A stretch of DNA of 64,000 nucleotides from contig NC_057726.1 of assembly GCF_004010195.1 (NCBI RefSeq), positions 37,534,288 to 37,598,287 of the forward strand, read 5' to 3'. Positions within the stretch are counted from its first letter, which is position 1, and the number at the start of each line of letters is the position of its first letter. Below, piece by piece: positions 1 through 64,000 of this stretch. This stretch comes from Chiloscyllium plagiosum. Its lineage: Eukaryota. The position numbers and the translations under genes were made by a program. Below the pieces are notes generated by a model that was given only the letters and a program-made list of their open reading frames with translations, was not told the DNA's origin and did no database searches.

Positions 1-499
1 TAATGCCTAATATGGCTGCTTTAAAAGATGGTAGCAATCACCATAGAAACTAGCATTGACAGCACTAACAGTGACAGCCACTGATATTTCCACAGTTCCC
101 ATTTGCAGGAAGTTACCTCAAAGTACTTTATATTAAGGAGGATTAAGCAGTGAATGCTATGGTAGTGCAGTTAAGAGAAAACGGAGAGAAAGGGGGAGAG
201 ACAAAGTCACGATTGGATAGATATCCAGGTATTCATGCTACAAAGGTAGGTCAGTTTGGATCAGCATTCTTGTGCTTTCTCTGAATGTTATCCACTTAGT
301 CAAACTCCACTACTCTGTAATTTTTCTTTTAAAAATACTGATATGTAGTCTGTTTTCACTACTATTAATGCATTCAATGTGCTAACAACCCTCTGTGCAT
401 GATAAGTGCATGATAAATAAATTCTCTTCTGATTATCTTGTAATAATCTTGCATTCAATGAACTTTCATGAGCAATTTCCCAACTAGTAAAATGTGTGC

Positions 500-1020
500 T
501 CAATTTTTCTTACCATAATCATATATAAAGTTAAATTCCACTATGAAACCTCCTATGTTTCTTTATTCTAATAAACAGACCAACGTTTCTATAATTTCTC
601 CTCATAAATAAACCCTCTTATAACTGATAATATTGTTGTTCAACTCTTCTGCAATCTCTACAGAGATTCAACATTTTTTTCTAAAATAAACCATCCAAAA
701 CTGGAATTAATATTCTATTTGCTGTTAAACCAATAATTTGTGCAGGTTTGACAATGCATTGTTTGTACTTGGCATAAATATTCAAAGAAGCAACGATTCC
801 ACTGACTTATTTTTGTATATTTGTGTATCTGAACACTACGTGTCTCTGGCCTTTGATTCTTTTTAAAAGATTTATCATTTATTGTAAATGACTCATTCAA
901 CCTCCTGTTACACTAGCTGTTAGACTTTAAAATTTCACCTGACATATAGCTATCCAATTTGTCTTTATTCTTCAAAAGAAATGAATGCTGTCTTTACAGT
1001 TAACCATTTGCCAGATCTTC
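500..1020 (-). mobile_element. Old, highly degenerate CR1-type LINE fragment (RT C-terminal region)
   Basis: Weak reverse-strand similarity to the CR1 3' region seen in younger copies in this window (e.g. ccaaaactggaattaatattcta vs ccagaattgctcgcaatattcca near 41383). No ORF; boundaries approximate. Confidence 0.45.
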
Positions 1021-1599
1021 TATATGTTTTTATTTTGTACTCCTGATAGCTAAGTCCAAAATAAATATATTTACTGCAAGAGACAATTATTGTAGTACTG
1101 CTTCCTGGTGGATACAAATGTTTACTGCATTGAAATGTGTTCATTTGGTGTCCTAATTTTCACCTCTACAGGAATCACCTTGCTCCAAATTGAGAGCTGT
1201 GTCGCATATGTACACCTTGAGTGTGAGCCGTGATTGTTGCAATTTTGGATAGGTGAAATGTTTAGGCACTGGGAATTTCTGTCAGAGAATTGCAGAGTCG
1301 GTAGATGGCAAAGTTGTGATTGACACCAGCAGTATCAAAAAACTCGACCTAATGCTTTTGTTTAACCATGAAAACAGAATCTATAACTATGGAGAGATGA
1401 GCATACATTTTGCAGCATTAAGGACTAGAACTGTGCTATTTGAAGGGTTAATCAACTACTTTCAGACTAACTGCATATCTACCAATGCACCAAGCAATTC
1501 TTTGTGGAAGTCTTTCTTTCTCTGTACTTTACTGATTGTAGAGGTGTTTAGGTTATCCTGAAGTCATGAATAACACTACATGGTCTTTTTCTCTATTTG

Positions 1600-1890
1600 G
1601 TAAACGGAAGTCTGCATTCTTCACCCTCTACAGCGGAACTCCTCTGTGATCTTGCACTCTGGACAGCTGATACATGTGCCCTCTGCTTTTCCCCTGGTAA
1701 CTCACCATGTGCTGATCTCACCTCTATAGTAGCTCTACAATACATAAAGCACGAATATTTGAGTTGGTGTCTGTAAGCGGAGATCCGGTATTTCTTCATC
1801 TATTGAATAATCTTGCTCATGCTCTTCTGAGTATTCATTGGATGGTGAGTTGGAGGTTGACAACTATCTGAAAGCAAGCATGACAAAGGA
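1600..1890 (-). mobile_element. Probable remnant of a PIF/Harbinger-associated Myb/SANT-like gene segment
   Basis: Minus strand has an acceptor-like tgcttgctttcag (1868-1880), then an acidic stretch LSTSNSPSNEYSEEHEQDYSIDEEIPDL and ...IEVRSAHGE. Resembles shark Harbinger-type repeats from memory; stop codons present. Confidence 0.3.
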
Positions 1891-2429
1891 GTGGTTTGGT
1901 TTGAGGGAAAGAGTGAAAGAGCAGCAAGAAGTTAATGGCTGTATCATCTGCTTCTCATACTGCATCTCAAAATATAGGCTAAGAGTGCATTTGAAAAGAT
2001 GCAAAAGATGGGGGCATATTGTCAATCAGCATGGTTTCCGCAATGTTGATTGCATAGGTCTCGAGTGATAAAAGCACTAATCATGAAGAACTATTCCCTC
2101 CAATGAGGTTAGGAGATACAGCAGTAGCTGTCTATCACAGGATCTATGCTGCTTCCTTCTGTAATGCATCATCTTGTCTTACATGAGATACAAGGGTGTC
2201 AGTGCGCGTGTAGCTCTCAAACTAGAAATGGCTCTTCTATTGAACAAAATGTAGTTTATTGCATGTTAGCCACAAGCTAAAGTTTGCATTGATAGGATAA
2301 ACCTTGTTACAGAGACAGTGTGGAATAATGGATGTTAGGTCTTACTCATTCATGATTCTAAGCTGTTCTCCCCACAGATCCATATGACGTCATCATAGTG
2401 AGGAATATGGAGGTAACATTATGTACTCC

Positions 2430-3450
2430 TACTCAAGAGTGATTATTCCTAATTCTGAAATATGTTTAGGTTTTTCTACTACTGGTGAGCAATAACAACC
2501 TCTACAATTACTTATTGTACATTAACCTGTTCAGCTTCTGCTTTATTATCTACTTTGGAAATTATTCTGTATCCTCAGAAACATTTTTTCACACTGTCCA
2601 ATTCTGTTCTTTTTAATTGGCCTATCTACTAACTTAACTCGGCCTGGAAATATTATTTATTATTTTATATCATGATGTTACTATTATTTCTGATGACAAA
2701 TCTTCTCATTATGATTGCTTAATTTTCTCACTTAAAAGGGCTTTTATTTTGTGTACTAGCTGTGTTACTGCTCTGTGCTGCGAAACTGAAGGGGTCTCCC
2801 TCATATTGAGTCGAATTGAATGACTCCCACCTTTCTCATGGGTTTACTGGATGAATCTCACTGTTTGTGGCCTGAATAAATTATTCCCATTTCTTTAGTG
2901 GCTTTTTCAGAATGAATTCTGCTGCAGGCACCTTTAATAAACAGTTTTGCTTTTATCATGGTTTTACAAAATGCTTTTTAAGATTTTAGAAAGTGTATTC
3001 CATTTTCTGAAGGAATTTTTCTGCATGACTCCTACCTCAGCTCTCATTATTATCTCCAAATTTTCCTGAATAATTTCTGGTCTCTGCAATTTAACTAAAT
3101 TTAATACCTTTAATACAATTCCAAGGGAGGAACTCCTGACTTTTGTGGTCATAATAAAGCCTCTTAACTTTCTTCTTCCATTAGAAGATTCTTAGGTTTA
3201 TAACAGCACCTTTGTTGCTTTAATTCTGGCTTTACAACTTCCCAGCTCTTTTAAATTACTTTTATGGTCCTAGATTTCCTTTACTATAGCTGTGTTTCAT
3301 AGTGCTCGCACACTACTGGGACGATGTTTAATCTGACTTTTAAACTCTTTCCTTATTTTTCACATTGTCAGCTGTAGTACTGGATTCTTTTTCAAAGCTT
3401 GTCCTTGCCCACCATTATTAATGTATAACTTTACTCAAGGTTCCTAATAT
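2430..3450 (-). mobile_element. Old degenerate CR1-type LINE fragment
   Basis: Pyrimidine-rich antisense LINE composition and weak CR1-like words; no intact ORF; boundaries approximate. Confidence 0.35.
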
Positions 3451-3470
3451 GTCTGTTTATTCTCTGGCTG

Positions 3471-3680
3471 TCATGATTTGGAGGTCCCGGTGTTGTACTG
3501 AGGTGGACAAAGTTAAAAATCACACAACATCAGCTTATAGTCCAACAGGTTTATTTGGAAGCACTAGCTTTCAGAGCACTGTTCCTTCATCAGGTGGTTT
3601 TGAGGAGCTGTGCTGCGAAAGCTAGTGCTTCCAAACAAACCTGTTGGACTATAACCTGATGTTGTGTGATTTTTAACTTT
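3471..3680. mobile_element. Penelope-like (family B) fold-back mini-element
   Basis: Arm aaagttaaaaatcacacaacatcag...gcactagctttc pairs with gaaagctagtgc...gtgtgatttttaacttt. Flanked by a perfect 15 bp TSD tttattctctggctg (3456-3470 and 3678-3692). Confidence 0.85.
3562..3596 (-). ncRNA. Minimal hammerhead ribozyme motif (PLE family B)
   Basis: Reverse complement reads CAC-CUGAUGA-A-GGAAC agu GCUCU-GAA-AGCU-A-GUG: stem I CAC/GUG, full core, palindromic AGCU stem III, imperfect stem II. Confidence 0.6.
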
Positions 3681-4010
3681 ATTCTCTGGCTGAACTTCTT
3701 GGTACTGCACCTATGGACCACTGATAAGTTTGCAGTCTTGGAGTAACTAATTATTCTTCTCAATAGAGTTTCTAACTCTTGGGCTGCAGCATACCTGTTA
3801 AAAAGGCTGAAATGATCTTTCCACTGATCGTAGATTCTTCTTTGTTGAATCCTGCCACAATAGGTTTCTTCCGTAAAGTTCTTTAATGATCAGCTGTTTG
3901 CTTCTCCTCTTGTCATCATGAGAAGATGACTTAAAATTAAGACTGAAGTTGCTGAAAAATCTTCAACTTCCACTGCTGCCTGCATGTTGTACATGCAGCA
4001 AGTCTGCATT

Positions 4011-4404
4011 ATAGAATCATGCAATACAGAAGAAGCTCTTCGGTCCATCAAATCTGTAACACCAAAAATATCCAACTGCCTACACTGGCCCCTTGAACGT
4101 ATGCCACTTCAAGAGCTCATCCAACTATGTTTAAAAGTTGTGAGGTTTCCCACCTCAATTATCCTCCCAGACAGTGCATTCCAGACTCCCAACACCCTTT
4201 GGGGAAAAAGGCTATTCCTCAAATCCACTCTAAACCTTCTGCCTTTCACTTTAAAATTATGACCCTTTGTTATTGACCCTTTGAGTAAGGGGAACAGCTA
4301 CTTTCTGTTCACCCTATCCATGCCCGTCAATCATATACACCTCTATCAGTTCCCTCCTCAATATTCTCTGCTCCAAAGAAAACAACTTGAGCTTATCGAG
4401 CCTC
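4011..4404 (-). mobile_element. CR1/HER1-type LINE 3' fragment, 5'-truncated
   Basis: atagaatcatgcaatacagaagaagctcttcggtccatc is a reverse CR1 tail; ccagacagtgcattccagactcc...ctctgctccaaagaaaacaac matches the CR1 RT C-terminus as in 40896-41770. Confidence 0.8.
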
Positions 4405-4419
4405 ATCATGTTGCCACTA

Positions 4420-5263
4420 TCATTTTTCATGGCGGGGATTTACATGACCTACCATAGTAAAAACCATTTGCTGGTCTAATGTCTTACATTGAATATGTAG
4501 CAGTATTTTAACAACTAATTACAGTTTGTACTGACATGATTAAAAATTATGTTAGTCTGACCTCTCAAAATGTGAAGTTATTCTCCCCTCAAGTCAACAT
4601 GACATGAACACAGTGGAAGATGCTTATGACACTTCTCAGTATTAACCCTTCCAAGCCCTTTCAGATACATTCACGACACTGATGAATGAGTGATAATGGT
4701 GTGGTATATGGAGCATTGAGTGAGAATGGTGGCACAGTGTGAAGAATGTGGCACTTGAAACACTGATCTGGAACATTCCAATGATGTTAATGAACTTTGT
4801 CCAGCATTAAAGCCAAATTCAAAGGGTCAGACACTTCATTGAGCTGAAATGCTATTTGTCACCATTCTTTTCAAAATATATGTTGGAGGGCTTCCTGCCC
4901 CTACAGAAACATGGTCTCAGCCCTCCTCTCCACCTCCATTATTGAGGCCTCCAGTACTGCACCAGAAAATCAGGGCACTCTCTCTCTGGCCTGTTTCTCC
5001 ATTGTTTCTCTTTCCTAGTTGTGTAAAGCTCTTTCAGAAACAGTTCCAATAGCTGCCACAGTATAACCTTTTAACAGGTGCAAGTTGTGATGTCCAGACT
5101 AGTTTTAACTTTTGTTAGTTTGGTATGAGCATAAACTTGCTGCTCTTCACACACCTGCAACGGAGATGATTGGCGCATCAAGTTTGTGTGTTGCTCACAT
5201 CACTTAGACCAGCAAATGGTTTTTACTATGGTAGGTCATGTAAATCCCCGCCATGAAAGATGA
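4420..5263. repeat. Inverted repeat pair 4420-4479 / 5204-5263 (60 bp, 1 mismatch)
   Basis: tttcatggcggggatttacatgacctaccatagtaaaaaccatttgctggtctaa is the exact reverse complement of 5204-5258. Confidence 0.95.
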
Positions 5264-5505
5264 AAGGGCTAATAATACATCATGATCTCTGCGCCTGAAA
5301 ACAGACCTTATCTAATTTTGGTCGCAGGAACAAAAGTCTTATGCTGCATTTTATCTAAAGCTTTGTGAAAATTTACTTAGGCAACATCCATCATGTATCC
5401 TTTACTGATGAATTCAATTATTTTCGTAAACATATCTATGGAATGTTAGAAATTACTTGTGTTTTATCATGTTAAATTTATCAATGATATTTTTATAGAT
5501 GGGTA

Positions 5506-5827
5506 TTAGAATCATAGACATCCCACAGTGTAGCAGCAGGTCATTCGGCCCATCAAGTCCACACTGACCCCCCAAAGAGCATTCCATACCGACCACACCC
5601 TCCCCCCCCCTCCATCCCCCACTCTATCCCTGTAACCCTGTACTTCTCACGACTAATCCACTCTAACCTGCACATTTTGGACTGTGGGAGGAAAGCAGAC
5701 CACTCTGAGGAAACCCATGCAGACACTGGGACAATGTGCAAACCTCACAAACAGTATCCTTAAAGTGGTATCAAACCTGTGTCCCTGATGCTGAGGCAGC
5801 ATGCTAACCACTGAGCCATCTTGCTGC
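5506..5827 (-). mobile_element. HE1-type (V-SINE) tRNA-derived SINE
   Basis: Reverse of the gatggctcagtggttagca A-box head, central cctcccacagtccaaaatgtgcaggttag domain and CR1-like tail. Confidence 0.9.
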
Positions 5828-7216
5828 TTATTATCCAGTATAATGTTCTTGAGATACTTGCCTTTGACCAATATTGGGCTGACCAGACTATATTTGCCAG
5901 TTGAACTTTTTTCTCTCTTTCCAACAGAAGTACTCTTTCAATCAGCTACCTTAAACTCATTCTCCGAGGGTGTTTAAAAGAATACAATCAACAGCTCATA
6001 TTTCCTGTCTGATATCTATGAGATGTTAATGCTTTCTTCCCCCACGTGGAATTGCATTGCTTTCTCAGTATTCTTTCCTTATCTAATTACAGGTATCACA
6101 TCTAATTGCCTTGATGCCTCTTATTTTATCCTTTCATTACCTGAGTCATGCAAATCAAGAAAAATACTCATTTAAGATCTTGTCATTCCTTTATCCTCAG
6201 CTTTAATTTTCCTCTTTAGCTAGTGTTAACAGTGTTATCTGGTGAATAAGGAGTTAATAAAAATTGTTCAATGAAATAACACAATATAACCAAGATGTAA
6301 GCAGGTCATATATGAGATTTTACATACAACGATGTGAATATGGACTGATTATAATATGAAAAGACGGAGGCAAGGAGAAGTCCAGTTATAGAGGATGGTA
6401 GGCGTAAAAGGGCTCAACTCATGGAATGTGGGTTGAAATCATTGAATTGTTTTGAAAGTGGGCATGAGAATTCTAATGTTAATTCACGAGGGTAAAAGCA
6501 AACAGAGGTTTGAAAGTTAAGAGGACAGTGATTACATTTTCAAAGTAATTAATTGGTTGCAAAGTGTTTAGTGACATTGAGACTTTGATAAAGTACTCGT
6601 GTAATGAATGCGATGTATTCTTATCCATGTTTTAATTTAAAGGCTATCAATTTGTCAACTGGAAATTGATACTAACTTCCATACAAATTTGAAAAAGCTT
6701 TTTTTGAAAAATGTTTGTCAAACTATTTTTGACTTCTTGTTTGTCATTATTGATTTCATCTCAGAGGGAGACAACTGAGTTCATGATTTCATTGTTTACA
6801 TTTACAATTCTAAAAAATGCTTCCACAAAGTTTTAATTCTGAATTTTTGCTTATAATTTCACAATCTCAGACTGTAATATCTTACCACTTGCCACTGTTA
6901 CCAAATTATTAATTGTTCCACATGGTTTCTAAACTCAACGATTTTCCCTCTACTCAGTGCTGCTGCCATGTCTTAAAACTTTCAGCCATTCTAGCTTTGC
7001 TTGGCTTCCAAGAACTTCTCTCATCTCATAGTTAGAAAATTTCCACGCCTACCCTTCACATCTGACTTGTAAACAATATCTTGAGTTCTTTGTGTCCTTA
7101 CTGCATAACCTCAATATTTCCTTCCACTCCCCAGTCCTATTATATCCTGCACCTCATGGTTGCTAGCATGAGATTAGATACTCTTTATATCTATTATTAG
7201 TTCATCTTTTGCAGTG

Positions 7217-7393
7217 TATCAAGGAACATCGATTATCCGGCAATCGATTATCTGAATCTTTATTATCCGGCAAAACCGCAAGGTCCTGACGCTTGGCTAA
7301 ACAATGCTATCTGACATTCGATTATCCGGAATTTGATTAACCGAATGAAATACTGCCTGCTCGTGTCCTTCGGACAATTGAGGTTCCTCCGTA
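7217..7393. mobile_element. Tigger/pogo-like (Tc1/mariner superfamily) MITE
   Basis: Imperfect TIRs aggaacatcgattatccg ... cggacaattgaggttcct, TA at both ends, internal repeated (g/t)attatc(c/t)g words. Confidence 0.7.
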
Positions 7394-7609
7394 TACAGTA
7401 AACTGGAAAATATGATCCTTCTCTCTTTCACTTTCCGGCTGTCATCATATTCCTTTTTCTGTCTCTGTCCTTCAACTCCCATCCTTTGCGTTGGCCTCTT
7501 TAAAACATCCAAGAGGATGTGCACACACTCATTCCAGACTGAAGTACACCATCTGCTCATTTGGTATGGCTTATCCTCAGTGATATATTCAAATAAAAGT
7601 CTTATATTT

Positions 7610-8345
7610 GTGTATTGCTGAAAAAGATAAATCCGCATTTTGTTGAAGTTTTTTATCTTGCACTCAGTGAGATAACTTGTAACAAATACCAAAGTAAAGG
7701 GAAAAAAACATTAATGAGAGGCAAATACTAACTGCTGGCAAGCGGACTCTGCTAGAAGATTGAGGATGCATCAGTTCATGCCAACCGACAGTCAACTCCC
7801 ATGCTTTGTTTAAGTTTTAAACCAGATGGGTTGAATCCAATTAGTAAAAGCATTGCCCTGAGAAATGAACCATAGAATGGCTGTCATCAATTTTGTCACA
7901 TCGACACAGATGCAGTGCATGTAAATATTCTTCCGTCTGCAAAAAACACCCAAAATACCTGTGCATTAATATACATCCTTCCAGTAAATTCAGGTATGCC
8001 ATAGTACGATTTCGACTGTCAATTCTAAATGGGTTACCCGCATGATTGTTTGCACATTGTCAGTATTATGTTGTCAATGTTGTCCATTTGCTGAATCCCT
8101 TTTAATGATGGACACTATTTTGTGAATTTTGCGAACATGACCTGGTTAGTTACAGTCAGAACCGTGCTTGTTACAGACAACCAAAAGGACATGTGTGATA
8201 CAATCGACCAGCCTTTGGGATGCATGGCCTACATACCTAGCAGCGCTGAAGTTCATATACCATGTTATTCATTTCAGGGCTAGGCAGAGGAATATTTTCA
8301 TTCAAAGTTTTGAGCAAAATGTGAAGCTAGCTGTTTCACACTACT
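7610..8345 (-). mobile_element. Penelope-like element (family D) 3' remnant with GIY-YIG endonuclease
   Basis: Minus strand of 8190-8275 translates, across a frameshift, as MNNMVYELQ...ARYVGHASQRLVDCITH (VY..YVG GIY-YIG motif). Decayed pLTR near 7640-7700. Confidence 0.65.
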
Positions 8346-8347
8346 AC

Positions 8348-8412
8348 TAGGAGAAAGTGAGCATGGCCGAAACAGCGACTCTCCTGCTTCTTGAATGCTG
8401 CCTAACCTGCAG
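8348..8412. mobile_element. PLE family A pLTR fragments (inverted tail plus partial pLTR)
   Basis: taggagaaagtgag (inverted tail) followed by ccgaaacagcgactctcctgcttcttgaatgctgcctaacctgc. Confidence 0.7.
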
Positions 8413-10519
8413 CATGTGTATGGGAGTTAGTATCAATTTCCAGTTGACAACTTGGATAAAACATGGATAAAAATACATCACATTTATCACAGTAGTACTT
8501 TATTAAAGCCTCAATGTCACTAAGCACTTTGCAACCAATTAATAACTTTGAAAATATAATCAGTGTTCTCTTAAAACTCTCAAATGTCTGTATGTTCTTT
8601 ACTCTTGTGAATTAATGTTAGAATTCTCATCCCCACTTTCAAAACAATTCAATGATTTCAATGCACATTACATGAGTCAAGGTCTTTTACACCTGCCATC
8701 CTCTATAACTGGACTTCTCCTTGCCTTTCCAGCATTGCACTTTTTGACTCATGCTACTGCTATGCTGCAGTGACATGCATGGTGTTCACTACTAAAAGGA
8801 TTCTGCTGTCAAACCAAACAATCCCAAATTTTACCTATCTAACTGGGACTGATACATCCTGGAAATTGAATACCCTGCACTTATTCACGTTGTGCAATAT
8901 CCATCCAACTAACACAGAGTCCAGTTTTGGGTAATGATATTCATTCCATGACCATGGTTTGGAGACTATCTAGACAAAACTTTAATTAAGCTATTAAAAT
9001 ACACAAAAGCAAGGTCATTAGATAAGTTAAATCATGTTATTATAAAACACATATTCTACATTCTTATTCATAATTTACTTAAAATCTTATGTGAATAATT
9101 TAAATCACTGAGGTAAGTGGTGGAAGATTTATTTTTCAGATTTGTAATGAGTGAATTGTGGGGCAAAGATGAGAAAACGTTTCCAAGAGGTATGGTAAAC
9201 AATCCTGATAGGCTTCCTGTAAAACTTCACAGTTTACAATTCAAATACCTCACACTCAGGATCACTTTTCTTTCAGTTAACAATAATACTCATATTAAAG
9301 CCTTGCATTGCAACAAATAATGGTGCATAAAGCAGGTAAATTTTAATATTCAAGTGTGCATATGAATTCAATTTGCAATCTTTGTAAAAAATTTTACATG
9401 TAGTGGCTTGTGGTAATTCATTCCCTCCTGTTTGTATTAATTTGCACTTTCAATAATATTATCTACAGTATGTAATTGCTCCATTAGTGGTACTATTGCA
9501 TTTCCTCTCTCCATTGCTAGGATCTCCCAGAGGTTGTTTGGCTTTTCCTTTCTCAGTTCAATCCCTAGAGACCAAAGCTACAGGTATCTCCCCCTAACTT
9601 ATTTCATGTACAACCAATGTCTGCAACTTACATTGACCTTAATGCATCGGGCTATCTGAATGCAAAATAAATAATTAAATGTTATTCTCTTAGAAAAAAT
9701 AAATTACACGTTCCAAACTTCACTGCTTACACATCCGAACAACTCCTTAGCTATTTTGCTCTTGTATTGTCTATGCTGCCCATTTCTAATCAATTGAAGC
9801 AATTTTTACTTCACACTAATCCCTATTTTTTTATATCCACATTTCAATCAATAATCAGACACTTTCTTTCTGGTTTATGGAAAATAAATAAATGACTCTT
9901 CATAGGAAGAAGATGAGGCCATTCTGCATCTGTTCTGACAACCTCTTTCTGAGAAAACATGGTGATAAAATATGACTTGAGCCCCAGGGACAATTTCTTC
10001 AGGAACAAAGAAAGCTAACAGGAGATATCATGGAGGACATTAAAAAAACAGAGACTATGACAGAGAGAGTTGGTAAAGAATAATCAGTTCAATTCTTTCT
10101 CTTAACATGAAGCATTTGCAAGTTGATCATGACAAAATAGGCTTTGGGAGTGACGAGTGTGGGATCTGAACTTCCAACATTCCAACCACAGACCATCTTG
10201 TGCAGGACCAAGACATTTGATTTCAGGTCAGAAATATTGTTGCTTTGTACATTTTTTGTACAGTAGTTGAAATTTGCAGCTTGGCAATATGACAACACTT
10301 TTAATGTTATCTGTCATTTTTCTGAGAGAAACATACATATTTCAATGCCTGCAGCGACTGGCTTTTTAAAAAGCTGTGCACATTTATTTTGTTCAAAGCA
10401 ACTAAATCTTCATTTAGTGCTACTTCTTAATCAACATGATTCAGAGATCCCTTGATTATTCAGCTAAGACTATATGATTATCATCAGTCTCCAGTATTAA
10501 CCCTTTCAAACCTTAACAA

Positions 10520-11230
10520 CATTTACTCCCAAGCATGTTGTCCATAGTTAACATTTATCTATCCATGTATATAACTACTTTTGCTTTTACCACTTCCACA
10601 TCTTCCTGAGTCTCTGACTTCACAAATTCCAAGAGTCTGGAAATCACAATTCTTCTAGTTTGCATTCTCTCTGGAATTGGAAAGTTGGTTAGGTCTTTGG
10701 CTTGAGCATTGTTGACATTGATTTCAATCAACTGTAATTTGTTCCTCCAAAGGAGGGTCATTTTTTAAACTCTTGAAGATCATCCTTGGTGAATGTTTTT
10801 CTGGCATTACCTTATTTGGATGCCGCTTATGCTGCTGAATTGTCTGCGCAGAGGAAACTTCCCATGCAAGCTCATACAATGCCCTTTGTCATCATCTGTG
10901 GGACCTTTAATGATGTCCTGGATATTTGTCATGGAAAACGGCTGCTCTGTTTAAACAAGTGCTTTCACCTAGATTTTCAAGATGTTGATCTGGCTTCCAT
11001 GGAGTCACAGGCAGCTTATTTCCATTTTATTCAAGCAAATCTTTATTCTCAGTTTGCTCTTACATTCTGAGTTAAAGTATGTAACATCTTTAATTCAACT
11101 GACCAGTTGGTGAGATGTTTTCATTTACCCTCTGTAGACTCCTTCCTGGTGAGTTTAACATTTTTACATCCTCAGTCATGGTACTATAGTTTTGCTGTTT
11201 ATTTAGAATTACCTCTCTCATTAGCACTGA
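10520..11230 (-). mobile_element. Degenerate Gypsy-like pol/integrase remnant
   Basis: Minus-strand peptides IIKGPTDDDKGHC and NNAQAKDLTNFPIPERMQ resemble the Gypsy GWP linker and the post-HHCC PIPERPW segment; many stops. Confidence 0.35.
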
Positions 11231-11231
11231 A

Positions 11232-12150
11232 CAATCTTTTGATTTGGTCTCCATATTTAAAGAAGGATGAAAATGCAAAGGAGGCAGTTCAGTGGATTTA
11301 TTTTATTTGTTCAATGGATATGGGCATGTCTAGCTAGATCAACATTTATTGCCTATCCATAATTACCCTGAAGAAGGGGGTGGTGCATTGCCTTGGCTCC
11401 ATAGTGCTGTTAAGATAGGAATTCCAGGATTTCGACCCAGCTAAGGAAGAAACAATGACATTGGTCCAATGAAAGGTAGAGTGTAATTTGCTTTGTCTGC
11501 TCTTGCCTGTGTTTGGGATAGAGAGTGCGGATGATCAAATTAGTGAATGGAGTGACAATCAAGTTGACTGGTTTGACCTGAATGATGGCAAGCTTCTGGC
11601 ATGGAGTGTTGTTTGACCTGTATTTATCAATGGAGATATTTCATCACACTCCTGATTTGTGCTTTGAAAATTGTGGACAGGTACTGAGGAGACAGAAGAT
11701 GAGCTGCTTTCAGACTTTAGTCTCAGGCCTTACTCAACTGACTTTTTTCTGACCTTGACTAGATTGATATCTAGAAGAAATGGCTTGTCTAATGAGGAAA
11801 GATTGGACAGACTAAACTTGAAGATATTGGACCTTCGAAGAGTAAGGGTGATTTGATTTTAAAAAAGTGTATAAGATCCTGAACAGTCTTCACAATATGA
11901 AACTGATATTTCCTCTTGTGGATGAGTCCAGAACCTGGAGGGTCAGTTTAAAAATTTGGTCTAATTGGTATTAGACCAGAGATTAGGAGGACTTTTTCAC
12001 TCAGATTAAGGTGTGACTTTGGGACTCTGCCGCAGATAGCAATCGAGTTGAGATCACTTTTAAGGCAGAGTTAGCTTCTTCTTAGGCAATGGAATAAAAG
12101 GTTATTGGGTTAGATATGAATATTGATTTTGGAACACAAACATATCAGCA
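11232..12150 (+). mobile_element. CR1-type LINE 3' fragment interrupted by another LINE tail
   Basis: ttttggtctccatatttaaagaagga-like start at 11243; resumes at 11760 with LSNEERLDRLNL...RRVR (CR1 RT C-terminus). Confidence 0.75.
11298..11760 (-). mobile_element. CR1/L2-clade LINE 3' end (family with gggcaataaatgctggc...cccatgaatgaataaaa tail)
   Basis: ttttatttgttcaatggatatgggcatgtctagctagatcaacatttattgcctatccataattaccctgaagaagg. Same family as 30295-31760 and 36680-39850. Confidence 0.75.
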
Positions 12151-14947
12151 CTAACATCACCATTTGTACACTTACATCAAACAGACCGCAGTGGTTCAAG
12201 AAGAGGGCTCACTAACATGTTCTCAACAGCAACTAGTGATGGGTACAGTATTAAATTCTGATTTAACCAATGAAGAAATAAATCCGTAACTGTTCCATTT
12301 CTTTAGCCTCAATTGGATTTTCTGCGATTACAGACAAATCCATAACATCCACTTGGGCCAAGTCATCACCCCAGAATAAGTTCAGCTCCTCTGATCAGCA
12401 CTTTCTGAACAACTCCTACAACTACTGTTCTAGACATTAAATTACATCCTAAGTGCACTTTGTACATAGAATAGGTATAAACTCTCCACTTATCTCATTT
12501 ATTAACACTTTGGTTTTCAATGCACTCTCGAGGAAAATTTATGCTTTTCTCTTGTGTTTAAATAGCTCCTCTGTTGCTCAATATAGTTTTAAGGTTATGA
12601 GTATTATTTGACAAAAATCCTTTATATCTCTCGTCCACCTAATTCGCCTATCCTACACTCATAGCAGTGTTTATCTTTGGTCTCTCAGTTGTCATGCTAC
12701 AATTTGATTCATGATGCTGTTTTGTGAGTTTCTTTCTCTATTTGGCTCTTATAAACCTGAATAATTTGCATGGGTTTCCAATGCAACTTCCAGAATTCTG
12801 AACTGAAATTGTATTTCTCGTGTTTTTTTATAATCAAAATGAAATACTTGAAGTTCCATTGTCTTTTTATATTTTTATAATTTCCTTTTCTACTTTAGGC
12901 TGTTTTAGCTCTTTGCAGATCTGGCAGCATATTTGAATGTAATATTTTGAGTCAAGTATGACACTTATTCTGAAGTACACACTGTGTGCATTATTCTTGT
13001 GTTCCTGAATCTAATACAGGTGAGGTATGTGGACTCTGTTTACTTGAAGATCACTGGTGTTTATTTACAGCTGTACTACTCTGTGCAGTATAGAGTAATC
13101 TCCAGGTATAGCCTGTGCCTTGACTGCTACAGTTCTGAGAATCTAAAGCCTGTGTTCCTGATGCACATTTTTATTGCCTGGTTCACCTGTATGTTGAGTT
13201 CGTAAAAGGGATATCACTCAACAGTGAAAACCCATCAATGTTTATTATATATAAATGCACAAACTCCTCTTTGCTTTACGCAACAATCATTCTGCATCAG
13301 GCATAACACCTCCGCACCGCCTCCCCCCCCGCCTCTGCTTCTTTGAAAACTCCCTGCTATGCACTTGTCTAATTTCCTTGCAATTTCTGCTGATCCAGCA
13401 TGTTTCCCATGCATCTTCTCAAAACTTTCAATAAGCCCTGTAATGAGCTCTCAGGTTTCTTATTAACAAGTTGAATTGACTGTCTATCACTTTTGAGTGG
13501 TTGCCATGATCTCCAAGAAGATGCCAAAATTTCTCGGAGCTGGGAATGCACTGGGAAACAGATGTGATTTTCTCAGTACAAAAGTAATTTGGATTCAACA
13601 ATTTTTCCACCAAAAGCTAACTATTAATGAACAAGGGTGTGTAATCTTAATGGGATCCTTAAAAATCTTGTCAGACATGTAAATGTAAAACGTCACTTCA
13701 AGTATGTTTTTGTTCTAGGTGAATCTTTTGATTTGGCATAAAGATTGTGATAGTTTAAATTAATGTATTATTATTGCACAGGAAATGGAGATTGATTTTC
13801 AAAGATGCTCTTTCTGCTTTTATTGATGCAGAACAGACTAGCAAAGTTTAAACTAATGTAATCCTGCACATCCATTTGTTACTGAGTGATTTGGACAACA
13901 TTTTTAGTTTTCATTTAGTAACTCAAAAAAAGAACCATAGAACTAATTCTCCTACTCTCCTCAATAATTGCTCAAGAAATAAAGTTCTGTGGAAGAATGA
14001 ATCATTAATTCTGCATTTTACTTATGTCCACCAGAAGCCAGATTAGTCAAACATTAATTGTGATTAAGGTTTTTGGAATGATAATGTGTGATAAGATTAA
14101 TATGCACATAGAAAACATGAGTTAATTAAGGAGACTAACATTGATTCCTGAAAGACGTGTCCTGCCTGAAAAATTGAATAATTGTTTCAGGAAATATTGG
14201 ACAGTGGAGACAAAGAGCTTTTTTTTAAAAATGTTTATGAGGTGAGGTCAACACTGAATAGACTGCATTTATAACTTCCCTAATTGTGTTGAGAAGCTGA
14301 TGATGGCCATTTACACGAGAGACAAAAGGAGCCAATATCAGGGTCCTGGTAGTAACTTCCAATTCCTCTCCACAGTTGAGATGCTGAAGGACTGGAAAGG
14401 GGGTTAATGTGATCCCATTATAAAAAAAAGGGAAGAGATAGACCAGGAAAAGCAGACAAGTCAGTTTAGTCTGAGTGGCAGGGAAATAATTAGAATATTT
14501 GTATATGTGCACTTATATATCAGAAACTTGGATTAATCAGGGATAATCAGCTAGGGAAGCTTGTGCTTGACAAATCTGAGAATTTGTCGAGATGGTAACC
14601 AGGTATATTTATGAAGTAATGTCTCGGATGTAGTCTACATGGCCTTTGGATAAGGGCATTGACAGCAGACTAGTTAAGAAAATAAGATCCAATGAAATCC
14701 AAGGCAGAGTGGCACAGCAAATCCTGAGAGGCAGAAAGCGGAGGGTAATGTCAAAGGATGTTTTGTGATTGGATGTCAGTTTCCAATAGGTAGGGGTTCC
14801 ACAGAGCTCAGTGCTGGGACCCTTACTATTTATGGTGTACATAAATGATTTGGACTTAAATGTGGGTGGTATGAACGAGGGATTTGAGGATGAAAATCTT
14901 TAGGGTAGTACATAGTAGCTGTAAAGTGCAGGAGGAAAAGCAATGCA

Positions 14948-16277
14948 CTGTCAGTGTTGTTATATGTGGCACAGATCTGGCCTATTCCCAGAGCCTGTGC
15001 CGTCACAGTCACCTGGGCCATCTTTCATTTTAAAGATGGCCAGGATCCAAAAGGACTCGATGTACAAAGCTCTGGGCAATGGGCAAAAAAACACACCCTG
15101 ATGGCCACCTTTGTGTGTGGCTGCATCAAGCTGCGCGTGGATCCCCTGTATGCAAACACAAAGTGTCACTACGTACTGAGGTTCTAGTTAAAACAAAGGA
15201 CTGCAGATGCTGGAAACCAGATTCTAGATTAGAGTGGTGCTGGAAAAGCACAGCAGTTCAGGAGCCTCGCAGGATGCTGCCTGAACTGCTGTGTTTTTCC
15301 AGCACCACTCTAATATAGTACCCCCTACTAAGGTTCTACCTGTCCCCGGTGTTGCGAAGGATGGGCCTGGCCTCGCTGCCTCGGAACGCTTCAAGTCATT
15401 GGACAGTTCTGTATCACCTGTCCTTCGTGGAGAAATTTATGAAGAAAAACACCTTTGACCACAAGTCCATCAGGAAGTGGTCAGCACATAGTGTCCTTGA
15501 AACCCTTCGGGAAGAGGAGAGGGTGGATCCTGTCGAGCGGTTCCCTGGGCAGACTGTCAAAGTCATTTGGCAGAATGTCTCATCGGCAGAACTTTCCAAC
15601 AAGCACCAAGACATGGCTAGGCTGGAGGTGAGAAGGGCTCTGCCTGTGAGATCCTTTATGCATGCCCGGACTCTCTGCCGCACTGCACGCTGCCCTCAAA
15701 ATGGCTGTGGAGGGGACGAGACGGTCACACACCTCCTTCCGGACTGCGCAAAGGAAGTCTGGAGACGAATGCAGTGGTATTTGTCGAAGTTCGTCCCGAG
15801 CATCTTCGTGACGCGAGACTCCATGCCTACGGACTTTTCCCCGAGACGCACACCGAGGCGAACATCAACTGTACCTGGAGGATCATCAACTTGGTGAAAG
15901 ACACTCTTTGGTGTATCCGAAACCTGTTGGTCTTCTAGCTGAAGGAGCTGACCTCGACTGAGTGTTGCGGACTGGCACATTCCAAGGTCCAGGACTACAT
16001 GTTGAGGGATGCGCTGAAGCTTGGGGCAACTGCCGCCAAGGCTCGGTGGGGAAAGGCCACCGTGTAATATCTGCCTGAAAAAGAACAGGAGGCCCACGCA
16101 TTAAGTGGGTTCCACTGACGCCTCAGCTAAATATATGGATAGTAAACGTACAGATCTGTATGTATGAATGATTACTCTGTCTCTGTATGCAAAGAAATGG
16201 AATGTTTACGTGTGTATGGCATGACCAATTGTACAGATCATCAAAATATTTTATGAATAAAGTATATTTTTGAAATA
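14948..16277 (+). mobile_element. Tx1/L1-like non-LTR retrotransposon 3' portion with zf-RVT zinc finger
   Basis: GC/CpG-rich. ORF 15349-15897 contains ARCPQNGCGGDETVTHLLPDC (C-x-C...ET..HLL..C zf-RVT). 3' end tttatgaataaagtatatttttgaaa has a polyA signal. Confidence 0.85.
15187..15325. mobile_element. PLE pLTR fold-back mini-element inserted in the Tx1-like element
   Basis: Arms attagagtggtgctggaaaagcacagcagttcagg / cctgaactgctgtgtttttccagcaccactctaat; TSD tactgaggttcta / tactaaggttcta (15174-15186, 15326-15338). Confidence 0.85.
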
Positions 16278-16635
16278 CGAAAAAGACTCGTCAGTTGGGC
16301 AGAGCAGTCAAAAAGTGAATTCAATCAGAAACAAGTGAGATAATGCATTTGTGAAGGTTAACAAAGCAAGGGATTACACTATGAATAGCAGGACCCTGGG
16401 AAGCACTGATTCTTGAGGGTCGCAAGGCAGGTATAAAAGGTGGTTAATTAGGCTTAGAAAATACCTGCCTCGATTAGCCAAGGCATAGAGTACAAGAGCA
16501 GAAATTTTATTCTGGAACTGCATATGACACTGGTCAGCCCACAACTGGAGTACTATCTGCAAACCTTGTCATCATATTATAGGTAGGATGTAACTGCATT
16601 TGAGGGGTTGCAGAAGATCTACCAGGATGTTCGGG

Positions 16636-16735
16636 GGAAGAGTCACTGGACCCGACATGTTAACACTGATTTCTCTCCACAGATGCTGCCAGACCTGCTG
16701 ATCTTTTCCAACAATCTCTGGTTTTGTTTGGTTGC
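16636..16735 (+). mobile_element. PLE pLTR fragment inside CR1
   Basis: gaagagtcactggacccgacatgttaac...cacagatgctgccagacctgctgatcttttccaacaat is homologous to the other pLTR copies. Confidence 0.65.
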
Positions 16736-18129
16736 TTTTTGGGCTAGAGGATCTGAACAATGAGGGATAATTGGATAAGCTGTGGTTGTTTTCCTTGAAG
16801 CAGCGAAGTTGACAGGAGACCCGATAGAAGTGTACAAGATTATAAAGTGCATAGGCAGGATTGATCGGAAGAGACTTTTTCCATGAGTACAGGGATCAAT
16901 AACTAGGGACATTGATTTATGGTAAGACATAGAAGGATAAGAGGAAATTTGGGGAGAAAGCTTTTCCCCCAGAGGGTGTTGGGAGCCTGGAATGAACTGT
17001 TTGAAAGTGGTTGACTCAGAAACCCTCATTACATTTGAGCAATATTTAGATTTTAATTTGTACTTCCATACTGGAAGATGAGATTAGTGTAATCAAACCT
17101 CTGTTGACTGGTGTGGACAATGGCCTGAATGGCCTCCTGTGCTGTAAACGTTTATCAAGTGAGGTACTTTATTTGTCAAAAGACACAAGAGAAAGTGACT
17201 CTTTTCACGGCAAAAGCTGATTGAAAGGAAATTTGTTCTAGTTGGTCAAAATCATGAGGGAATTTAATGAGGAGAATTGTGATTACAGTAATGCTCAATG
17301 TTAGTGACCAGAAACTGAAATTGAAGGTAATCTTGTCAAGAATGAAATATAAGATCAGACATTTTTAATGGGGTAATTATTAGCATGTTACACCAGAAAT
17401 AGTAGTAGAAGCAGAATGCTTTGAAGAAGTATCTTGATAAGTACATGAAAAACAAAACAATAAAAAAAGTATTGGAAAGACAAAGAGATGGATTACAAAC
17501 TGTTATATCTTACTGCTGAAAGTGGCAGCCATACTAATTATATGTGTAACCTGGAGGCGTAGCTAATTATCTTTTAAAATTAGACCCAGTGTGTCACATC
17601 CAAAACATGACCAGTGGTGAACATCTAGAGCATGACTATTAGACACAATTTCTCCTTAACTCTTCCTGATGGTGAGCCTCTTATATTTTTGTTTCACATT
17701 ACCTGGCCTTCCACATTAACCTGACATAAAGCATCATTTCCTTTTTATTCCTATCTGCTGTTGTCATAGTAAGGGCCTGAAAGAGCTAAATAAGACAAAG
17801 AAGTTAAGAAAAGACGCTGACAAGCTTGTGTTAGAAACCAGGAGCTCTGTGTTGCAGTGTTATTGCTGACTGACGAACATCATTGTTGCTGCAAACCTAA
17901 GCATCCTAAGCAATTCTATATGTGAAACGGCAAAACAGCTTTGTTTGCACTGTACTTGTTGTTGCAGACCAGTGGGTTAAAAATTAGCATTTAGATGAAA
18001 AATACATCGATCATGGAATGTTTTTAACAGCCCTGCCCACCTGAACCAGCATGTGCAATGTCTGGTACTTTCTCATCCTTTCAACAATGTACACTTAAAT
18101 CGGGCTTTTTAAATAAATCTTAACATACA

Positions 18130-18262
18130 TGCAAAATACAGCAGATACTGGAAACCTGAAATAAAAACAGTAAAAGCTGGAACTACTCAGCAAGTCTGAT
18201 ACCATCTGGGGAAGAAGAAATAGAAAGTGTTTCAAGTCTGTTACCTCTTATCAGAATTGCAG
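18130..18262 (-). mobile_element. PLE pLTR fragment (older subfamily)
   Basis: gcagatactggaaacctgaaataaaaacagtaaaagctggaactactcagcaagtctgataccatctg, with a decayed hammerhead on the reverse strand. Confidence 0.6.
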
Positions 18263-18534
18263 AAAGTTCAAATGCAATGTGTATTGAGCAAGTGAAAGAT
18301 AGAGGAAGGAGATGTATTGGATGCATTGCCCATTGAGTTGGGGATGGGAGTGGAGGCCAACTGTGGTCGGGTCAAGAATGGGGCTGCTGTGCTTGGGACT
18401 TGAATGTGGAGCATTGGATCTTGCTGTTTCTGTCCTTGGCCCTTGCGTTGTTCCCACATGTGTCCTTGCTATGTATACACCTTTGTGGGATATGTAGAAC
18501 ATTCTTTGCTCTAGCTGAAATCAGGTTTCCTCCT

Positions 18535-18890
18535 GTCATACTATGGTACAAATGTCAGAAAGACATTTGATCTTTAAATCAGCTAGTTAGCATCATGACC
18601 TTCGATGCTGTCAGCTGAAAGATCTCCATTTTACTCTGTGTAGTCAACACAACTGTTCAGCAGGCAGTCAATAGCTTGTCAGTTAGTCTGTCTGTATGAC
18701 TCAGTCTTCCTAGACAGCTAGTCAGTCATTACATGTGTATGTACAGTAGTCATACAGTCAGCATACACAAGACAATATATATGCCTGAGATATTATATTA
18801 GTGTACATGGTTAGTTGCTAATAAACTTCAAGATATCTGACTCGACAAGAAGCAGACATGCTCTGTAGCATTTATCACGCAGATTAAAAT
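18535..18890 (+). mobile_element. Possible solo LTR
   Basis: Starts TGT; repeated agtcagt/agttagt words typical of U3; aataaa at 18820. 3' CA end and TSD not firmly placed. Confidence 0.3.
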
Positions 18891-19104
18891 AGAGAAATCC
18901 ACAAAGTACACCATTATTACACTAAGTGGATATTACATCATAAAGGCAGTAAGTAGCATTTGAAGACCAGATGGCAGTACATTCATACTGAAAGCTAGTC
19001 TCAGTACACCTCTACTAAAGATTGAGAAATGATGTTGAGAGTGGCAATTGCAAACAGTTCATTGTCATTGCAGTCAAGCTCTTTACAAGTCTGATTTAAA
19101 ACAA

Positions 19105-19144
19105 AGATTCCTGAAGAAGGGCCTGTGCCCGAAACGTCGAATCT
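19105..19144 (+). ncRNA. Minimal type-I hammerhead ribozyme motif (PLE family A), intact
   Basis: AGAUUC-CUGAAGA-A-GGGC cugu GCCC-GAA-ACGU-C-GAAUCU: 6 bp stem I, complete CUGANGA/GAAA core, 4 bp stem II, GUC cleavage triplet, palindromic ACGU stem III. Confidence 0.8.
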
Positions 19145-19235
19145 CCTGTTCCCTGGATGCTGCCTGACCTGCTGTGCTGTTCCAGCAATAAAGTTTCAAC
19201 TTTGATCTCCAGCATCTGCAGACCTCACTTTCTCC
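19106..19235 (+). mobile_element. Young PLE family A solo pLTR
   Basis: CpG-intact pLTR ending cctcactttctcc; perfect 16 bp TSD ttaaaacaaagattcc (19096-19111 and 19236-19251). Confidence 0.9.
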
Positions 19236-19829
19236 TTAAAACAAAGATTCCCTTAATACATTTGTAAAAAAGCTTTTAATATTGCTAACAATGTATCTGT
19301 CTAGTCATCAACTGATTCTGTCAATTTATTTGCTTTTGAAATGGCACAAAACCAGAACAAATGCATATGTGACATTGTTTTAATATATTATAAAGGCATG
19401 AACAACACATACAGACCCTGCTTTCTGATTTATTATAAATAATTAAGAAAAGGAAATACCACAACAACTTCCAAAGCAGCAATATGTAAAGGAAACAAAA
19501 ATGGGGAAGCCAGAAGAAACAAAGAATAGAGAAGCTTTACATTACAGAACTCATTCTTTTTCCTTTTGACAATTTAAAAGTACAAATAGTTACAACAAGA
19601 TTGGAAAACAAATGTCTAAACATCATTTTGTATTCTGTCCAAATTCCAATTTTTCAAAGAAGAAGAATGAATCTTTACTTTATAGATCAACGGATCATGG
19701 ACAAAGAGTGACAGGAGCCAAAATTCTTATCACTTTGGGGAGTAAATCAATGAGAAGGATTAAATCCTTCAGCATTTTGAGTGATGACTGCAAAAGATCC
19801 AGCCAAGATTTTCCACAGCTAGAATAGTT

Positions 19830-20290
19830 TGTGCAGTTCTGGAATTCTTATTAGAGGAGGGATGTGATTGCATTGAAGAGGGTGAAGAGGTTGGACAGAC
19901 TGGTGTTGTTTTCCTTGGAGCAGAGGGGTCTGAAAGGGGACATGATTGGGATGTATTAAATTGTGTGGGGCATTGACAAGGTAGACATGGAGGAACTTTA
20001 CTCTAACAGATATATCAATGACCGGGGCAAGAGGTTTAGAAGGAATGTGAGGAAAAATGCTTTTACTCAGAGTGGTGTGAATCTGGACTTTACTGCTTTA
20101 ATGATGGTAGAGCCTGAAACTCTCATAATATTTAAATATTTAGATGTACACTTGCAATGCCAAGGCTACAGACCAAGTCCTAAAAAATGGATGAGACTAG
20201 TTAGACACTTATTTTTGACTGGCACAGACTTGATTGGCTAAAGGGCCTTTATTTGTGCTGCATACCTCTACAACTCTATGACTTTATGGT
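19830..20290 (+). mobile_element. CR1-type LINE 3' fragment
   Basis: tgtgcagttctgg...ttttccttggagcagagg...gggccttt...ctacaactctatgact tail. Confidence 0.75.
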
Positions 20291-20469
20291 TAGATTGATA
20301 AACAAACCACATGTATGCCATCATAAAACTTGAACCATTTACCTCTGTCCATGTGGCATATACTAAGTAGTATGGACAAAATGCACTGTATGCAAAGATT
20401 GACAGTGATGCAGCTATCAATATCACCCTTTTATGCATGCAAGAAACTGACACTACAGTTTGAAGCATT

Positions 20470-21810
20470 GTAAACTGTCAAGATGCCAGTGTAGAACTTC
20501 AAAAAGATATTGACCAGTTGGTAGAATAGGCAGATAGGTAGCAACTGAAGTCCAATGTGGGGAGATGTGAAATTACACAAATTGATTATAAGAACATGGA
20601 AACATATGAAAGGGTGAGCAGGAGCACAGATACCTGGCTTTATATGTGCATAAGTCATTAAAGGTGACAGGACAAGTGGGAACCATTGTTCGTCAAGCAC
20701 ATAGAATTGTCAGTTAATAGGGACATAGAGTTATGCTGAACCTGTATAAAATCCAAATTAGATCTCAGCTGGAGTATTGGTTACAATTCTGTTATGGACC
20801 ACGCAAGACCCCCTCAAAACATTTCAAGGAAGTAGCCCGGACCCTAAATTTGATAGCTATTTTAAGCAGATATAAATTATATTCCAGGAGGGATGCAGTT
20901 AGCCCAACCACTTAGTTTTAAACAAAACAGAATTTATTTGCAAGATTACTAAATGAAACACAAACATTTGAGAACAGCATACAGAATAACTTAGCCTGTC
21001 AGAAAACCAAACAGATTATCCCAACTTAATGATGCTGTTCCAAATACTTTCAACAATCCCCCTAAAAACCCCTTTGCAAAAAAAATGGAAAATCCAACAC
21101 ATGTTCTTACAGGAGAGATGTCAGAGATTGGGAGGGTCAGCGTGGACCTGCTTCTCTGGGTCCAGCAGCTTCACAACTGACTTCCTACTTTCAGTGAACA
21201 GCCGGACTGCTAAAACCAAACCAAACCAAACCAAACCAGAGAAAAGCTGAGCTGGGAGAACTGGCTATACCCCTTTCATTGTACAAGTGTTTTTTTCTTA
21301 AGAAAACTTGAACAGCATTCTCAAGTAGTTAAACCCAGACTTTTCAGATTCACTGCTTTTACGATCCCTTGAAAAAAAAGCCAAGGACCTTATTAAAGGA
21401 GCAACGTTGTCACAATCTGGATGCCACACTTTAGGAAGAACATAAAGAGATTGGAGAAGAGGTTTATGAGAGTGGTTCCAGGGATGAGAAACTTCAGTTA
21501 TTAAGATGGAGGGGAAACACTAGGGCTGTTTTCCTTGGAGATGAGAAGGTTCAGTGAAGATTTGACGGAAGTTTTCAAAATCATGAGGGGTCTGGTCAGA
21601 GCAGACAAGATCTAAAATAATTAAGGACACAAGGGCACAGATTTTAAAGTGATTTATAAAGGACATAAATGAAATTAAAAAAAAAAATTCTCAAAGTAAG
21701 TGGTTCAGATCCTAAATACCATTACATAGAAGCATGATGGAAGCAGATTCAATCAAAACATTTGAGAGGGTATTAGACGATCATTTAAATTATGTGCAGA
21801 GTTATAATGA
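20470..21810 (+). mobile_element. CR1-type LINE RT 3' region interrupted by a solo LTR
   Basis: LQKDIDQLV and MLNLYKIQIRSQLEYWLQF; resumes at 21415 with tggatgccacactttaggaag. Confidence 0.75.
20790..21414 (-). mobile_element. Solo LTR (about 625 bp) inserted in CR1
   Basis: Ends TGTTA...TCACA (TG..CA). Splits the CR1 word caattc|tgg with a near 4 bp duplication (attc/atc). Minus-strand AATAAA near 20933; internal (AAACC)n at 21213-21237. Confidence 0.7.
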
Positions 21811-21871
21811 AGGAGCCACTTTATTCAACTAAGAGGCAGGGCCTGGGGCTCAGGTGAAGAACACTAGAGCC

Positions 21872-22539
21872 TGGGATTTCTGTCCTTAGCCTTGCTTTGC
21901 ATATCCTAATGGGTCTTAGCTATGTTTGGGTTATGTGCAACATTCTTTGCTTTAGCCCAACTCAGATCTTCTCCTGCTCACCATCGACTTTTCAGGTCAC
22001 AGGATTGTGGGCCTGCTTTCTATCCCTCAAGCTAAAAATCACACAACACCAGGTTATAGTCTAACAGGTTTATTTGGAAGAACAAGCTTTCAGAGCGCTT
22101 TTCCTTCATCAGGTAGGTAGTGGGGCAGGATCATAGGACACAGAATTTATAGTAAGATCAAAGTGTCATACAACTGAGCGATATATTGAACAAACCTAGA
22201 TTGCTGTTAAGTGGGATTTCTGTCCTTAGCCTTGCTTTGCATATCCTAATGGGTCTTAGCTATGTTTGGGTTATGTGCAACATTCTTTGCTTTAGCCCAA
22301 CTCAGATATTCTCCTGCTCACCATCGACTTTTCAGGTCACAGGATCTATCCTTCAAGCTAAAAATCACACAACACCAGGTTATAGTCTAACAGGTTTATT
22401 TGGAAGAACAAGCTTTCGGAGCGCTGTTCCTTCATCAGGTAGGTAGTGGGGCAGGATCACAGGACACAGAATTTATAGTAAGATCAAAGTGTCATACAAC
22501 TGATGCGATATATTGAACAAACCTAGATTGCTGTTAAGT
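21872..22539 (+). repeat. Tandem duplication of about 340 bp (21872-22211 / 22212-22539)
   Basis: Two near-identical units starting tgggatttctgtccttagcc and ending cctagattgctgttaag; the second lacks 14 bp (tgtgggcctgcttt). Confidence 0.95.
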
Positions 22540-22760
22540 CTTTAATCACTTTGAATAGGTTGCAGATTTTGATTCGTTAATATGTAAATCCCAGAAATGC
22601 TTTTAAGTCACATTTTCAAGGTAACTTAAGGTTTTATAAAAAAAAGGTGACATCTTAGTTCAGACAATGCATTTTGGGTATGATATTAGAGTCTGTCTGT
22701 ATTCCAACCTTGAGTTAGACTGGTTCTATTTCCAAAGTAGAAAATTATTAAAAAATGTCA
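22028..22760 (-). mobile_element. PLE family B 3' region/pLTR (partly duplicated by the tandem repeat)
   Basis: aaaaatcacacaacaccaggttatagtctaacagg...agctttcggagcgctgttccttcatcagg, continuing into sequence homologous to 49290-49690. Confidence 0.8.
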
Positions 22761-24084
22761 GTTTAGGCCTACTACAATCAGGGTTCTGGTATTGAAATCA
22801 AGTTGCTTCTCATCTAAAGTTCAATATAAGGCTGTGTAAGTGGAACCTATTCTGATGCTATCGAACAAGCAGCTGAATTATTGACAAAACTGCCAAAATG
22901 TGGTAAGTGAGCTCACAGAAAATATATTGTTAAAAATAGCTCTTTACCAAAAGTAGGTATGAAAACAACTGTGAGTAGAAAGCATTTATTGGTATTGCTG
23001 TCTGAAATTGCATTAGTACTCAACATTGGCACACGTGACTAGTTTTGATTTCACTGGCGAATTTCAGGAAGTCTGAAAAACCATGGATCCAATGTTAAAG
23101 TCAAAAGCACATGTCAGTATTAGCCTAATTGAGTGATTAATATTTGTTAGTTAGTAACTCACCTATGCCAAAAGAGGTTGCAAATGCTCCAGTGAAACCT
23201 GATAATTTAGAGCCAGCTTTCCAACGTGTTGTCAATTTCAATATTTTTGACCCCATGATATGCCTAAATACACATTCTCCACTAGGTTCAATTTCACTCC
23301 TCTGCTTCAACTTACTGTCTAGCATGTTGCATCCATTACCAACATGAGATTCTGTAAGACAGTTTTCACTTTCATATTGTTTTCATGTTAATGTCTAAAT
23401 AATAAACTAAAATTCTCTCAATGACAGACATGATTTATGATGTATTGCTATAATCACAATACCATTCTCTCCTCTTATTCATCAGGCCCTTTCAAAGGAA
23501 TTGGTCTGAAATGGGTATTGATGTGTAACAAACGTTCCAGTATGCTTCCATATGCTGCGCATGTCATCTCTTCAGATCTGTTGAATTATTTTAGGCCCAT
23601 TTATAAATTACATTTTAATAACAACATCATAAAATCCTGGCTGTAGTAAAAAATGTAGATAATTATATTCTTGGTTTGAATGTGTTCTTCTGTGTGCACT
23701 GTTGAGAAAAACATTCTGAAGAATATACCTTTTGTATTGTATAGAGTAAAGCTTTTAATACAAAAATACTCAGTTGTTTTCTTGGACTAGAAAAATGCTG
23801 ACAATTGATTCTGACAGTGACAGCTTCCTATATGCCTTTTGGTCATAATGTGAATGTAACTCTATTCAAGTGTGGTTAGAAATCAATATTTCATTCTTGT
23901 ATTTCTGTATCATTACATTTCTTAAGAAAAATCTCTGTAATCTTCAGCTGTAGCACATTGAAAGATGCTTGGTTAGTTTAGACATCAGTTAGAAGTTACA
24001 ACATTTGATCCTCTAAGGGCACAAATATAATAATATTTTATCAAATTAATGGCACACCCATGGGATTACCATCTCAGAACTTAC

Positions 24085-36360: not shown

Positions 36361-36679
36361 GGAACTACAAGACATAACGTGGTAGGAACAGATGTCTCTG
36401 TGTAGAACCCAAGCATAATAAACACATTAAATTCTGAATTAATGTGAAAAAAATCAACCTGAATTACGGACAGAGCAAGAGAAAAACAAAATTGTCATTT
36501 TCAGCTATACGCAAAGGATTGGATCCACCTAAAATTAACTCTAGCCTTTGAGGCAGGAACCATCTGAGCCATATGACAATATCTTAGCCAAATTGAGAAA
36601 TATAGCCATCTATTGTAACTTCAAAGCAAGAGAAAATAAAAGCCTGGTAGACCATTTATTTGGAGCTCTGCCCGCTTTT

Positions 36680-39600
36680 TAAAATTTATTCATAGGATGT
36701 GATTGTCACAAACTCAAAAATCATTATCTCTCATTTCCAATAGCCTTGAAGAAGATGGTGCTAAACTTCCACCTTAAACAGTTGCAGTCAGTGAAGTGTA
36801 GTGCTATTTGGGAGAGATTTCTAGGATTTCAACAAATCCACAGTGAAGGGAATGTGATATGATTCCAAATCGGAATTGGGTGCAGGGAATTTGTCAGTGT
36901 TAGAGTTTCCATGTGTCTGTTGTCCTTATACTTCTAGTTGGTATGGATCAAAACTTTGGAAAGTTTTGTCTAAAAGGATCTTGATGAGTTGTAACAGTGT
37001 AATTTGGAAATGGCATACACTGCTGCCACTGTACATTAGTGGTGGTGGGAGTGGATATTCAAGATGTTCGATGGGGTGCAAGCCAACTGGGCTCCTTTGT
37101 TCTGGAAAGTGTTCAGCTGCTTGTTGTAACAACAATCACCCAGACAAATGGAGAATGTTTCATCACACTTTTGACTTGTACCTTCGACAGGCTTTCAGGA
37201 GTCATAATATGAGTTAACTGTCATTGGATTCCTAGATTCTGATCTGCTCTTGTCGCCACAATACTTATATAGCTGTTCCATTCCTGTTTCTGGTCAATGG
37301 TAATCCCCAGGATATTTATAATGGGGTATTCAGGGATGACAAAATCATTTAATGTCAAGGGGTAATGGTTACATTCTCTTTTTGGGAGATGAGCATTGCC
37401 TCATTCCATAATTGCTACTCGCCACTTGTCAGCCCAAAATCAGGATATTGTCCAAGCCCTGCTGTATTTTGATACACAATCTTTCACTCCTAAAGGAGAC
37501 TGGAATGATGTGCTGAACAATGTGCAATCCTCTGTGAACATGCCCATCTCAGCTCTGAAGAAGTGTAATTGGATTTGCAATATTAATTCTGTTCCTCTCT
37601 TCACAGAAACTGCCAGATCTGTTGAGCTTCTTCAACAGGTTCTCATTTAACTTCATATCTCCAGCTTATTCAGTATTTTATTTTTATTATCCCCATTTCT
37701 GACCTTATGATGGATGTAAAGTCTTTGATGAAGTGAATGCAGATGTGTGGGGTGAAGACATCACCATGAGGAACTCTAAGACTTATGTTCGATGATTGAG
37801 ATGGGCGGCACAATGGCTCAGTGGTTAGCACTGTTGCTTCACAACAACAGGGTCCCAGGTTTGATTCCAGCCTCGGGTGACTGTCTGTGCACATTCTCCC
37901 CGTGTCTGCGTGGGTTTCCTCTGGGTGCTCCGGTTTCCTCCCACAGTCCAAAGATGTGCAGATCAGGTGAATTGGCCATGCCAAATTGCCCATAGTCTTA
38001 GGTGCATTAGTCAGAGGGAAACGGGTCTGGGTGGGTTACTCTTCGGAGGGTTGGTGTGGACTGGTTAGGCTGAAGGACCTGTTTCCACACTGTAGGGAAT
38101 CTAATCTAATCAAAATCATGACCATTTTCCTTGTCCTCAGTTTGACTCTAACCTTCATTATTCCCCCGATTTCCATGGACTCCAATTCTGCTGGGTTTGC
38201 TTGATGCCACACTTGGTCAATAGTGCACTGATATTAAAGGCAGTCACTTTCACTTCCCTCTTGAATTCAGCTGTAATAAGGTCAATAATAATAAGGGCTA
38301 ATGCTGAAATAAGACCAGAAGATGGTTGAACTTGGCACAACCCAAACATAACGTCAGTAAGAAGGGTATTGAAACTTGATATCATTTTGCTGATGGTTCA
38401 GAACAGACTCATGGATATAATTTACTGTGTTGGGTTTGTCCTATATTTTTTGTGGACAGCAGATAGGTGGGCAATTTTCCAGGTTGCTGGATAATTGCTT
38501 GTGATCTAATTGCACTGAAGCAGCTTGGTTAGGCATGTAGCTATTTCGGGAGCACAAATCGTTAAGACAATGGCAGATTGTTGCCAGTGTGAATAGGATT
38601 TGCAATACCCAGTGATTTTAGCAGTTTCTTGATGTCATGTGCAGTGAATTGAATTGGCTGAAGATTGGTATCTGTATCTCATGAGGAAGACATGACTGAA
38701 TATCCACTTGTACGTCTGGTAGAAGATGTTTGTCACTGTTTCAGCCCTAGTTGATGTGCTAGACTCCTTCAGCATTGAAAATGAGGATAGTCGTGGAACT
38801 TCCTCCTCCAGTGAATTGTTTAATTGTTCATTCATGATGTGGCAGAACTGCAAAGCTTAAATCTGGTCCGTTGCTTATGAGACCACTTAGCTCTGCCTCT
38901 TGATTTCTGCTTACATTGCATGGCATGGATATAACCATGTTGCAGCTTCACCAAGTTAACATCTCATGTTTAAATATTCCTGATTCTACAGTTGGCATGC
39001 CCTCCTACAATCTTCATTGAACTAGGAGTGATTGCCTGGCTTGGTGATAAAGGTAGCGTGGTAGATATTCCAGGCCATAAGGTCACAGATGGCAGTTGAA
39101 TATGATTCAATTGCAGTTGATGGCCTGTAGCAGCTCATGGATGCAAACACCTGAGTCACTAGACCTATTCAAGTCTATCCCATTCAGCACAGTGGTAGTG
39201 CCATGTAACACATTGGAGACTGTCCTCAAATTGAAGCTGTGATTTCATCTCCACCAATGACCATGAATTTCTCCCTCACTGTAATGCTATTATGGGCATT
39301 TATGTTGGAAAGAGAGAGACTAATGGGATGAGTTCAAATAGCTTTTCCTCTTGTTGATCCTCTCAATGTCTGCAGTGAAGGAGCTATACCCTTTTGAATT
39401 TGGCCAGCTGAGCCAGTAATGGTGCTGTTGTGCACTTAGGTTACCCATCCTGACCTAGCCAGTGACACAATGACATCCCATGAGTGAAGTGAAAAAAAGA
39501 ACCTTCTGCCATCGACAGTGCTTCCTCCAAGTGGTGTTTAAACTGGAGGTTTACTGATTCACCAACTGAAGGGATCAGTGGGTGATAATCAATGGGAATT

Positions 39601-39850
39601 TCCTTGGCCATGTTGACTTGATGCCACAAGACTTTTTTGGGGTCCAGAATCAATGTTGAGGATACCCAGGACAGCTCCCCTGCAACTGAACATGAATGCT
39701 GATTGTCGTCTCTGAGATATTGTCTTTAAGGTATGAGGATGATTATGTCAGGCTGTTGCTTCAGACAACAATATCAACTTTGGCACAAGTCCAAACATGT
39801 TAGTAAGAAGGTTTTTGCAAGCTTGACAGGAATGTCAATATGTCACAGAG
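36680..39850 (-). mobile_element. Long degenerate CR1/L2-clade LINE
   Basis: Continuous homology to 11298-11760 and 30295-31760, extending about 3 kb toward the 5' end; interrupted by HE1 (37803-38111) and a pLTR fragment (about 37585-37665). Confidence 0.75.
37803..38111 (+). mobile_element. Full-length HE1-type (V-SINE) SINE
   Basis: gggcggcacaatggctcagtggttagcac (A box), ggtttgattccag (B box), V-domain ttcctcccacagtccaaagatgtgcag, tail ccacactgtagggaatctaatctaatc. Confidence 0.95.
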
Positions 39851-39859
39851 TAGCTTGCT

Positions 39860-40105
39860 TCTTTAAGAATAAGCCACATGCTGTAGATACGTAGGCCAGA
39901 CCAGGTAAGGATGGTCATTGACATTAGTGAACTAGATGGGTCTTCACAACAATTGACAATTGCCTCATGATCACAATGAGAACTAATTCCAGAATTATTA
40001 ATTGAGTTCAAAATTTACTTTCTGCAGTAAGTGGTTATGAACCCATACCCCGAACATTAACTTGGGCGTCTGGTTGCCAGTGACAATGCCATTATGTCAC
40101 CACCA
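39860..40105 (-). mobile_element. Second tRNA-derived SINE family (head and body)
   Basis: Minus strand ggtggtgacataatggcattgtcactgg...gggttcataaccac...cccatctagttcactaatgtc...ccttacctggtctggcctacg. Confidence 0.65.
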
Positions 40106-40559
40106 ACCTTGTGGTTACATGCCCTAATATACAAAAAAAATCGAAGTAGGATAATCTCATGAAATTGCAGATTTTTGATAGCTACAGTACGAGCAGTCAG
40201 ATGGAAATGGTGGATACCCAAAAGGCTAAGTTAAGTCAAGGAAAGGCAGGATAGTTACTACAGTGAAATAACAATATTCAGCCAACAAAATGTGTGGATG
40301 ACTTCATGAGTTCACACACAGAAGAAAGTTTCCCACATATAGAACAAGCTGCAGAATTTGTGGAAAGCCCAAGCCCTGGGAAAAGATAAGCAGAATAGAG
40401 AGAAAAGACAGAAATGGGATCAACGGAAGTGAATAACAGGATGAATAAGAAGAAAGAAAAGCAAAATATCTGTATCCTAAAAATGTTGATGTGTTTCAGA
40501 ACATAACAGACAAAGATGAAATTGCTGGATGGGACACCTTCCAGAGAAAATAAATTCAT

Positions 40560-42510
40560 ACAAACCATTTAGATCAGGAAAAAAGAGAGAAACCAGCCCA
40601 CAACTATAAATCTGAACCAGAAGCTTGATACTGTAGCACAGAGAATCATAAACTCCACTTGAATCTATGCCAAAAACCTTTTTTTCCAAAAAATGTGAAC
40701 GAGCACAGTTACGCAAAGAAAGATTCTCTGAAACTGAGCAACCTTATGTTGATGGCATATGTTGCAACTGAAATTTGACAACTACGATCAACCCAAATAA
40801 GTGGAACACAAAAAGGAAAAGATAGTAAACATATGTTGTACATCATTGAAACAGAAGATCCTACTATCCTGGGATTCAACAGTTATTGTACCTAATAGAG
40901 TCATAGAGATGTACAGCACGGAAACAGACCTTTCGTCCATGCCAAGCAGATATCCTAACCTAATCTAGTCCCACCTGCCAGCATCCGGCCTATATCCCTC
41001 CAAACCCTTCTTATTCATATACCCATCCAGATGCCTCCACCACTTCCTCTGGCAGCTCATCGCATACATGCAGCACACTCTCCGTGAAAACGTTGCCCCT
41101 TATGTCTCTTTTATATCTTTCCCCTCTCACGCTATACATATGCTGTCTAGTTCTGGACTCCCCCAGCCCAGGGAAAAGACCTTGTCTATTCACCTTATCC
41201 ATGTCTCTCATGATTTTATAAACCTCTACAGAGTCACCCCTCAGCCTCTGACGCTCCAGGGAAAACAACCTGAACCTATTCAGCCTCTCCCTATAGCTCA
41301 AATCCTCCAACTCTGGCAACATCCTTGTAAATGTTTTCTGAATCCTTTCAAGTTTCACAATATCCTTCTGATAGGAAGGAGACCAGAATTGCTCGCAATA
41401 TTCCAAAAGTGGCCTAACCAATGTCCTGTAAAGCTGCAATATGACCTCCCAACTCCTGTACTCAATGCTCTGACCAATAAAGGTAAGCGATATCAAACAC
41501 CTTCTTCACTATCCTTTCTACCTATAACTCTACTTTCAAGGAGTTATGAACCTGCACTCCAATGTCGTTTTGTTCAGCAACACTCCCCAGGACCTTATCA
41601 TTAAGTGTATAAGTCCTGCTTAGATTTGCTTTCCCAAGATGCAACAGCTCGCATTTATCTAAATTAAACTCCATCTGCCACTCCTCAGCCCATTGGCCCA
41701 TCTGACCAAGATCCCGTGTAATCTGAGGTAACCTTCTTTGCTATCCACTAGATCTCCAATTTTGGTGTCACAGATGGTTGATTGTAGTACACCCTTTGAA
41801 AAGTGCCATCTAGTTCTTGCATCTACCTCTTGACCTTAAAGTGAGCCAGGATGTGTTCCAAAAGGAAGCTGATGAGACATACAGTGAATGCAAAGAATGA
41901 ATGGACATAGCTGATGATATCCAAATCTATGGTATAGATGGATAATGTCACCACTACTATGTGTATGAAGTCATGGGGAGAACCAGGAAATATGGATTGC
42001 AAATACATTGTGAACGTGACAAAATTCCATTTTGTTAGAAAGTGTACATAGCTTTCAGCGGAATTCTGAAAATGTTACAACTATCTCAGAGATGAACCTC
42101 CAAGAGACAGGAAATCTTGAATTGAATTAGTACATGAATTCTGTCATACCTTATGTGCCAGAATAGACAACAAATCTACGAGAGCTGATGAGAGAGAATG
42201 TTGAGTACCAATGGTCAGAGTCACTTGTGAAGAGTTCCAGCGAATTCAAAAGAGGAACATGCAACCAGTAAAGTCTATTAAACATGAACAGCAATAAAGC
42301 TGATACTGTCAAAGTAGACTTACTCTTCTGCAAGAAGACTGGGAGTGGCCCTGATATGAGCAGGGAAACCAAAAACATCCACACCTAAAGTTACCACACA
42401 GAAAGAGAGCTTTTGGCGGTAAGGTGAAAATGTCCATGCACATCTCTGTGGGAGAAAGCTCTTCATGGAGATTGATGATCATTCAAGAAAATATTGAGCA
42501 GATCATTGGT
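40560..42510 (+). mobile_element. Gypsy LTR retrotransposon pol remnant (protease-RT-RNaseH)
   Basis: PTILG (protease end, about 40860); LKVSQDVFQ and DIADDIQIYG (RT, about 41835-41935); NLRELMRENVEYQW and ERELLAV (RNaseH). Frameshifted. Confidence 0.8.
40896..41770 (-). mobile_element. Relatively young CR1/HER1 LINE 3' fragment inserted in Gypsy pol
   Basis: ORF 41011-41496 LYRTLVRPLLEYCEQFWSP...LERIQKTFTRMLP...SYRERLNRFRLFSLE; tail ctgtacatctctatgactcta. Confidence 0.95.
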
Positions 42511-42904
42511 AAGATGACAAAGGTTGTTCTTAAGGTTTCCCTACCAGAATATTTTGATGTTATCTTTCCCTTCGATTCTCTTAGAAACAGTGCAACTCCA
42601 AAGAACATCAAATGTTCTCATGGAATCAAAGAAGTGCAGAAGGAGGCTATTCAGTCCATCAATGAATTCTTGTTTGGGATGAATGATGTTTTTGAAGATA
42701 TCAATGTGCTGGAAGGCATTTTGAGGTATCAAAATGGAGAGCCTCAATGAATGTCAAAGATTAATTCATCGAATCAAGCTCTCAAAGACATTGTGACAAA
42801 GCTTTCAAATTGTTATTAAACATAATCCGTAGCACACACATTTTAAAAAAACTAAAGGAAATTTAAGACCAATAATACTGAATTTGTTAGCCTTTTCAAT
42901 TAGT

Positions 42905-43070
42905 TCAAAGTTTGTGAGAAGATTTGTAGCTGTGGTGTTTCCTCGGCATAATGCCGGAGGAAACACCACAGTAGCGCTTCACAGGAGGCTCCCAAGCACT
43001 GAGGATGTCACCTAGACAGGGGACGAAACGTTTGCAACAAAAACTTCCAGCTTGGCGAACAGAACCACAG
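42905..43070 (+). mobile_element. Young PLE family C mini-element with inverted tail
   Basis: Inverted 3' tail gtttgtgagaagatttgtagct, fold-back junction ctgtggtgtttcctcggcat/atgccggaggaaacaccacag, then pLTR; TSD cttttcaattagt (42892-42904 and 43071-43083). Confidence 0.9.
42996..43035 (+). ncRNA. Minimal hammerhead ribozyme motif (PLE family C), intact
   Basis: GCA-CUGAGGA-U-GUCACCU agac AGGGGAC-GAA-ACGU-U-UGC: stem I GCA/UGC, complete core, 7 bp stem II with one mismatch, palindromic ACGU. Confidence 0.75.
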
Positions 43071-43149
43071 CTTTTCAATTAGTGCAAGACAAAATGTTTC
43101 CATAGTGAATCTGAAAGCAAATTGGAGCCATATTTTGGGAGCAGCAAGG

Positions 43150-43460
43150 GCAGAATTGTTGGGGAGGACAATGTTGGGAAAATTGCTGGTAGACATGTGG
43201 GAAGAGAAATTGACAGAAAAAAACTCAGTGGAGAGAGAAGGAGAGACTGAGATAGGGGAAAAGAGATGGAGACCAGGGGAAGGGAGGAAAAGAGTTCTGG
43301 GGAGACAATCTGAAGGAGGAGAGACATAAAGGGAAATGTCCGAGGGAGTTCTTGCTTGGCTGGGAGTGGGAGCACAATGCTGGGGAAGGAGATATGGGGA
43401 TTAGCTGAATTCTGGAGCAAGAGATCAAGAAGAGTTCATTTCAGGTGGTAGGAGGTCAGG
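43150..43460. repeat. Purine-rich low-complexity tract
   Basis: G/A-rich (ggagagagaaggagagactgagatagggg...). Confidence 0.6.
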
Positions 43461-43599
43461 GGAACTCACTCCAGGGGCTGTATCTTATTCTTTTTGGTTA
43501 AGGCTGAGTTGTGTAGAGTATTTTGGAGGGCTTCTCTCGATGAGATATAGTGGATTCTCTCACCATATCTTACCAAAATCGCCTCAGTAATTACCACAC

Positions 43600-45367
43600 G
43601 CTCCCCCCCATAGCATTCATCATGACTGATTTCCATCCCATCTTCGCACATGCTATTCCCAGAACAATTCAGTGGCTATCATGGACTTGACCAGCATCCA
43701 TTGGGCTTGTGCCATCATTAAATGCCCAGTGTGTGGCTGAACAAGTGATGTCAGTCTGCTGCAGCCCTACACAGTTCCTGACATTTACCCTGTTGAAAGC
43801 AGTTGGGGGGAAATTGGTACACAAGTGTGGGCAGTGTCTTGGAGTTCCTGCCAAAGAGATGTTGCAAAGGCTGGATTTCCTCTTCTTCCAGGAATGTTAT
43901 GGGCCTTGACAGCAGACCACACCCAGGACCTGTAGGGACCTTGAGATCAGACCATGTCAGCCTGGTCCCAGGTAGCCAAGTGTGTCCACGTTGTCTCAGC
44001 CATCTATCGGACTGGACAGTATTGAGGGTAGAAGGTCAATATACTTCTCTAATCTGAAGAATAAGTGCCATCATGTTCTCTCTGTTAGCTCACATTGACT
44101 CTACCTCCACTCCTGTGCCCCACCTCCCAACAAGACTCATGCTCCACCATTTCAATTTTACCTGCAAAATCTTCCTCATTCACTAATCCTGTACTGCTTA
44201 CTCACTTGCTCAGGACATGTCCCAGCCTGCATCAAAAGTAATAGCAGTGCCACCCACTTTCATTTCCTGTCTTTCTGTTTCTCTCTCATTCCAGGAGGAA
44301 AATAGGCTCCTGTAGGGCACATAGAGCCAAGGCAGGTGGTGTGCTACCTGTCATTAGGGTCCTCACCCCCTGAACAGGGTCTGGACTGGAATCAGGTACT
44401 ATCCTCGACTTACTGTGTGGGAAACTCCTGAGAGAAAGCTATGTCCCTTGACTTGACTAAGGCCTGCTGACAAAGTGATGTGGGCTGTGGCAAAATGTGT
44501 GGCACAATTGGCAATAAGTGCAATAAGGCCAGCCTCAATGTCGGGAGCAAATTGCACCATGTTTTATGCTTTTCACAAACCATGTGGAGAGATTCTTACT
44601 AGGCAGCTGAGAGATGCTAATTGACAGTCATTATTGATTGTCAAGTTTCTTGGCTTGGTGTCTGTGCAGGAAAATGAGTCTGATATCTTTGGTTGAGGGA
44701 CAAAATGCAAAAAGGCAAGGATGCAGGGAGCATACAGATCGGCTTAGAGTGAGTTACAACTAGTGAAGAGCATGGAAATGCAGCCAGGTCCAGTCCATGA
44801 GCTGGGTGCATGTTCTTGAGTGCCCCGTATCCTTGCAGCAGCATTAAAGTGATAGTTGCCAGTGCAGCCCAAAGCACAACATTGAATGTAGAAGCATTCT
44901 GTAAGTGGATCAGAGATACATGATGAGGGTTGTTAGAGGCTGGAAGATGCCAATGTCCATGGATATAGAGTATGCCTGTGTCCAGTGTTCTGGAGCTTGT
45001 CCTGAGGTATCCGTATTTCTGGTGTGGAGACTGTTTGGAGGAAGCCGTGAACTTAACCTGCTAACTGCTTGCTCTCATTTTCCTATTGTGTTTTTCTGAC
45101 ATTGTTTCTTTGACAAGTTTCATACAATAGGAGTCTAAATGTTAATGAGGTGAGTTGGGCTGTTAACAAGATGTTTAACAATCAATAATGACTGTCAATC
45201 AGCATCTCTCAGCTGCCTAGTGAGAATCTCTCCACATGGTTTGTGAAAAGCATAAAACATGGTGCAATTTGCTCCCGACATTGAGGCTGGCCTTATTGCA
45301 CTTATTGCCAATTGTGCCACACATTTTGCCACAGCCCACATCACTTTGTGCCCTAAAATAATCCACC
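43600..45367. mobile_element. PIF/Harbinger-like element remnant with Myb/SANT-like exon
   Basis: Acceptor ctttctgtttctctctcattccag at 44271-44294 precedes ...RAKAGGVLPVIRVLTP, similar to the KTGGG..P..LTP motif of Harbinger Myb/SANT proteins; putative terminus aaaataatccaccc at about 45367. Confidence 0.45.
44470..45349. repeat. Inverted repeat pair 44470-44641 / 45178-45349 (172 bp, 2 mismatches)
   Basis: acaaagtgatgtgggctgtggcaaaatg...gtcattattgattgt is the reverse complement of 45178-45349 except at two positions. Confidence 0.95.
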
Positions 45368-45700
45368 CTGGGAAATCGGAGATGGGGACATTCCTTCCAC
45401 GTATTAGCAAACTGGCAGGCAGGAGATGGATGTCAATTGGGTGATGGGAAAATGTTGGGGGAACTACATCCAGGTGGTTGGAAATTAGGGAGAGGTGAGG
45501 GACCTCCATCCAGATGGGGGCAAATTGGCAGCAGTGGAGCCACTATATCCGGATGGTGGGAAATGTAGGGATAGTGGGAAGTTCAATCTGGGTAATGGGA
45601 ACTTAGAGGTAACAGGACAACTCAGGCCGAGTGGTGGGAAGCTGGAGATTGAGTTCAATCCAGGACAGAGGACATTTAATTTTAGAACTAAGTATACTTT

Positions 45701-45881
45701 AGCAGGTTCAATTGGAAACACTAGCTTTAGGAGTGCAGCTCCTTCATCATGTGACAACCATCTGATGAAGGGGCAGTGCTCCGAAAGCTAGTCCTTCCAA
45801 TTAAATCTGTTGGACTATAACCTGGTGTTGTGTGATTTTTAACTTTGTACACCTCAGTCCAACACTGGCATCCCCAAATTA
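45701..45881. mobile_element. PLE family B fold-back mini-element
   Basis: Inverted arms with hammerhead motif tctgatgaaggggcagtgctccgaaagctagt; TSD taagtatacttt (45689-45700 and 45882-45893). Confidence 0.85.
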
Positions 45882-46539
45882 TAAGTATACTTTGTAATGA
45901 TGATTCAAATATCTCCTTGCTGAGGATTAGGTTAGCAATAAATTTGATGAAATAAAATTTTCGTAGGGACTAGGGGAGGAGTAGTCAAACTATTAAGAGA
46001 ATGAGATTTTATAATGTGGAGGTGCTGGTGTTGGACTGGAGTAGGTAGTATAAGCTTTTATAAAGTTTTATAATGTTTTAGGGTAAAGTACATATGCACA
46101 CCCATATGCAGGAACTAAAAAAATGAATTGGTGGTGAATGTGTTCACACTGTTAAACAGACTGCACAGTACATAACATAACAGTAGGACTAAGAAAAATC
46201 CATGGCACAATATTTTTGATGCCAATTTTATCTTGGTAATTCATGATTGCTGACTTCCTCATGAACATTACTCCATGTTAATTTGGTTTGGTTCTGAGCA
46301 GTGAAAGGAATTAAGTAATGCTAACTAGCAACACTAGAGTGTCATGACATTTTATTTGATGTCGACTGATGACAATGATGCCCATTGATACACACTTGGA
46401 ATATCAAATTCTAGCTATGAGACTGTTCTTGATTGGAGATGATGTCAAATGTAAAATGATTGTATCTGAGTAAAATGATATCAAGTGAAGCCTAAATGAT
46501 AGTTTTTGAGTGTAAATCAAAGCTTTTGAAAACAAGTTG

Positions 46540-47160
46540 GGCAAAGGATGTCAAATATTTCTGTTAGGGAACTTAAGAGTTACAATTTCACTCTGAAATA
46601 TAAGTCAGAAAGAGAAATTATGCTTGCAAATGTCATATCTCATCTGTTGTCAAGGAAGAAGCATGAAATATAAAATCTGGGAGTTAAGATCTGACAACTA
46701 GTTTATGGAAAACTACTGAAACTGAGTCCAATTAGAGTTAAGATCAATAAGTTAAAAAATTACATAGGTTGATCCAAGAATAGACTGTTAAGATGCAACC
46801 AATACAACCAGCAGCATGGCGGTGTTGGTCTATCAAATATAATCTGACTAGATGACAGAGCTTAGCTGGATGGATTCAGAATCATCCAAGACAATACTGA
46901 GGAAATTTCTTCAGAAGTTTTATAAAGACCACAAGGGGATGGAGAAATGCAAGCTCAGAGCCAGAATAGCTGTGGACGTCAGCATCTACAAAATCATCGG
47001 AAGAATGGCATTGACATGTCAAAAACATAGAAATACATCACAGAAAGAGATGATCATAACTCCTCACATACTATTCAGCTTATGAAATCCTATGAGATTT
47101 TAGTTCTTCACAATCAAAAATGGTATATCTTAGTATCAGATTATACTTCTAAGTTAGGAC
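46540..47160 (+). mobile_element. Gypsy pol remnant: RNaseH end and integrase
   Basis: YNFTLKYKSEREIMLANVISHL; LQKFYKDHKGMEKCKLRAR (HHCC region, ORF 46852-47085); HNQKWYILVSDY (integrase core start). Confidence 0.8.
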
Positions 47161-47531
47161 AGTGTATGGTACTAACTTATATGGCTATACCCTCTAGTTA
47201 TCTTCTTGTTGCAGCTAAATGACACTTGTTCACACAGTTGATAAGGAAAATCGAACACATATTTACAAATGTGAGAATATATTCACATTGTGCCCTCAGA
47301 GGTTTTCTTTTTCTTTTCCTTCCACTCTAGCTAGGTGCAGTCCTGGGATCCACAGCTAGGGTGAAGGGAGTCTGTCCTACACTGAAACTGATTGACCTTG
47401 AAGTGTTGATGGGCAGCCCTGGAGAGGTGTTTATTGCTGGAGGACTCAGACATGCTGACAGTATCCTGACCAGTTGCAGATTCACATTCCTTGGTTTGAA
47501 CTCCCACAGGTTTGGGGATTGCAGACAGAGT

Positions 47532-47698
47532 CAAAAAGTGTGATCCTGGAAAAGCACAGCTGGTCAGGCAGCATCTGAGGAGTTGACGTTTCAAGTATAA
47601 GCTCTTCATCAGGTATGCTGTCTGACCGGCTGTGCTTTCCAGCGCTACACATTTTGACTCTGATCTCCACCATCTGCAGTCCTCACTTTCTCCTAGTC
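47532..47698. mobile_element. PLE family A fold-back mini-element
   Basis: Arms ctggaaaagcacagctggtcaggcagcat / atgctgtctgaccggctgtgctttccag; TSD gattgcagacagagt (47517-47531 and 47699-47713). Confidence 0.85.
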
Positions 47699-49289
47699 GA
47701 TTGCAGACAGAGTGGAGCTGGAGGGGCCAGGAACCTCTACAACGTCCTGTGAGGAGATTTCTGGGGAGCACTGTTTATTGCTTCTTCTCCTGCTGGGTGC
47801 CTACTGGCACCATCCTGTCTTCTTGTGAGAAAGGGGTACCTGGAGTGAGGTTAACGTGTGTTGAACTCCTGTTGCCTTGCCATTGGTGCTGAGCACAAGT
47901 ATCTATGCTATTTATTTGTACAAATCTGCAATGAAATTGTTGGGAAGCTCAGTTTTCTCAGATACACATTCTGACATTTTCATGTGAACTTGATATTGTT
48001 AAGATATTGATAATAGCCAATTATGAATGAGGTAGAAGGATGCAGGATGCCATTTTGTATGTAAATAATTCACCTCCAAGCAAAATGAGAACTCAGCTTA
48101 CTTACATCACAATTTTTCTAAATTCCTAGAATAACACATGTATGCAGTCTATAGAGGAGTGTACAAATTTGAAGTCACTTAATCCTTCATGATAAAATCT
48201 GCACACTGATTTCAAATCTAGCTGGCCATTTAGTTGAATCCAAGAGCATTATTTATACTTCCAATACTTTTTAATGAAGTCACAAATTGTATTCTATTAA
48301 TTTTATGAGCTTTCCATCAAGGAAAATTTATTTTGTTTATAAATCACCATTAATATAGGAAAATATCCAAGGGCATTTTTCAGAGGATGAAACAAAAAGT
48401 AATGGATAAAGTAGAAAGAGAATCTAATAGAATATATTTGAAAGGTACATTAATAAGATGTTAATATTTAAAATCTTTATCCTTACATGGAGGTTTGGCT
48501 GTTGACATCCAGATCGTCATGTTACTCTAGAGTACACTCTTCTTAGATCTTGATGTGCCTCTCATGTCATGTAGCATATCAGAATATTAGCGAGTTAGGT
48601 GTAGTGGGAGAATTTCCCCATGGGGGCAGATGCTCGTTTTTTCGTGACGAAAACCAAGAAGCTGACCTGGCTGCTTCACGATCTGAGAAATCTTTGCTTT
48701 CCTCAGGAGAAAGGATCATTACTCTGCTTGTAGCATCACATTGATTATGTTCTTATGCACCACAGTGACACCATGACATTCAAAGCTTCCGGTGTCTAGA
48801 TAATCAAAAATTATGTGCACATTCCAAAATCCACACCAAGACTCTATGAAACATAGGCTCACTGACTCAAGAATTACTTGGGATGTTTGAATTTAAAATA
48901 GGCAATTTTCATGCTCCTTAGAACACTCCAAAAATGTCTCGAGCTTTGAATCCTGGTGTAACTCCTGCATAAATATACAACTGAGTCCCTTCCAGTCACA
49001 TAGATCCCTGAACTCTTTCCACATGACTTCTCATCTTTCCATGTTGAACCCTCAACTTTTCTGCTCCTCCTTGTGGTCCTGCAATTGGAATTTAGGGAGC
49101 TAGTTAAAAAAATTACAATGTTCATAAAACATATAGAATACAATCTGTGATTTTATAAAAAAGAATTGGAAGTATAAATAATGCTCTTGGATCTATCTGA
49201 ATGGCCAATTAGAATTGGGATTAGTGTGCAGACTTTAGAAAACCTTGGAATTTTAGAAAGTAAATCTCTTTTTTAGAAATAGAATCAGT

Positions 49290-49692
49290 CTAAACACTAG
49301 GACACAGACAGCCTCACACAGGGCACCTCACATATTATTCAATGCATTATCTGAGACAACATGGCACCTATTTTTAAAGTTCACTTGAGAATGTAATTTT
49401 AAAATCAAGTTCTGGGATTTACATATGAAAGAACTGAAAACAACATGGTCATTCTAAAAGATGAGAGACTTTACAAACAATCCAGGTCTTTTTCAATATA
49501 TAATTTAAGTTGCATCACACTGTAAACTTTTGCTATAAATTCTGGTCTTACAATCTTATACTCCACAAAGACCTGATAAAGGAGCAGTGCTCCGAAAGCT
49601 AGTGCTTCCAAATAAACCAGTTGGACTATAACCTGGTGTTGTGTGATTTTTAACTTTGTACACCCCAGTCCAACACTGGCACCTCTAAATCC
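49290..49692 (+). mobile_element. PLE family B 3' region and pLTR
   Basis: acctgataaaggagcagtgctccgaaagctagtgcttcc...gtacaccccagtccaacac; homologous to 22028-22760. Confidence 0.85.
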
Positions 49693-49694
49693 TA

Positions 49695-49915
49695 GAAGCA
49701 TGGCATTTCAATGAGGACTGTATCAATAAAAACATTGATTTGGATCTCATCTACCATGCTCTGAGAAAAAGAACTGGAAATGACATCACCCACCCAAAGA
49801 AATCTAAGCACATAAATAGAAAGCAGGACATAACACCAGCACTTCATTGATAATTTAGCATGGTAACGCAACGTCTGAAAATGAACCTTCCAGCTTAGTG
49901 ACCAAACTTACTTCC
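49695..49915 (+). mobile_element. PLE family C 3' fragment
   Basis: EAWHFNEDCINKNIDLDLIY (GIY-YIG C-terminus) followed by the pLTR cacataaatagaaagcagg. Confidence 0.75.
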
Positions 49916-49924
49916 TGAAGTTAA

Positions 49925-50290
49925 GGAACAAAAAGTGTGCAGTTATCTTACTTGGGATATATATAAACCACCAAGTAGTGAGAAGGATATAGAGCAAAAA
50001 ATCTAGAGAAATAGAGAAAGTCATAGAGGATGTAACCATAGAATAGTTATAACAGGGGAATTGTCTATGTAATAATTAGGGTATCAATACTTTAAGGTGC
50101 AACAAACAGCAGATATTTCTAAATTATGTTCATGAGAATTTCTTACAGCAAAATGTGTCTAATCCAACAATAAAGGCCGCACTGCTAGATATAATTCTTG
50201 GGAATGAGATGGACCAATTACATCAAGTGACAATGTAGGTTATTCAGGGGATAGTGATCATTATGTTCTAAGGTTAGGATGGTGGTAATA
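49925..50290 (+). mobile_element. CR1 APE-endonuclease region remnant
   Basis: Decayed G.YY.PP (gggatatatataaaccacca), LLDIILGNE and GDSDH motifs. Confidence 0.6.
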
Positions 50291-50940
50291 ATGACATGTT
50301 TTTCTCAGTTTGCTAAAGCCAGGAAAGGTGTAGAGAAGAGCAGTAGAGATTCTCTGTGGTTTTAATAATTTGACAAGTATAATTGATCCTGTGAATCAAT
50401 ACCCACTATTGGAAACATTCTATATTTTAGATGCATGAGCAGATTTATGAGCATTGTCTGGCTTTTGCATGTTTGTCTCTTGACAGGGTTATAGATAAAG
50501 GTATCATGACATGAACATTTGCAGCTATAATGGCCTTAAACAAGGTTGTGCACTTTCTATCAATCTGTTCAGCACCCTGCTTGCTGAAGCAATACTGCTT
50601 AAGGGCTCAAAAGCTTAACAGTGGAGTGAATTCTCAATATTGTGGACTGTGTCATCTTTAAACTCTGTTAGGTGCACGTTCAAATGAAAGTAATGCAAAT
50701 CATCATTTGTGCCATATCTGTTACCATAGCTGTGGATCTTTGAATACTTTATTAGGATCAGTAGAGGCTAGCCTATTGGAAAACTTTTATCTTTCTATTA
50801 AGCATTGTCTATTTAATATATACAAGACAAGGAACACAGAGCTATCTCTCATTGGGGTCTTCTGTCATGCAATCTTACATTGGTGATAATGTAGACTGAG
50901 TATTTAAATATTCAACATTAACTCTTTATACTACTTTTTA

Positions 50941-51333
50941 TGATTAGATTCCCTTCAGTTATTTATTTATATAAATACAAGTTATTGTCTTTGAAACATC
51001 TGACTGATTTATGTCACAAAGCAGTATTAAATAAATTGTGGAAACAGGCCCTTCGACCCAACCAGTCCACACCGACCCTCCGAAGAGTAATCCACCCAGA
51101 CCCATTTCCCTCTGACGAATGCACCTAACACTATGAGCAATTTAGCATGGCCAATTCACCTAACTTGCACATCTTTGGACTGTGGGAGGAAACCGGAGCT
51201 CTCGGAGGAAACACACGCAGACACGGGGAGAACGTGCAAACTCCACACAGACAGTCACCCAAGGCTGGAATCGAACCTTGGACCCTTGGTGCTGTGAGGC
51301 AGCAGTGCTAACCACTGAGCCACTATGCCACCC
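50941..51333 (-). mobile_element. HE1-type SINE with a foreign 72 bp insert in its tail
   Basis: Canonical HE1 body 51040-51333; the tail tgattagattccct is displaced to 50941-50954 by a copy of 52094-52165. Confidence 0.9.
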
Positions 51334-51419
51334 CAACTCTCAACTCTGACTCTAGTTTAAATTTAATTGGTTATTTATATTTTTGTACACCATGTTCGTT
51401 GTCAGCTTGCTTTTCCAAC

Positions 51420-52100
51420 AAGCCCTTAATATGTTAAAAACTGGAAAACTCAAGTAATCATCTTCTGTCCCCACCAGTGGCTTTGCACCCATGTCATTAT
51501 TGTGACCCCCATCTTAGTTGTTTCCTTCCAATGAACTAGACTGTTCCAAATCTTGGTGTTCTATAACAGTCCAAGCTTAGCTCTAGTGAAATGCCAACTT
51601 TATATCCTATCACTTCCTTCTCATTTCATTATCCAAAAGCTCTTAGCCATACCTTTGTTATCTTTAGACTTGACTATGTCAATGCTTTCGATGGTGGGGT
51701 TACTGCTTTAATCATCTACAAACTTCGACCCACCCTTATTCGTCATAATCCCCTCGCATATCACCCTTACTCCGTGTTGACCTACATTAGATCCAATTTG
51801 AAATTCTGGTTTTGGTGCTTTAATTCCCTGCAATGGCCTCACACGTCCTACCTTTGTTATCTCTGTAACTCTGTAATCTCCTCTGGTTCCCCCTGCACAC
51901 ATCTGACTAACTGCATTAGCCTGCTCACTTCATTCCATTCTTGGTGCAGTGCCTTCAGTCACCCTGCTCTACAATACCCTCTGTACATCTCTTTGCTGTT
52001 TCACCCTCAATCAGAGCTTTTACAAACTCACCTCATTAGCAATGATTAATTATTTCTGAAGTGCGTTTATATATATTTCTACATTAATGAGGCTATATAA
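51420..52100 (+). mobile_element. L2-clade LINE 3' remnant
   Basis: HTFVIFRLDYVNA (compare L2 HAFVTSRLDYCN) in ORF 51591-52049; L2-type tail ggctatataaatacaag. Confidence 0.65.
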
Positions 52101-52866
52101 ATACAAGTTATTGTCTTTGAAACATCTGACTGATTTATGTCACAAAGCAGTATTAAATAAATTGTTCTTTTAGCTATTTACGTGACAACATTTATATTGC
52201 ATTTATGCATTTCTAGGCATCATTTTTCTCTTTATTACACTGCATAACATGATCTTCATTAAATTACTGTTACATAAAAGTCAATTATTGAAACAATCTT
52301 TTATCTGTGACAGAAATTGTTCTGTTAAATTTCAGCAGTGTTCAGAGATTTGGATTGGTGAGGTTAATGATTTTTTTTTAAAAAAGATCAACAGAGAGAA
52401 TCATTTTCAAGCAGGCCTTTACAGTTTTCTTGAAGTAAACAGTTAGAATTGCAAAATAAATGGAGCAGATAATTGCCACAAAATGTGATCAGGCCTGAAA
52501 ATGGGCACGGGGATCGTAAGGCATGATTAACTCGATTAACTCTGCGTTGCCTACTCATTATAATGATTGTATATATGCAGCCTGTGCTAAGCCTGCTGCT
52601 GAATGTTTCATGCCTGAGCAACAAGCTTAGATTGTGAGAGGCAAGCACCTCTTAAGGCTACTATATACTATTTAAAAACAAGGTCGAATTTAACAGAAGT
52701 AGGTACTGGAAGTTTCTGAGGGAGAGTTGGGAGAAGATGGGAAAATGGTGTAACAAATCAGAGAGCATGCTCCAATGTTTTTCAAAACAGAATTGGAGGC
52801 CTTGACACAGGAAGCGATGGGAAAGGAACACATTGTCTGTAGGTAATCTAGTACACTCAATTTGAT

Positions 52867-53216
52867 GCGGCTAGGTGGCTCAGTGGTCAGCACTGCTGCC
52901 ACACAGCGCTAGGGACCCAGCCTTGATTCCACCCAATGGTGACTGTCTATGTGGAGTTGCATATTCTCCTCCTGCCTGCGTGGATTTCTGCCAGGTGCTC
53001 CAGTTTCCTCCCACAGTCCAAAGATGTGCAGGTCAGGTCAATCAGATGTGCTAAATTACCGATAGTGTTCAGGGATGTGTTGGTTAGGTATGTTAGCCAT
53101 GCGAATTACAGATAAAGCTAAGGGGATGGGTCTGATTGGGATGATCTTTGGAGGGTTGGTGTGGACTTGTTGGGCCACAGGGCCTGTTTCCACACTGTGG
53201 GCATTCTGTTCTATTC
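52867..53216 (+). mobile_element. HE1-type (V-SINE) SINE
   Basis: ggtggctcagtggtcagcactgctgcc...ttcctcccacagtccaaagatgtgcagg...gggcctgtttccacactgt. Confidence 0.9.
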
Positions 53217-53599
53217 AATTTATCGTCACCAGTTTACTCACTTCTCAACCAATCTTTTATCACAACTCATACTTCACAGTCATAGTTTATTCTCACACTG
53301 GCACACCTAGCATTGCTACAAGTCTCCCACCCAGATCTCACTGTCAACCATTGAATCATGTTGCTTGTGAATCAGGATGCACAACTTTTCATGTACTATA
53401 GGGCTCATCTACAGTAATCCAGGCAATGGAAGTATTGCTCAAACATGAAACCTCAATTGTCTCAACTCTAACATTTCATTTTGCATTATATGCATACAGG
53501 ACATGTGTTCACAGTCAGCAGATATCTCTGGTTGCCCAATAGTCACCCTCTTCTTTTTCATGCTGGCTTAAATGCTGATTGTGTAGTGCATAGGTGCAG

Positions 53600-54440
53600 A
53601 ATAAATGTACCATGACTACCACAGGATAGTGAAACTTTGACCTGAATGATGAATAGCAGGATGGGAAGAAAGGACAAGGAGATGGTGCAGCTCTTTTAAT
53701 AAAAGAGTAGATCAGCATAATAATGAAAATGATCTTGGTTTGGAGGGGCAGAATGTAGAATCAGTTTGGGTGGGCATAAGAAATGGCAAAAAGAAGAAGT
53801 GACTGTGAAATAGTTTATTATCCCCCTTGCAGTAATGACACTGTGGCACAGAGTTAATATTCAGAAATAATTGACCTTTGTAAGAGAGGTACTGCAACAC
53901 TCATGGGAGACTTTAACCTTCACTTAGATTGAATTAATTGAATTAACAGAAGTAGACCAGAGGTTAAATTCTTAGAGAGTAGTTAGGATAGATTATTAGA
54001 AAAAAAAATTAGGAATAACCAGGGAACAAGCTATTTTAGATATGTTAATGTATAATGACACTGAATTAACTAACTATGTGCCTCATAATAAAAGACCCTA
54101 CTGGGAAGAGTGATCATAACATGATAGGATTTCACATTCACATTCACAGTTTGTAATTGAGAGATATGGGCTCAACACTAAAGCCTTAAACTTAAATAAA
54201 GAGAATTACAACATTGAAAAACTGGATTGAGAATGTAATATAAAGGTAAGATGTATAAAAGCAGTGACAGAGATTTAAGCAGATACTTCGTAACTTTCAG
54301 CAAAGACCCAATGAGATAAAATGATAATAAACTCCACCCACCACCCCCTGTCAATCAATCTGAGATTGGAAAACTACATCTGGAGACAGAAAGTAGAAAC
54401 CTATAGGCCAGATAATCTAACATTTGTTATTGGGGAAAAT
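53600..54440 (+). mobile_element. CR1 endonuclease-region remnant
   Basis: GDGAALLIK, LMGDFNLHLD and LGKSDHN-like APE motifs. Confidence 0.7.
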
Positions 54441-55621
54441 TGCAGGAAGTAGTATGAGACAACTGTTGAAATTAGACTTTGATCATATGTCACATCTGTA
54501 GACTCAGTCAGGAACTAACCTGAAAGTAGTTGGGGATCCCTTTAAATAGCATAGGTGGGTGAGGTCTTTCCTGCACTAACTGCATGATTGGTTGAAAGAG
54601 CAAATTATTTGTAGAAGCCGAAATGGCGGCACGCTTGTTTGATCATCTTTACACTCTGACATCATAATTGCCCTTTCATACATTAGAAACAGAGGTAAAT
54701 GTGATGGCTTCCATTCTGGGCCTAACAGAAAGCCCCTGTAGTGCCAAAACCATAGTGTTTGGCTCATGCTTTCACCAGAGCCTCAAAGGAATGGAGAAAG
54801 AAGAAATTAGAGAGGGTTTAGGAGTGAGATTAAAGGTTCAAACTGAAAATGCTTTACATTCGTTCATCTGTTCTGAGGGATTTCCCCTTCTGAATTGTCT
54901 GGGTGGCATCATGGAGGTGAAACTGGGAATCTGTCCAATTAATGTACTAATTCATAAACAATTTTTAATTGTCTCTGTCCAGTTGTATCCAACTATTGCC
55001 CTTTCTCAATGTCTGGTAAAACTAGAAATGGCATTCACTGAATACTAGTACACTGCACAGAAGAAACTAGGAAATGTTCCTGTGCAGAGTTGTTCCTATT
55101 CATGTAGTAACTCTGTAGATTATGGGATTGAACATCACGGATGCAATCATGAGCCTAAATATGCTGTTCAAGTTACTGACAAAGCATTTTATCTGATTCG
55201 AAACATTCTGTAGGATATGGCACAGTAACTGTGTCTACACATTTTAGATTTTTGATCTGGAGTACAGTCAGTGGTATCATATGCTTTGTTTTGCTCGGTT
55301 TAGAATTCTGTTTGATTCAGTTGATTAATGCTTATGATCTCAGCTTTTTTTACAAAGCTGTTGTGAGCTGCAGAATAGAAATCTACTGCTGAAAGTGTGT
55401 GTTCCAGATAGGGACAATGCAATATTTATGGGCATTTGTCCTACATTTTGTACACATTTGGTTAAATTCCCATATCTTGTGATGATTGACGATGGTGAGG
55501 AGATTGCACAGATGTTTGCTGTTCAAGTGTCTAAGGATGCATGAGCAGTTTAACACTAATTTTCATTTTATTAAAAGAATAAATTTATTGGTATATTTGA
55601 ATTCTATTATTGAAGGCAACA

Positions 55622-56150
55622 AGGGGCAGAATGTTCCACTACTGGAGGTAGGAAGGGTATTGAATTAGGCAGGGTCCTGCCATTTCAGACTCAGGGCCTT
55701 CCCTTCACCATCAAAATTAAGTTCTGGTTGGGAAGGTACATGATCAGCTTTCTATTCTTGTTGCCAATTGAAGGTCTTAACAATTAATGACTGAGGGAGG
55801 ACCCATTGCCATTTGGATTAATCTAGCTGCAGGTGAACCTGTTGCCTTTGGGCCTTCATGATAGTTGCTAACTTACAGGCAGCTTGTTACCTCAAGGAAC
55901 ACTTAGATCAGAAGTAATCAGTGCCTGATCAAAGGACTGAAATCAGACATGAGGTTTCTGCAAATCTGCCCCACCACATCCTGTGGCCCCACAACCCCAG
56001 CCCAGGAAATAACCCTTCCTCCACTTCCCCTGGCCTTGTTCTGGGCTGTCCATGCACCTAGGAATCCGATGTAGTAGTGGTGTTCTTTAGGCAATATCCA
56101 CTGTTCCTTCTGTGGCACTGCTGAGACAACAGATCCTGGTGGATCAGCTG
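55622..56150. mobile_element. Harbinger-type non-autonomous repeat remnant
   Basis: Begins gggcagaatgttcc; internal gccaattgaaggtcttaacaattaatg resembles the palindromic core of these shark repeats (from memory). Confidence 0.35.
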
Positions 56151-56811
56151 GCAGTGCTCACTGGGCAAGTCTCTAGGTCAGGGTACTGACTCTAGGAGAA
56201 GGCCCATGGAGGTGTCACCACTGCCTGGTGAAATGTGGCCGAGTGGACCTTCTCTGGAAGACGCAGCATGGGCTGTCACCAGCTCTCCAAACAAAAGGAA
56301 GACTCTTGATATCTCAATGTGGTTCCAGCCAATGTTAGTAAGGCCCAGAAACTGAATAATATAGCAAATAAAAGCGGTCAGCATCATGCTCCAATGCAAG
56401 TTTCAAAAAGAATGTGAAGGGAGCTTATTCTCATAATGATTCACAATTTGAAATGGTATGGGGAATATTAGTTTCTAATTAGTAGAGAAACATTCCAGAA
56501 AGCAGAAATTGATATGGGCAGAAGTTAAAGGAGGCAAAGATAAAAAACTTGCAAGAGTAGATGTGATCACTTAACAGAGGCCTGGAAGAGTTAGTAAGAA
56601 GCAGATAATGTGAAGATTTCAAATTTTTTTTGTGCCGAGGAGCTTATATTCTTAGCAGGATCCACCTAGAAAGTACAATTTACGTTTGTCTCACGTATAG
56701 TATGGAATATGCATTGATTAGGTACGCTTATGATATCATTCCTGCTTCACGATATGTGACCTGTCGGTATAAAGATCTCAGCCTCCAACCTGCTGGTTCC
56801 ACTTGTAGCAT

Positions 56812-57261
56812 AGGAGAAAGTGAAGGTGGGGGAGAAGATGAGAGGTCAGAGAGGAGGGTGGAGTGTATGGATGAGAAAGATGATGTATAGGGTCCCAAGG
56901 TGAAGAAGAGGCCTTCTTCCTCTGCCTTGGGACCCTGAAACCCCACGGATTAATGTGAATTTCACCAGTTTCCTCATTTCCGCTCCCTCTGCCTTATCCA
57001 AGTTCCAAGCCTCTAACTTGGCACTTGACCTGTACGTCATCTTTTTATCACCTTCTCTGACCTATCACCTTCTCCCTGACCTTCATCTATCTATCACTTT
57101 CTCAGCTATCTTCCCCCCAGCCCCAACCCCCTCCCATTTATCACTCAGCCCCCAGACCGCAAGCCTCATTCCTGATGAAGGGCTTATGCCTGCAATGTCG
57201 ATTCAATTGCTCCTTGGATGTTGCCTGACTGGCTGTGCTTTTCCAGCACCGCACTCTTGAC
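56812..57261. mobile_element. PLE family A insertion with inverted 5' part
   Basis: aggagaaagtga inverted tail, an antisense GIY-YIG fragment, then sense 3' region and pLTR with mutated hammerhead (cctgatgaagggcttatgcctgcaatgtcg); TSD tccacttgtagcat (56798-56811 and 57262-57275). Confidence 0.85.
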
Positions 57262-57687
57262 TCCACTTGTAGCATGACATGCTGAAGAAACATACAATAG
57301 TTTGTAATCAAATTACTCAGTACCAACCAAGGCATGGCTGTGCCTATGTTTGCAACATATGTAGATGTAGAAACTGTACTAAATGTCAATTAAGTATTTC
57401 AGTACTAGGTTGGCCATATCTAGTTCTTATTTTGTTGGAGCTAATACATATATTGCCTTATGAGGTACAAATAACTTGCTGAAATTAAAAACACATTACT
57501 GCATTTATGACAGATTATGAGAGCAAGTCAGGTCACTTGTACAAGTGGGATATTCAGCCAGATTTTAAATGTTTCCTGAATGACCTATAATAGTAACAAT
57601 ATACCTGGAAAGAGCATCTGATATTGAAAGTCATCATGGTGCAACTGGTTCTGTAAAGTGAAATGCTAATCTTGTGCTTGCATTGAA

Positions 57688-57830
57688 AGAGTTGGAAAGT
57701 GTGGTGCTGGAAAAGCACAGCAGGTCAGGCAGCATCTGAGAAGCAGGAGAGTCGATGTTTTGGGCATAAGTCCTTCGTCAGGAATGTGTCCCACACTTTT
57801 TGATTCTGATTTTCAACATCTGCAATCTCT
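57688..57830 (-). mobile_element. PLE family A pLTR
   Basis: gtgtggtgctggaaaagcacagcaggtcaggcagcatc...cttcgtcaggaat plus a short inverted tail. Confidence 0.8.
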
Positions 57831-58644
57831 TTTACATAAAGAGAGTAAATTATCTGAAATGAAGCATTTTATTCTTAAAAAAAAGTCCACGGAAGATTCA
57901 CATAAATATTTTCGAATGAAATAGAGAAAAATCTTGAATTATTATTTTGGTGAACATCAAAACCTTGAAGAGGAAGCTTATTGGAGAAGCCCTAATCCTA
58001 ATCTAATCTGCATGGTTTTCAGAACTAATTGCTGAAACTCAAGATTGTATTTAGTACTACCAAATAATCCAGTTTGAAATGAGCTATCAAAGTGGATCCC
58101 TTTGAATTTGCCAACTCTTAAAAGAGTTTTGTATTGTGACAAGCTGCTGAAGTTTGATCTGTAAGAGATTGGGCAGGAGGGTGTTGAACCCAACCTCCAC
58201 AACAGAACAGTAACAATAGTCCTGTCATTCTGAATGGTTCTGAAATCAGATGGTCAAAATCTTACTGATGAGTGGCACCCAACTAAGGTGACGGTTAAGT
58301 GGCAGCTACTTAAATATTCCAATCGTTTATTTGGTAATTGCTAGGGAATGCATCTTCTTAAACATTCATCTATAGTTTGCTGTACTAAGAGTCTTCAGTC
58401 CCATATTTCTACAGCCATTTCGAACAAGTTTAGTGACAAAATCATTGTTATAATGCTATGTTAAGATATTTTAACGAATCCTTATAAGCAATTTGTATTG
58501 TCCAGTGTCATCCAAGATAATTTCTTCAGAACAATAAGCTGCAATGAATAGTATTTGTTCAAAGAGTTGATTTCCTTTGAAGGGACTGAATAATTTCTGT
58601 TACCTTTTGTTGCTTTTATTTAATCAATAACTGCCATAACAAGT

Positions 58645-58770
58645 TGGTAAAAACAATGACTGCAGATGCTGGAAACCAGATTCTGGATTAGTGGTGCTGG
58701 AAGAGCACAGCAGTTCAGGCAGCATCTGAGGAGCAGTAAAATTGACGTTTCGGGCAAAAGCCCTTCATCC
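58645..58770 (-). mobile_element. PLE pLTR truncated within the hammerhead core
   Basis: gactgcagatgctggaaaccagattctggattagtggtgctgg...gacgtttcgggcaaaagcccttcatc. Confidence 0.85.
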
Positions 58771-59159
58771 ATCCCTGTCTTGTCTGCACTTTGAACACTT
58801 AAACACATGATGTTAGAAAAAAAATCACTGTTTAAGTTTCTAATAAGCAGTTTAAATGCCTTTTATGGATTTGTGTTCTTTCCTAACCATATTTTTAAAA
58901 TCCAGAATATATCTTCAATACCAAAATTCAAGGAAAATGCTTATCAGAAAGTGCAAATGTTTTTCAGTAGTTTGACATCAGAATTATATGTAAATATGTG
59001 TTAATTCCATAATTGCAGAAAAAGTTTGAAATTATTGAAACTGCCACCTGAATGAAGACATACATCATATCGTGAAAAATTTAAAATAATCAAGGTAATT
59101 CGATGCTTGAAATTAAATAGTAAAGAGACAGTATGCTTTCAAAGATTTATAAAGTCAAA

Positions 59160-59382
59160 AACAGACATGCTGAACATAATCCCAAACTAAACTAGTCCCA
59201 CCTGCCTGTCCCTGGCCCATATCCCTCCAAATCTTTCCCATCCATATACTTATCCAAATGTCTTTTAAACATTGTAATTGTACCCACATCCACCACTTCC
59301 TCAGGAAGTTCATTCTGCATGTGAACCATATAAAATAATTGCCCTTGATGTCTTTTTAAAATCTCTCCCCTCTCACCTTAAC
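59160..59382 (-). mobile_element. CR1/HER1 3' fragment
   Basis: ctagtcccacctgcctgtccctggcccatatccctccaaatc; same family as 40896-41770. Confidence 0.8.
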
Positions 59383-59844
59383 CAGAGAAATTTGACAACA
59401 TGGAATAAGCATGTAGTCCTATCAGTTCCTAATCTTGCTTTAATGTACATTGTTGCTAAGCTATATAAATATGTAGCTGAGTTTGTCTTTAAATAATCAC
59501 TTTTTTGAAATAGTCTAACATTTGAAATTACTAAAAATCTAACTTATCTATTTGCACAACCATTTAAAAGGTCAGTCACATTCAACTCTTTGGATTAATA
59601 GATTTTTCTTTTACAAATTGTCTTAATTCACAAGAACTGTACTTTGTAAGGAGGAGACATTTTCTAGTAAGAAATGGAGGGGGAAAAGCATTAGTAAAAG
59701 TTGGAAAAATCACATGCAAAATCTGTAAAACCACAGAGACCAAAGCAGATGAAAGGGATAGAGACAACCTAAATGCTGTCATAACTATCACATAGGCAAA
59801 GCTGACACGAAGAATTGTGCTTGCTGGTTAACAAAGGGGCAGGA

Positions 59845-61145
59845 GATGGCTGGAAGAACACAGCAAGCCAGGCAGCATCAAGAGGTGGAGAAGTCAACGT
59901 CTCAGGTATAACCCTCCTTCAGGACTGGAGATGGGGTAAGGGGAGCTGCAGTTAAAGAGAGATGGGGGATTGGGGAAGGTTTTGGATGAGAGGGGCAGAA
60001 TGTGAGGTAGTGATAGGTGAACACAGGTGGTGGGAAAGATTTGGTTGGTCAATGGAAGGAATGAATGAATCCAGTTGGTCGCTGGAAGAAAGGGTCGGTG
60101 GGTGGAATGGAAGGGAGTCGGGGGCTGGAAATGGAATCGAGAGATGGGTGGGAAGTTTAGTTGAAATTAGAGAACTCAGTTTTGAGTCCTCTGGGCTGTA
60201 GACTGCCCAAGCAGAAGATAAGGTGTTGTTCCTCAAATTTGCGTTCTGATTGATTGTGGTGATGGAAGAACCCAAGGATGGGCATGTCGGAGAGAGAATA
60301 GGAAGGGGAATTGAAATGGGTGGTGACCGGGTGGTCAGGCTTGCCCTTATGGGCCTGAAACATTCCCTACATTTTCTTTTGGTCTTACCAATGTCAGAAA
60401 AGATCAAATCGTGAGCGCCGGATGCAATAAAGGTTGGAGGAGAGACAGGTGAACCTCTGTTTCTCATGGAAGGACTGTTTGGGGTCCTGGATGGATGTGA
60501 GAGGGGAGGTGTGCTGGCAGGGTTTGCATCTTTTACAAGTGCAGGGGAAGGTTGGAAGGGGGGACTTGGGTTGGAGGGGTAGGGGGCGCGAACCACTCCC
60601 TCCCTGACATACATCTCAGCCGGGCCCGTGAGGGTAAGCCTGACCTCCCAGTTACCGCCCATTTCTATTCCCCTTCCCATTCCCTCTCTGACATGTCCAA
60701 CTTCAACCTCTCCCATTGCCTCAGTGAATCAGACCACAGTGGAGAAACAATACCTTATTTTCCATCTGGACTGCCTACAAACTGAAGGACTCAACACTGA
60801 GTTCTCCAATTTCAAATAACCTTACCACCCATCCCCTGACTCCTTCTCCATTCACGCTCCCCCACCCTTCTACCTTCTGACCCTTCCTTCCAGCTACCAA
60901 TCGGATTCATTCCTTCATTGACCAACCAGGTTGTACCCGCCACCTGTGTTCACTTATCACTACCTCACCATTCAGCCCCTCTCATCACCCAAAACCGTCC
61001 CCCATCTCTCTTTATCTGCAGTTGCCCCTACTCCCACCTCCATTCCTAAAGAAGAGTTATATCCAAAACATTGATTTTTCCACCTCCTGGTGCTGCCTGG
61101 CTTGCTGTGTTCTTTCAGCCTCCTGCTTGTCTACTTTGGATTCCA
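59845..61145. mobile_element. Head-to-head inverted pair of PLE 3' halves (GIY-YIG C-terminus plus pLTR)
   Basis: Minus ORF 60157-60363 HPVTTHFNSPSYSLSDM...EEQHLIFCLGSLQPRGLKTEFSNF; plus ORFs 60552-60819 LPVTAHFYSPSHSLSDM / EKQYLIFHLDCLQTEGLNTEFSNFK; a pLTR at each outer end. Confidence 0.85.
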
Positions 61146-61779
61146 GTCCACTGCAAACCCCAACAAGTAACTCCAACTCCAGAGGACAGACAAATTTCAG
61201 GAAGACGGATTTCAGAATGCACATGGCATCATTGGTGAGTTTTATATTTAGCTCCATTATGACGATACATAAGAAGTAAAAGGGAATATATCGGAGGCAG
61301 TAGTGAATGGTAATCACAGTAAAGATTAATGTGCAGACTCAGAGATCTATATTCCAGAATGGAAGGCAAAGCAAGCCTCAGGGGAAGGGAAGAGCCACAC
61401 AGTGTGATTTGCTCCAGGGAGGGAGTCACCACATAGTATGATTTTTCCCTTGTCCCTGGCCCCTCCGGGGGATGGATCTATCCATTGACCTGGAATTTCG
61501 AATCTACCTTTCAAAACAGATTTCAGGGAGTTTTGAAAGAGATTAAAAAGCAAGACCTCAATCAGTAATCTTAGGATATTTCGACTCTGATTCTCCAGCA
61601 TCTGCAGTCCTCACTTTCTCCCAATCTCAAGAATATTTCAAGTGTCATGCGTTAGTGGGTTTAAGAATGTGAGGAATTAATGGACTGAAAGTTGATAAGT
61701 ACCCAACAACTGATATTCTAACCCAAGAGTGTCGAGGCAATGGCTGAAGTAATAACAAAGATGAAGAGCCATAACAAAT

Positions 61780-62245
61780 AACAGTACAACACAGAAATAG
61801 GCCTTTCAGCCACCACGATTATACCAATTCATTATGCCTTTCTGAAATGAAAACCTATTGCCACTACACAATCCATATCTTTCTATTTCCTGCCTATTCA
61901 TGTATCCGTCAAGATGCCTCTTAAACATTGCTGCAGTAATAGCCTCTATCACCTCCTCTGGCAATGCATTCAAGGAACTTACCACCCTCTGTGGAAACGA
62001 ACTTGTCTCACATCTCCTTTAAACTTACCCCCTTTTACCTTAAACCTCCGTTTCCTAGTAATTGACATTTCCAACCCTCAAAAACAACTCTGACTATCCA
62101 TTCTATCAGGTTGCCCCCTCATCCTTTGAAGTTCAAGTGAAAATAAGCCCAATCTCTCCTCATAATTAATACCCTCCAAACAAGGTAACATTGTGGTAAA
62201 CCGTTTCTGTACCCTTTCCAAAACCTCCATATCCTCCTGGTATCC
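61780..62245 (-). mobile_element. CR1-type LINE 3' fragment
   Basis: caccctctgtggaaacgaacttg, ggcaatgcattcaaggaacttaccacc, ttctgtaccctttccaaaacctccatatcc. Confidence 0.75.
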
Positions 62246-62351
62246 TCTTTTTCTTTTTGACTAAAATCTCAGTTTCTCTTGTCGCCCAAGGTTCCTGAAC
62301 CGTGCTATCATTATCTTTCATTTCACTGCAACATGCTGGTCCTGAATTCTA

Positions 62352-62530
62352 GGAGAAAGTGGGGACTGCAATTGCTGGAGATCAGACTCGAGAGTGTAAT
62401 GCTGGAAAAGCACAGCGGGTCAGGCAGCAGTCGAGGAGCAGGAGAATCGAAGTTCCAGGCATTAGCCGATTCTCCTGCTCCTCGGCTGCTGCCTGACTTG
62501 CTGTACTTTTCCAGCACTACACTCTCGACT
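62352..62530. mobile_element. PLE family A fold-back mini-element
   Basis: Arms tcgagagtgtaatgctggaaaagcacagcgggtcaggcagcagtcgaggagcaggagaatcg / cgattctcctgctcctcggctgctgcctgacttgctgtacttttccagcactacactctcga; perfect 16 bp TSD ctggtcctgaattcta (62336-62351 and 62531-62546). Confidence 0.9.
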
Positions 62531-62654
62531 CTGGTCCTGAATTCTATTCAACTGGCCTTTAAACGTTTCCCACGACAGATGTGGATTTATCTTCAAACAG
62601 CCGCCTCCAATCTACATTCTCAGTTCCTGCCTAGTTGTTGCATACTTGATGCAT

Positions 62655-64000
62655 AAAGTCTGGAATTATTCCTGCAGATTGAAATTGAACAAGTTTCATT
62701 CAAATACTTAAGAAGGTAGTGAGAAAGGAAAGAGGGAACTACAGATCTGTTAGCCTTACGTCAAAAGTACAGAAAATGCTAGTATATGTTGTAATGGATG
62801 TGATAACTAACCTCTTGAATAGTAATGGTCTGTCTGGGCATAGTCAGCATGGACTTGTGAATGGGAAACCATGTTTGATAAGTCTTTTGAGGATGCTATT
62901 AACAAAATTGATAAAGAGGAGTTGATGGATGTCTTTAGATACAGTCCACCACAGGAGTTTAGTGATAAAAATCCAAGCTTGCAAGATAGGCGGTAACGTA
63001 CTGGCATGGATTAAGGGTTGGGTTAACAGACCAAAAACAGAGAGAAAGAGTAAATATATCATTCTTGTTCTGTCAGGCTGTGGCTGGGAGGGGGGGTACC
63101 ACAACAATTAGTTCTTGGGCTCCCAGTATTCACAATATTTATCAAAGATTTGGGTGTTGGGACTAAATGCATTATTTCTAAATTTGTGGATGATGCAAAG
63201 ATAAGTGGGAATATGTGTTATGAGGAAGATAATAAAGTATCCTTGGGAGGATTTGAACAGCCTTCGCGATGGGTCAAGTATATGAGAGATGGAATGTAAT
63301 GTGGAAAAATGTGAACACATCCACTTTTGTAGAAGGAGCAGAGGTGCAGAGTGTTTCTCAGATGGAAAGAGATTGGAAAGTGTCACTGTACAAAGGGACC
63401 AATGTATCATTCTTGTTCTGTCAGGCTGTGTCAATAAGATACTGAAGCTAACATGCAGCATGCTATTAGAATATTAGTCTTTACTGTAAAAGGATCTGAG
63501 TACAAAAATAATGAACCCTTGCTTTCATTGTGTAAAAGCTTGTGGAGTGCTGCACTCAGCTTTTGTCTCTATACAACAGGAGTGAGTGCAACAAAGGTTC
63601 ACTGGGTTGGTTCCTTGGATGTCAGGAATGTCCTATGAAGAAAGATTAGACAAATTGGGCCTGTATTCTCAAAGGTTTCAATGAAGGAGTGGCAGATCTT
63701 ATTGATACCTAAACAGTACTCAACGAATAGACAGATTGAAGGCAGGTATGATGTTTCCCCTAAATGGGGAGCCTAGAACCAGGGAGCATGATTTAAAACT
63801 AAGGGGGGATAGCACCTAGGACTGAGATGAAAGGAATTTATTTTCCTCAGAGGGTTATGAATCTTTGGAATTCTGTATTCCTGAGAGTGGTGGAACATGT
63901 GTATGTTTAAGATAGAGGTTAGTACATTTTGGATTACCAGGAGTGTGCAAAGTTATGGGGATAGTTAGTTAAAAGGCATTAAAGTGTTCCATCAGCCAAA
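62655..64000 (+). mobile_element. CR1-type LINE RT domain to 3' end, degenerate
   Basis: GNYRSVSLTS, SQHGLVNGKPCL, SKFVDDAKI, MECNVEKCEHIHF and SYEERLDKLGLYS motifs with frameshifts. Confidence 0.9.

Follow-up and report, generated by a model that had tools for sequence, protein, structure and literature searches.

Structure of the locus

The window (the whole stretch of 64,000 nucleotides of Chiloscyllium plagiosum DNA that was analysed, to which all unprefixed positions refer) contains a solo pLTR of a Penelope-like element (PLE), flanked by a perfect 16-bp direct repeat (19096-19111 and 19236-19251). The pLTR includes a minimal hammerhead motif whose stem I overlaps the left repeat. The features are given below (TSD, target-site duplication).

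19096-19111, no strand: left TSD copy, host sequence predating the insert; its last 5 bases (19107-19111) equal the element's own 5' end
19105-19110, + strand: hammerhead stem I, 5' strand, of which 19107-19110 are the family's native 4-base strand (sequence, RNAfold, family counts)
19107, + strand: modal 5' end of family copies and putative RNA start (13 of 100 copies here, 44 of 100 in the equivalents of 19105-19110)
19107-19236, + strand: solo pLTR and tail, including shared edge bases (family alignment)
19111-19138, + strand: minimal hammerhead core, with C3-A9, extra A, 4-bp stem II with 4-nt loop, GAA, ACGT instead of stem III, and GTC triplet (compare PMC4209133, in part)
19112-19235, + strand: unique inserted DNA, 124 bp (empty allele, family alignment)
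After 19138, + strand: predicted cut, from motif alignment
19139-19144, + strand: hammerhead stem I, 3' strand (sequence, RNAfold)
19187-19192, + strand: AATAAA hexamer inside the pLTR, a possible poly(A) signal
19202-19236, + strand: optional 35-bp tail, between the family's two 3' ends at core +91 and +126
19236-19251, no strand: right TSD copy, whose first T is common to the element's last base (empty allele)

A preliminary description of this DNA had reported a solo Penelope pLTR of 125 bp. The solo insert stands, in agreement with the anatomy and endonuclease of the family (see below), and the length is corrected to 124 bp of unique DNA. From 19111 to 19236 the copy is identical to many other family copies (126 of 126 positions).

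We compared the stretch 18600-19750 with four DNA runs: X3 and X5 (samples S2 and S3 of organism A, which shares most of the window's words), and X9 (organism B) and X16 (organism C), both from relatives. Contigs in X3, X5 and X16 skip 19096-19235 (140 bases, 16 of which fit both sides), and one contig in X9 joins 19098 to 19239. The empty allele is present in all four runs, each with a single 16-mer, and the X3 contig has no further difference across the compared stretch. The 16-bp repeat is therefore a true target-site duplication, as previously claimed, and the host 16-mer is older than the insertion, which is not fixed. The insertion is young and polymorphic and may be missing in other individuals; its youth had been proposed earlier, and both the identity to many copies and the empty allele bear this out.

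The same runs decide against a reading in which the repeat would be no TSD but would mark where a circular or tandem monomer, a retrozyme-like unit of 140 bases, is joined. The family does have tandem units of 224 and 320 bases, and matches obtained with a query holding the flanks shared AAAGATTC upstream and TAAAA downstream. We rejected these flanks as element-encoded sequence: the sharing is a bias of that query, and neither the unselected loci (TAAAA follows +126 in 0 of 30) nor the empty allele bears it out. With one 16-mer in four of four runs, this reading is ruled out and retains practically no probability.

An abundant Penelope-like family

An exact 38-mer from the core (19111-19148) occurs 11,821 times in the genome (3.56 Gb) and an exact 36-mer further 3' occurs 18,405 times. 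We recorded the ends of 100 unselected copies, namely every one of the first 100 matches that the 3' 36-mer has in the genome (contig C1, 0-19.1 Mb). Forty-two of these end at core +89 to +96 and 58 at +122 to +126, so that the two 3' ends lie 35 bp apart. The family has the anatomy of an EN+ Penelope-like element: a pLTR at both ends of the ORF, a tail, inverted 5' copies and TSDs. In full-size copies the ATG of the ORF lies 37 bases downstream of the end of the pLTR or tail, some 135 bases beyond the cut, and the ORF stops about 170 bases short of the pLTR. The TSDs of simple insertions measure 8-21 bp, and head-to-head pairs are common.

A C-terminal GIY-YIG domain was matched in two of three ORF fragments scanned with Pfam (E 1.5e-4 and 4.1e-4), at scores of 22.4 and 21 bits, just under the Pfam cut-off of 22.6. 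It is preceded by a C-x4-C-x2-C linker, and two loci (L190 and L380) carry CX2-5CxxC and CCHH motifs. According to the available part of PMC8557442, a CX2-5CxxC endonuclease linker defines Neptune and is missing from Penelope and Poseidon. We classify the family as Penelope-like with a predicted Neptune-type endonuclease, the clade being taken from the endonuclease linker and not from an RT tree. No such tree could be made, since an unbroken ORF occurs in 0 of 20 regions fetched around 25 further matches, the full-size ones having N in the RT or middle region. An earlier search for the full ORF with our first pattern returned only a deletion derivative, at 30 of 30 loci.

Several variant arrangements were seen. 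Tandem units of 224 and 320 bases join a pLTR, the ORF start and the ORF-end region, each unit with an intact hammerhead (L097:2953-3804, L092, L319-L348); the 320-base unit is present in all 30 searched loci (L319-L348) and has 71 exact genome matches. Judged by their sequence, these are internal-deletion derivatives that form retrozyme-like non-autonomous arrays. At L388 (contig C26) and L391 (contig C9) the element's ORF start is followed by the same 3.08 kb of foreign DNA (99.97% identical) and then by a pLTR, an arrangement possibly due to pLTR-mediated transduction or to segmental duplication. Within the shared 3.08 kb is what we take to be a LINE-like RT fragment. Eight further loci (L397, L398, L400, L402, L404, L405, L419 and L421) follow this family no further than about core +64/+78 and match a sister family in the rest; they appear to be an intermediate or recombinant subfamily.

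The window itself also contains older hammerhead-bearing pLTR remnants, at 25031, 28155, 42999 and 45753 (+ strand) and at 33103, 47546-47694, 57168-58769 and 59846-62536. They belong to at least three other families, and several are head-to-head.

The hammerhead motif

By inspection, the 5' strand of stem I (AGATTC, 19105-19110) is followed by the C3-A9 core CTGAAGA (19111-19117), an additional A (19118) between A9 and stem II, stem II itself (GGGC 19119-19122 with GCCC 19127-19130, loop CTGT), GAA (19131-19133), the palindrome ACGT (19134-19137), C17 (19138) and the 3' strand of stem I (GAATCT, 19139-19144). All conserved core positions (C3-A9, G12-A14, A15.1, U16.1 and H17) are present, as are an extra base after A9, the G10.1-C11.1 pair and a palindromic 15.2-16.2 without helix III. 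RNAfold gives the expected hammerhead fold at -12.3 kcal/mol, and in the host context 19000-19300 the pair probabilities are 0.76-0.82 for stem I and 0.99-1.0 for stem II. The preliminary description had listed every core nucleotide, a GUC triplet, ACGU in place of stem III, a 6-bp stem I and a 4-bp stem II; inspection and RNAfold agree with it on all of these, and both stems form in isolation as well as within 300 bases of host sequence. It also recognised a minimal type-I hammerhead such as those in Penelope-like pLTRs, and the features do match the kind described in the available text of PMC4209133.

A pattern for the core alone has 153 distinct matches in 1.14 Mb (window and fetched loci) compared with 7 in the reversed sequence, although these 153 are not independent, many being variants of one family because the fetched loci had been picked for this family. 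Stem II has at least 4 bp in 99 of the 153, as against 0 of 7 in the reversed sequence, and a self-complementary dinucleotide (allowing G-U) is present at 125 of the 153. The motif is not due to chance. Among related families, stem II covaries (GGGC/GCCC, GGAGC/GCTCC, AGGT/ACCT, GTTACC/GGTGAC) and so does stem I (ATTC/GAAT, CAC/GTG, GAGTT/AACTC, CTCA/TGAG). In the closest sister family just two consecutive pairs of stem I are kept. Position 19141 is A in this family, giving a perfect 4-bp stem I, and T in most related reads; a sister family with the loop TTAT has a U-U mismatch at the equivalent position.

Rfam covariance models, proposed earlier as a check, gave no hammerhead family among five matches at E up to 10. 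Since the motif lacks helix III, this outcome was expected.

Stem I and the target site

Among 8,328 copies with a full ATTC, the preceding base is C in 6,344, G in 1,083, A in 715 and T in 186. C is thus the predominant native upstream base and the native stem I is ATTC/GAAT, of 4 bp. The 6-bp version found here is the more stable (-12.3 versus -7.7 kcal/mol in RNAfold), and this could favour activity of this copy. The preliminary description pointed out that stem I overlaps the target and assigned the TSD end agattcc to the 5' strand of stem I. The overlap is real but ordinary, not a special contribution of the host, and the last C of the TSD (19111) is C3 of the core, outside stem I. AGATTC occurs in 279 of the 11,821 copies, or 26% of the 1,083 in the G class, near the background for A, and of the 18 TSDs that include the base ahead of ATTC, 16 run on into ATTC. 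TSDs commonly enter the element's first bases in this way, so that the overlap represents junction microhomology, which is described for PLEs at 5' junctions in the available part of PMC3846280. In the window copy the target match extends over 5 bases to the native end, or 6 including G19106. This G matches the G that often precedes the family's 5' end, and A19105 is likely a chance extension from the host. A template switch to the ORF start was considered as a source of AGATTC and rejected, being seen in L005 and L006 only, with A before G at background.

Where copies begin

The 5' ends of the 100 copies fall at core -6 or further upstream in 17 cases, at -5 to 0 in 44, at +1 to +27 in 30 and at +30 to +54 in nine. 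None begins at +29, the first base past the cut. The pile-up at stem I is clear: 44 copies begin within 3 bases of its first base, the A of TCATTCC. This native context is initiator-like and fits the initiator consensus YYANWYY. With no start at the cut site and nine beyond it, 91 of 100 copies span an intact cut site.

Cut-site starts are also few genome-wide. Counting starts preceded by a purine, we found 125 at +29, 40 at a control position (+36) and 1,798 before ATTC (with a longer pattern). Thirty of each of the first two groups were inspected. Those at +29 include 21 head-to-head junctions, 5 host-flanked copies and no point variants; those at +36 include 11, 10 and 7, respectively. Seven of the 30 cut-site junctions join at ATTC/GAAT complementarity. 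There is thus a small excess at the cut site, partly from ATTC/GAAT microhomology, which concerns at most about 1-2% of copies; the difference between 125 and 40 makes some use of cut RNA possible. The native upstream base is kept in 6,344 of the 11,821 core copies (54%), and many templates therefore ran past the proposed start.

At six loci (L065, L066, L068, L082, L085 and L125) the first bases of the element, or target bases, are repeated in short stutters at the 5' junction. Their sequence suggests repeated slipping and re-priming at the cDNA end.

An extra G before the start

Among simple insertions flanked by a TSD, a G preceding ATTC falls outside the duplication in 16 of 26 cases, and an A or T in 3 of 17 (2 of 6 and 1 of 11, respectively; Fisher p 0.006). 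Scaled to the genome counts this corresponds to roughly 184 G, 39 A and 5 T. At other start points, G outside the TSD was seen in 0 of 8. The copies examined comprised 94 with G, 37 with A and 35 with T, the remainder of these being head-to-head, complex or without a TSD. This tally omits L001-L030 and L090, and the tally of 18 TSDs given above omits L001-L030 and L061-L090; both leave out C-class copies and copies near a locus edge.

A cap copied as an extra G is known from LINE biology. The G that is missing from the target and often stands ahead of an ATTC start likely marks a capped RNA start that was copied uncut. A T precedes the G in 35 of the 94 G-class copies, which the cap model on its own does not explain. 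Our literature search, mostly of open-access papers, returned nothing relevant on a cap-derived G in PLEs.

The pile-up at ATTC could instead be a stop or template-switch point for the RT, aided by the self-complementarity of ATTC/GAAT, with the G coming from a fold-back or from a head-to-head partner. One copy (L087) is an exact fold-back through stem I, self-priming has been proposed for PLE palindromes (PMC3846280, in part), and the seven cut-site junctions at ATTC/GAAT complementarity fit this reading. So does the element sequence upstream of 55 of the 94 G-class copies, whose junctions are head-to-head or complex and whose G could come from the partner copy. Under a fold-back, however, the bases upstream of the G should read A and, beyond it, another G. 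The A occurs in 26% and a G ahead of AG in 3 of 30, both near background, and for this reason we rejected the fold-back as the main source of the G. The G outside the TSD in 16 of 26 simple, host-flanked insertions also argues against the RT-stop explanation, which we consider rather unlikely.

Activity and host transcripts

The preliminary description proposed that this copy may cleave host transcripts that read through it. In such a scenario the host target would have completed a stronger stem I, and the copy would cut + strand read-through RNA, alone or in trans with another copy. All core bases are present, the 6-bp stem I is stable in host context, and family RNA occurs on both strands (X21 reads, locus L320). 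Two copies can also pair through ACGU in a cofold, keeping both stems I while stem II swaps between molecules.

Several results count against it. In the available portions of the literature, a single minimal motif has no detectable cleavage and dimers have low activity (PMC4209133; for background on hammerhead dimer cleavage see PMC6155905, also in part), and the motif of an anole PLE required the element's protein for cleavage and had no RNA-seq ends at the cut site (PMC11167929). The nearest + strand cores with an ACGT palindrome lie at distances of about 6 and 24 kb and come from other families; the window copy is single, without a tandem partner at the locus (retrozymes are defined by at least two tandem hammerhead units), and by this analysis the tandem derivatives would be likelier to cleave as dimers. 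Nor is the insertion fixed, and in 91 of 100 copies of the family the cut site lies within the copied sequence. No host domain above the Pfam cut-off was found in 290 of the 310 non-repeat window ORFs of at least 48 aa, a scan that passes over short or domain-less exons. Given the published inactivity, the lack of a tandem partner and the lack of a recognised host exon, it is possible but unlikely that this lone copy cleaves host RNA, and we regard the host-cutting reading as a whole as improbable.

Two matches in the same scan lie below the cut-off; one is to zf-RVT (15319-15894, + strand, E 7.6e-5), a LINE fragment.

No pile-up of RNA starts or ends was seen in 541 family reads (X21 on L320, about 2% of a poly(A) single-cell run that was not cap-selected). 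At L320:1342, equivalent to window position 19201, 23 X21 reads have a loose poly(T) end, a few bases after core +91 and about 12 past AATAAA. These ends may reflect a poly(A) signal that works in some copy, or else priming at an A-run in the genome, and could come from a single locus.

We consider it probable that the locus is a recent, polymorphic solo pLTR from an abundant family of Penelope-like elements whose endonuclease is of the Neptune type, inserted with a true 16-bp TSD and carrying a minimal hammerhead that is likely inactive as a lone copy.

Comparison with known systems

The closest ribozymes are the minimal hammerheads that the pLTRs of metazoan PLEs carry (Cervera and De la Pena 2014, PMC4209133). 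In the available text these share with the present motif the type I fold, the full core, the extra base after A9, G10.1-C11.1, a palindromic 15.2-16.2 without helix III and an occurrence mostly as single dispersed copies. Stem II has 4 bp here compared with 7-8 bp in the Schistosoma examples, and the copies here are highly uniform, unlike the examples in that paper, the main text portion of which does not name sharks. Our search of the literature (mostly open-access papers) returned nothing relevant on hammerheads of shark PLEs.

For the insertion process, the nearest system is PAc, a Poseidon element of Anolis carolinensis (Frangieh et al. 2024, PMC11167929, available portion), in which unprocessed RNA is the main template and initiation is internal, with a tail. 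The two agree in having two internal RT starts, a tail of 30-40 bp, cutting and extension of both strands, uncut RNA as the main template and no RNA-seq ends at the cut site. They differ in that the ORF of PAc begins inside the hammerhead, whereas here the ATG lies past the cut site, and in the endonuclease, which here has the C-x4-C-x2-C linker of the Neptune type, unlike PAc.

The Neptune-type EN+ PLEs (Craig et al. 2021, PMC8557442, in part) likewise have a C-terminal GIY-YIG with CX2-5CxxC, a hammerhead in the pLTR, partial tandems, inverted 5'-truncated copies and a one-sided tail. The present inserts lie in ordinary sequence with clear TSDs, unlike those elements. Animal non-LTR retrozymes (Li, Clavereau and Pollet 2026, bioRxiv 10.64898/2026.07.22.740005, in part) are hammerhead-bearing, non-coding PLE derivatives, comparable to the tandem units elsewhere in this family; they form tandem arrays, whereas the locus is a single pLTR with a TSD.

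A proposed insertion route

The initiation sites, the pile-up of starts, the microhomology and the empty site are observed; from them we infer nicking, capping and annealing steps, which may be ordered as follows. The element's protein would nick both strands about 16 bases apart. Reverse transcription would begin internally, at the tail end of the 5' pLTR near the RNA 5' end, and the cDNA would run 130 bases through the uncut hammerhead to the capped RNA start (the A of TCATTCC). Its end would then anneal to the matching target, GATTCC, and in this proposal stem I overlaps the TSD because of that annealing. Initiation at the 5' pLTR tail with run-off would yield the 130-base solo pLTR, and initiation at the 3' pLTR would yield copies that reach the ORF end. 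The hammerhead would be expected to cut only when dimeric (in tandem units, by way of the ACGU palindrome) or when bound by the element's protein. An internal promoter has been shown for the Penelope element of D. virilis (PMC2377424, in part).

A more specific and tentative model, to which we give somewhat less than even credence, is that the RNA starts on the first base of stem I, that reverse transcription, begun internally, continues off the capped end and copies the cap as G, and that more than 95% of templates are uncut. The ribozyme would then be placed to remove exactly the 32-base capped leader, as a decapping off-switch on the element's own RNA and not as a device for monomer release.

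Implications

The minimal hammerhead type is already known from PLEs and a lone insertion is ordinary. This analysis contributes the empty allele, the genome-wide junction counts, the scarcity of cut-site starts and the untemplated G. The family record bears on the role of PLE hammerheads, an open question in the available parts of PMC8557442 and PMC4209133. In vitro, uncut RNA serves as template (PMC11167929, in part); the more than 18,000 young copies of this vertebrate family support that result in vivo, and their junctions point to a precise RNA start position that can be tested. Thousands of these insertions would do host RNA no harm if solo minimal hammerheads are largely silent, and any effect on the host would more likely come from the promoter of the insert or from its AATAAA.
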